Shown here: positions 1-64,000 of the stretch, piece after piece | How positions within the stretch are numbered: the first letter of the stretch is position 1 | Layout of the letters: each line of letters starts with the position of its first letter | Assembly (NCBI GenBank): GCA_001643675.2 | Contig: LSRY02000012.1 | Span: 1,364,001-1,428,000, forward strand | From: Monocercomonoides exilis PA203 | Taxonomy: Eukaryota > Protista > Preaxostyla | Length of the DNA stretch: 64,000 nucleotides | Direction of reading: 5' to 3' | Program-made: the position numbers and the translations under genes | Notes under the pieces: model-generated | What the model saw: the letters and a program-made list of their open reading frames with translations, nothing else | Database searches by the model: none | What the model was told of the DNA's origin: nothing

Positions 1-1241
1 TTGCTCAGCAGGAAACAGCAATAAATTCTTCGCAAATGGCAGCCTGCGCTCCAGAACAAAGCATTCAAACGAATCTTTTATCAAAAGTTGCTGCGCAGTC
101 GCTTTTCGTTACAGGAGAAGGAGGATTCATCGGACGTCATTTTGCTTCGATGATCAGAAATAAACATGGAGAAGTGATTTCTCGAATCAGATGGAATGGC
201 GGAGGCATTGCAATGGATCGGGCAAAAGACACTTCAGAGCTGAAGGGGATTGTTCATATTGGATTTTCTGTTAATTTATTCAATCAATTTGACCAGTTAA
301 AGCAAGAAAGCTTCCTGTTATTGGATTATTTGATTGAACTGTACAGCAAAATGGTTATGTCGCCAAAGAATACATCTTCTCTTCTTTCTGCATCTTCTTC
401 TGCATCTTCTTATTCTCCATCAACAAATCGATCAACTATTCCATTCATATTTGTTTCATCTACGAGTGTGATTGATAATTCGCCAAATGATATATTCAAC
501 AACCGTCTTGTCCCTCTGAAACCCAAAATAATGCCTCATTCTCCATATGGACTGTGCAAGATGATGTGTGAATACTCACTCTCTTCGTTTGTTAAAGCAC
601 TGAATCAAAAAGCAGCATCACAAAGCACTGCTGACTCAGCACTTTCAATTGCCAGCAATGTGAGTGTGAAGGTGATCCGTCTTCCTGAAATAACATTCAA
701 CAGACAGACGGGTGAAGGCAACGCAAACGATTGGATTGTTCGGCTGGCACTCGGATGCATTGCAGCGCGCTGTGTCCCAGTTGTGTGCCATTCCATTGAC
801 ATATTGCCAGTTGATGTCGTTTGCGATTATATCGAGAAAACGATTGTGGATGTTCAAAACAAAGATGCGCAGAAAGAACAAGTGAATGAACATTCGGGTG
901 CAAACGCTCAGTTCGAAGTGATCAATTTGCGGGGGCAGATCGTAAGCCTGACACCATTTCTTGTTGCGCTTCTGTCGCTTCTTCCTGTTTCTCTTCCGTT
1001 TGAGCTGGTTTCTCTGGGGGAGTTTGGAGTAATCATCAAAGATCGCCCAACAAATCCAGCATTTCCTTTGCTTCATACTATCCATTCGTTGGGCACCGTT
1101 GAAGATCTGCCTCAGTTTGATAACATTCCTCTTTCAAAGAGCTCATCTCCAACATCACTGTTAAACGAAGAGATGATGAAAAAACATGCCGCTTGGCTTT
1201 GGAAAATTTATCAAGAGCAAAAGAGTAAAAAATTGAATTGA
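1..1241 (+). CDS. C-terminal thioester-reductase (extended SDR, NRPS/Lys2/CAR-type R) domain; 5'-truncated by the window edge
   Basis: Rossmann motif FVTGEGGFIG, FVSSTSV, catalytic YxxxK (YGLCK), and RLPEITFNRQTGEGNANDWIVRL...DILPVD resembling the R-domain consensus RPGxITG...N.DD...VPVD. The frame is open back to the window start. Confidence 0.7.
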   Translation, partial: AQQETAINSSQMAACAPEQSIQTNLLSKVAAQSLFVTGEGGFIGRHFASMIRNKHGEVISRIRWNGGGIAMDRAKDTSELKGIVHIGFSVNLFNQFDQLKQESFLLLDYLIELYSKMVMSPKNTSSLLSASSSASSYSPSTNRSTIPFIFVSSTSVIDNSPNDIFNNRLVPLKPKIMPHSPYGLCKMMCEYSLSSFVKALNQKAASQSTADSALSIASNVSVKVIRLPEITFNRQTGEGNANDWIVRLALGCIAARCVPVVCHSIDILPVDVVCDYIEKTIVDVQNKDAQKEQVNEHSGANAQFEVINLRGQIVSLTPFLVALLSLLPVSLPFELVSLGEFGVIIKDRPTNPAFPLLHTIHSLGTVEDLPQFDNIPLSKSSSPTSLLNEEMMKKHAAWLWKIYQEQKSKKLN

Positions 1242-2450
1242 TTTTCACAAATAAAATAAAAATTGTTATGTTTATTTAAAAAGATAATTAAAAGAAACTG
1301 TATAGAGGATTGTGTTTAAGCAAATTGTAATTGCTGTTCTTTTTTGTTCACTTTCATATTATCTTTGTCAAATTGCGCTTAAAAAATAAGCAATTTCGTG
1401 TGAATCGGAAATTATTCTTTTTTGCACAAAAAATAAACTTATCTATTGAAATAAGAATTGTAATTAGTTCGTTTTGATTCAATTTTCTGTTTCCGCTGAT
1501 TTTTACAATTCTTTTTGAATCGTGTTTTAGCTTCTATCAAACATTATTAGATGCTCATTAGTTGCCAGATTTTTCAAGTAAATGTTGAAAATTATCTGCA
1601 GCTTATGGAGCTCGAAATATTTTCATTTGCTTAGATTTTTCAGTTGTGAGGTTCAAGTGTCTTGTTGGAAATGTTTTTAATTTTGCGTTAAATGTATTTC
1701 ATTTTTAGTGCATCGAGGGATTAATTTGAAATTATAATTAATTTGAAAACACAAAAAGCACAAATTTCACACAATGTTTCTTTATCGAATAAATGAGCAA
1801 AGAAAACTTCATGGCAAGAACTACCTTCAGCAAAGAAAAAAGTAATTTAAAAACAGAAAAATGTTTGCAAGAAAAACAAAAATGCAAACAGACAAAAATC
1901 AAATTTTGAGGAAATAAAAAGAGAAAAATTCTTCACATCTTTTAACAATCACAAATAATATTCTATCAATTCTGGAAAAGCAGAGACAGTGAAAATGAAA
2001 ACTTTAACCTTTAAATATTCAGAGAAAGCCACAAAAAACATTATACATAACATAATTAAACTGAATATTTGTAAGTATCACAGAAAAGATGGTGAAGAAA
2101 AAGACTTCGAATATTATAAATAGCTTTTCAAAAAAAGCTTAAAAAACAAAAAGGAAAAAATAAATTTAAAACAAATGGAAATAAAAAGGTAGAGTTCTAT
2201 AAGTTCATTTGTCCTCTTCGATTTTGAAAACACACAATCAGAAACAATAAAATGAAAATATGCTCTTTGAAATACTTTAAAAGAAAAAATAATCCAATTT
2301 AACATTTTAAAAAAATTAAATACATATTTTCCAAAGCACAAAAATTAAATCGGTTCAAACTTTATTTAAAAAAAAGCCAAAGAATCTTGACAGAACAGCA
2401 AATATGAATGGAATTACAAATACAGCACAGCACGTCGACTCAACTTATCA

Positions 2451-5400
2451 TTAATGGATCGTTTGCTTTTGTGAATGGAGTAATGACAGTGAAGAAGAAT
2501 ATGCCGGCGGAGTCTGAGGAGGCGAAGGAGGAGAAGAGTGTGGAGTGTATGTGTTTGGCTGAGCAGAAATGAATGGAGAATTTGTCGAAGAATGGAACAT
2601 TTCATTAAAATTCAATGAGCGAGACGTCAGAGGAGGAGTCTGTGCTGAAGAAGCAGGCAGCGACTGTGTGAGTGTGTCAATCGTGGCTGAGAGCGAGTAT
2701 TTCGAAGTGACTGTGAAAATCGAAGACTGGTTCTGCTGCAGTGTGGACGGGTCATGCATCTCTGTTTTGTTTGTGTGGATGCTCGCTTCATCGTCTTTCA
2801 CTTGGTCGTCAGCACTTCGAATGGAAAACGCTAATAAATGCGACTTTTGATCGGAATCCTGAAGCAAATGGCAATCCTGATGGTTGTTAATTGAATAGTC
2901 TATCGAATTCTCCTCCTTTGTCATTCCCAAGCAGCACGAATCTGACATCTTGAGAGAAATAGGCAGACACGGAATGAAATCTGAGGAGCGCACCTGCGAA
3001 GATGCTTCCGACCGCACACTCGACACCGTCTGTGACGACGATGAAGTTGCTGAAAATGTGCCACGCGCAATCGGCGTGAGAGAAGCAGCAGGCGAGAGCA
3101 CCTCGCTTCCTGGCTGTGTCTCGCTCTCTTTGCCGACTGAAGGGAAGAGCTCTTTGATGGACGGATGGCCAAAGGAATTCCGCGGGGCAGAGGCAAACGA
3201 CAGGGCACTGAACATCTTCGTGACAGAATGCACTGGAAATGACATCGACGACTCCGGATGTGACTGAGCACGGGGCTGAAACAGAGTGGACGATGACGAC
3301 TGTACTGTTGTGAGGGAGGTCGGGTTCGTAGGCGGAATCAAAGAGTAGTCAGATGTGGCGGGCGAGCTTACTGTCGGTGGACAAGACTCGGGTGTATGCG
3401 CAGCAGGAATATCGACCTCTTCATTGGCACACTCAAACAGACTGGCGGGAGGAGTCATTTGACGCTGCTCAGCGTTGATGAAGAGTGGAGTGTGACACAA
3501 AGAAGGTGTGGCAGATGCAGCTGGAGCAGCAGCCAGATACGACGACGAGGCTGAAGACGGTGGTCGCTCCATACAAGGCGCTGTGCGGTTATCTTCCTCG
3601 CACTCGGAGGAGTGTTCCGAAAGCGTCGGCGACGAAAACTTGCTTGACGCAAACATCGACGCGATGGTTGCTGAGCGCGCAAGTCCGTGCGAAGACGGAG
3701 GCACCGACTGGCTTTCAGAGGGCGAGTGTGCGTGTGCTGCCTGCAAGTCTCCCAAGTTCTGTTCAGAGTGCCAGTTGGAGATGTCCCGAAACGAGTGGTG
3801 CTCCACGTCTTTCGGCGGCCGCTGGATGGTCAGATGGGAAGTTGCATAGAAAGTGTCTGAGCTCTGAGTGAGAGATGACATCGACAAGGTGTCGCTCTGA
3901 TGGCTTGTGGAGTAGTCGTTTTTATGCGGCGAGTGCAAAAAAGAAGGAGACGACTTGAAATCAGCTGAGCTGATCGGAGATTTCGGTGCGAACGGAGACA
4001 GATCGCTGCCTGAAGAGTCTTTAATGTCAGAAACATCTGAGAAATGGCGAGGAAACGCAGAAGCCATTCTTTCTTCAACAGAGACATTGTGCAATTCCTG
4101 GCTGAGGTCACTCACTGGCAGTCTTTCTGACTTGACAGAAGAGAAAGAAGGCGAATAGTCGCCTTTGTTCCGCTGCGACTTGGCAGAATGCGAAGAGACT
4201 GACAAATAGTCAGAATTCAAACAGCTTTTGTTTGAACGCGAAGATAAAGGAGCACATGATGCATTTGTGTTTAATGAAGGATGAATTGACGGATATTCTG
4301 TATTAAGTGGCACGGCATCAGCTGGGCTATGACTAAGTTCAGAAGAAGCGGAATTATCTTCTTTCAGCACAGATTTCGGCTCAGGAATGGAAGAAGGCTG
4401 TGGAGTGGCTTGAGGTGTGAGTGAATGCTGTTCTGTGGGAGGCAATGGCAGATTTGTGTGAGGTGGAAATGGCTGGCTGGGGTAGTGAAAAGAAGGTGAA
4501 TGGAATGGCGGGTGAAATGCAGAAGTGTCTGAAGGGGTGAGTTTGGGAAGAAGAGGAAAGCGAAGATTGGAAGGCAGTGCTGGTGGAGCAAGTGGTGTCT
4601 GGTGCATTTGGGGCACTTGGATCATTGGTGGTGCTGGAGGAGCAGGAGGAGCAGGAGGAGCAGGAGGAGCATGAGGTTTCTGAAATAGAGAAGAGCTAAG
4701 GCGAGCCGTGGTGGTGTATGAAGTGTGGAATGGTGAGTCTGTCTTCAGACGGTAGAGCGAAGGATCAGCAGCTGTTATATGGACAGAAGATGAGAAATTG
4801 TGTTTAAGTGGATGAATCATTTGAGGTGTGGGTTCGAAGAGAGGATTTGCTTGTTGATGTGGAGCTGGCCATCTGGTTGATGCAGGTGATGTGAAGGAAG
4901 TCTGTGGTATCTTTGGCTGAGTGGAGATTGGCAGATGAGGAGAGCTCGTATGAAGTGACAGTTTTGAAAGAGATGCATTAAATGGACTAGCAAAAGTCTT
5001 CGTTTGTGGTGGTGTGTTGGAATGAAGCCAGGTTGGTGCTCTTGAACTGACTTGTGTGTTCTGAAGATAATCAAGTGGAGTTGAAGCATATGGACGAGGA
5101 GACGATGTCGGGGTTTGTATATAAATTGGTGGGGGAAGCTTAGGCAAAGGCTTATTCTGTGCAGGAATACCAGCTGAAGGCAGGCTGATTGGAGAAGCAG
5201 TCATCAAGTTCTGATGCATTGGTATTGGAGGAGGCAATAAGAATTGGTTGGGCATGCTTTGAAATTTGCCTTGCTGTGTTCCATTTGAAATTGCTGGTGG
5301 AAATAAAGTTTTAATCGGAGTTTGCGCTGGAGGAAAGGCTTTCGATGAGCCAGGCATCTGAAGCAAGTTATTAGTTGCTTTGTTTTGTTTGTCTGAAGCC

Positions 5401-6183
5401 AAGAAAATGTCATTTGATTCCGTTTCACTTGGACTTGTGCAACTCTTAACCATCAATCTTTCTTTCTTTCTTTGCTTTGTTTCCGCAAATCGCACAGTTA
5501 ATTGGGGATGAAGTGGGTCAAGTCTCTTTCCGTGAATTTCTTTTTGTGCTGCCATTGCATCTTCCAAATGACGAAAGCGAACAAAACCGATTTGCCTGCT
5601 TCGTTGTGTTACAGGATCAACCATAATTTTAACCTCTTCTATTTCTCCAAATTGTCTAAACAGCTGAAATAGTTCGGCTTAACGATTAATGATTTCATAA
5701 AGAATGAAAGTTTTGAACAAAATTTTGTGATGAAATTGAGATTTCAGCAAATCGCATATATTGAAAAGAATACCTTCATTCATATAGTTCGTCAACGGCT
5801 TAACATATAAATTTTCGTTTGGAGGGTCAGGTTCAGGTTCTTTAATCACATTCGAAAGTCTCACAAGTAATGTCTTTCCTTCAAATTGTTTTCTGTTCCA
5901 TGCCTTTATTGCTGCTTGAGCTTCTTCTGGCTTTGAGAATCGAACAAATCCAATTCCCAAACTTTCTCCTGTGTTCCTTCGAATCTAAGAATTTCAATAG
6001 TAATTTTCAACGAAAAAAATTGCAACTTACCATTATTTTTGCAGATTTCACAGTTCCAAATTCAGAAAAAATCATATTGAGTCGTGCATCGTCAATGTAA
6101 CTTGGAAGATATTTGATAAAAACGTTATATGGATCAAGTTGCTCATTTTGTGTTAATTTTCTATTTTCCACTTTTTTGGACAT
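2451..6183 (-). CDS. RNA-binding protein with two N-terminal RRMs (ELAV/RBMS-like) and a ~1000-aa Pro/Ser-rich tail; 2 introns
   Basis: Spliced reading: NVFIKYLP...KIM|IRRNTGESLGIGFVRF (RRM1) and NLYVKPL...E|AELFQLFRQFGEIEEVKIMVD...QIGFVRF (RRM2). GT-AG introns at about 5985-6030 and 5679-5772. Confidence 0.85.
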
Positions 6184-6410
6184 AGCTGTATTTAATTGAT
6201 TTCAAAATGAATAGATTAATAAATTATAAGGTTCATTTTATAAATATATTTCAACAAACGCTATTTCCCTATGTGAAAGTTACTAAAAAAACAAAAATAA
6301 TTACTAAATATGGTTATATAAATTTTGAACAATTCTGTTCATATTAAAAAATATCGAATGTGAAATTTTCCTATTTGACAAATGAATATATGTGAACACA
6401 AAATGTTTAA

Positions 6411-8906
6411 CTATCGAGAAGATGAGGATGGTTCCTCTTCTTCTTCATCTGTTGGTATTGTTGATGTGATTCTTTCTTTTTCAATAAGTTGAGAAACACG
6501 CTCCATTTTGGAAAGAAGTAGTGTGACTGATGATGTCCAGTTATCCAACACACCAACAGATGAAAAAGGCTGCACAAAGTTTATTGTTCTAATTTTAAAC
6601 GAAAAATAATTCAAAAAAAATTAAATAAAAAAAATATTTATTAAAGACTAATCATACCCTTCAGGTCGATTAATTTTGCCGTATATCTCTTTTGATACAA
6701 CCATTCGAGAAACAACTTTTTCAGTTTCCTAAAATCGATTTTTTTAAAAAAAAATAAATAAATAAAATAAAATTAAAATACAAAAAAAAATTGAATGAAA
6801 AAAAAGAAATTTCATATCAAAGAGTTATTCGCATTTAATATTAAAATAGTTACAAACTTCTTTTGAAAGAGAAAGGAGTTCAGCAAGGCGACTGAAATGC
6901 ATTTGCTTGTAGAACTTTGCAATGACTCTGAGATCCTGTGAAGAGCATAAAACAGCATTGTATAATCATGTCAATAAAAAGTGAGAAAAAAAGAAGGGAA
7001 AATAAAAATAAAAATAAAAATAACAAAATTTAAGTGCTTGTTTATTCAAAAATGTCATCTCTCTATTTCTCATCATACGTGTTCTGTTATTCGCTGGTAC
7101 AACTTTTCTAAAAACGTTTTCTTCAGTTCTTCTTTGTTGTTCAAAAAAGAACACTGATTTTCACCTGAATAACAAATGTCAATGAAATAGTACAGTAAAA
7201 TTATTTGATAAATGAAAAATACAGAAAAAAGTATTGGGGAAAAAAAGCTTATGAAATGTGAAAGAGAAATATGATATTTCAAACCTGCAATTGGTATATT
7301 TCCTTCAAAGATTGGAGATTCAGAGAGAAGAGAAGGCACAACATGCTGCTTGACAATCGGAAGATCGATTCGCTCATCTTTCAAAAACGACTCCGCAACC
7401 ATTCTTTTTAATAAAGAAAGACAAAATGCAAAAAGAATATTCATTAACAAAAGATGTTTAAAAAGAATAAAAAGATTTAATATTTTTATGTTGAAAATTC
7501 AACAATAATGATGCAATAACTCATTTCAATAACAAAGGGTAAAAAAAGTAATCCCAATTTCGAACATAAAAACTCCTCTTTAATGGCTCTTAACTCAAAT
7601 CACAATAACACAGCATACGAAAGGGTCTTAAACTTGTTTGATGCCTTTGTCTCCTTCACGCAGTCCATGTTCAGATCCCTTTGCTCTTCGCTCAGAGGCG
7701 CCATCACAACAAACGAAGCAAAACCAGCAAGCGCCATGTCGAGTGTAGCAATAACTTCCTCTCTCCTCTTCTCGCCTTTTGTTTTGACTTCGTCAATTTC
7801 CATTTTTCCTGATTCTTCTTTTTCATTTTCTTTTTCTGCATCAGCTTCGTCTTCTTCTTTATCTTCCCATCCTTCCCATCCGCCTGTTTGCAATGATTTT
7901 TGATCTTTCTTTAGCTTCTCTTTTTCGCATGCCTTGTAAATTGCTCGATAATCCCTGGCAACAGAAATGTAATCATCTTCGTGCAAATGAATCATAATCA
8001 TTTGTGTGTAATATGCAACCTAATCATCAGTTGATAAAGAATTGGATAAAATATATTTGTAATAGTAAATTAATAAATAAAAATTGAATGCGCACATAAT
8101 GCTTTTCTGTTTGCTTTAGAGAAAATTTCTTCGCTTGTATGCCTGCTTGAATGAAATTGTCAACTGCCAAATTTAATCTTACTTGTTCGATAAGGATTTT
8201 GGCTCTCTCATCACGAGAAAGTGTGCCTGCTGTTTCCACTTGCACCTCCATCAGTACGTCAGCGGCTTCCTTCAATTTTCCCAACCTTTCATACATATAT
8301 GTTAGCATTCTTGTCAATTCTATCCTCAATGCTTCGTATGCAATCTGAACGCAAAAACAAAAATGTTCTTTGCAAAACCAAAGAAAAATAAAATTAGCAC
8401 AAACGTTTCCATCTGTCACCCTTCTAAGGGTTTGGATAAGTGCGACAGCAATTTCGCCATCAGGTAATTGCTTTGCAAGTTTTGAGCAATGCTTAAATAA
8501 AGATTTCAATGACTATATCGTGAAACAAATAAAAAATCATTATATAGCTATGTGCATAGAATCAAAAGCTTAAAATGAAACCTCAATTATTGGTCCACGG
8601 ACTTTTGTCAATTCTTCAATGCGATTGTTCAATTGTTCCCACATTTTTCCATCAAATAAGTATTGTGCAGTAGCAATAAGAACCTGTGTTTCGCTTTCTG
8701 CGTCTTGTTGCTGTATGAATAAAACATAATTTACCAAATTATTGTTAAAAATTAATGAAACAAACTTTGCGGTATGTTCGTTCAGCAACGGATAAGCATT
8801 GCATGACACCTTGAAAATCGCCTTTTTCATGTAGTTTTTTAGCTGTCTCTAATACCTGTGCAATCGGAACTTTCTCTGGATTTTTTGAAGGCTCAATATC
8901 CATCAT
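6411..8906 (-). CDS. RPN5: 26S proteasome lid subunit RPN5/PSMD12, about 10 exons
   Basis: LRRVTDG, EAADVLMEVQVETAGTL, KILIEQVRLNL, QRITEH|DLRVIAKFYKQM, IYGKINRPEG and C-terminal LDNWTSSVTLLLSKMERVSQLIEKE all match PSMD12. The start could be 8930. Confidence 0.9.
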
Positions 8907-9133
8907 TCTTATCAAATTTTTATGGGACATTTTTATTCACCATTTTGTCAACTCAATAAAAACGATATGAATATTTCATTAATTCATGAATAAACTTCTT
9001 TTTAGTTAAATAAAAAGATATTAACTTAAAATTTGCAATTGATTTATTATTTACAAATAAACAATAAAAGATCATTTTTGAAAAAATTAAAGATGTAAAG
9101 GAAATGATTGTTCTGAAATGAATTTTCTTTTAT

Positions 9134-9626
9134 TCAAGCAGATATTCTTGTGGCTCTTCGAGTTGCATCCTGAAAGAAAATATTTAAAAAAAAACAAACG
9201 TTAAACAAAAGAACAAACTTCCATCTTTGCAAGATCAACAGTTTTTGGATCAAGATGAATGTATCTAACTACAGAACCTCTAACAAAGCAGGATTTAACA
9301 TATTCCTAAATCAGCAAAATTTATATCAATCACATTCAATAAGAGGAACAAAACTCACAGAAAAAACATATAATTCCAAACCATATGCGGGTATCTTGAA
9401 GTGTCAAGTGTTGATGTATTTGTAAGTTTAAGGTTTAAATATTGATCAACTCCTTGGAGTATGCCTCGAATTGTGAGGTCATTTTTTAATTCAACTGTGA
9501 TTTCCTGCCCAATGAGCTGGGAAAACATCGAAACAAATATTGGTGAATTCTAGCAATCGAAGTTAAATTTTTTATTAATTCAAAGAACTGTTTTCAGTAG
9601 AAAAAATCAAAACACACAAGAGCCAT
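9134..9626 (-). CDS. LSM2: U6 snRNA-associated Sm-like protein LSm2 (4 exons; missed by the ORF track)
   Basis: Spliced product MAL|NSPIFVSMFSQLIGQEITVELKNDLTIRGILQGVDQYLNLKL...YPHM|EYVKSCFVRGSVVRYIHL...|DATRRATRISA*. Confidence 0.92.
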
Positions 9627-9964
9627 TTTGATCTTTCCCTTCATTTTATAATAATCAAAATTGTCTCTTGATTTAAAGATAAATGAATGAAAAATAAAAT
9701 GAATGTTTTTTACTCCTCCTAGCAGTTGGATATAGTGTTGAAAGAAGATGTTGTGAGGATGAAAGAAAGATGGCTCTCTTAAACACAACCCAACAATGCA
9801 CAGAAATGACAGAAAAAAGAACAACATAATAAAAACAACAAAAAATAAATTCAAAGTTAGAAAGCACTGATATAGAATAAGAATAAGAAAGATAAAAATT
9901 AAAAGGAAGTGCAATATAAAAAAAAAAATCTCTCCCAGTGCATTGCGTTTGCTCTCAATCTCAA

Positions 9965-12090
9965 TTACTCCTTGTCGTCAGCGTGTGGAAGTGGGCCTGT
10001 GAATTTCCATTCTTTCTGAGTTGTTTGGCTCTTTTCGAGGAATGAGTAGTCGTACTGTGTGTTCTTTTCCTTGTTGGCAAGATAGCTGCTGTCTGCCCAC
10101 TTGACGTCAAAGAAGTGTGCGTTCCATGTCTCGCCACCACGTGTCGATGTTTGGAGAACAGAATATGGACTTTATTTGTCATTTCATTATTGATAAGGAA
10201 AAAAATAAAGAGTAGAAATAAATAAAATAATAAATAAATAAATAAATAAACGATATTAAATGGAATAAATAGCACACATCCAATAATAACCACAGTTGTC
10301 AGCATCATTTTCCAGAATATTCCTCTGCTCTTCAATCGGCTGCATCGCATCAGCCACCATTGAAGGCGGCACTTCTCCAATCACAAACTCGCCCTGTGTC
10401 TTTCCATCGGCCTTCAGAACAGTCACAAACGACGCTGTTGCCAGGCCATTTTCGTCGTAGCTGATTCCATCCAAGAAATACCTGTACTTCTCGTTATCGC
10501 ACTTGTATCTGTCTTTGTTGCGGCATTCAAACTCGATTGGCTGTCTCATCAGCTTCACCAGCTTGATCGCTTCTTCGTGATTCAAGCAGTGTTCAATATC
10601 CTTTTCTCCATCGTTCTTACGTGAATTCGCGTTTGCATTCAGATTTAATGTATTTTTCATTCTGCGCAGTGTTTCTTCGCCTTCTCGGCCTCTTCTCAGT
10701 CTCTTCTGAGCCATCTGCAATTTGGTCGTGATCAAATCTGAAGGAGACTGTGTCGAGTTGTTTGAATTGCTCCTTTCTGAATATGTGGGGCCTGGTTGCA
10801 GCGTCGTGCAGCTCAGCCAGTTTTCTGGGTTTTGTGCATTTGGACAGATCATTCGCTCGTCCCATGTCGAGTACTGGCCCATCCAGTATCCAAGGGAATG
10901 CGACCCTCTTCCTCCGCGGGTCTGGTGTGTTGCAGGGTCCCAGTCGTATGCCTGGTCGTGCCAGCTGTTCTTGATTGCAAAGCCTCCTTTCTCTCCATTC
11001 TCAGTGATCCACCAATCGTTGTACCCAACAATCTGCATGGAATGGCCACCTTCAGGCACAAAGCGTGTGTTCAGATACCATTCTCCATCCATGTTGTATC
11101 CGGGCTGCTCCATTTTCAAACATTTATCGTTGTCAGCATGCTTTGTTACGTATGTTGGGCATGTCTCTCTTTCTTCAAATATGCCACACATTGCAGAATA
11201 TGATTTATCATCCTTGTTATTCGCATTGCAGGGAATATAAAATACGTTAGTCCACACGTCCACATTGAAGGCAAGCGCTTCTTTCTTCATATACAGCAAT
11301 TCTTTTGTTTCTGGAATGTCATAGGTTATTTCCATTTTTGGTATTGTGAATCTGATTGGATTATTGTCTTTCGCGATCGTCTCATTATAGTTTGGACATT
11401 CCCATTCTTGTTCATCTTCGGGAAGATATTTGCAAAGAGATAACGGATACAATTTATCATAAAGATTTGTCATATAATAAATCTATATGAAAATAAAAAC
11501 GGAATATGAAAAAGAAAATTCAAATATTTTTCTATACCCATGCTGGTTCGCCACCACTTGTTGAATTCATTTCTGGACCATTTTGAAGGCCTTTGCATGT
11601 GTAATAATTTTCTTCTTTTTGGCATTCTTGAACAATTGACATTCCAAACGCTTGAATTGAAAAAGGAACATATTCATTTTCTTTCAAAAATCCTTTTTCG
11701 ATTCCATTTTTTCGATAGGAATGTTCAAGTTCTCCAACAAGAGCTTGAACCCTGTGATGCAAAAAAAGAACAACATTTGAATAATTGATATTATCCATTA
11801 AAAAGCAATCAAAAATCAAACCAGCATGTTCCTCTGTTATCTTGAAATGTCATTGGAGGCGCATATGGAGCAAAGTAACGTGTAGGCAATACAACTTCAG
11901 CTCGGGGAGATGGCTCGTCTATATGTTTCGTTGCTGTTGGTTTTATTGTTAAGCCAGAGAGAATTATTGCAGGCAAAGATATTATTGATATTGCTACGAG
12001 AAAGAACACAATTAGTATATTAAATATGTGACTTTCTTTTGTGCGCGTATGGTTAACTTCAACGTCTTCGTCTTTCAAAGATTTTTCCAT
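9965..12090 (-). CDS. Papain-family (C1A-like) cysteine peptidase with an N-terminal transmembrane anchor; 4 exons
   Basis: QDNRGTC-W (oxyanion Gln and catalytic Cys, Trp codon split by an intron), GGHSMQIVGYND (His), IKNSW (Asn), CGYYW|IPY. Hydrophobic N-terminal segment IFNILIVFFLVAISIISLPAIILSGL. Confidence 0.85.
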
Positions 12091-12230
12091 TTCCAAGTTT
12101 TAATTGATCTTGTGTATTATTAAAAAATTAAATCCCACTTTTATTTAATTGAAATATTCAATTAATCTTTAACGCGTTATTCATCAAATTAGAACGACTA
12201 AATTTTTGAAATATATTTAATTTGTTATTG

Positions 12231-13131
12231 ATGAGTTATCAAAAAGATTTGCTTATGAGGATTGATGCAATGATGCAGCAAATGAAAGATGAAATTAAAC
12301 AATTTTATTTATGCATGAAAGAGATGTTTGAGAATATATTTCCATATTTGGAGAGTGAAGAAGTTGATAAACTTCAACTTGCATATACAACTGTGACATC
12401 CTTAGATGATTCAACTCCTCTGAAAGAAGCATTAAAAATGCGCGATACTGTTGGAATGATAACTGCAGAACAGGTCGAAGCATATGATCAATCAATATCA
12501 ATTTTAAAAAAACGTCATGTATGATTTTTTTTAGCTTTCAAGTTAATATTTTTCGAATTTGTATTTAAATTTCATTATCTTAGTCTGATCAAATAAAAGA
12601 AGGCACAAAACTTCTTAAAGAAGTTCATGCATCGTTTAAGCAAAGAGAACTTGATAAAGGAAGGGTCTGAAATATGATACTTAAATTACGTTATTGTTTG
12701 TATCGTTCGAAATGAATTTTTCTTTTTTGTAGATTGTTCAAGCAGGATCTTTGCAACATATTGCAAAATCAATTGATCCTGCACTCAGATTAGATCATGA
12801 GGTTGAAGAAATTTTAATGGAAGAAACAGGAGAATTTTTAGATACACTGATTAAATCAGCTTGCGAAGTAGCTTCGTACAGAAAGGCAGATACTGTTGAC
12901 ATTTGTGATGTTCAGACTGTTTTAGAATTAAAATATGATATGAAAGTTCCTTGGCCTATCACTCAAACTTCTGGATCATCTTCTTCCACAACGTCAAGTG
13001 TTTTGTTTAAACCAGCTCCATTTGTTATGGAACCCACTTCAACACCATTTCATCAAAGGCGGCTTGCTGCTGTTGCAAAATCTCGTGAAATACAAAAGAT
13101 TCTCAGTAAAGGAGAAGAAGCTGCAAATTGA
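12231..13131 (+). CDS. TAF12: TFIID subunit TAF12 (histone fold), 3 exons
   Basis: LQHIAKSIDPALRLDHEVEEILME...FLDTLIKSACEVASYRKADTVDICDVQTVLELKYDMKVP and HQRRLAAV match the TAF12 histone fold. Confidence 0.85.
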
Positions 13132-13283
13132 ACTTTTGGTTATATATATCAAATTAAAATTAAAATATATTAATTATTTTCATTTATTTTTTGCATTTCA
13201 TATGATTTTTTGTTTCATTTCGGTGAATTTTCAATAACTATTATGCTTGTGATCAGGACATCTTAATCTTATTACTTTTCAAA

Positions 13284-16200
13284 ATGTCTTGCTGTGGAAC
13301 AGGAATGAATATTTTTCGGAGTGAGCCGATGGTTTATATGCAATTTGTGTTTCCAAGAGACGCAGGTATTTGTTGTTTTTTGAAAAGCTTGAAAATTTCA
13401 TTCCTTAAAGCATATGCATCGATGAAGGAACTTGGATCTGCGGGAATTGTACATTTCAAAGATTTAAATCCTAATGTCAACCAAGGTAAACGAGAATATT
13501 CGGGTGAAATTCGCAGGTGCAACGAATTGAAACGAAGCCTTCGCTTTTTTCATTCACAGCTTGAAAAAGAAGATATAAAACCTGATGATGTTGTTCTTTC
13601 TCGTGACTTAACTATGTCTGAATTAACGTCTTTGTTCGAAGAGTTAGAGACTGATCTTAAGCATTTAATACAAGGAGAAGATGACTTGAATAGACATAAA
13701 ATTGAACTTATTGAGATGCGCTATGTTCTTACAATAGGACAAAAATTTTTCGAAAAAACTATGAACCAATCTGGTTCATCTGCTAATCCATATCAGCATA
13801 TGAGTTCATCATCTTTAAAAGCTCCTGAGCAGTCGTGTGCAATTTATTTCTTGTTTTTTAATAATTACAAATTTTTATAGAATAAAAGCAGATTCATCGC
13901 TTGCAGAACCTCTTACAGGGCACTTGTCATCTTTGGCTGGAATCATTTCACAATCAAAAATTGATAATTTTCATCGAATGATTTATGTAGCGCTTAGAGG
14001 AAATCTATACTTTGAATCAGAAGTTGTTCCAGTTGAATTAGTTGATTCAACAACAGTTTGTTGTTTCGCATATTTTTTTTTATTTGAAAAGCTCTCTTTT
14101 AATTGCTCTTTCAATTACTCTGCAGCAAAAGAAAGAGACAAAGTATGTATTTATGTGTTTCTTTTCCGGTGAGCATGCAAAGAACAAGATTATGAGGATC
14201 TGCTCCTCATACGGCGCCAGCATCTACCCGTTCCCTGCGACGATTGCGGAGAACGAGCAGCAGGTGGCGCAGATCGATGAGCGGCTGCACACGATGGAGG
14301 CAGTCCAGGCGAGTTCGGCTGAGCAGAAGCGGGCGCGGCTGATGGAGATCAAGGCGCAGTTCAACAGCTGGCTGTGCTACGTTGCGCGCGAGAAGGCAGT
14401 GTACCACACGCTGAACATGTTCTCTGCAGACAACTTTGCGAAGTGTGTGGTGGGAGAAGGCTGGGTGCCAGAGAGGAGCGTCCCGACTGTCCACATGAGG
14501 CTGGCAGCAGCGTCGACGCAGGCGCAAAGCCAGGTGGCGTCGATGGCGCACATTCTGAACACGAACAAGACACCCCCCACGCACATCAGAACGACAAAAT
14601 TCACTTCGGCGTATCAGTCGATGGTCGATGCGTACGGGATTGCCAACTACAGAGAAGTGAACCCAGCGCTGTTCTGCTTGTTTACGTTCCCTTTCTTGTT
14701 TGGCGTGATGTTCGGTGATTTTGCACATGGACTGCTGCTTGCATTGGTTGGGCTTGTGTTCTGCATCTTTGAGAAGAAGTTGTCAAAGGGATTGAACGAT
14801 GTGTGATTTGTGATTCAATCAATTAATATTTTTTTATATATATTTGAATTAATCATTTTCAATATGTTGTATTTTATTTTTCTCTCTCTCTTTTATCTTA
14901 TTGTCAACAGCTTATTGAATATCTCTATATTGGTCGGTACATGATACTCGTGATGGGCCTGTTTGCGTCGTACTGTGGGCTGCTTTACAACGAATGCTTC
15001 TCTCTTTCGATGAATCTGTTTGGCTCGCGGTACAAATGCTTTGAAGTGGAAGAGAATCACCACACGGAGAATGTGTGTCACTTCATCAAGGGCAAAGGAA
15101 CTTATCCGTTTGGTGTTGATCCTGTATGCTTCTCTCTTATTAAGTCTAAATTTATTTTATCTTTTTTTTTTCATTCATCTTATGATTGCAATGATTATTT
15201 TCATTTTATTTGAATCTTTCTTCATTCTATTTTTTTTTTAACTTATTTATTTAATCTTCTTCAACCAGATCTGGCGGCAAAGCTCCAACAATCTTGTGTA
15301 CACGAACTCAATCAAGATGAAGATGTCTGTCATTTTGGGTGTCTGCCACATGACGCTGGGGCTTTTCCTGTCTCTTCTGAATCACATCAACAAGCGCTCG
15401 ATGGTAGATGTGTTCTGCACATTCATCCCCCAGTTCCTGCTGATGATGTGCTTATTCGGCTACATGTCCTTCATGATCATCTACAAGTGGATGACTCCCG
15501 TAGAAGGCCATGAGAAGCCTATGCTCATCCGCGCCATGATCAACATGTTCCTCAGCATCGGCCAGACACTCCCGAAGGAAGAGAGACTCTTCGAAGGACA
15601 GGAAATGGTGCAGCTGATCCTCGTGATTGTTGCTGTGGTGTCTATCGTGTGGCTTCTGGTGCCAAAACCAATCGTCAAAATCATCCAGCACAGAAATGAC
15701 TCGAAAAGTGTGTTTTTATTCATCATTTGAATCTTTTTATTTTAATTAAATTTATTTTAATTTTAATTTTCTAATTATTCATTTGTGATTGTTCATGTGA
15801 TTTTGTTGTGCTTTCAAATCAATTTTCCGTTTTATCCTTCTTTCTGTTTGATATCTTTACTTTGTGTTTCTTTCACAGAGAAAGAGTCAAAGAGAGTTGG
15901 CTCAGGAGACTCACTGAAGCAGCCTGGAGTGCCAAGAAGCAAGAAAGACGGAGGGTTTGATGGGTATTATGGAGGAGCTGGTGAAGGAGGTTCCAAAGAT
16001 ACAGCGTCTTCATCATCATCATCTTCTTCTTCTTCTTTGCCTGATTATCCTCTGACTGCCACCACACTCGATGGAAAAGTGTCATCTGCATTTGGCATGG
16101 ACGAGATGGTGGGCAGTCAGAAAGAGGCGTCGAGTGCGGAAGAAGAAGAGGAGGAGGAGTTCAGCGTGGGTGAGATGTGTGTGCATCAGCTGATTGAGGT

Positions 16201-16561
16201 GATTGAGTATGTGCTTGGCTGTGTGAGCAACACTGCCTCGTATCTGCGTCTGTGGGCGCTTTCGCTGGCACACGGGGAGTTGGCAGAGGTGTTCTTCAAC
16301 TATCTCGTGTTAGTCATTGGGAAGCTTATTCCTGTGGTGGGGCTGGTGATCGGCGCTGCTGGCTGGCTCGGCGCGACGGCGGGCATTTTGCTGGCGATGG
16401 AAGGGCTTTCTGCTTTTCTGCATTGCCTCCGTCTGCACTGGGTGGAGTTCCAGAACAAGTTCTACGGGGCAGAAGGCTACGCGTTTGTTCCGCTGAGCTT
16501 TAAGGTGGTGGATGAAGAGGCTGGGCAGCTCGACTCAAGCGACGGAAAGAAAGACGATTAA
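13284..16561 (+). CDS. VPH1: V-type H+-ATPase V0 subunit a (Vph1/ATP6V0A), 7 exons
   Basis: [54 protein letters not shown] (essential Arg), [16 protein letters not shown]. Introns 13366-13410, 13835-13880, 14056-14125, 14801-14910, 15124-15268, 15708-15878. Confidence 0.97.
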
Positions 16562-17501
16562 TTGATTTGCGGATGCTTATCCTTTAATTATCTTGTTGTT
16601 CTTTCCTTTTTTTATTTTTTTTTTAACGCTCTTGAATTTCAGACAATACACTTCTTGTTCTTTTTATTATCTTTTTTTTTATCGTTATATTTTCCTCTCG
16701 TTGTTTATCTGTTCTGTTTGTTGTTATACATTTATAACAAATAATCTTTTCTTTCACAAACAATTTATAGAACTTTTAACGTTCTATTTGTGCATTCTTC
16801 ATCGCGTGCACTTTCTATCATCTCTTTTTCGTCTCAATTACACATATGATATTGCTTTGGTTTTTTTGAGATCAATTTTGATTTTTAATTTATCTTTAAC
16901 ATCCGTACCGTGCTTGTACTACAGAAAAGGTACAGAAAACATTTTTTTTAATTATTTTATTTTATTTTATTTAATTCCTTCCATTTTTAGAATTATAACT
17001 AATGTAATCTGAGTGATACCTTCATCTTTTTTTATTCGAGTTTAATTATTTTACTCATTTTATTGTTCATGAAGTGTAAAGAAAACATCAGTCATTGCTC
17101 ATTTGCAGATGTTGCAAAGGCGTGGGCAAACATATCTTTTCATATTTGAAAAAAAGAATCAGAAAAGTGGAAATCAACTTGAAGAGTTAAGTCAAAACTT
17201 GATGATTTCTTCTGCTGCAAACAAGGACAAAAGAAAATTTCTCATCGATGACGAAGGTATTGGTAGAGTATGCATCTTTAAAAGGAATTTAGCATTGAAC
17301 AAAGAAGAAATATTTTTTGGTAATCTCCATCAATAATCATCTAAAATTGCATTTCTTTTTTGGGGCAGATTGTATGTTTCTGCTGCAGTCCACGATCCAA
17401 CAAGACGGATGTGCAGCAAGTGAGCCATCAAAATATGAAGGAATGGGGAAAATCAGACTCTTCATAAAAGAAAAGAAAGTTTGTCTTTCTAAAATGAACA
17501 A

Positions 17502-18723
17502 TTAAAAATTGATGGAAAATGATTCTTTGTTGAAGAGAAAGGATTTGATAATATTCACACCATTGTTCTCTTTGACACTTTGAATGCTTTTTCTAATATG
17601 CCATTTTTGAAGTATCGAATCATTAAAAAACCCCAAAGAGACAAATCCAAACGCAATCCCAATTGCAGAGCAACAAATTGCACATATCATCAGAAGAAAA
17701 TTCACCTATTAAAATATTTGGATTTCATTAAGCTCATTCCAAAGAGTTTGGAGAAATTATACGTTTGCAAACCTTTTTGTTGGAAATCATAAGAACAATG
17801 GAAGCTGTTGTGAAATAAAACGCTGATCCAGTTGTGTGGAACAGAAAAATTAAGAACACAAATAAATTGCGTTGTCCAATGCAGCAGTTCAGAAATCCAC
17901 AGTGATGATCATAACCTTCTACACAGCAATTGCATTCATAACAGTGTGCAACATTTTCACCTGTGTATATCTGACATAGTGAACAAAAGCATTTATCATT
18001 CATTTGTTCAATTCTAGTCTAATAAGCATTTATTTAAATTTTTCCGTTAAATGTAAAATATATCATAAAATAATTTGAAATTAACATGCTTCATCATTTT
18101 CACATTGATAATGGGGATTGCCGAATTGAGGCACTGAATCTGTTGGAACAGAAACAAGATCTAAGTACTTTTGTGCCATAAATAGTCTATCTTCTTCACT
18201 TTCAGGAGTGTGATTTAAATGTGGTGAGGGATAATTATGAGCCAGATTTTTTCTATCAAACGCATCACAACTTGAAGAATAATTTTCACTTTTGGTTTTA
18301 ATTGATTTGTTATTAAGAGAATGTAAAAGAGGATGATCTCGTGGAAGTTGTGAAGCTTTGGGAAGATATCCAGGATCCGTCAGTTGAACTTTCAACATCA
18401 AAAATTGAGATAATACAGGCCCCAGCAAAATTGACAAAAGAAGAACTTTTTTTGAAACAGATGATGAAAAGCAAAGAAGTAAACTACATTTCATGAATAA
18501 TGAACAATGCAAATCTAAAATTAAAAGTTTTAATACCAAATTGTAAAAGCAAGCAATGAAAAATGACTTAGAAGCATTAAAGAAATTTTATTCCCACAGA
18601 CAAATCGACCCTTGGTTAAAGAAAATCTTGTTGGACATCAACATTCTGAAAAGCAGAACAAACAAAACAACAAGTGTTTACTCTTCCAATTGGTTGTGGA
18701 ATTTTATGTTGATATTTATTCAT
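17502..18723 (-). CDS. DHHC palmitoyltransferase (Erf2/ZDHHC9-like), multi-exon; 5' exon boundaries uncertain
   Basis: TDPGYLP and FCSLCQIY...HCYECNCCVEGYDHHCGFLNCCIGQRNLFVFLIFL, flanked by transmembrane segments. Confidence 0.88.
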
Positions 18724-18831
18724 GTTAATGAGTCCTTAATTTTTACCAAAAGCAAAGTAAGTTAATCGATCTAATTGATACCATAATGAAATCAAATAGA
18801 ATTAATTAATAATCTCGTGTGAAAATATTTC

Positions 18832-21800
18832 ATGGATGAAGCCCTAGCAAGAATTAAAAATTTTGAACAAATGTCAGTTCCATATATTGCTCATAGAACA
18901 TATATATGGAAAAGTTGCTCATCTCTAAATGAAAAAAGCTTTTCTCATTCACAATTTACAGAAAAGTTATCAACGCTTTTAAAAGCATTCAAAGAATTGA
19001 AGGCTTTTTTGGCGACAAAAAGCAGTTCAAATAGTAATAGTATTTTTTTGGTTTTAATTCTTGATTTTGGCATTGCCTTTTTTTTGCAATTGCTTTTTAT
19101 ATAGAATTAGAGGTCATTCAAAAACAACACACGGATTTACCAATGCGATCACTTGTAAAAATTGGATTTCATGCTTATTATTTCAGAGAAAAGGTTGGAA
19201 AGAAATTAGAACGCTCAATTTTCGATATAAACTGTAATGATGGAAGTTGCACTATCCTTCGCTGCTCCGGTAAAATGCCTCAAATAAAAGATGGATATTC
19301 CCTTATTGAATCAAAAGATTGTATTTATTTATTCGGAGGGCGTGATGAAAACGACAAATATTCAAACGAACTTTACAGATTATCACTCAGTTTGATAACA
19401 ATGTTATTATTTTATATATCAAATATTATTTATTTATTTATTTTCAGGTGACAAAAGATGGGAATTAATTATTCCATGTAATTTTTCTGATGATTCCCAA
19501 ATTCCACCTCCAACAGCTTTTGCTTCGGGTTCTATTGTGTTTCATGAGCTTTTTATATTTGGGGGATCTATCAAGAATTCGACTCAAGAAATGCTGCCTG
19601 TTTACAGCAACGAAATTTATGTCTTTAACTTAAAATCAAAACATTGGAGAAAAGTTTCTCCAAAATTATCTTCTGATATGTCTTTATATTCACAGACATC
19701 GCAAAACCTCCAATCATCCTTTCATCCACCACAGCGAAAACAACTATCTGAAACAGTTATGCCTTCGTCTTCAGCTTTGCCTTATATCGCGTCATCCCCA
19801 GAAACATCCTATCAGTCATTTCTTTCTTCTGTTCCTGTAATAAAACAGCTAAGTTTTCAATCACCGCAATCTCCTCTATCTCCGCCATCGTCTCCAAGCC
19901 CAGTCTCACTTGAGTCTGCTGCTCTGCTGGCACATTCATATCCAATGAATGCGAAATCACCCACATCTTCTCCAAATGGCGCTGCACCTTCAGTGAAGCC
20001 TTGCTTAATCATACACACTTCAACACAAACCGACGAGGCATTCACTTTGGCTAAATCAGCATCATCGTCCTTTTCTAAGTCTCAAAGCAATCATTCTGTT
20101 CAACCTCAAATTAACAAACCTCGTCTTTTGTCGCCAAGAACATCTTCTACTCATTCATCGGCTGATAACACTCAACAACAAATGCCAAAAGATCGCTCAA
20201 CCCCCAAAATACCTCCTGTTCCGCCTCCACCGCTTTTTTTACCATTCGATTTCGATTCAAAGAATTTGGCTCAAAAACAGACAGAAAGCCAGCGCAACTG
20301 GGTTGCTGTGCCTTCGCCTCGCATTTTCCCATTGTGTTTCAGCTTCCAAGGGAGATTGTATGTTTATGGAGGCAAAGCACACACACGTCTTTCCTATTGG
20401 GAATGGGTACCAGCCGCTATGCGCAGTGTGATGAGCCAATCCAGCCAAGATCTGGGTGTATCGCTTCATGCGCCTTTCCTCTCAGCTGAAGACGAACAAA
20501 AAAGTTGCCAGTCACCCAATGCCTCTTCGCAGAATGCATCTCGAACACAAAGTGCTTCCAGTTCTCCTTCTTCTTCTCCCGTTCTTTCTCATTCTGCCAA
20601 ATCATCTCCAGTCGGATCGCCTGTTTCTCCGCCTTCCACGTTTGATCCTTCTGTCGAGTCCATTTCCTCTTTTGTCACTGCCTCGCTGCCATCCCATCAG
20701 CCGAAGTCTGTCTGGCTGGACGATCTTTGGGAATTTGACATCAGAACAGAAACATGGAGTCATCTGTTTACTGTTGGCCCTTGTCCGTCACCTCAGTTTG
20801 TTGCTTATTCATTTTCTTTTTTTTAAACTTATTTAATATTGCTTTGTATTTTTCATGTTTATTATGATCTTTGTTGATCCTTTTTTACTTATTTTTTTCT
20901 ATTATTTGTTCAGATACGTGATTCTATGCAGCATCATCAATGAACAACTTTGTATGATTTCTGAAGGGAATGATCGCGGTTCATCTGAAGCATCGCTCAG
21001 ATTTAAGGATCACTTGAGCGTTCTGAATCTTTGCCCTTCCTATCGCAGCCCTGGCTTGTTTTTGGACAAGCGGCTCGGAACCATTCCGCGCTGTGTGTTG
21101 CACGACGAAATTGTTCAAAAGGAGAAAAAAGAGATGATTCGAAAGCACTTCTCTCGGAAATGGATGTTTAAGACAAGAAAAAAACAATTTTTTGAGACTG
21201 CAAATGAAATAATTGCTGAGTCTCCTCAGCAGAATGATGTTGTTGATTGCACTTCTTATTCGGACAATGTGCTTGAATATCTAATAAACGCTCTTATTCA
21301 TCGCGGACAGACATCAAATCTGACTGAATTGTTAAAAAGTGATAAATTACAAAGACTCCTCTCAGTTTATTCTCCGCTTTTTTATCCTCATTTTTTGAGT
21401 GTGGATGCACGAGATGTAAACAGTTCAAATGCAAATACATTTGATTCTCCATCAGCACAGCCACAGGATGTTCTTCTATGGTTTCTATCTTGCATTGAAG
21501 ATTCATTGTCAGAAAGCAATTTTTTATCAGCTATTCTTCAGCCTTCAATCAAAAGGCAGTTCAAAAAGATTAAGAAATATTCTCAACTTTCTTTGCGAAG
21601 CTATTCGGTGGCGCAGGAGCCAATGGTTAAAGTGTACAATAAAGTGGAATCGGCCATCACACCAAAATTAGATGACGAATTATCCAACAGACTTGAAAAG
21701 ATTCCTGAGCAAGAAATCGGACAAGGCACTGTTTCTTCGATATCTTCAGCTGTAACAGAATGCAGCGAATTTAGTTTGGAACAAAAACTTCCAATTTCGC

Positions 21801-24800
21801 AAACGCCTTCGCTTTCTCCTTTGTGCACTGCATCTCCAATTATAGCGACTGACCAATCACAAGGAATTTCATCGTCTTTGTCGGCTCTTCTACCAGCAGG
21901 TGCTCACCGCTGGAAATCTTTCAGTTATTTTGTTTCTTCTTGTCTTGCGCCAATTAGTGCATTTGTGTCGCATGTGCATAATTCATTGCCTTTTCATTCA
22001 CAAACTTCAAGTTTTTTCAATCTTCAGTCACAAGCGATGTTGCGCAATAGGTTTCCGCGATTCCTTTCATTTCGCCAGCAATCTCCTTCTACAAGCGGAG
22101 TAAGTGCTCCATTTCAAAAGATTGATGATCCCATTTCTGAAGGACATAACTTGGGTGATGGAAAAAACGTTAAAACAGAAGAGAGCCTTGTTCTTATTCA
22201 GCCACATTATAACTCTGCTGGAGATGCAATTTCTGCAAATGTTTCATCAGCTAAAATGGACAATGCCAATGTCACTGAATCATCAAACCAAGCTGTTAAT
22301 GGTCTTCCACATGGAGATATCAAATCATTTGCCGACTTGCTGTCGTCCATTGAATCGAAAGGTAGCAATTCCTCTTTTGTTGACAGTAGCCACAACGAAT
22401 GCAGCACAGATGAAAAAACAGAACAAAATAAGCTTTCTACAAAAATAGTACAAAATGATGGCATCGAAACAGAAAAAGCGAACCCACAACCTCTTTTTCT
22501 TCCAATTGAACAAGATATAAAAAAGAATGATGTCAATAATGAAGAGCACTTAACTTTTTCAACCGGATACGAAAGAACATCGCCTTGCTCCATGCCTGCC
22601 CAAATATCATCAATACAATCTTCTAATTTGGACAAAGAATATAACATCAAATCGTTTCGCGCTGAAGAAAATGAATGCTATCGTTCTTCATCTTCTGTTG
22701 AAGAGCCGACATTTATCTCATCTTCTTTCTTCCGAAGTCGCACAGTGTCTCAACCTCAGCCATCAATCAAATCCAACCCGAAAAAAGTCACAGTCCTTTC
22801 TCCTCCTTCTTTTTTCCTTTCTTCAAAGTCATCCAAATCTTCTCAATCCAATCCACATTCGCTTCGGCGGTTTTCAAGCGGTGTTATTCCAATAACTCCT
22901 CGACTATCGACTTCTCCTCCTCCTTCTCCTTCCTATTCGTATTCTTCAGACAATACATCTGTACAGTCGTCCATCGTTGCACCGTTGTTTTCTGACCAGC
23001 ATTCTTCGTTTAAAGATGACTGCATGTCTCCTCCTCCTCAAAGAGCTCATTCTGAACTGTCTGGTTCTTCTGTGAACGAGGCAAAAAGCCCCAGTATTGA
23101 CTCATGTTCCATCCGGTCAATGAAGCAGGATTCTTATCCTTTGTCTCCCAGAAAAGAGCGAAATTACTCTCAAGATTCAGATGGAAGTGACGATGAAGCT
23201 GTTCTTGTTGACAGCGATGATTTTCAGAGCTTTTTCACAAACAAACAAAAGATGGCAAACAAACAACAATTGCAGCCACAAGTGAGAGCAGAAGATTTCA
23301 CTTATGTGCAGAAGAGCGTTGATGGAACTGTAGCACCTTCATATTTGCTTTTCTCGAAAGAACTGCAGCCAGCAAGAACATCTTCGACCATTGACAATCA
23401 AGAGAATGAATTACCGGGGCAGTGCGATGAGTCGTCAGAAGATAGCGACGATGATTCCAGTGGAACTGATATACCTCCTGAGCTGTTAACCTTTTTGGGA
23501 ATCGAAAAATCAAATAATTCTTCTCGAAGCGCAAAATTTTCAGGTAAACAAACAGGGAAAAAGAATCAAAGTGGAAATGAGAACAAAGGGAAAGATAAAA
23601 ATTCAAAGAACAAAGCAAAAAAAGATTCTTCGTCTGCAAGTTCTCAGGATTCCTTAGAAGTTCTTCAGATGCTTTTTCCGAATCAAAAATTCAAAACAAA
23701 TCAAATGTCTTCACAAGAAAAAAGAGCAAAAAAGGAGAGGGAAATGCAGAAAAAGATGGAGAAATTCAAACAAGAAACGGATGTTGTTGTTGATGATGAG
23801 TGCACACAAAGTATGGAATGGTGGGAAGAGAAAGAAGAAGTACTAAACTCTGTTTTAGGAAGTGTCATTGCTGATGATTGTTGTGTTGATGATGGAAGAT
23901 CGAATGCTGATGCTTCAATTGATTATGAAAAAGAACAAATTGGTCAAAAAGAAAAGAAAGTACCTGTGAAAGTTCCATCAGTTGTTCTTTCGAGATCTGA
24001 CTTTCCTCTTCTTCCGATGAAACAGCGCATGAAGCTTAAAGAGTCTTTTATTCCTTCATCAATAAAGCAGTCGTTAGGAATGCCTTCCAAGGCATCTGCA
24101 ACGCCATTGGTGTTCGATTCGCAAAGCTCGTTATCAACAAATCTATCACCGTTTGCTTTGAATTGCTTGTCATTGCTTTGTGATCTTTCAACATCCGATT
24201 TAATGTTATGTGTTGATGGAAGACCAGTTCTTTTAAACTCCATATTTCTCGAAGCACGACTGTCTCATTTGATTGTCGATGGAAAAGAGAGTGTTCTGAA
24301 AAAGATGTACCTATATCAGGAAGAGTGCAAATTAAGAGACTCACAATGGAGAATGATTAGTGAATCTGTTGAAGAGGCATTAACACAGGGGAAAGAACGT
24401 TTTTGTGATCAAGGAAGAATAACAAAATCATCCGTCCAACATGATACATCTAATAATGTCTGTGATGAAAGTGGAAAATTGAGGCAAATGAGCAAAAATG
24501 AACAAAATAATGTGCATCTAAATACTGAGATGACATCTCCATTTATTCACAAGCCGTTTCTACTATTTCCACGACCAGATTGGAGTGAAGTCGAAAATTT
24601 GAGGAAAAGGTTTGTTGCCTTAATGATTTTGAGTGAGTCAGATAGTCAAAGAGCAAGAAATGAATTCACAGAATCTGAAGGATATGTAAATGAAAACTTT
24701 TATCTTCAAGAATTATCAACTGAAAAAGGACAACAACTTTCTCAAGAAGAAGTTTTTGGTAATAAAGAAATGCATTATCCAACAAAGAATTCGGTAAATC

Positions 24801-26920
24801 AACGTGTGATACGTAATCAAAGATACATCGATGAGGGCATGAAATTATTAAATGAAGCGAAACAACTTATTCAAAAGAGACGTTCTGTGTGGGATGAGAC
24901 AATTTCATATTGGAATGACAAATCAGGTCTAAACAAAGAGCAAGCAAACGATACAAAAGATGTTTCTGATCAAAGAAATTCAGCAGTTAAGTTGACGACT
25001 TCGCAGATGATATCTTCTGCTATATCTTCACCAGTAATTTCAGAAGATGATAAAAAAGAATCACAACTCAATGGCAAGCCTTCATTATTATCTTCTGTGA
25101 ATCCGATGTCACTTTCCTCGCTAATTCATACAACTCCGCATCTCCTCGACATACCTCCAATTACGCTCAATTCTTTGACCACTCTTTTGTCGTACACATA
25201 CAGTGATGCTTTGATTCATCCTGCTTTTTCTCCTTTTCCAACTCTTGCTGGAGAAGAACAGTTGCTCACTGCAATCTCAGACTGGCTGAATGAGAAGTGG
25301 AGAATTGAAGGCGAGATTGAGATAAGGGAAAGTAATGAGGTTATTCCAGAGCATGTTCATGATAGTACAACTAATTCATCTGATTTTAATCGGATAAAAT
25401 CAACCGATATGATCATTGAAAAAGAGAATGAAGATTATGGCATACAAAATAATGATGAAAAGCAGTATTTACATGGTGTCACCTCCAACGAAAAAGATGA
25501 CACTCATGCAATGTCTATGGGATGTGAAAGTGATGAATCATCAGAAGAAGCAAATAATTTTGAAGATAATATGGATCTAATTCTTTCTTCTCCTTTTTAT
25601 GTTAATCAGATTGAAGAAACTTTTCCTTTTGAGTCAAAACTATTAATAAAAGAGCTTCTTTTCCGCAAACAGAAACACGAAGAGTATAATCGAATTCGAG
25701 ATTCAAACTTGATTTCTCCTTCTACGATAGTTTCTTGTTCACCTGTTGTTCCGTCTAGTGCAACCCCTTCGTTGTTGGCTTTGGTGTCGAGTAAAAATGA
25801 CTATTCATCCAACTTCATTGCTCCTTCATCCCCTTCTCAAACACAATCGCAGCAGATAATCACGTCGCCTTCGTCTTTGCCTGTTCAGTTTCCAGGAAGT
25901 ACATCGACTCATTTGTACAATAAATCCACTCCAGCACTTTCGTTTTATCCTTCCAATCTTTCTGAAGCATTCCACGGATTAGAACCTCCTTTGCCATCTC
26001 CTCCTTCTCTTTTGATGAATCTGACTTCTAGCGATCCTTTGACATCAGTTCCGTTTTCTCCTTTTCAATCTTTTTCTTCAAGCTCACTACAGATGTCTCC
26101 ATCAAGTTACCCATCTTCTTCTCCTCCCCAATACTCTCCTTCATCATCTCCTCATTCATTTCCTCTTACAATGCAAATGGGAAATAGTCATCCATCCATG
26201 TCTTTCAGCCCGTTTGTTATGCATTCAGATGCCAATGAATCCGATCAGTCACGCATCAAGAAAGACAGCGGAACTTCTCTTCCTCTGAGTCTCAAAAATT
26301 CCTTCTGTTCTCCAAATATCTTAGGATCACAAATTCAGCATTTGCAGCATAATTATCTTATTCAAAAGCTGCAAGGTCCAGCGTTTTCTCATTATCCATC
26401 ACACTTAAGAATATATCCCTTTTTATTGCCTTCTGCAGATGAGGCTGTTTCTATTGCTTTGACACTTGGAACTTCATCTCTTCCGTTACCAAAAGAAAAT
26501 TACTCGGATTTAAATATTTTGTCAAATAACTCTTTAGATGCAAATTGCATGGTTATAAATTCTTTTGTTCACTCTCCTGTACTCTCTGATTTTTCTCTTC
26601 ATCAAAAAGATCAGAGCGTTTCAGTTGGTACCTCTTCATCAGAAGCCTCTTCAGTTAATCTCACTCTTTCAGATGTTTATCCTCTTTCCCGTAGCCCACC
26701 CATTTCAATTTTACTTGAACTTCAATATTTGTCCTCTCCAATGTTTATGTCAATTCCTCGTTTGTGCCATCTTTGTAATGAATTAATATTTGAAGCTTTG
26801 GATCCATTAGTTCTTCCATACATTTTATGCTTGTTAGACTTATTTCCAAATAATGAACTTAAACTTTCGTTAATTTCTTGTAAAGATTTTTATGAATCTA
26901 TGTTTAAATTACGTGAGTGA
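18832..26920 (+). CDS. Very large Kelch-repeat protein with a probable fragmented BTB-like domain (LZTR1/Mds3-like architecture), 4 exons
   Basis: Kelch motifs IYLFGGRD...YSNELY, LFIFGGS...NEIYVFNLKSKHW, LYVYGG...WLDDLWEFDIRTETW. BTB-like pieces SDLMLCVDG...LEAR, LLSYTYSD, IPRLCHLC. Confidence 0.7.
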
Positions 26921-27589
26921 ATAGCTTTTTTTAGATATTCATATTATGTATTTTTGTTTGTCTTTATTTTTTCTTTCACTTATTTCAAATGTTATAATGA
27001 TGTTTTCTAGTTTTTAAATAAAAAATTTTTTTGGATTTATCCATATTTAATGGAAAATAAGTCACTTTTTGTGTTGTTTTTTTACAAATAATATGCTGTA
27101 ATTAACATTGAAATATTAAGTGTTGTTTCTAAAATTTGTTAAATAAAATATAGAAATATTTTCCTTCTTTTATTCAGAAATTTTCAACAAAGAAACAATT
27201 GAAATGAGTTTGTACTTGAATGATGCCAGAAGAAAAATCCTTATTCTTTAAGATAGTTATTCTCATTTGTTGAAGAATGTTATCGCATAGATGTTTTTTC
27301 ATTGACTCAATTTGTTTGAGAGTGATATTTGTCAGATCGATCGAAAAAATTTCCGATAATAATCACAAATTTCAATGAACCAAAATTTCAAACATTTGCG
27401 ACTATTCAAAAGGAATTGAACATATTCATTCGATGAAATGAAACATCACGATAAAAGAGTAATGAAATCTGTTAGCTGTAATGTTTGTTTTGATTAGAGA
27501 ATAAAAAATAATCCACTTTCCAAAGATAATGAACAAAAATAACAAATTGCTTTTTCAATTAAAAATTCAGTTCATTAACGTGTCCACTT

Positions 27590-27830
27590 GGGTGATTCTT
27601 TTTGAAAAGTCACAAATGATTAATTTTCTTAAACTTAAAAATTTTACATGTTTTGCTCAAATTTCTGTTTCAGCTCACAAATCTCCTCAAGAATGTTTGA
27701 AATAACATTATCAAGTGATAAATTCCATTAAAATGAAGTTTGATATTTGTAAGCATAATATTTAGCAAAATATGAAATTTTTGAAGAATTAGAAAATTTA
27801 ACATTTGTGACTTTTCAAAAAGAATCACCC
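27590..27830. mobile_element. 241-bp MITE with 29-bp perfect TIRs (GGGTGATTCTTTTTGAAAAGTCACAAATG) and a 4-bp TSD ACTT
   Basis: Left end at 27590, reverse complement ending at 27830. ACTT at 27586-27589 and 27831-27834. Non-coding AT-rich interior. Confidence 0.85.
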
Positions 27831-28222
27831 ACTTATTTGCAAATAAAGTATTTTTATTGATGCTCAATCCCTAAACGATTCCACTCACATTGATAAAAAA
27901 ACCTTGATAGAAGCTTGCATAAATTCAGATATTGACATGCTTTTCTCAAACACTATTTCATTCAAAAATCAACTCAAAATTATTCAGGAATAAAAAAAAT
28001 ATTTATTTTAATGATATATATTGATCTGTATCAATTCTCTTTCTTTGCGAAAATATCTTCATTCCATTATTTCATTTCAATATTCAAATAAATGGAAAAA
28101 AAAACTTCTTGGTTCAAAGGTTTTTTGCTCATTTCATTTTGAGTCAAATAATTAGATCAAAATTCAAATAAAAGTTTGAAATCAAAGATTTTCAGCTTTT
28201 TCTCAATTTTTTCTTTTGACAT

Positions 28223-28480
28223 GTGTGATTATTTATGAAATCATAACTTTTTTCGGAGTGTTGATTTTTCAAAGGTTGTTTGTCACTGAATAGTGATTTT
28301 GTTTTTTAAGTTTTAATTTCATTAAAACCATATCAAAAACAAATGCTTACGCTGAAATAAAGATGAAAATATCTTTTATTTGTGTTTTTTCTTTTAAGTT
28401 TTCATTTGTAAGTATTCAATAAAAATTTTTTGATTCGAAATTTTTGAAAGAAAATATAAAGATAATAAAAATAATCACCC
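28223..28480. mobile_element. Degenerate ~258-bp MITE of the GGG/CCC family
   Basis: Left end GTGTGATTATTTATGAAATCATAAC, right end ...AAAATAATCACCC. The 5' interior resembles 54079-54335. No intact TSD. Confidence 0.5.
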
Positions 28481-29627
28481 ATTTGTAAGTTCTACCAAAT
28501 AATTTCCAGACTGTGTAATCGTAATAATTTATCATCTTGATTAATGTTTGAAAAAGTGTATTAAAAAACGATAGACATTTATGTTCAATGCAATTTATTT
28601 TTTTGAATTGAAATTGATTCATGAAATGACAAAAAGAAAATACTTGGTATAATTTCAAGCAAATATAGGTAATTTTACAGAAGTTTTTATTAGTTAATTC
28701 AGAAATTCTACCGTATTTTTTTGGTTTACAAAAGAAATTTATTAGCAAAAAATTATTAATTGCTAATCTAAATAAAAAAAATATAATAAATAGAATAGAA
28801 TAGAATAAAATAAAAATATATAGAAACTAAGCACGAGAATCAATAAAATATAATTTTAAAATCGAAAGAAATCGAAAAAATAATTTTTATCCATTATTTT
28901 TCAAAATCAAAATATAAAGAAAAGAGATAATTATAAACTTAAATCAACATGATTAAAAAGACTTTCCAGACTGAAATGGTTTCTATATCTTTTGAATCTG
29001 TAGCTCGATAGCTCATCAGACGTGCAGATAAAACAACATTTCAGACCTCAATATGAGGAAAGTTTCAAACATTTAAAAGTTGATTTATTGAAAATACATA
29101 ACTAAAATGTAGTATTAAACTTCAATAAATTTCATAAAATATTCAATAAAAAACAAAAGAAAAAATTGTCTTGAATCATAGAAATCAATTTGATGAAGAC
29201 GATTTAGATGAAAACAAATGTGAAAGAATAATTTTATTTTAAATAATATTAAAAATTATTTAATTTAATTATTATTTTTAAATTATTTAATTATTGTTAA
29301 TATTATTAACAACACTTATATATATTCTTTTTCACTTGATTCTAAATGTTCTTACAAATGATATCATAACATTAGCAAGAACTTTAGCTCTTAAATTTCA
29401 TCATTTTTATCAGTCTTCAATCTAATTAAACTTCTACTGAACTTAATTGTGAGATTCCTCTTGCATACAAAAATCCATATTCGTCTTTCTAAGAACAGTA
29501 ATAAGAACATTCAATTTTCTCATCTTGCAATGAAATTGATCCGATTTCTTTCCCTAAAAATCTTTCCCGATGATAATGTTCAAAGATGAAATCAGGAAAG
29601 GCTGTTGAATATAACAATGACTTTATG

Positions 29628-31163
29628 TTATTTGCAGTATCTTTTTAATTTTCCACCATCAAATATCTGCTTTCTAACTTCTTCAACTCTTTCGTCAATT
29701 GAATTTTCTTCATCGCTCCAATCAATTACAACTCCATCGCTTATATTTGCCTTTAGAAAAGCTTGAAAATGATTTGTCACAATATTTGAATCATTTTCTG
29801 CTTGTGGCTTCTTTATTGCATCATCATTATCCAATTTACACCCATTTTTCTCAATCATTAACAAAGGTTTTGTTTCGGTTTCAATAATTTCATCGTTTTC
29901 CTTTTCAATTTCTTTTGAATTTTCAAATTCATTTTCTTCGCATTTTGCGCAGCTGTGTTCCCGTTCGCTTTCGTTTTCATTTTCAGTTTCAATTTCATTT
30001 TCAGTTTCAATTTCTGTTTCACTTTCGTTTTCAGCTTCAGTCTCAGTTTCAATTTCATTTTCGGTTTCTGCATCTTCATCCACTTTCGCTCCATCAATAA
30101 GATCGTCCTCTCCCACCTCCATCTCCCCAAATCGCATCCAAAGCACCTCCTCTTTCCCTCCAAATCTCCCCGATTCTTTTCTTCCACACTCACACCCACG
30201 TCTCCCGTTGCACCCTCTTTCTTCTCCCACATCCATTGAACTCGATGACGATGACGAAGACGAAGAAGATGATGAAGATGAAGACGAAGTTGAAAATGAA
30301 TTGATGGTGGCAGTTGCTGCTCCCGCTTCAGGCAGCTCCCCTGAGATCAGCCGCCGAAACCCCACATACTCCCGCTGGCTCACATTCGTGTTCCAGTCCA
30401 GAAGGTCCAGGCACGACCGCTCAAACTGCCACATCGTCTTCACCGGCAGCCCAAACGCCTCTGCCCAGCAGCTGTTCCGGATCGTGATGTCCGCACTCCC
30501 CTTGTGCGCCGCAAGCACACACACCACAAACAGCGTCTTCAGCGAGTTCCGGAACAGCTCGATAAACGTCGAGCACCAGTAGTGCGTCTTGCAGATCCGG
30601 TCAAACAGCACCACCCCCTGGATCACCTCCGTCGTCCGGATCCGGAACGTCCCACACAGCACCCCCAGGATCCGCACCAGCGTCCCCCGCATCTCCTCCC
30701 CAAACCGCCCCTTCCGCACCTGCACCACGCTGTCCCGCTCGCTCGTCCGCCGCCCTTCCCGCGCCCGCTCCTCCATCACCTCCCGCGCCAGCCCCGCCAG
30801 GTTCGTCTTCCCGCACACCTCGCAGCATCGCACCTCCCGCTCCTCCCCGCTCCCCACCACCCGCGCCGCATAACCCAGGCTCAGCTCCGCAATCTGCGAC
30901 ACCAGCGACGCTGCCCGCTCCACAACCTCCCCCACAGCCGGCACCGAGTGGAAATACGTCCGCATCGGCGCTTCTTCCGCTACCCCCGCTACCCCCGCTC
31001 CTTTCCACTCTCCGCCCTCCTCCGCTCCTCTTTCCTCTATTTCTCCTTCCATTTCCCCTTCCGCCTCCACTTCCGCTTTTAACTCCTCCCCCACCTCCTC
31101 TGCGCAAAATGCTTCTTTTTCTTCTATCATTCTATTCATGCGATCTTTTATATTTGATAACAT
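29628..31163 (-). CDS. PHO80/PCL-type cyclin-fold protein, copy 1 (intronless, GC-rich core, acidic repeat tail)
   Basis: GVVLFDRIC...LFVVCVLAAHKGSADITIRNSCWAEAFGLPVKTMWQFERSCLDLLDWNTNVSQREY resembles the PCL/PHO80 cyclin box. Confidence 0.7.
   Translation of the reverse strand: MLSNIKDRMNRMIEEKEAFCAEEVGEELKAEVEAEGEMEGEIEERGAEEGGEWKGAGVAGVAEEAPMRTYFHSVPAVGEVVERAASLVSQIAELSLGYAARVVGSGEEREVRCCEVCGKTNLAGLAREVMEERAREGRRTSERDSVVQVRKGRFGEEMRGTLVRILGVLCGTFRIRTTEVIQGVVLFDRICKTHYWCSTFIELFRNSLKTLFVVCVLAAHKGSADITIRNSCWAEAFGLPVKTMWQFERSCLDLLDWNTNVSQREYVGFRRLISGELPEAGAATATINSFSTSSSSSSSSSSSSSSSSSMDVGEERGCNGRRGCECGRKESGRFGGKEEVLWMRFGEMEVGEDDLIDGAKVDEDAETENEIETETEAENESETEIETENEIETENENESEREHSCAKCEENEFENSKEIEKENDEIIETETKPLLMIEKNGCKLDNDDAIKKPQAENDSNIVTNHFQAFLKANISDGVVIDWSDEENSIDERVEEVRKQIFDGGKLKRYCK
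29892..31139 (-). repeat. 1248-bp inverted repeat, left arm (partner 36912-38159)
   Basis: Reverse complement of 36912-38159 with the same length. ORF-track translations of both copies agree in several frames. Confidence 0.95.
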
Positions 31164-31339
31164 TTGAATTAGTTGTTAAATGGAAATTGACACAAGAAGA
31201 TCTAAAGTATTATTAATTTCAATTAATTATTTATAGTGGGTCTTATTATGATCCCTTTTTGATAAAAAGTTATTGAAATAAAAATTTAAATATCATATCT
31301 TTTTAAACATTCTTTTTGATTGAGAAATATTTGATCAAA

Positions 31340-33392
31340 ATGTTTTATTTTAGTAAAAATGTTATTTCTGTGTTATTAACAATATGCACTATAACTAATT
31401 TCATAGATGCAAAAGTGTGATCAAATACGTTTTTATGCATTTTATATTGGATGAATTTCTTTTTAGGTTTATATTAATGAACTTTTTGATAATAAAAAGT
31501 CTATGGAAAACTGGAAAGGAAGCAATCATTCAAACTTTCGTAGCAAAATGGAGTTGCTTTACCCTTCTTATGATGAAAAGAATGAAACTATCCCAAGTTT
31601 GCGTTTAAATTTGATTAATGATATAATTTACCATTTGTTTATGTAGTGCTTTCAACAAATTCACATTTCACAAGATATGCACACTCATTAAAAGTACATC
31701 AAAAGATGAATGGAAACGGACTTCATTTTGAAGTTTGGATTTTTTTTTTGGAAATAAAAAATTATTATCTGATATTCAAAGTTTATTTTACGAAATGAAA
31801 ATCCAAGATTGGACTGTGCAGGTGGTTATATAACTGTTTTAGAAACACCGTTTGACCAACTGTCATTTGGTGGTACAAAACATTATAAATTTCAATTTGG
31901 TCCAACTTTCTGCAAAGATGACGATGAAGTTCGTTTTGTAATTCCTTGCTTTGATGAAAATACCCAACAATGGGTGGAGCATAGACTAGTTGCTCACATA
32001 AAATCTCGATTGGACGAAAACGTGACTCATCTTTACACATTGATAATAAAACAAAATGAAGATTTTTCTATCAAAGTCGATGATGATCTGGAGTTTGAAG
32101 GAAATCTTAGGGATGAAGGAATTTTTGAACCACCATTGGTTTATCCGCGCTTTATACCAGATACTACTGACACAAAGCCAGACGACTGGGATGATAGAAT
32201 AACTATTGATGATCCGACTGATGTTCCACCACCTGAATGGGATGATTCCATTAAGCCTACAATTGATGATCCATCTTTTCCAAAGCCGAAAGATTGGATA
32301 GAAGAGGAGCCCATAATAACAGAGGACAAAAAGGCAAAGAAGCCAGCAATGTGGGACAGCACGGAAGACGGAGAGTATCGTCCCCGTATCGGACTGAATG
32401 AAAAATGTGTGCAAACAATGGAGAGTGGTTGTGGGAAATGGAAGGCGCCTCAGCTGAAGAATCCGAAGTACAAAGGAAAGTACCCTGCTCGGCAGATACC
32501 AAACCCGAACTACAAAGGAGAGTGGAAGCCGAAGATGATACCTAATCCTGAGTGGAAAGATGTGAAGGAGATTATCCGCTGGAAAAATGAAGAAGGAGAA
32601 AGTGCTGAAAATGAAAAAAACAACAAAAGCGAAGGCAATGAAAACGATGGAAATGGGGTTATTACAGGAGTTATGATTGACATTTACGCAGGCGATACGA
32701 CTGTCATGTTTGATGGAATACTGCTGTGTGACCACGATTTGGATGAGAACGGGAAAGATAAGGACAAAGACGATTATGCCGCAAAGCAACAAAACAGGAT
32801 TCGATGGAACCAGCGACTTCACTATGAAGAGATTGTCAAGCGTATGAGTAATGCCCAAAAACTGCGGGTGTCGAGAAACAAGGCATTTGTGGAGATGAAA
32901 GCAAGATGGAGGAGGTACTTTCGTTACAAAGAAGGAACGGCCACTTGGCTGGTGAAAGGAGAATGGAGGTTGGTTGTCAGATGGATTGGGCTGTGGATGC
33001 AGCAGTATCTTTTTGATGCTTTCTCACCTTCAACTCTTATCTTCATGGGCATAGCAATCGTATTTGGGGTTGTTTTTACAATTGTTGGTTGTTGCTTGCT
33101 TAGCAACGAGCTCGAGAAGAAGAAAATATCTTCAACTGATAGAAATATGGAACAGATACCAACAGAAACAAAGAAGAAACATGAAGATAATAATGATGAG
33201 GAATTGAAAAAATTAAAAGAGGACAATAAAAAAGACACATTGGATAAGAAGCAAAAGAAAAGAAAAGATGGAGAATTTGCAACAACATGTACAAGTGAAG
33301 ATCAAATTCAACACTCAATTCATTTAGATTCCCACAAAGAAATTGATCAACAAATTCCAAAAAAGAGAAAATTAAAAAACAAACGTCAATAA
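31340..33392 (+). CDS. CANX: Calnexin (calreticulin family: signal peptide, P-domain, TM segment, basic cytosolic tail), 4 exons
   Basis: Signal peptide then VYINELF, DCAGGYI, FGPTFC, THLYTLII, KPDDWD/KPKDW repeats, GKWKAPQLKNPKYKGK...IPNPNYKGEWKPKMIPNP, and TM segment LIFMGIAIVFGVVFTIVGCC. Confidence 0.88.
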
Positions 33393-33564
33393 TGCAAATT
33401 TTTAATTAAAGATCATTAACGCTATTATTCTGCTATTTATTTTAGTTTATATGTTCTTTTTTTGAGCATTATCAAAAATAAATGCTATTATAACCCTTAT
33501 TATTTGTTTTTGATTTGTTTTTTGTGATAGTATTTTTAATAGAAGAAAGAATATTTAAAGGCAA

Positions 33565-34908
33565 ATGTTCCATAATGCAAGGGAAATGCTTTTAAAATTC
33601 AACTATTCTAAGCCTCCACAGTTGAAAAGATTCATTGATTCCCATTCAGAACAGGAACAAATTTTTGAAGATAATTTTGAAATAGATGAACAAATACGCT
33701 TGAAATCGGAGAGGAACGACATTTTACAAAAGGAAATAGATGAAATAAAGAAGGAAGAAAGAACATCACAGATGAAATTGGAAATGCTGACTTCAAATTC
33801 AATGAAACTTTCTTCAAAATTGCTCAAATTATCAAAGCATCATAACCAAACGACTGATGAAAAAAATGCAAATGTCAAAAATGTGGAATGCAAGAATGAA
33901 GAAGCAACTACCCCTTTCGTGCAGAATACTAAAAAAGAACAACAAGAAAAACAGATAGAAAATACCAATCAAAAAATTGGAGTAAAAAAAACAAAATTGT
34001 CCATTTCCCAACAAAGCAACACTCGAACAATCAACTGTGGACCACCTTCTCCAGCAGTTCAATTACCAATTCAGATCAAGACTCACTTCGCTTCGGTGAG
34101 AAGCAATCCTTGTGTTCAACCACCATCAATAAATTCAACAGTAAAAAAGATTTCAATTACTCCAAAAAGAAAAATTAATCAATTGCAAGCAAGTTCTCCA
34201 GATTCAAGTTTGAAGCCTCAAGAGTCACCTTCATCCATAAATTCCTTTATTCAATTACCTTCAACTGACAAAGATTTGGATGATTCCGAAAAATTGAATG
34301 AAGCCACACTTCAGTTAAGGGATTCTCAAGAAGAGGAAAGCGATGATTCAGGTGCAACTAAGACTTCATCGCGTTTGAGATCAAATTTATCCACTTCATT
34401 GCCTTTATCTTCTGACATCGAATCCAATTCATTAACCTTCACGAGCACACATTCACTAACCACTTCACATGTTTCTGAATCACATCAAGTTAATATTTCC
34501 TCAACCTCCGAACGTTCAGCTTCCTCTCGCAAAGATTCCTCAACCCCTCCGCCATCAAAAACAACATGCTCCCCTTCGAAATCACTTAAAACATCTTTGT
34601 TTTCTTTGCAATCACCAGCTTTACTGAATCATCATTTACTCCTTCCTTCTTCTCATGATGACTTGCAATCGGAAAATGAAAAAACTTATTCATCTTCAGA
34701 GAAAAAACTCACTTCTCCTCATTCACTTCCTAGAACTCGTCCTCGTCCTCATCAATCAATATCTACTTCAATAAATATTTCAGAGAAAGTGAAGTCACCG
34801 CTACTTTATTCGGAAGAGCTTAGCAAACCATCTGAAGGGAAAATGGAATTTTCAAATACAAAAAATGATAACAATGATGATTTATCGAACAAAAATCTTA
34901 ATAAATGA
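33565..34908 (+). CDS. Hypothetical protein, N-terminal coiled coil and Ser/Pro-rich remainder
   Basis: 447-codon ORF in AT-rich DNA. No family recognised. Confidence 0.6.
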   Translation: MFHNAREMLLKFNYSKPPQLKRFIDSHSEQEQIFEDNFEIDEQIRLKSERNDILQKEIDEIKKEERTSQMKLEMLTSNSMKLSSKLLKLSKHHNQTTDEKNANVKNVECKNEEATTPFVQNTKKEQQEKQIENTNQKIGVKKTKLSISQQSNTRTINCGPPSPAVQLPIQIKTHFASVRSNPCVQPPSINSTVKKISITPKRKINQLQASSPDSSLKPQESPSSINSFIQLPSTDKDLDDSEKLNEATLQLRDSQEEESDDSGATKTSSRLRSNLSTSLPLSSDIESNSLTFTSTHSLTTSHVSESHQVNISSTSERSASSRKDSSTPPPSKTTCSPSKSLKTSLFSLQSPALLNHHLLLPSSHDDLQSENEKTYSSSEKKLTSPHSLPRTRPRPHQSISTSINISEKVKSPLLYSEELSKPSEGKMEFSNTKNDNNDDLSNKNLNK

Positions 34909-35090
34909 AAAAATTTGGATGTTTTATGTAGTTTCATTTTAAGCGATAATTTTTTCCTTTTTCGTTGAGATTTTTTGTAAAATTTTAAAGATTTTAAAAC
35001 AAATTATAACGGTTAGATCTAATTATTGAAAAAGGGATTTTAATAGATCAAGTCTATTTGACGAGTTTGTCCTCGTTGGAATTTAAGGCC

Positions 35091-36675
35091 ATGTCTTCTA
35101 CAACTCAAAGTCCTTTAACACTTAAACGTAAAGAGGTGCAACAAGCAGATAACGCTAATCTTGCAATTCAACTTCAACAATGGATTTCATCCGTTTTGGG
35201 TCAGCAAGTGTCATTGCCCAACGATTTAGCATCCGGTGTTGTAATATGCAAACTTATAAATAAAATCCATCCAGGTTCAATAGGCAAATTTAATGAAAAT
35301 CCAAATGCAGTTTTTCAGAAAGTTGAAAACCATCAAGCTGTATGTCTTTTTTTTTTCATTTTCCGTTGATACAAATGAAATACATAAACTTTTTCAAGAT
35401 AAACGCTGCACTGAAAAAGATCGGCATCCCTGCCTCTGACCTTCCTGAGGCAATTGATTCAGCAAACGGAAAAGCTGATCCTCGTCTTCTGAATATTATC
35501 AATCGTCTTAGAGCTCATTCAAACATTAAATCAGCTTCTGTTTGCAAAGCAATTGAAAAGAAATCGAGATTGGATCATACCCGCAAAGGAATGATTCGCA
35601 AAGTTAGAAAGTGGTTGAAGCATGAACTCAAAAAGCCTGTGAACATCCCTGAAGATCTTCGGAAAGGAGCTGTTGTCTGCGAAGCAATTAACAAATTGTG
35701 CCCAAAACTTATTGAGGAATTCGATGCAGATCCAAAGAACGTCATTGCACAAACTGCAAACTGGAAGAAAGTACTTTTTTTGATTATTTTTCTTTTTAAT
35801 AAAATAATTTTTGTTTAAAACAATAGATTAATGCAGCACTCATCAAATGTGCCGTTGCTCCATCAGAATTACCAAATGCCGTCAAAGCTGCAAAAGGAGA
35901 ATCTGATGCGCATGTCATTTTCCTCGTGTACAAATTGAGCAATCGTGCAAAAACACTTCGTGTTGCTCCCGAAAGTGTTGTGAAGAAGATTGCAAACAAA
36001 GAAGCAAGAATTCGCAAGAGATTTGCACAGAAGAAAGAAAGAAAGATTGAAGCACTGCGAGAGAGAACAATGGGTGCAATTCGTGCTGCGAAATACAACC
36101 GCAAATACAAGAAGGATAGAAAGAAGAGAATTATGCTCCATCGCAAAGCCGAAAAGAAAGGCAACTTCTATGTTCCACCAGAACCCAAGCTTGCCTTTGT
36201 GATGCGTCTGCGTGGTGTGAATGGAGTTCCACCAAAGCAAAGAAAGATTCTCCAATTGTTCCGTCTTCGTCAAATCCACAACGCTGTCTTTGTTCGCCTC
36301 ACAAAAGCAACACTCAACATGCTCAAAGTCATTGAGCCATATGTTGCCATTGGATATCCCAGTGTCAGAACCATCCGTGCTCTTCTCGTTAAGCGTGGAT
36401 ATGCAAAGATTAATGGACAGAGAATTCCTCTCACTTCAAACAAAGTGATTGCACGTGCATTGGGCAGATACAAGATTAAGACATTGGACGATTTGATCTG
36501 GCAAATTGTGACAATCGGAAGACACTTTGCCAAATGCAACCGTTTCTTGTGGCCATTCAAGATGAACTCTCCAAGAGGAGGATACAAGAAGAGCAAATTG
36601 AGACACTTTGTCGAAGGAGGAGCAGCAGGAAATAGAATGGGAATGATTAACAGATTGATAAGAAGATGTCTTTAA
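35091..36675 (+). CDS. RPL7: 60S ribosomal protein L7 (uL30) fused downstream of two calponin-homology domains; 489 aa; exons 35091-35339, 35399-35770, 35827-36675
   Basis: uL30 motifs: VAPESVVKK, GNFYVPPEPKLAFVMRLRGVNGVPPK, LRQIHNAVFV, FLWPFKMNSPRGG, HFVEGGAAGNR. CH1: WISSVL...DLASGVVICKLINKIHPGSI...ENHQA. CH2: WLKHEL...DLRKGAVVCEAINKLCPKLI. Two phase-0 GT-AG introns join all three exons in frame. Confidence 0.9.
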
Positions 36676-36902
36676 GAAATTACACAAACAACAAAAGAGA
36701 AAAAGAAGAAATGGCTTTCGTATACTTGCTTTTATAATTTTAATAACATTTCAGCAAGAATACGGATAACAATGTAAAAAATAAAACAAAACTGAAAAAA
36801 TATTTATCAACAAAAAAACAATAAAAATCTGATCATAAAATTCAATAAATGGCTATTGATCAAATATACAATCTTTAAATAAACTTCAACATAACTTTGA
36901 TA

Positions 36903-38555
36903 ATGGATCAGATGAATAGAATGATAGAAGAAAAAGAAGCATTTTGCGCAGAGGAGGTGGGGGAGGAGTTAAAAGCGGAAGTGGAGGCGGAAGGGGAAAT
37001 GGAAGGAGAAATAGAGGAAAGAGGAGCGGAGGAGGGCGGAGAGTGGAAAGGAGCGGGGGTAGCGGGGGTAGCGGAAGAAGCGCCGATGCGGACGTATTTC
37101 CACTCGGTGCCGGCTGTGGGGGAGGTTGTGGAGCGGGCAGCGTCGCTGGTGTCGCAGATTGCGGAGCTGAGCCTGGGTTATGCGGCGCGGGTGGTGGGGA
37201 GCGGGGAGGAGCGGGAGGTGCGATGCTGCGAGGTGTGCGGGAAGACGAACCTGGCGGGGCTGGCGCGGGAGGTGATGGAGGAGCGGGCGCGGGAAGGGCG
37301 GCGGACGAGCGAGCGGGACAGCGTGGTGCAGGTGCGGAAGGGGCGGTTTGGGGAGGAGATGCGGGGGACGCTGGTGCGGATCCTGGGGGTGCTGTGTGGG
37401 ACGTTCCGGATCCGGACGACGGAGGTGATCCAGGGGGTGGTGCTGTTTGACCGGATCTGCAAGACGCACTACTGGTGCTCGACGTTTATCGAGCTGTTCC
37501 GGAACTCGCTGAAGACGCTGTTTGTGGTGTGTGTGCTTGCGGCGCACAAGGGGAGTGCGGACATCACGATCCGGAACAGCTGCTGGGCAGAGGCGTTTGG
37601 GCTGCCGGTGAAGACGATGTGGCAGTTTGAGCGGTCGTGCCTGGACCTTCTGGACTGGAACACGAATGTGAGCCAGCGGGAGTATGTGGGGTTTCGGCGG
37701 CTGATCTCAGGGGAGCTGCCTGAAGCGGGAGCAGCAACTGCCACCATCAATTCATTTTCAACTTCGTCTTCATCTTCATCATCTTCTTCGTCTTCGTCAT
37801 CGTCATCGAGTTCAATGGATGTGGGAGAAGAAAGAGGGTGCAACGGGAGACGTGGGTGTGAGTGTGGAAGAAAAGAATCGGGGAGATTTGGAGGGAAAGA
37901 GGAGGTGCTTTGGATGCGATTTGGGGAGATGGAGGTGGGAGAGGACGATCTTATTGATGGAGCGAAAGTGGATGAAGATGCAGAAACCGAAAATGAAATT
38001 GAAACTGAGACTGAAGCTGAAAACGAAAGTGAAACAGAAATTGAAACTGAAAATGAAATTGAAACTGAAAATGAAAACGAAAGCGAACGGGAACACAGCT
38101 GCGCAAAATGCGAAGAAAATGAATTTGAAAATTCAAAAGAAATTGAAAAGGAAAACGATAAGAAAGTTGTTGAAAAATTGTGTGAAATTAAAAGAGAGAA
38201 TGTGGATATTGAGAGAAAAAGTGATTTTGATTTCACTGTGGATAATCGTGATGAATCCGATCATTTGGGAGAAAGGAATCATTTATTCGAAAATATAATG
38301 TCCCAGTTATTATCGCAACAGTCATTTGAAAACAATTCTCAGATTTATGAATTTGCTGCTTTGTTTTATAAGCAATACCTTCATGCAAATTATGGTATTG
38401 TTCAAAACGAGTGTATGAAAGATACAAAGGAGTTATTACCTTCTAACGATTTAGTTAATAATACATTGTTCATAAATGATATGAAAGTTGAACCATGTGT
38501 TTCTCAAGGAATCATGCAAGTTGGATTGAATTATGAGCAAAAGGAAAAGTTTTAA
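36903..38555 (+). CDS. PHO80/PCL-type cyclin-fold protein, copy 2 (same core as copy 1, different C-terminus)
   Basis: About 416 aa identical to 29628-31163, then a unique ~130-aa tail. Confidence 0.7.
   Translation: MDQMNRMIEEKEAFCAEEVGEELKAEVEAEGEMEGEIEERGAEEGGEWKGAGVAGVAEEAPMRTYFHSVPAVGEVVERAASLVSQIAELSLGYAARVVGSGEEREVRCCEVCGKTNLAGLAREVMEERAREGRRTSERDSVVQVRKGRFGEEMRGTLVRILGVLCGTFRIRTTEVIQGVVLFDRICKTHYWCSTFIELFRNSLKTLFVVCVLAAHKGSADITIRNSCWAEAFGLPVKTMWQFERSCLDLLDWNTNVSQREYVGFRRLISGELPEAGAATATINSFSTSSSSSSSSSSSSSSSSSMDVGEERGCNGRRGCECGRKESGRFGGKEEVLWMRFGEMEVGEDDLIDGAKVDEDAETENEIETETEAENESETEIETENEIETENENESEREHSCAKCEENEFENSKEIEKENDKKVVEKLCEIKRENVDIERKSDFDFTVDNRDESDHLGERNHLFENIMSQLLSQQSFENNSQIYEFAALFYKQYLHANYGIVQNECMKDTKELLPSNDLVNNTLFINDMKVEPCVSQGIMQVGLNYEQKEKF
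36912..38159 (+). repeat. 1248-bp inverted repeat, right arm
   Basis: Starts ATGAATAGAATGATAG and ends GAAAACGAT. Matches the reverse complement of 29892-31139. Confidence 0.95.
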
Positions 38556-40837
38556 CTCATCAGCATTTTTAAGGAGCAGATTTTAGCAGTGCTATAATAA
38601 TTCTTTAAGTATCAAAACAAATGTGTTTTCTCAGTAATATTGAAGCAAATTCATGAAGGGAGGAATTGTTCATTTATGCTGATTGTAATCTTTGAAGAAA
38701 CAAGAGACTTTAACTTCTTTGAAAATGGATATTCCACGAAGAGAAGAGCATTTCACATGCACTTCACTTCTTGTTTGTGTTTATGTTTGCTAATCGTCTT
38801 ATATTTACGCAACTACTTCTTTTCCAGTCATCTTCGTTGTTTACTTTATTCTACAAAGTGTTTCAGTTTATTATTTTGGAAGATGTTTGGCGAATGATTT
38901 ACAGTTAAAAGGATACAACCAAATGCCATGAAAAGGAATCTTCGAATTATGGGACATTTATTTGAGATTTTGGAGAATTTATCAATCGAATTACAACAAC
39001 AATTCACAAATGAAGCAGCTCAGGTACTTTCATACATGAAGAAGATATTTTTGAATTTTCATTTGAAAATATCCAATCAACTTTTCAAGGACATTAACGT
39101 TGTCGTCAGTTGTTAATACCTTATTTAAAGGAAATTTGAAGGAAATGTGCTACAATAAATTCTGCAAAATGAACAATGAGAATGAATGAACAAAAATTTG
39201 GGGTCATGGAAGAGTGAAGAAAACAGAGATGAATCCATCCATTCATCTATCAATTCATATCTTCGCCCATTCTTTTAGTCAAACAGTATTCTTATTTTTT
39301 TTTTTGAAATTTGCTATTGAAAGGCAAACAATTTTGTGGCATTTATTGTAACGAGACCTTCAACATTTGTAAACTGATTTATATTTACCTGGCGATGCTA
39401 TCGATCGAGGTGCCTTCATCAAATTCAAAGATTTAATTAAATTGAAAACTACAAAAACTGCAGATTTTAGAAGCATTTTAATTTGCAAAGCCAGAACTTT
39501 ATGTTTATTGTTATTACAGTTTTATTTTGGTGTATTCTGTGCATTCACCGTGAGATTGATCTTCTTCAAGGATTGATTCACCGACAAAATTACAGTTTTT
39601 ATTTTATTTCTACAGCATCTATTTGTAGTTACCTATTTAACAATTTCAGTTGCATTTTAAAGAAAATGAAAAAAAAAAGATTTTCTTCCTTTCTTTTATG
39701 TTGTTAGTTTTTATTTGGACGTTGAAGGACAACACAAAAAATGCAGTATACATTTCTCGCCTGCAATCATTTATTTTAGTATATGTTTTGAGAGGAGAAT
39801 TGTCAATGCTGTGATTTTTAGTCTACTGTTATCTTTTCCCATTCATTTTACTTGTATCTAAACTCATTATCATTCAAATTGAAGAAAGTGAGCTTAGCGA
39901 ATGAAAGCAGTCAAATAACATAACTCATATTTGATGCTGCCAAAATGAGAAAAAGATGAATTTTGTGACAAATATTTTCTTTTTAAATTTATATTTGTCT
40001 TTGTTGTTCAACTTTCACCTAAAAATAGTCTACTTTTTTGCTCATACATCCAATTTATTTTTTTTAACATTCAAATATTCTATTTTCAAACTATTTATTC
40101 TGTTCTGATTTGTTTCTTCACTTTTTTCTTTTAGTTTTTTCCTATTGTTTTTATTTTTCTGTTAAATTTTCCAGATAAATATTCTTTTTCTTCAGTATAT
40201 ATTTCGTAAAAGTGTTTACAATTGTTTTTGTTTGTACTTTCATTTAACTTCTTTTCTGAGTGTCCTTAGCGAATTTTAGCTCATTTTGACCGACATTATG
40301 AATCTCTATGCGTATTTTCGCACAACTTGTCTATTATTTCTTTTTAGAATTGCCTATTTTTATTTTTATTAATTTTATTTATTTTTTATTTATTTTTTTT
40401 TTTTTCTCTCATCTTTATGGATGCAAGTCATAACAAACAGGTTAATACAAACTTTCAAAAGAGAAAAAAAATTCTATTTTAACAATTCAATAATTCACAA
40501 TTTCATAAAAACACAAATAAATAAGAAAATTAAAAGCAAAACAATAATGATAATAATATCAAAAACAGTAAACAGAAGTGCAATTTTATAATAAAAAAGG
40601 AACAAGTGACTTCTAAAATTAGCGCGAATGTGTGTTCCTTTATAAAAATGCTTAGAGATTTACCCTAGCAATTACAACGAACATATCAACAATGGAACTT
40701 AAAAATTTGCTAATTCCACAAAAGATTAGCTTTTCAATAAAATACAATTCAGATTCATTTGAATTTTCTCCTTTTCATTGTTGAAATAAGATTCAAATTT
40801 CTGTTTTAACAGTTTTATTTGGTTTTTAGTGGTGCAA

Positions 40838-42099
40838 TCAAGTTGTGTCAGAAGAGCAATCACATTCCTCATGTTCAGAATGTATTGCATCGCTTTGAAT
40901 TTCTGCCACTCCTTTGTCTCTTTTTTCATTCATCATGGAAAAATCAGTTGAATTGTCTTGTGGTGCGTAGCTTTCTGTGCCATCAGAATCAACTCCATTA
41001 CTCAAGTGAATTACATTATCAAATTTTTTATTTGCGAGAACGCCTCTCATCATTGAATGCTCAATCTCAATTTCATTTGGACTTAAGATATGGTTCAATA
41101 AATCTGCAGGAGGGTATCCAAATGGTTTTAACTGTAAAAAACATATAAACATATCTCTTATCTAAAAGTACATACTTCATTTAACTTATTTACAAGGTTA
41201 GAATATTGCTTTCTTTCATCAGTACCATCAGCAAGAATTTCCTATTTTGAAAAAAAAATTGAATTTTTCCAAAATAATTTAAGAAGCAAACCAAAATATC
41301 TTTTAAGACGTTCATTTGTCCTTCACAATTCTTTTTGTCCAATTGTGAAACAAATTGCAAAGAACTTTCAAGCCATTGAGGATACTTTAAGAAATAAATA
41401 TAAATTCATCAATAAGGATAATTATACAACAAACATAAATAAATACAATGAATGAAAATAATAAATGTTATAAATATATGTGAAAATATGTGCAATTTTG
41501 ATTTAATATTTTGCAAACTGATTCATTCATTTTTTGAATAAAGGATTTCTCAGATTCATTTTTCGAAAACTGCAGTAATTCGTGAGATATCGAAGGAAGA
41601 ACAACTGAAGATGCAGAATCTTGCTATAGATATTTCATAAATAGCTAGTCACAAATCGCTGAATCAATATTTAAAAAAATAAACCTTGATTTTTGAATAC
41701 ATTTCATCCTGCGTTTCTGCAATTTGATCCAAATTTGATTGCTATTTAAATTTATTTTTCAAAAAAAAGAGTTAGAAATTCAAATAATTACATGTAATTC
41801 AAAACTAAAAATGCGGTCATTATTTCGTCTGTTTGATGCTCAATTTCCTTTAAAGAAAATGTCTAACACAAAAAATATCAAATAAGAAAATAATTTATCG
41901 AAAGATTCATACATTCATAAAGCGCGCCATTTTGCTTTGTTGCTCATGAAGTGTTTCAGAAGGAGCATCCTAAAAAATTTTTTCGTTTGTGAAAAAAAGA
42001 TAAAAAAGAAATTGGAATTTATTAATTCAACTGAAATATTTTGAATCACACTATTAAAAATTTGACTGATTCTAGCATGCCCTTTTGAAACTCGTCCAT
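40838..42099 (-). CDS. Hypothetical protein built from 8 mostly tiny exons
   Basis: Hand-spliced: MDEFQKGMLESVKFLI|DAPSETLHEQQSKMARFMN|TFSLKEIEHQTDEIMTAFL|QSNLDQIAETQDEMYSKIK|QDSA...NES|YPQW...DIL|EILA...SNL|LKPFG...DTT*. All introns GT-AG. Confidence 0.6.
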
Positions 42100-42203
42100 T
42101 TAAATTTATTAATTTTTATTATCAATCTTTAAATATTTTGAAATTTTACAATGGGAATTTGGCTCCATAATTGCAATTATTGCACAATAGTTTTTTTCTG
42201 TAA

Positions 42204-43339
42204 ATGTTGTCCAATATCATTCTCATCGAAATTATAACAATTTTATACATGAAGACTTCTATTAAATATGATTACCCATTCTGTCACTATGTTAATGTGT
42301 GCAAAAAGAACCAGAATTCAATTTTGTGAATGAAAAGATATGATTTATTTTAAAAGACACGCAACGTACAATCAGAATTAGAATACACATGCAGTGTTCC
42401 TATAAATGAAACATTGACAAATGGACATGGGCATTATTTTATTAATGTATACGTTCAATCACAAAGACGATGGAAAGATAAGTTTTTTGTGGGAATTAAA
42501 CACAGCAAAGGAATAAACGGATATACAGGGCCAAAAGAGTTGAACAAAGATAAACCATATTCTGTATAATTTTTAACTTTTGGCATTTTTTAAAACAATT
42601 GATATCCATTTAGAGAAGTTGGTTTTCTTGCAATCAGGAAGCTTTACCTCCGTCAGCAGCACTTCCAAATGCTCCTGATTTAGTAACAACAGACTGTGAA
42701 TTAGTGGTATTGATTAAAAATCAAAATTATTTTATCCCTTCATCAATGAGTATTATGATTCATGTTGATGAAGCAGATAATCTTTATAAAATACCTCCGA
42801 AAGAGTTTTCTCGATCAAAGAGCAAATCTGTTTTTAGTTCTATATTGACAAATAAAGAGACATACTCTATCATTGGAAATGCAACAGGAGAATTTTCAAA
42901 ATATCGAATAAGGAATTTCAAGATTGCACTTAGAGAAGTAGCAATTATTCTGATTGTAATAATATTTATAGTTGCTTTCATTGGATATTTTGGCTTTAAA
43001 TTCCTAAAGTTACATAATAACACCGAATCTGAGAAAACCTTTGTGAACACTTGGGTAAAAGGGAGATACGGTGATCGAGGAAGTCTTGTCGAAGCTAGTC
43101 ACAATGAAACAAGAAACACAAGAGAACACAAAAAAGCGAAGAGGCAAACACTCAAAAAAGATATAATGAACGAAGTCAATGAAAGTAATTCGTGTACTGA
43201 AGATTATGATAAGGAAACAAATAAAGTGTCCACTGAAGAGATAGAACAAAATGATTTTTGTGATCAAATAGAGAGCAGCGAAGAACAAGAAACAACGCAA
43301 TCATCATTTTCTTCGCATTTGCGTCAAAGGCGAAGTTGA
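42204..43339 (+). CDS. Hypothetical type-I membrane protein (signal peptide, one TM, charged tail), 3 exons
   Basis: N-terminus MLSNIILIEIITILY, TM segment VAIILIVIIFIVAFIGYFGF. Two short GT-AG introns restore the frame. Confidence 0.6.
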
Positions 43340-44019
43340 AATTTGATGATACCATTGTGTTTTGTTATTTATGCTTTTAAAAATTATTTTTTGATAAACA
43401 TTATTTGGTTTTATGTTTGAGATCATAAACAACTTTTGATTTGTGTAATTTGATTGAATTTGCAAGAAGGTTTTTTTAGCATAATAATCTTTTGTTAGAT
43501 TGTTTTTATGATGAAAAGATTTTATCGAGCAGAGACGTTATGCATTAAAGATTGCTGGGAGTTTTTTTTTTTTTTTTAACTAAGCACCTTCTAAATTTCA
43601 TTCAAGAGTTTAAATCAAGAATATAAAATCTTCATAAATAAAATCCTGCAAGAATGTAACTTTGAAGGTTCATGTCACCACACTTCAAAGAAGTGAGGAA
43701 AAAGAAGGAATTCAACACAACACAAAAAAAAAAATGAGAATGATTACATTCAACGCACAAATCAACACAAAGTTCAATGGAAAAAATACGTTTTCAAAAG
43801 TGCAATGCACATAATAAAACTACTTGTAAATGATAATTAATGGCTAATAAGATTATCATGGGTATATATCCACATACACTATTAATTTGACAAAACAATC
43901 ATTCCATAAAGCTACCACATCTTATAATTTTTTAATCACTTCTCATTATAAACATGTATCAGTATCCATTCTTCTTGATTGTATATCGTCCTTCTTCATC
44001 CCCAATCTTTCTGTGATGC

Positions 44020-45524
44020 TTATTGTGTATATAGCTCTGGTGGGATAACAGTGGGGATTGGCTTAATTTCTGTGCCAAGCTCTTTTTCAATTTGATACAT
44101 GATGTGACGATCGTCATAAGTGATCAAGTTAATGGCTATACCCAAGTGTCCAAATCTCCCAGATCGGCCAATACGATGCAAATATGTTTCACTAGTCTTA
44201 GGCATATCGAAATTGATGACAACGTTTACTGACTGAATATCAATTCCTCTTGTAAGTAGATCAGAACACACAAGATTTCGTCCAACGCCATTCTTAAAGT
44301 CATGGAACACACGATTTCTTTGTGATTGTGGCATCTGCGCATGAATATAATAGCAGGAATGCCCCATATCTGTAATCTTTTTTGCTAAAAGCACCACCCT
44401 TTGAACAGAGTTACAGAAAATCATTGCTTGATTGATGTTAAGTTTCGAGAATAAGGCATCCAAGCAAGCCACTTTGTGCCTCTCTTCAACAAATGCATAA
44501 TACTGAGTCACACCAAGCAGCGTCAACTCTTCCATTAAATTCACTTCATGTGCCTCTGTCATATATCTATCAGAAAAGCTCTTCACAGTCATGGGGAAAG
44601 TTGCACTGAACAACAGGATCTGCCTCTTGGGAGGGAAGTGATCAAGTATCTCTTCAATTATTACTTGAAATTCAGATGTTAGTAATTTATCGGCTTCATC
44701 CAGAACAAGGGTGGTGCATTGATGCAAATCTGCAACGCCTCTTTTTGTCATATCCAGGATACGTCCTGCAGTCGCAATTAAAAGTTGACCAGGTTCCTTA
44801 AGTTGCAAAATATCATCGCGAAGTGCAGTACCACCAGTAACCATTTGCGCTTTAATCCCCATGAATTTAGACATCTCTTGTGCAATGTGTAATGTTTGAA
44901 TTGCAAGTTCACGTGTTGGAACAATAATTAACGCTATAAAAAACGAAATGTTAATCAAATTATGTTGTTATTAAAGAGATGCAAGTGAAAACTCATTTAT
45001 ACCCTGAATATATTTTTTTGTTTGGTCTATTTTTTCGAGAACTGGAACAAGAAAGGCTCCAGTTTTTCCTGTTCCATTTTTGGCACGAGCAAGAACATTC
45101 CGTCCAAGCAAAGCGACAGGAATAGATTCTTCTTGAACTGGTGATGGTTTCTCAAAGCCCATTGCAAATATACCTTTTAACAGTTCTGTTTTCAATCCAT
45201 AATCTTCAAAAGAATGTCCTTTTGTTGAGGTCACATCCTTTGGATAAGATCATTCAAAAAAAGGCAAATAATCATAGTGAAACAATGATCTAGAAAAGTT
45301 CTAGGGAATTGATGTAATACCTCAGTTTTTGCACGAGAATCATGGAATCGGTTCGAATGCTCAAGAAGGTCATGCTTCGTTTTCTCATCCAGACCACTCA
45401 TCGAAGAGTCCGAGGATGAAGAAGGGACTGGCTCATCTGAAGGTGCATCAGAAGATTTTGCCTCTTCATTTATTGTGGTAGAGGTTTCGCTAGTTGTTAT
45501 TTTCTGCGATTCAATAGAAGACAT
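44020..45524 (-). CDS. DHH1: DEAD-box RNA helicase DDX6/Dhh1; exons 45321-45524, 45003-45237, 44020-44933
   Basis: KTE|[81 protein letters not shown]. Confidence 0.97.
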
Positions 45525-45717
45525 TATTAACTTTTTCTGTTTTTTACAGATCTGACCTATAATATCTGTCAATCAAACTCAATTTTCGTTAAATGCTTGA
45601 ATCATTGGGAAAAAATAATAAATGTCACACAAACTCTTGTTGTTGAATGGAAATCAGTTTGATCATAGACCATCAATATTTACACAAATTTATTCTAATA
45701 TTTCGAAAAAGATAATA

Positions 45718-47149
45718 ATGGAGTTACACATTTCGACTTTCACTGAAACAAATTTTCATTCAAATATATTATTAGGTAATTAAATAAATAAGGATTTTCC
45801 ACTGATATCTTTGTATTTTATTAAGAACAAATCACAAGACTTAATTATCTCAAGCCAGAAGAAATTCAAAACTGCATAAAATCAATAATTGAATGTTGCA
45901 ATTCAATATCTAGAAATGAAGATTTATTATTGATCAAGCGTTCATTTTTAAATCAATTAAATTCTATTTATATCAAAAATGATACTTCAGTAGATGTAAG
46001 GCAAATGATTCTTTGTTTGTTGAAAGAAATTGGACTGAAATCTTTCCTTCTGGATTACACGTTATGGCCAATACTTGATTCTACCGCATTGGAAGATTCA
46101 ATCATGATTGACTTGGAACTTAAAATTCCAGAAATTTCTCGCCTTCGAAAACCAATGAATACTAAAGATCTTGCTTTTAAGAAATGCATATTCGAACTTG
46201 GAATGATTTATTGCTTATGCAAGAGAAATTCCGTTATTTCTTTGACTGTATTGGATTTCATTCTTCCTGAACTATTTTCAACTTTGGAAGAGTTAACAGC
46301 TGAACTATCTACAGATTATATTGAATTTCTTTTTATTGTTTTGCATTCCATCCATCCTAAGTGTATGTTAACCTTTTAATTTGCTGAATAATATCTTTTT
46401 ATTTATTGTTAGTTCATATGATGAAATTCAAATCTTTAGGTTCACTTGAAAAAATGAGAAATATTATTCAAAAAGATGCAAAAATCAATATATTGACTTC
46501 ACTTTGCGTTGTATGTGCGATTTCATTCATAGTAAGGCTTCATAAGTTAAATGCAGTTGCATCAAGAAACGCCTTGAAAGAAATTGACGTGATCTCGAAG
46601 CTTCAGAATGTTTTGCAAGAAACTATGAAAGATAACAAAATATCGGACTTACATTTACTGAATACACAAAAAAGGATGTGGACGTTTAACAGAGCAATAG
46701 AACTTCTTGACTCGTTGCGTTGGATTGAAGAAAGCGAGTTCTTAAAGTTGCTTGCAAATGATGCGCTTCAGGATATTATTGCAAACACTGTCAAAGAGAG
46801 ACATGCTCCAATCAAAGTGAAAACAGCTGCGTTGATGGTTATGAGCGAAGATGTGAAAAGAGGAGGGCTGGCTGGAGTCAACGCTCTTCTGAAGAATAGT
46901 AGATATGAAGCTCCTCTTTTGTTAATTACCCAGTTTTTTGAAGTTTATCGTTTAATAATAACTCAATCGATAAGTTTCATTTGGATTTTACTTGAAGTTA
47001 TAAATAAAAATTCTCTTTTAGCTGAGTGTGGAAGACTCAAAAAAGAAATGGAAGAAGAAGGATTATTTGATGCATTAATTTCAGCAGTGAACATTATCAC
47101 AATAGATGCAAATGACAACTCAGTTCTTTTGCATTTTATTTCAAAATGA
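45718..47149 (+). CDS. Hypothetical helical (possibly ARM/HEAT-like) protein, about 3 exons
   Basis: Two long ORFs separated by a short GT-AG intron, plus a short first exon. Leu/Ile-rich amphipathic pattern. No family recognised. Confidence 0.5.
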
Positions 47150-47411
47150 TTATGTTTTCGGCAATCTTTTTTTAAACAAAAATACTGATTAATGAACTAT
47201 AAGCTTTATTTCAATGATTTCAATTTTATTTCACTAGCAAATAAAAATCAAAGATGCAAACGAGACAATGTTAAAAAACACGACTCACTCAAAATATCTA
47301 TCTATATATATGCATAACCGAAACGCTTATGCTTTAATAATAAATTACCGATTGGTATTTAACATCCTTTGATTTATTCAAGATTGTTAAAGAACAGAAG
47401 TGAACACTTGT

Positions 47412-49868
47412 TCAAGTGTATTCACAGTTTCCTCCTGCGCATGCCAATATTTCCTTCCTTTTATCCTCTGCGTTTGGATCCCATTCAACTTCAGTCATTC
47501 CTTCGATCAGCAATTTCAATACATCTTTTTCTGAATCTTCAATGTTGATTTCCTCGGTTGTGTAATTCTTGCTTAAATTGCATTTTTGAATCGATAAAAG
47601 CTTCTTGCTTGCTTGGATCTCGCTCTTTTTCTTTTCCACTGCTGATTCTCCGAGTCTTTTCCATGTTGCTAGCCATTTCTCATAAACCTCTTTCTCCACT
47701 TCTTCAAATGGCAATTGAGGATATTTCTTTGAGCTTTCGGTCATGTCAGGGAATAACGCAATTCCAGCAAAGCAGTTTGTATGACCTTCCAACCAGTTGA
47801 GAATGGCGTCTTCTTCTCCTTTGAGTGTTTCCGTCCCCACTCCTCCTTCTTTCATTACTGTTTGTGTCTGGTTGTAGTTCACAGTCAATGACACGTTGTG
47901 ATAGTTAGGTCCTGATCGATGTGAAGTTTGGATGAAATGCTGATGAATGAATGCTGCTCTATCTAACAGAGAAACAGCTGCTTCATTGTCTCTGACGATT
48001 GATCCGCTCATGTTGATGGGCATTGTCACCACAAGCGATGCTGGAACTGCTGTGGCTCTCAACCCAGACGATGATGATGATGATTCAGTGGGCGAAGGAA
48101 CGGGAGAAGGTGTTCTTCCTTCGCTTTCTGCCTTTGCATCGTCCATTTCTGCTTTTTGTTTCGCTTTTTCTGCTTCTTCCCTTTGGATCTTCTCCTCTTC
48201 GTCTTTCAGTTTTTGTCTTGAATAAACGTCTGTTTCGATAAGCGGCAATCCAATGTGCTTTTCGCATTCGTCCGCCAATCTCGCAATTTGATAAACTGGT
48301 GTGCTTTTCGGAGAAATAACAAAATGTGTCTGCTCCGTTTCGTCTGAAATCTCATCTGTTTTTGCTTTCAAATTATCGACAATATTCAGCAAATATGCAG
48401 TTATTGGAGAATTTGACTCGATTCTCACTCTTCTCAGATAATATGGAGCATGAGCCGCATGAATTCCAGAAGTTGTTCCAAGCAATGCTGATGTTGTCCC
48501 ACTTGGCTTAACACATCCAATTCGAGCAGCTGGATTGATTCCGAGTCTCTTTGCCCATTCTGCATTCACTTCCTTTGCTCTTTGTGCTGCCTCTTCAAGC
48601 GTTGCTCCTCCATCTGCTGAGATTAGTTCCCAGTTTTGTGCAAGTCCCGTTAGCGAAACACCAAGAAGTGCTTCCTCTTCGCAATTCTTCTTCCATTCCG
48701 GTTGGATAAACTCAAAATTGGTGTATGTTGCCTGCAATGTTCCTAATGCTGTTGCTGCTTCAACTGCTTCAATAAATTCTTTTTTGTTTTTGCACGCAGC
48801 AACGTTCACTTCAGTTAAATTGCACATTTGCTTTGACCTTAACGAAATTTCAGCACATGGATTTGTTCCGTAATCTGGATCATTTGTCAAAAATACCCCT
48901 GGCTCTCCTGTTCCATTCTCAAAGCATTTCCTCACGCACCTTTTCAGATCAGACATAAATGAAGGAGAACTTCGAAGCAGAACTGCCGAATTGTTTGCTC
49001 TGGCTCTGTGTGGATGAGTGTTGAACCATTCCCATCCTGCTTTGCAATTCATCATTTCCTCATCATCAATATCAAATAACGAAATCAAAGCACTTCTTCT
49101 GGAGCCTCCTGACACAATCAAATCTCCAATCTGACATAAAATATCATGAACTTCTAGAGGTTTTAATTTTCTCCCAATCGCTCCTTTAATAATGGTGCGA
49201 AGATTTTCATGCATCAGTTCCAAAGTTTCTGGTCCACTGGCAGTTCCTCCAGTTGACAATTGAGCGCCCCGTGGGCGAATTTTTGAATAATTAAATTGTA
49301 CTTCCGGATTCTCCAATAAATGAACAACTGATTCAGCCCATCCTTCTTTTGTATCAGGAATTATGAACAATTCTTCGTGTCCTTGTTTAATTGCTGGTAA
49401 TTTTGAAACATGTCTTTTCTGTACGCTGTATCCACATCCGCATCCGCAGCACAATAAAAACAATATATCAGCGAAATCTCTGAAATTTTCAATGTTTGTA
49501 AAGCTGCAATTGTACATTCGCGCATTTGACAATTCAATTGCTCTTCCTGCGTATTGCATCGATCTCATCGAAGGAACAACTTTTCGTTCCCTCACAAAAT
49601 TCATTGCTTGATGAATTTCAAAGAAATGTTCAGGAAATTTATTAATATGCATGTTTTCCACTCTCTGAACAGTTTCTTCATAAGTTTCTTTTCTTCCCGA
49701 TGAAAGAGTTTGTGAATAAGTTCGATAAAATACTATTTCTGACATCTGGTGCATATGTTTACAAACAACTCAAAATATAATCAATTTTCAAAAAAATGAA
49801 GCTCAAACGATTCGAGAGCAATCAAATTTTTCTTCAGAATTTTGTGATGTTATCATCTCTTCTGACAT
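47412..49868 (-). CDS. nrdJ: Adenosylcobalamin-dependent class II ribonucleotide reductase, monomeric type (NrdJm/RTPR); one intron at 49746-49808
   Basis: IVFYRTYS, PSMR, YNCSF, GGSRRSALISL, RARANNS, GEPG, TNPCAEISL (radical Cys), CNLTEVN, VKPSGTTS, PQLPFEE and the C-terminal CAGGNCE cysteine pair. Confidence 0.93.
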
Positions 49869-50035
49869 GTAATTTTCAATTGTGTTTCTGAATGTTACGA
49901 TAGATAAACGAATAACCAAATTCGATCTTACAGCTTTTATACTCGAAATGTCAGATCTTAACAGCCTTTAATTATAAATTTTTGACCTTAATTTATTAAC
50001 CAAAAATTAATTCAAATTATACAAGGTTATAGCGC

Positions 50036-53030
50036 ATGAAAATCCAAACAGAAACTGGACTGTTTGGATTATTTCTCCAAAAAGTTGAATTTAAAGATGA
50101 TTTTCCACCGAATATGTCTCTACTTTTCGCAAACAATGAAACAAGTTCTTTTTTTAAATGGCTCATGAATAATGTTTCGACACACGCAATCTTAAAAACA
50201 GAAGTTGCATCGCAAAAATTTGTTTGTGAGGATCATAGAACGGTCAATGTTGGAGAATCTTTTCAAAAAAAACTTAACCAAGAAGAGATAAATTATGAAA
50301 AGCGTCTTTCCATAAATCGTTTATGTGTGCCAAGATGTATTGCTGGAACAACAAAATCTGAGTTATTTCTTTCCTTTAAAGCAGGAACTCAACATGAAAG
50401 AGAAGGATATAATTCAAATGAAATATTGCTACTTAACTCGCGTCTTCGTCGATTGAAAGGACAGCGACAATTACTTCTTCAAAGACTTGAAGAAATAAAT
50501 AAAGAACAAGATGTTTCGCTTTTATTTGCGGAGCAAACATATAATTCAATCAATAAGACAATAAAGGATACTGCATCGCTTGTGGCAATGTTATCTCAAT
50601 CTTGCAGTCATCTGCATCAATCGTTGAATGAATACACTTTAACGAGTCATTCTTTAGTTTCCCCTCTTTCAATAATGAAACATTATCCTATGGCATTTCA
50701 TGTTAGTGATTATCAAGCAATTGATGGAAATTTTTTAAATTGTTTAACTGTTCTTGTAAATAAATTGAAAAGTTCTTCCGGAAATGCTTCTTCGTTTGAG
50801 CGTTCCGAAATTTCCGGAAATTCTTCGCCGGAAACGATTGAAGCCAGTACTCAAATATATCTCAATCGAATTCGAGAGCTGACAAGAATATCGAAGGCAA
50901 TATCAGTTGGAAGACAAAGACTCTTCGAGATAAGTATTGAAAAGGAAAGGTGGAATGCAGCACTTCAAATACTAAAGCGTGAATGTGTAGTCATTGCACG
51001 GGACATTAATGAAACTCCTTCAAATGAAGCTTATCGTACTTCAAGAATTATACTTCGAAAAAAAACCAAATTGGACGTACCTTTGTTTAATTATTTCTTG
51101 TCCAACCCCACTTTATCAATTGATCAATGGATGGTAGGGCATCCTGAGAAAAGACTTTTTAATGAACCAAGTCAAAGTCATAAAGATTATCTTGAGTCTT
51201 TTTCAACAACAACAACACCAACTCTCAGCAGAACAACAACCAGCTTTTCAACACCTGTTGCGTCGAATGCATCTCCTAATAAAGAACCCAGCCTTTCTCC
51301 TGCAAGCTCAATTCATACAACAGAAACTGTTGAACATTTTATAACACCTTCTCATTCTTCCTCTGCAACAACATTTTCTTTATCAACTTTTGACATTCCA
51401 GTAAGAACAGAACCACATTCTAATTATCGAGAATCAACAAAAAGACTCAGTGATTTAATTCCGATATTACTTCAGAAGCTTCGTGACGTTATCACATCCA
51501 ATGTGCTCGAAAAGGACTATGCATTAAAGCGTGCCCGACAAAACAGAACAGCACTTGTGCATCAAGCCATAATCAAACTGTTGTGTGAACAGCAGGCACG
51601 CCATTGTTTGTTTATCACAACACTCCATCGAGAATCTCGCTTTCACTCTGCTTTGAAAGATCACATTCATCGTGCAACTCAAACTGTGTGCATTTTTTTT
51701 GTATGTTTTTATGATAATTTCAAATTTGTGATATTATGTTTTTTTGAAAATTCAGATCGAAGCATTGATTCTCTTAAAAGATTCTTCTCCTCATTTCTTT
51801 CCAACAGCCAAAAGGCAAACGCTTATTCCGTCTGCGTTGCCATATTCTTCTCTTTTTTTCAACTGGAAGCATCAAAAAGGTTCAGCATATCTTCAACATT
51901 TAATCAACCATCGAATGAGCGCAATAGCTTCGCAACTGGAAGAGAGACCAATAATTCCATACTCAATTTCTGGAGGCTATTCAACTGAAAGAACTTCTTT
52001 CAATAGCGTTGTTGAGCTTTCATCTGCTCCTCGCATTAATTTGATTGTTTCTCATCTTGTCGAACAAATACTAACATCATTTTCAATCAATTTGCCTGCA
52101 CTGTTTTCTCAGTCAAATCAGTCTTTACAACATTCTTTTGTAAACTCTGTTCAAAATTCATCGTCTCCTATCCCTAGCACGAATACATTAGCACAATCTG
52201 TTTATTTATACCTTCAAGTTCTGAAGGAAAAAGGATTCAGCGCAATTATCAATAGCGATGAAATATCTGTGCCAATTGAGCAAGACACGCTTCGAAAACT
52301 TAACGAAGCCGATTCTTTAACACAGACGAAATTAGTAGAAAGACTTAAAGTTTGCCAAAAAGTTATTAAACTTTTTTTGAGATTATGAACTTTAATTTCT
52401 ATTTTTTCATTTATGAATATGGTTTTTGATGTGTGTATGTTTTTGTGGATTTTTCTAGTCTTTTCAACAAATACGCAAGCAATCTTTATCCTCGTTTTAT
52501 TCACTCTGGCCAATCCGCTCAGCATTCCTGCACACTTTGTATATTCAATCCTTTTCTCCTCTGGAGCATTGTCTTCTACCAATTTCACTTCCGATTGTTG
52601 CTCCTTCTGAACTCTTCGCTCAAATATCATCAAGAATTAGCTCATTGAAAGTTGATCATATATTTGTGCAGCCACAGTTCATCCAAGCAATGGACAGATT
52701 GCTTCGTACAAAGGTTTGATAACAGTAAATATCTGCTTTTTTGAGCATGCATATGATTTTTATAATTTTTGTGTGTTATGATAATAGGAGTATATTCAGC
52801 AGCTTTCAGATTCAGCACAAGAGCTTTTAGAAAAATTAATGACTTACAATTCAGTATCAAAGAAGACCCAAGAATCTACAAATATTGCATCTTTGCAAAA
52901 TAGTGAACGTCAAATATTTGTTCTGTTCTTCAAAAATCCCGAAAAGCTGAAAGCCATGTATCGTGCACTTCAACAAAAAGTTCAATCAATATCATATTGT
53001 GTGCAAGATTCAATGCAACCACATAGATGA
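50036..53030 (+). CDS. HAUS3: Probable augmin/HAUS complex subunit 3, multi-exon
   Basis: N-terminal LLFANNETSSFFKWLMNNVSTHAIL resembles the HAUS3 signature. Coiled coils, RIRELTRI, LEKDYALKRARQ, and C-terminal ERQIFVLFFKNPEKLK. Confidence 0.6.
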
Positions 53031-54078
53031 ATGTTTCCTTTTTGACTGTTTGGAAAAAAAATATTTTTAAGCAATGACGATAGAAATTTCAATTCATGAA
53101 AGATTCCCAAAGAAAGTGAAATTTTTTCAAAATTTTATTATTCCGTTGATTCTTTTTAAGAACTAATAATTGTATTTTTTCTGTTATGTAGAATTTTTTG
53201 ATTTCGTTCAAATTTGATTTTTTGTTATTTTAAATATATTGATTTGAAATTTTTTATGTTGCATCAATTCAAATAAATGAAATAATACATAGGATCATAA
53301 AATTATTTTTATCTAATTTTTTTACAGTTACAAATTTTCTTGTCTAAAATTTCAGTTAACACATATTTCAAAATGAACATTTTGACGACGTTCCATTCTC
53401 AAAAACAAACAACATGGGGGAAAATACGGACTTTCAAGCTTTTTGTGCACAAAGCATGGAAAAATTGTTTCACTTGTATCATTTTTAAACTTTATCAGAT
53501 TTCAAAATAAATTTGATTTTCATATTTGTAAGCAAACATCATTGATGTTACAATAAAATGTTTTGTGACCTCACATGTATTTTAAAAAATGAACCCATTT
53601 TTTTTTTCATATTTAAAGATCACAAAAAGTTTATCGAAAGTGCATAATTTTTCATTGAAAATGCTTGGAGTCAAATATTTTGTCCCACATCGACTGTTAA
53701 GTGTTTTGTTTCATTAGCTTTTGTTGAAATTTTTGGAAGTGAAAGAATTTCTTTGATGAAATTAAAACATGCTAGTTCTTTTCTAAATTTTTGATCAAAT
53801 ATGAAAGTTCAGGATTAAAAATGTCTATTGAATAGAAACAAATACCAAGAGAAAAAATTGTTTTTATTATATATCCGTCCATAAGAATATTTGACCATAA
53901 GTGAGTGATTAATTTTGAAATCACTGTTTTTCTTTCAAAATTTTCGGATCAAAATTTTTCTTTGAAAATTTGTAATCTCAACGCAACAAAGTTTAAACTC
54001 AAAAAAGACAAAGTTTTGTCAAACATTCATATGCAGCTTTGGCTAATGAAACAAAGGTCAAAATGTCAATATTTTTAT

Positions 54079-54335
54079 GGGAGATTCTTTTTGAAATCAT
54101 AACTTTTTTTGGTGTGTTGATTATTTTGTAAATTCTATGTCACATGCCAAATAATAAACAATCAAATGTCAAATGTTTATGAATCGTTTTTTAATCCAAC
54201 AGTTGATGAAATTTTTTTGTTGAGATTTTCAAATTTTTGAGTTGTGACTTTTCAGGGTTTCATTATCAGTATTCAGAAATTATTCTCAAATAGAATATTT
54301 TGACAGAAAAAATATGATTTCAAAAATAAACACCC
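54079..54335. mobile_element. 257-bp MITE of the GGG/CCC family (imperfect TIRs)
   Basis: Left end GGGAGATTCTTTTTGAAATCATA, right end reverse complement GGGTGTTTATTTTTGAAATCATA. Flanks TTAT and AAAT match only partly. Confidence 0.6.
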
Positions 54336-54976
54336 AAATGAAAATTTATTTTCCATAGATTTTCATTTTTTTTATTATCAACGATCCTAAATTTTTGATA
54401 AATCATCATATCCTTTTTATTAATTATGAACACATGAAGAATATGGGTATTTTTTTTTGAAAAGTCACAAAATATTAATTGATCTGAAAATCAGATCACA
54501 AATGATCAAAAAATGATGATCATTCCGTTACCATTATATATTGCTGAATGTTATTCTATTGAGTTTTGCCCCCCTTTCCCCACATATTGCGTTTTAATAA
54601 AATAGATTTCAAATACCCAATTAACTATTGAATCACTTTTATGATTTAAGTATTTTTTTTCTTGTTTTTTGAACTCACAGAAAAATATGTTTATATTTCT
54701 TTGTTTTCATTTCAACTGTTCAAGTCTACGTTTTGATTTTGCGAATGGAGACTTTTTTTTCAGTGTTTTCCTATGTTGAAAGATAAATAGATTTTAACTT
54801 GCTTTAATATGAGTTTTTTATCAGAACTTATTAAATAAGAAAATTTCATCGATACTGTCCTCATTGAATTGAAAGAAATTCAAAAAGTTGTATACAAAAA
54901 GCTATTTTTAGTTTTATAATAAATAAATAATTGACAACTGCAATTTCTTGCATTTAATGTCCTTTTATAAAAAATT

Positions 54977-57900
54977 CAAAAAAGAAATGGCATCTCATGT
55001 TTTGAATCAAAACATGAATTATGTCTTAAATAGCTTTCTCCGACTCATTATCATTTTTTCTCGTCTTTATCTTTTCATTTCAACTCCGTTCCAAAAAACT
55101 TTGTTCAAACTTTTCCATTTGATCAGAAAAGATGAGATTTCAGTAATGATTGACGTCTCTAATTTGAACATGGACTTTGTTTTTGTGACACGAAAGTCAC
55201 TGCAATTTTGTGCGATGAGTTGTATCAAAAAGCTTATTGCGGGAGTGGAAGCGATTCAGTTGTATCTTTACTCAGCACCTTCGTCTTCTTCGACTTCTTC
55301 AACAGGAGCAGCACGCCGATCAACTTCGCCATTCCGGAGGCTGAGAAGCGAAGAGAAGAAAGTGACAGGAGATGATCAGCCATCTTCATCATCGACACCT
55401 ATGATTGACCCTTCGGATGCGTCTGCACTGGAGGCGTTATTCACTTCGGCAAGAGTGATGGATGATATTGAGAGGTGGCTTAAGTGTATGAAAATCACAA
55501 TAGTCGTCACTGAGGGAGCAACAGACGCTGAGGGGTTATGTTGTGGCGCAAAGGGCGGTGCTGTATGGAGGTGTTGTGTGTGCGTACGATGTGGCGCTTT
55601 CGGCGATGCTTACAGTTCAGCATGTGCGTCCGCTTGTAAAACTTACAGCATTTTCGTGAACGAAGTTGCAAGGTAAGTGCATCTTTTAGGAGGCAGACAT
55701 GAATGAATTATTGTCTATCAACAATCAATTTTAATTCTTCACCACAGATCTTGCAATTACAGTTGTCGAAAGTGTGGTTGTGAAATTGGACGAGGAAGCG
55801 ATTTGGTGAGGGGTTGCAGTGTGTGAAGAGGTGAAGAGCTGAAGAACAAGAAGGAAGATCTGGAGAGGACGAAGGCGAACGCTGCTCAGACGCTAAGTTA
55901 GACGGATGGAAAGTGCGAGGGGCATGTTGTGGAGCTGGGGGTGGAGAAGGAGGAGCTGGAGCGGAAGATCCCGGAGCTAATGGAGCTGCACGAGGAGGCG
56001 AAGCAGGAGATGGAGAAACGGTATTCGGAGTTCGTCATGCTGCTGCAGAAGATCCGGGACTACGAGCGGATCTCGAAGCGGACGAACGGGCTGGTGGAGC
56101 AGCTGCAGCAGAATGACAAGACCAAAGGATGCGAGAGAAAAAGATACTGGAGCTGAACAAGAAGAATAACACAGATGTGAAGGAGCTGCAGCAGCTTGTG
56201 GCGATGAATGAGAAGGTGGAGCTGATTGATGTGGGGATTGAGAAGGAGAAGAAGCTGCATTCTCAGCAGGGCAGAGTGGCGAGTGAGAACAGCGAGGGGG
56301 CAGTGTCAGGGGCAGGTTCTGGAGCAGGGGCAGGAGTGCCATTTGCCAAGCCTTCTTCGTTGTCGTCTGCGGGAGGCGGGGTGATTCCATCTTCGGCGTC
56401 GTTGATCCTGCCATCGGGGCTGTGTGAAAAGTTCCAGGGAAAGTTTGCAGTTAGCATCGGGGATGGCAGCGCTGTGTTGGTTGGGCCAGACCCGAGCTGG
56501 AAGGGTGCTTTTGTGAAAGTGGGGAACGCGGTGAGTGTTGTGGGAAGAAGACAACGGTGGGTGGAAAGAGTTTCGACTGAAGTGGAAGTTAGGGAACGAG
56601 ATCTGGGATCAGCGAATGATAGAAAAGAATGGTGCTGTCGAAAGAACAGGAAAGGATAATACGCTTGAAGAAGGCGCTGTTCAATTGACGAATGAGAGCT
56701 GCGGACGGAGATTGGACAAAAGAAGTGGGAGCAGAAGAAAAAGAAGGAGTTAAATGAAGAGACGATGGAGCATCAGATGAGAACGGTTTCTTGGTCACTA
56801 AGGCAAGTTGCGCACGAAACGGCACATGAGCTTTGGATACCGATCACGTTGCAGTCACCTGTGCAGATGAAGCGTTTGTTGAAGCCGCAGATGATAGTGT
56901 GTAAGTCGTCGCTGGTGTTGAAGCTGACGTAATTTCTGGGGATATTCGGAGACATGAACACAACAGACTTGGGAGAGGGAATCGCTGTGTTAGCGGGAGT
57001 TGTGGTTTCGATGCAGTAGTTTGGGGATTTTGTGATCATGTGGCTGTGGGTGAAGCATGCAGCGCAGAAGATGAGCGAGGCAGTGATATAAAAGATGATC
57101 TTCGTTGTGGAGCTGTTTCCAAATGACTTTGCTGATGTGTTGTTGTTAGGGAAGTTTGTGGGGGAGGAGTGCGAAGGAGACAAGTTGTGGTTTTCATGAC
57201 AACAGCAAAGTGCTATTTGAAGGTTTTCAGTTGAAGCCACTTGCAGAAGAGAGCTAGATCTTCCTGATGACTCTGGACAGGATGTTTTGGATGAAAATCA
57301 AATCATTGGTTAAAGAGGCTTCGGAGAAGAAAATCGAGATGTTATTTTGGTGGAGTTTGAGGGATTTTTTTTGTAGAAGGGAGAGGCAGACTCGTCTGTG
57401 TTTCTGAGGTCTTTGAAGAACTTCAACCAAGCGGAAGCAATGAAGTTGAAAAAAGGTGATAAAGGCGCTGCGCGATGCAATTCGTAGCTGCGATCCCTTG
57501 ACTTTTTCATCATCATCTTCACACGAAGCTTGGTGAGGGATCACATATTCGAACAGGAGTCTTTTCATTGTGTGTCCATTCCGCAAACTCCGCATGCGCT
57601 ATCGCTGGGTATTTTTCGGGATGAGTATATGCTGTCTGGGTGCTGCTTGCTATCATTCGAATATGTGGTGAAGGCATGCCAGCGCAACGATTTCTTCACG
57701 CTGTTCTTGAAGCAACAAAATAAATCTAATACCTCCGAAATTTGAGCATATCTGTGTCCATCTGAGAAAAGGACGGTTAAGAAGACAATTAGCCTGCATT
57801 TTGCGCTGCTGAAGATGGCTCTGAATGGCCAGGGGCTGATGATTTCGGTGGCATCAGCAGGGGCAAGTGTAGGGGCAGGGGCAAATGTGGTTCAGAAACG

Positions 57901-58110
57901 GAAGATGGAGTCTATGCAGCTGGCTGAGAAGAAGAAAGAAGGGTAGCGGTCACTGTTGTGGATGATTGGGTTTGTTGTGGAGCTCGTGGGGCGGCATCTG
58001 AAAAGAACGAGGTGGAAAAGGCGATCAGCTTTGTGTTGCTGCTGTGTGATTGGTAGTTTGTGGAGCTGTGTCACAAGGCTATGGAAAGGCAGAGGGATAG
58101 AGGAGGAATC
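54977..58110 (+). pseudogene. Decayed GC-rich coiled-coil family gene, copy A (boundaries approximate)
   Basis: Coding-like frames broken by stops and frameshifts, e.g. ALFTSARVMDDIERWL, EFVMLLQKIRDYERISK, MRTVSWSLRQVAHETAHEL. Confidence 0.6.
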
Positions 58111-58499
58111 AATATATTGTCATGTTTCATCAACTTCTTCTTCCTTCTTCTCCTTCCTCTTTTCCTTCCTCTTCTTCCTCCTCCTCCTTTTTCACCATCT
58201 TATTTTTTATTATTCATTCAGAAATAAGCAAAAAGAAGACAAACCATTCTCAATGTTGATTTTTATTTGTTTCTTTCAAAGAATTTTAAAAAAAAAATGA
58301 ATGTGAAAAGAAACGGAATATAGAAGGAGAATGAGGTTTATAGATGAAACAAAATCAAGTGAAGAAGAAAAATTGAGAAAATCAAAATCGATAAATATAG
58401 AATTGAAGAGAAAGAGGAGTAGGAGGAAGAGGAAGAATAATTTGTAAAAGAACATGTAAACAAAGATGTCAATACCAATGAAGAACATTTTCAGCTTCA

Positions 58500-61340
58500 T
58501 TATTAACTCTTTCAGCTACACCACCGTCTTTAGAAACTGCGCCAATCACTGCCCATCCTCCAAAGGAAGATCAAAGCAGATCTCCTTTTTTTGAGTCGTT
58601 CCTCCACAGCTTCAGCCGCAACAGCCCTCGCAGCAGCTGCACCATCTGGAACAACGCCTACCGCCATTCTTTCTTCTCCACCACCGATTGTATAATCTCC
58701 ACTGGCAGCTTCAGCCCAATCCATTCCACTTCCACCTTCGATACTGCATAAAGTTTACGCATTATGTTGTTCAGCTCATCTCGCTGTCTTCACAATCTCA
58801 TTATTCAAAGACTGCAGATGAGAATTTCGCAGATCAGCTTCATCACAAACATCCGGAAGCTGCTTCTGCTCGAAAGTTGTTCAGTTAAAACGATGGAAAC
58901 ACAAATATATCGGTATTTCTCTTTTCCGACTTTATTCCCTCAAACAACGAAAAAACACTTTCATCTTATCTCCGATACAACTTCAAACACCGTCAAAATG
59001 AATGAAAACTGCATTTCACCTCCAATTCACTCCTTCCGCACAAATGCCCCAGATAGCCACATCCCTGCAAAGTCCTTCCGGAACAGCCACACACCACATA
59101 TCACGCCCACAAAGCTGCTTCACTCTTTTTCTGCTCTGCATTATTCTCCAATAGCCACGTACACACTAAGTCCTCAAACCTTTGCCTCGGAACCACCATC
59201 CCCACTTAAGATTGCCCCACCCAGGTCTGCTTCGATCTTGTCTTTATTTGTTCCGTCAATTGTCCAAAGCTTCAGCAACAGCAATGGCTGCAGCCCTGTA
59301 TTCAGCGGCATTAGCAGCATCTGCATCTGAACAGACGACCTCCGCGTTGGTGGCAACCGAAGCACATACGTCATTTCGTATGCCACCTGCCTCAGCGACC
59401 CTGATACTGAGCTCATCAGCCGCTCCATCGCTGTCGACCCCACCAGCAAAAGCACCCCGCCTGCCCCTGGCTGCCCTGCCCCCGTTCCACCACGCGAAGT
59501 CACAGGCCACTCCGACTCTTCCCGGCCTCGGCTGTCTGTCGTCTACTCAAGAAGCATGTACAGCCGCTGCACAACAGTCGCCTTCCCTGCCCCTGCCCCT
59601 GCCTCTGCCCCAGCTGGGATCCAGTCCTCTAGCTCTCTCTTCGCATCCTCATGCGGCAACAGCGGAATCCCATGAGGCACGCTCGCTTCTTTTTCATCTG
59701 CCTATTCATCCTCCTCTGCTTTTTCGTATTCTATGCCTTAACTTCCGTTCTTCCTCCTCATGCCATCCCTCCCTCTTTCATCTTTCTTCTCTGTCCTGCC
59801 TTCTCTGCCCACCAAAGTTACGCCCACCCAACCTTCTCCTCCAGCTGCTTCACCCACCCAACCAGGCGCTGAACCATCTTTTCATACGACGCCTTCATTA
59901 TCTTTTAATCCTGCTCTTTTGAGCAAGTGCTATCCACTGATTCTCAATCGCCTCCTCGAGTAGCTCCTTCTGTTTTCAGATCGTCTGCTCCTGCGCATTC
60001 GACTGCTCCATCAGCATCTTCGTTTCCTTCTCCATCTAGTTTCTCTTCTGCCACACATTTGCACCCCCCCACTTCTCCATGCTGAAACTCTCTCCTCCAC
60101 AGCTATTTGCTTCTCCCACTATGCTCACTCCGCTCCACACTTTTACAACATCCCCTTTCCCATCAAATCTGGCTCAAGCATCACAGTGCTGTCACATTCG
60201 AAACTCGCTGCAATCTTCTCTTGACTCTTTTCACACAGCCACTACTTCAGAATCAAGAAAGCCAAAGACTGAACCTCCCCACCTCCCGCAGACGACAACG
60301 AAGAAGGTGTGGCAATTATAACCACCGACCAGCTAGTTTCCACTTGCCAACCACGCTCACCACTCCTCCTTGCTGTGCCCAGCACTTCTTCTCCTTCACC
60401 TGCTTCACCTGCTTCACCTGCTTCACCTGCTTCACATCTGCATTGTGCTTCTCGCTCAGCTCCAGAATCTTCCTCTGCTGCATCCAGATGATCTTGTCCT
60501 TCTCCTGCAGCTGCTCCTCCAGTTAACTCGAAGGCTTCGATATCTGCTCTTCATCCCGGATCTTCTGCAGCATCATGTTGAACTCCTGAAGTTTCTTCTC
60601 TGTCTCCATTTCCGTCTCCTCATCCTTCTTCTCCTGCTCCTTCACGTCTTCTCGCTCATCAAGCACATACAGAGACAGAACCACATCATCATTTCTCAAC
60701 CAAACCACTTTCGGCACCATCTCCGCTCTCTCCTCTATCCTTCATAGAACAACCATCCGTCTCATCACTTCGTCCTCCAACTTCGTCACCACATGCCTCG
60801 ACTGCGGCAATCGCTACACCAGCCGCGCTTTCGCGGACGGCAGTAGCAACGGATCAAATAGAATGTATATCAAAAGGAATGCATTCAGATCCGTCACCAT
60901 CAAGATATGTTTGCTCCACATCTTCTTTTGTGATGATTCTGCTAGTGAAGGAAAGCAAGCCATGTGACATATTTCCGCAGCGACTGCCGCAACAGCGACA
61001 TGTGCATCGCACACATCCCAACAGCCTTAACCACAACAATCTGCAGCCTCCTCTTGATATTGTCCATCGCTGATGACGTGAAAAACGCAGCTACCACCGA
61101 TGCCTCCGAAGTGTTAACTGTCGATGCAAATGAATATTATGGGCTAATGACCTTTAGCCTTCTCCACTTTTTTTCTACTCATCCGAATTAAAGATAAAGA
61201 AGAAAAAGACAAAGGCCTTGGTGGATGAGAAGACTGCTGCACTACCCCTGTAACAAGAAGATTTTTCAGATATCCCACCACTCCTACTGGAAGCTCCAAC
61301 AGCTGCACAAAGACGATATCTTCATGTGACAAGAGATTTT
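58500..61340 (-). pseudogene. Decayed GC-rich coiled-coil family gene, copy B, tail-to-tail with copy A (boundaries approximate)
   Basis: Homologous blocks in the same order: AFFTSSAMDNIKRRL, EFNMMLQKIRDEEQISK, MSSVSGSLRQVAYEMTYVL. Many stops and frameshifts. Confidence 0.6.
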
Positions 61341-62089
61341 GATCAGTAAGAAATACTTATCTTTTTCAAGTTATTGAGCTGAACGGTACTTGATATATTC
61401 AGGCAATAAATAATGATCAAATGCAAAAGAAAGTTTAAAAAGAACATGTTATTGTTGTAACCATTGAGGTTATGTTCATAATTTGTTCCTCAAAATGATA
61501 AACTTGTTCTTTCTCTGATTTGCTGTTTTTGTGCCTGTCTAATAATAAATTGAGTGTTTATTTCATTTTTTTCCATTCAATAAATGAATCTTTTATTTGA
61601 ACACGTCTTTTTGAATGTGATTCAAATGTTTTGCACATGAAATAATAATATTTCTGCTATCAAAAATATCGAGAAAAAAATTCCAAAAAAGCTCTTTTTT
61701 CATTATTTGATTTTGAACAAAGAAGTGCATTTTAAAATAAAACAAAATTCGAAAGATATTTTGTACGAAAAATATCGATAATGAAATGAAAACGAAGAAA
61801 TTGAAACATATCACTTCGTAGATTCAAGTAACACGAAATTGATATTAACTTAAAGTGTAAGTGATAAAAAAGTTTTAAATATTTATGATATATGGACAAT
61901 TATTAAAAATATTTTTAAAAGAGAGAGAAAAAACACTAAACATGATTTAAATTGTGAATTTATATGGGAACGGAATGATCAACATTTTTTGATCATTTGT
62001 GATCTGATTTTCAGATCAATTAATATTTTGTGACTTTTCAAAAAAAAATACCCATATGTTGATGATGTAATTATTAAATGATAGATTCT

Positions 62090-62222
62090 TTTTCTCAGCA
62101 GCTAATTTATGCAAGATTTTGATCTTATCCAACATAATTCGGAATGTTTCATGAACTCATATTTTCCTGACGAATTATGTTGGATAAGATCAAAATCTTG
62201 CATTATTCAGCTGCTGAGAAAA
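62090..62222. repeat. 133-nt hairpin (14-bp and 33-bp perfect stems, 29-nt loop)
   Basis: 62109-62141 pairs with 62171-62203. 62090-62103 pairs with 62209-62222. Confidence 0.9.
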
Positions 62223-62347
62223 GGCTTCTGTATATTTATTAGAGAAGTGTCATTTTTTTAAGAAGAAACAGAATATCTCTTTAATAAGAACAAGAATTGA
62301 CATCTTCTTCGTTTTTTGGTAAAATAAAACTTTTTGGACGATTCACA

Positions 62348-63151
62348 ATTTATTATTCAAATTTGGTAAACTTATTATTCGAAATTGGTCAACTAATTAT
62401 TCGAAATAGTTAAACTTCTTATTCAAAATTAATAAAATTCAGTATTTTTTATAAAAAAAATTTTTGATATAATATGATCACTGGTTGAGAGTCAGAAAGT
62501 GATTAAAATGTTTTGTTTTTTCATTGTTCTTAAAAAGGATGAAAAATTGAACCCCAATTTTTATTATTTGTGAATAAATATGAAATTTTTTGATTTTTCA
62601 GACATAAATCATCATCATGGAAATCGGATAATTTTCAAACGAATAAACCTCACATTGTTTGATAACACTTCATTCAATCAAACTGTATTATTTGTATCAA
62701 TTTTTCAAACTGGAAACAAGAATGTTTTATTCGTGAATAAATCCATGAATGCACATTTTGAATTCTTCATCAGTTTTTATTGATCTTCTGAATATATTTA
62801 AATATAAATAAAACATTTTGATTGAATGAAGTGTTATCAAACAATGTGAGGTTTATTCGTTTGAAAATTATCCGATTTCCATGATGATGATTTATGTCTG
62901 AAAAATCAAAAAATTTCATATTTATTCACAAATAATAAAAATTGGGGTTCAATTTTTCATCCTTTTTAAGAACAATGAAAAAACAAAACATTTTAATCAC
63001 TTTCTGACTCTCAACCAGTGATCATATTATATCAAAAATTTTTTTTATAAAAAATACTGAATTTTATTAATTTTGAATAAGAAGTTTAACTATTTCGAAT
63101 AATTAGTTGACCAATTTCGAATAATAAGTTTACCAAATTTGAATAATAAAT
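62348..63151. repeat. Foldback-like element: 335-bp inverted arms, 134-bp spacer, four 22-bp terminal subrepeats per arm
   Basis: 62348-62682 is the reverse complement of 62817-63151. Subrepeats (consensus about TTATTATTCRAAATTGGTAAAC) start at 62350, 62372, 62394 and 62416. Confidence 0.92.
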
Positions 63152-63218
63152 GGTGTATTTTTATTTTCCCTTTGAAAGTGATCACTTGTCGGATGTTTTC
63201 TTAAATATTAATTTTGCG

Positions 63219-63274
<56 letters not shown>
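63219..63274 (+). repeat. 56-nt poly(A) run followed by T9
   Basis: Seen directly in the sequence. Confidence 0.9.
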
Positions 63275-63278
<4 letters not shown>

Positions 63279-63639
63279 TTTTTCACATGATAGAGAATAA
63301 AGATTTTTTTAATCTGAAGAAGATTAATTATGATATTGAAAAATGTTCATTTTGACTGCTAATTTTTTATTTTATATGCAAAAATTACTATTTTGAATTA
63401 TTTTTGGTGTATTAAATTGAAAGCAATTCGAAAGATAGATTAATTTATGTGAATTGAAGAGAAAAGCCACGCAAAGTTAGATTTCAATTATAACAGGAAA
63501 AAGCAAAGAAAAATTAAAAAACTATTTTTCGTATTATCAAATTTCACTATAATTTCACCAGCTTCTGAACAAAAAATCGGAATATCACACTTCTTTTTTT
63601 TATCAATTATTTAGATAAAAAATTTTCATACTCTGTTTC

Positions 63640-64000
63640 TTAAAATTCATTAAGAAATAGATTAATAATGTTTCTTCGTGCAACAAATCGCCCCTTCTGA
63701 TACTCAGACACATAAGGGCTCCGAAGCAAGCGAGTGATTCTCTCTCTTTCATTCTTCAAGAATGTGAAATCAAGCGGAGGAAGTTTCAAAAAGTCATTGT
63801 CCACATCCTCGTCTTCAAGATCTTCTTCGTTTTCTGTCTCATCGTCAATGCCTTCTGCTTCGCCCGATCTCTTCCTGCGTATCTCCTCTCTCCTCTTTTG
63901 CCTCAGTTTCTCAAGCTCCACTTCACACAGATTGACAACATAAGTATATTCCTCAACTTCCGTTTTGTGTTCCAATTCTTTCACATGATCCATCAGCTCG
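63640..64000 (-). CDS. C-terminal part of a hypothetical protein continuing beyond the window
   Basis: Frame open to the window edge, GC-richer than its flank, acidic tract, ends NLFLNEF*. Confidence 0.6.
   Translation of the reverse strand, partial: ELMDHVKELEHKTEVEEYTYVVNLCEVELEKLRQKRREEIRRKRSGEAEGIDDETENEEDLEDEDVDNDFLKLPPLDFTFLKNERERITRLLRSPYVSEYQKGRFVARRNIINLFLNEF

What the first reader, a model, noticed from the sequence alone, without database searches (positions are those of the whole stretch)
35091..36675. Ribosomal protein uL30 (RPL7) fused to two calponin-homology domains: candidate built-in ribosome-cytoskeleton tether
Seen: three ORF fragments join via phase-0 GT-AG introns (35340-35398, 35771-35826) into one 489-aa frame, CH1-CH2-uL30. 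The uL30 part has no in-frame ATG before its conserved N-terminal VAPES motif, and CH2 runs into it within a single exon, so it cannot be made as a separate normal L7. The uL30 part is well conserved and looks like cytosolic L7. Known: CH domains bind actin or microtubules, tandem CH pairs often form actin-binding modules, and the eukaryotic L7 N-terminal extension lies on the solvent side of 60S. Inference: 60S subunits carrying this protein could dock on filaments (e.g. axostyle or cortical arrays) to localise translation, or define a specialised ribosome class. CH2 is notably basic, so it might instead bind rRNA expansion segments. I know of no described CH-L7 fusion but cannot search for one.
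Basis: partly seen in the sequence, partly recalled or inferred. Interest (0 to 1): 0.92.

Follow-up and report, generated by a model that had tools for sequence, protein, structure and literature searches.

The report
Ribosomal protein uL30 carrying calponin-homology domains
In the oxymonad Monocercomonoides exilis and its relatives, every gene for the core large-subunit ribosomal protein uL30 (L7) is fused to a calponin-type CH domain, and this copy has two, so their ribosomes probably carry a built-in docking module whose partner is still unknown.

Summary
The three exons (35091-35339, 35399-35770, 35827-36675) give a 489-aa CH1-CH2-uL30 protein. RNA contigs from three libraries splice both GT-AG introns exactly. 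The model already exists in NCBI as MONOS_13479, "putative 60S ribosomal protein L7-3" of Monocercomonoides exilis, with no mention of CH.

The fusion is not a one-off:
- All five near-identical uL30 genes in this genome carry a CH domain in frame. Only this copy has two.
- The only other uL30-like genes are two RPL7L1/Rlp7-like paralogs.
- Blattamonas, Streblomastix and four unnamed oxymonad-like contigs have the single-CH fusion.
- No other lineage showed it among 1.84 billion representative proteins or in 79 other metagenomic uL30 loci.

The CH part is under purifying selection (dN/dS about 0.04-0.1) and models as a CH fold closest to calponin.

CH1 is the ancestral CH. CH2 is a Monocercomonoides-specific duplicate.

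The tandem-CH actin-binding reading is not supported, because both domains are single, calponin-type CH. A cytoskeletal tether remains possible but untested. No paper describing the fusion was found.

The parts
35052..35090 (+). minimal 5' UTR
   Evidence: RNA contig X1 record 1 starts at 35052. There is no ATG between 35052 and the start codon.
35091..35339 (+). exon 1 coding part: conserved N-terminal leader (PLTLKRKEV) and the N-terminal half of CH1
   Evidence: Translation. Pfam CH 1.6e-8. The leader motif is shared with L027, L015 and P0006.
35340..35398 (+). intron 1, 59 nt, phase 0, GT..AG, inside CH1
   Evidence: Joint 35339>35399 in contigs of X1, X2, X3 and X6.
35399..35770 (+). exon 2: C-terminal half of CH1, basic linker, N-terminal half of CH2
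   Evidence: Translation. Pfam CH 8.1e-5 on residues 68-112 of the exon. Residues 53-124 of the exon are 86-88% identical over the aligned residues to the first coding exon of paralogs C27 and C56 (71% over 91 residues for C55).
35771..35826 (+). intron 2, 56 nt, phase 0, GT..AG, at the same position inside CH2 as intron 1 in CH1
   Evidence: Joint 35770>35827 in X1, X2, X3 and X6. An intron sits at the same position in the four paralogs and in L015.
35827..36675 (+). exon 3: C-terminal half of CH2 running without a break into complete uL30, then the stop codon
   Evidence: Translation. Pfam L30_N and L30. The same 282-aa (290 in C15) open frame is present in all five paralogs.
35169..35509 (+). 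CH1 domain (protein residues 27-120, interrupted by intron 1): the ancestral-type CH
   Evidence: Pfam on P0268: CH 66.6 bits in two stretches, best stretch 27-120; CH_2 35.3 bits. PDB phmmer: calponin-1 CH 8.2e-9. In the tree it falls on the side of the other genera's CH.
35600..35955 (+). CH2 domain (about residues 151-250, interrupted by intron 2): a Monocercomonoides-specific CH type shared by all five paralogs
   Evidence: Pfam. AF2 models of paralog P0001 give a CH fold, pLDDT about 75-85. All top Foldseek hits are CH domains. The CH2 clade has 100/99 support.
35968..36180 (+). uL30 eukaryote-specific N-terminal helical domain (PF08079)
   Evidence: Pfam 4.4e-11. AF2 gives a long helix at 124-185 of P0001. 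This part contacts ES7L in solved ribosomes (PMC10281867).
36193..36345 (+). uL30 core domain (PF00327)
   Evidence: Pfam 7.1e-18.

Best explanation
This is a real, expressed three-exon gene (MONOS_13479 of Monocercomonoides exilis). It encodes the cytosolic large-subunit ribosomal protein uL30 with two calponin-type CH domains at its N-terminus.

The CH-uL30 fusion arose once, before the sampled oxymonads diverged, with a single CH. It is constitutive: every uL30 gene in this genome has it. Inferred from that: every 60S subunit carries at least one CH domain unless the domain is cleaved off.

The window copy keeps the ancestral CH (CH1, with the ancestral N-terminal leader) plus a lineage-specific internal duplicate (CH2). 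The four other paralogs keep only CH2.

The CH sits about eight residues ahead of the uL30 N-terminal helix, which lies on expansion segment ES7L at the solvent-exposed back of the 60S. Inferred: the CH is displayed there as a docking module. Its partner is not known. A cytoskeletal filament (microtubule or actin) is the leading candidate; a ribosome-structural or rRNA contact is the main alternative.
For: Gene and transcript:
- Exon-wise Pfam hits.
- Exact splice joints, and a contig linking exon 1, exon 2 and the start of exon 3, in three RNA libraries.
- Identical public protein P0268.

Constitutive:
- There are five uL30 loci at 98-100% identity. Each has the CH C-terminal half in the uL30 exon and an upstream CH exon with a start codon.
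- The only other L7-like genes are 34-35% identical, lack CH, and best match human RPL7L1.

Conserved:
- CH-uL30 occurs in Blattamonas (P0006, P0272), Streblomastix (P0005), P0003, P0004 and L027 as intron-free contigs of 1.17-1.19 kb, and in genomic L015 with the same intron position.
- Among the M. exilis paralogs, dN/dS in the CH is about 0.04-0.1.

Restricted:
- Only the P0006 cluster matched the CH part of the profile among the best 150 of 1.84 billion representatives.
- Only 1 of 80 metagenomic uL30 loci has it.

Fold and type:
- AF2 CH model with pLDDT 74.5. Top Foldseek hits are calponin-2, NAV2, parvin, Vav3, GAS2 and EB1 CH.
- Profile against PDB: calponin-1 CH at 3.5e-12.

Position on the ribosome:
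- The uL30 N-terminus contacts ES7L on the back of the LSU (PMC10281867).

CH1 ancestral:
- Tree and the shared leader motif.
Against: - There is no protein-level evidence that the CH stays on mature ribosomes.
- RNA contigs cannot exclude a minor internal transcription start.
- Nothing identifies a binding partner.
- The calponin CH domain by itself is, from my own knowledge of the literature (Gimona and Mital 1998), neither necessary nor sufficient for F-actin binding, so similarity to calponin does not predict filament binding.
- The AF2 models rest on only six sequences.
- The CH2 type alone scores below Pfam's CH cut-off (22.7 against 26 bits).
Confidence: 0.65

Rival explanations
1. One reading: the CH pair is an actin-binding (or microtubule-binding) module that physically tethers 60S subunits or translating ribosomes to filaments such as the axostyle, localising translation.
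For: - CH domains are the commonest filament-binding fold. Structural neighbours include the GAS2 CH3 domain bound to F-actin and EB1/SPEF1 bound to microtubules.
- CH1 passes the cut-off of the SPEF1-type CH_2 family (35.3 against 27 bits).
- All the CH domains are basic, which suits acidic actin or tubulin tails.
- The domain is exposed on the solvent side.
Against: - The closest relatives are single calponin/transgelin-type CH domains, not the type 1 + type 2 pair of alpha-actinin-like actin-binding domains.
- The conserved state is one CH, not two.
- The genome has ordinary multi-CH fimbrin-like genes for actin work.
- No binding data exist.
Confidence: 0.3
2. The CH is a structural ribosome element: a basic globular extension that packs on ES7L or neighbouring proteins and stabilises or replaces rRNA/protein elements, with no outside partner.
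For: - All the CH domains are basic (pI 9.2-10.3).
- The linker to the ES7L-bound helix is short.
- Lineage-specific extensions of uL30, uL4 and eL6 co-evolve with ES7L (PMC10281867).
- The fusion is constitutive in every paralog.
Against: - The CH fold is not known as an RNA binder (my own knowledge).
- eL28, the neighbour at this site, is present in the genome, so it is not being replaced.
- The M. exilis ES7L was not examined.
Confidence: 0.2
3. The CH is a removable pro-domain or assembly aid, comparable to the ubiquitin moieties fused to eL40 and eS31, and is absent from mature ribosomes.
For: There is precedent for cleaved N-terminal fusions on ribosomal proteins (my own knowledge). Purifying selection would fit this reading too.
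Against: No protease site or ubiquitin-like fold is present. No precedent for a cleaved CH is known to me.
Confidence: 0.08
4. Annotation or assembly artefact: two neighbouring genes (a CH protein and L7) are wrongly merged.
For: Merged models do occur. For example, a LOB-uL30 protein in the representative library (P0126) looks like one.
Against: - The CH2 C-terminal half and uL30 share one exon with no stop and no AUG between them.
- Splice joints are seen in RNA.
- The same architecture occurs in five paralogs and at least six other taxa, including intron-free contigs.
Confidence: 0.02

Closest known systems
Cytosolic ribosomal protein uL30 (RPL7; Pfam PF08079 + PF00327)
   Same: The C-terminal 237 residues are a complete, highly conserved uL30. 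They are 51-54% identical to vertebrate and fungal L7 and keep the VAPES start, the long N-terminal helix and the L30 core.
   Different: It carries 252 extra N-terminal residues forming two CH domains (about 120 residues and one CH in the paralogs and orthologs). Canonical L7 has about 10 residues before the (V/A)PES motif.
Calponin / transgelin-type single CH domain (type 3 CH; PF00307)
   Same: These are the best sequence and structure matches: calponin-1 CH 3.5e-12, calponin-2 CH as top Foldseek hit, and transgelin clusters in the ESM Atlas.
   Different: There are no calponin repeats or other calponin/transgelin parts. The domain is fused to a ribosomal protein, only 18-23% identical to solved CH domains, and basic.
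Tandem-CH actin-binding domain of alpha-actinin, spectrin, filamin and fimbrin
   Same: Two CH domains in a row in this one copy.
   Different: Both domains are calponin-like duplicates of each other (about 33-38% identical), not a type 1 + type 2 pair. The conserved ancestral state is a single CH. Alpha-actinin and fimbrin score only 1e-3 to 1e-2.
Ubiquitin-fused ribosomal proteins eL40 and eS31 (my own knowledge)
   Same: A conserved, constitutive N-terminal fusion of an unrelated globular domain to a core ribosomal protein.
   Different: Those fusions are pan-eukaryotic and the ubiquitin is cleaved off. Here the domain is CH, the fusion is restricted to oxymonads, and cleavage is unknown.
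RPL7L1 / Rlp7 (uL30-like ribosome biogenesis factor)
   Same: Same L30 fold family.
   Different: Separate genes for it exist in this genome (C54, C28; 34-35% identical, no CH; best PDB hit is human RPL7L1).

Membership tests
uL30 / RPL7 (cytosolic) | Ribosomal_L30_N (PF08079) followed by Ribosomal_L30 (PF00327), both above the curated cut-offs | tested here: met
   43.4 bits (cut-off 31.6) and 64.6 bits (cut-off 23) on exon 3. The same hits on P0268.
uL30 / RPL7 (cytosolic) | Orthology to canonical L7 rather than to RPL7L1/Rlp7 | tested here: met
   51-54% identity to animal and fungal L7 over 83-90% of exon 3. Distinct RPL7L1-like genes lie elsewhere in the genome.
uL30 / RPL7 (cytosolic) | Stoichiometric component of the mature 60S subunit | not testable with these tools
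   Inferred only from the absence of any CH-less uL30 gene and from strong constraint on the uL30 part (dN about 0.01).
Calponin-homology (CH) domain, PF00307 | Profile match above the gathering score | tested here: met
   P0268 scores 66.6 bits in two stretches (cut-off 26). Exon 1 alone scores 35.1. The CH2 type alone is below the cut-off (22.7-23.2), but all six orthologs match, best at 2.8e-9.
Calponin-homology (CH) domain, PF00307 | Compact all-helical CH fold with four main helices | tested here: met
   AF2 model of P0001 residues 1-124 has pLDDT 74.5. The 50 listed Foldseek PDB hits are CH or CH-like (HOOK) domains, TM 0.47-0.77.
Tandem-CH actin-binding domain (type 1 + type 2 CH) | An N-terminal type 1 CH followed by a type 2 CH, conserved as a pair | tested here: not met
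   Both CH domains are nearest to calponin-type CH. The pair exists in one of five paralogs and in none of the orthologs.
Microtubule-binding CH (EB1 / SPEF1 CH_2, PF06294) | Profile match above the gathering score and specific similarity to EB1/SPEF1 | tested here: inconclusive
   CH_2 scores 35.3 bits (cut-off 27) on CH1, but it overlaps the stronger PF00307 hit. SPEF1 scores 1.2e-4 and EB1 about 0.04-0.06, against calponin 3.5e-12.
Filament-binding protein (functional) | Binds F-actin or microtubules | not testable with these tools
   Needs co-sedimentation or imaging. Complex prediction was not run: a filament interface spans several protomers, and a negative result would say nothing.

The most novel reading that the evidence does not exclude
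Every ribosome of oxymonad flagellates carries a built-in calponin-type CH domain on uL30, at the solvent-exposed back of the 60S. Monocercomonoides adds a paralog with two. The domain docks ribosomes directly onto the cytoskeleton (axostylar or cortical microtubules, or actin). That would be the first case of a core ribosomal protein that is itself a filament-binding protein, and of ribosome heterogeneity (one CH or two) encoded by paralogs.
Probability: 0.25. Interest if true: 0.9.

Novelty: new variant of a known kind. Interest (0 to 1): 0.7.

Why it matters
Core ribosomal proteins almost never acquire foreign globular domains, and when they do (the ubiquitin fusions) the domain is removed. 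Here a whole order of eukaryotes has replaced its normal uL30 with a CH-bearing version, and that version is under purifying selection. If the CH stays on the ribosome, oxymonad ribosomes offer a natural, testable system for how ribosomes can be wired to the cytoskeleton or to other partners. The one-CH and two-CH paralogs would also be a simple case of genetically encoded ribosome heterogeneity.

The sequences are already public, annotated only as "L7". In the searchable literature I found no description of the fusion. A cryo-EM map or a ribosome proteome of M. exilis would settle it quickly.

Tried and rejected
1. Searching the 5.8-billion-protein set with the CH part of P0004 returned only P0004 itself. 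This says nothing, because of the word index and the size of the database.
The full-length alignment was used instead.
3. P0128 matched the profile from position 64 and looked like a second fusion. Its extension is a lysine-rich low-complexity tail with no CH, so it was rejected.
4. The idea that the CH replaces a missing eL28 at the ES7L site was rejected, because eL28 genes are present.
5. The tandem actin-binding-domain reading was rejected (see the membership test).
6. The two distant L7-like genes as the "real" ribosomal uL30 were rejected. They are 34-35% identical and their best PDB hit is RPL7L1, though by a small margin (6.5e-26 against 9.4e-25).
7. Complex prediction was not run. CH-filament interfaces involve several actin or tubulin protomers, no partner is claimed with confidence, and a "no support" result would carry no weight.
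8. The M. exilis ES7L was not examined.
9. The exons were never joined into a typed or script-built protein for any search or fold. Searches were made exon by exon by reference, and then with the public protein P0268 that a tool returned. Its identity to the three exon translations was checked by substring positions only.
11. Whether Paratrimastix or Trimastix uL30 carries a CH could not be determined directly. No labelled sequence appeared in the lists.

Full report
**1. The observation**

An ATG at 35091 opens an 83-codon exon ending at 35339. A 59-nt GT..AG intron follows, then a 124-codon exon (35399-35770), a 56-nt GT..AG intron, and a 282-codon exon (35827-36672) with its stop at 36673-36675. 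Both introns are phase 0.

Searched exon by exon against Pfam:
- Exon 1 matches the calponin-homology domain PF00307 (1.6e-8, above the cut-off).
- Exon 2 matches it again in its second half (8.1e-5).
- Exon 3 matches Ribosomal_L30_N (4.4e-11) and Ribosomal_L30 (7.1e-18).

Each CH domain is split by an intron at the same place, after ...ENHQA and after ...ANWKK, and each is followed by INAAL. The second half of CH2 runs into uL30 inside exon 3.

**2. Transcripts**

One search for sequencing runs gave four metatranscriptomic RNA libraries from one study and one run of the organism itself. Contigs of X1, X2, X3 and X6 were laid on 34600-37000.
- All show joints 35339>35399 and 35770>35827 with GT..AG ends.
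- No contig covers the introns or the flanks beyond 35052 and about 36786.
- In X1 a single 671-nt contig runs 35052-35339, then 35399-35770, and ends with 11 letters identical to the start of exon 3. The CH1-specific exons are therefore spliced onto the uL30 exon.
- Contigs break further on where the five paralogs are nearly identical, as expected for de Bruijn contigs. They cannot show transcript ends or levels.

**3. Identity and public record**

The best protein hits name the organism as Monocercomonoides exilis. The assembly has 82.3 Mb in 101 contigs. The 90%-identity cluster of the best hit contains P0268: 489 aa, KAH7827471.1 / XP_067731328.1, gene MONOS_13479, "putative 60S ribosomal protein L7-3". 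The three exon translations sit in it at offsets 0, 83 and 207 and fill it completely.

So the gene model is already public, but its name says nothing about CH. On P0268, Pfam gives CH 66.6 bits in two stretches, CH_2 35.3 bits, L30_N and L30.

That step was left out, and the stored public protein was used by reference instead.

**4. It is not one odd gene**

A six-frame search of the whole genome with the uL30 part finds five loci at 98-100% identity (C6 = this window, C15, C27, C55, C56) and two at 34-35% (C54, C28).
- In all five, the open frame of the uL30 exon extends upstream through a CH C-terminal half (INAAL...). Upstream, across a short GT..AG intron at the same position, lies a CH N-terminal half with its own ATG: MPAEKK/MPASKK in three paralogs, MVFPIAQ in C15. 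These are the annotated 357- and 365-aa proteins P0001, P0269, P0270 and P0002.
- The two distant genes start directly with an L7-like N-terminus, have no CH, and best match human RPL7L1 in pre-60S structures. The margin is small, 6.5e-26 against 9.4e-25.
- In P0268 the only methionines before residue 289 are residues 1 and 148, and VAPES starts at 253.

The genome therefore has no way to make a canonical CH-less uL30 from an AUG. From this I infer, without having shown it, that its ribosomes carry CH-uL30 unless the CH is cut off after translation.

**5. Conservation and selection**

The fusion is present in:
- Blattamonas nauphoetae (P0006, P0272);
- Streblomastix strix (P0005, partial);
- three intron-free contigs of 1.17-1.19 kb, each with one ORF of 357-373 aa (P0003, P0004, L027);
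- a genomic contig, L015, where the intron sits at the same CH position and the CH C-terminal half and uL30 share one exon.

Outside this group I found none.
- A profile of six fusion proteins was run against 1.84 billion representative proteins. It matched through the CH part only in the P0006 cluster; the other listed hits start at profile position 118 or later. The one exception, P0128, has a lysine-rich tail and no CH.
- Of 80 metagenomic uL30 loci, only L027 has the CH.
- Solved Giardia and Trichomonas ribosomes list uL30 chains of 235 and 239 residues. The assignment of those entries to these organisms is from my memory.

Among the M. exilis paralogs, dN/dS in the CH halves is about 0.04-0.11 for C6 against C27/C55/C56, and about 0.1 against C15 where dS is saturated. 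For the uL30 part it is about 0.03-0.05 in the comparisons with C6 and C15, and zero or near zero among C27, C55 and C56. The CH is under purifying selection.

**6. Which CH is which**

CH1 and CH2 of this gene are only about a third identical (18/54 and 14/37 in the two halves).
- In a maximum-likelihood tree of ten CH domains, the CH2-type domains of all five M. exilis paralogs form one clade (support 100/99) on a long stem. CH1 falls with the CH domains of the other genera, unresolved among them.
- The N-terminal leader of this gene (PLTLKRKEV) recurs at the N-terminus of L027 (MTLKRKEV), L015 (PMTLKRN) and Blattamonas (PMTIKRN). The other four M. exilis paralogs lack it.

I read this as follows. 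The ancestral oxymonad gene was leader-CH-uL30. In the Monocercomonoides lineage the CH, with its intron, was duplicated in tandem. The window gene keeps both copies, and the other four paralogs have lost the ancestral CH1 and acquired a new start. This order of events is an inference: the tree is unrooted and short.

**7. Fold and type**

AlphaFold2 on P0001 with its five orthologs gives a helical domain at residues 8-115 (pLDDT about 76-87), an eight-residue linker, and then the long uL30 helix at 124-185. The CH part folded alone has pLDDT 74.5.
- All 50 listed Foldseek PDB hits are CH or CH-like (HOOK) domains, TM 0.47-0.77. The best by E-value are calponin-2, NAV2, parvin, Vav-3, GAS2, beta-PIX, EB1 and transgelin, with no hit below E = 1e-3.
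- By sequence, the ortholog profile hits calponin-1 CH at 3.5e-12, then alpha-PIX, SPEF1 (1.2e-4), Vav, and EB1 only at about 0.04-0.06.
- CH1-CH2 of P0268 behaves the same way.
- The ESM Atlas look-alikes are transgelin/calponin clusters.

These are single, calponin-type (type 3) CH domains, not the type 1 + type 2 pair that forms the classical actin-binding domain. The genome has ordinary multi-CH fimbrin-like genes elsewhere. All the uL30-linked CH domains are basic, pI 9.2-10.3.

**8. Where it would sit**

[quoted passage not shown] The alignment shows that the CH replaces the roughly ten residues that precede the (V/A)PES motif in canonical L7. The CH should therefore be held by a short linker at the end of that helix, on the outer surface, away from the subunit interface and the exit tunnel. 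eL28 is encoded in this genome.

**9. How it most likely works**

Shown:
- a fused, spliced, expressed gene;
- a constitutive and conserved fusion;
- purifying selection on the CH;
- a CH fold of the calponin type.

Inferred:
- incorporation into 60S with the CH exposed near ES7L;
- a function as a docking module.

The partner is open. My estimates:
- about 0.3 for a filament (microtubule or actin) tether;
- about 0.2 for a purely structural or rRNA-packing role;
- about 0.1 for a cleaved pro-domain;
- the rest for other protein partners.

Calponin-type CH domains are often protein-protein modules rather than filament binders. From my own knowledge, the calponin CH is neither necessary nor sufficient for actin binding. 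This is why I do not rank the tether higher.

**10. Novelty**

Full-text searches found no description of a CH-uL30 fusion:
- calponin homology with L7, uL30, oxymonad or Monocercomonoides;
- Preaxostyla with ribosomal protein;
- the four gene identifiers.

The Preaxostyla genome paper mentions ribosomal proteins only as completeness markers. The library does not cover subscription-only papers.

Those notes are not independent evidence, but I verified the paralogs myself.

I class the finding as a new variant of a known kind: a bona fide uL30 with an undescribed, lineage-wide domain architecture.

**11. Verdict**

Interest is 0.7.

Noticed in passing
window 35827-36672 compared with paralog loci L009-L012: Between the C15 paralog and the other four, synonymous divergence is 0.24-0.40 in the uL30-coding part but above 2 (saturated) in the adjoining CH-coding parts of the same genes. 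This suggests gene conversion that homogenises only the uL30 part, or very strong codon constraint there.
   Followed up: partly
P0161 and P0126 (representative library): Other uL30 proteins have foreign N-terminal domains. P0161 has an EF-hand pair ahead of a complete uL30. P0126 has a plant LOB domain ahead of uL30, which probably reflects a merged gene model. Their organisms are unknown.
   Followed up: partly
window 36897-38555 (+), especially 36940-37550: Just downstream lies a 552-aa open frame with a strikingly G+C-rich, Gly/Glu/Ala-rich start, serine runs and acidic repeats, in an otherwise A+T-rich region. Long open frames overlap it on both strands.
   Followed up: no
window 33565-34908 (+): The upstream neighbour is a 447-aa serine-rich, low-complexity open frame ending 183 nt before the uL30 start codon. 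No RNA contig of the laid runs covers its last 300 nt.
   Followed up: no
window 35689, and 36459-36633: RNA contigs of all runs read A where the genome has T at 35689; this is synonymous (ATT to ATA). Several contigs carry paralog-like variants in the 3' part of exon 3. One X2 contig leaves the locus right after the stop codon with 255 unmatched letters. These contigs are probably built partly from paralog transcripts.
   Followed up: no
G000 C12:246843-247913 and C35:325930-327000: There are two loci with three consecutive strong CH matches in open frames of about 400 aa (fimbrin/plastin-like), and three giant open frames (3,900-4,800 aa) each with one CH, on C16, C22 and C24.
   Followed up: no
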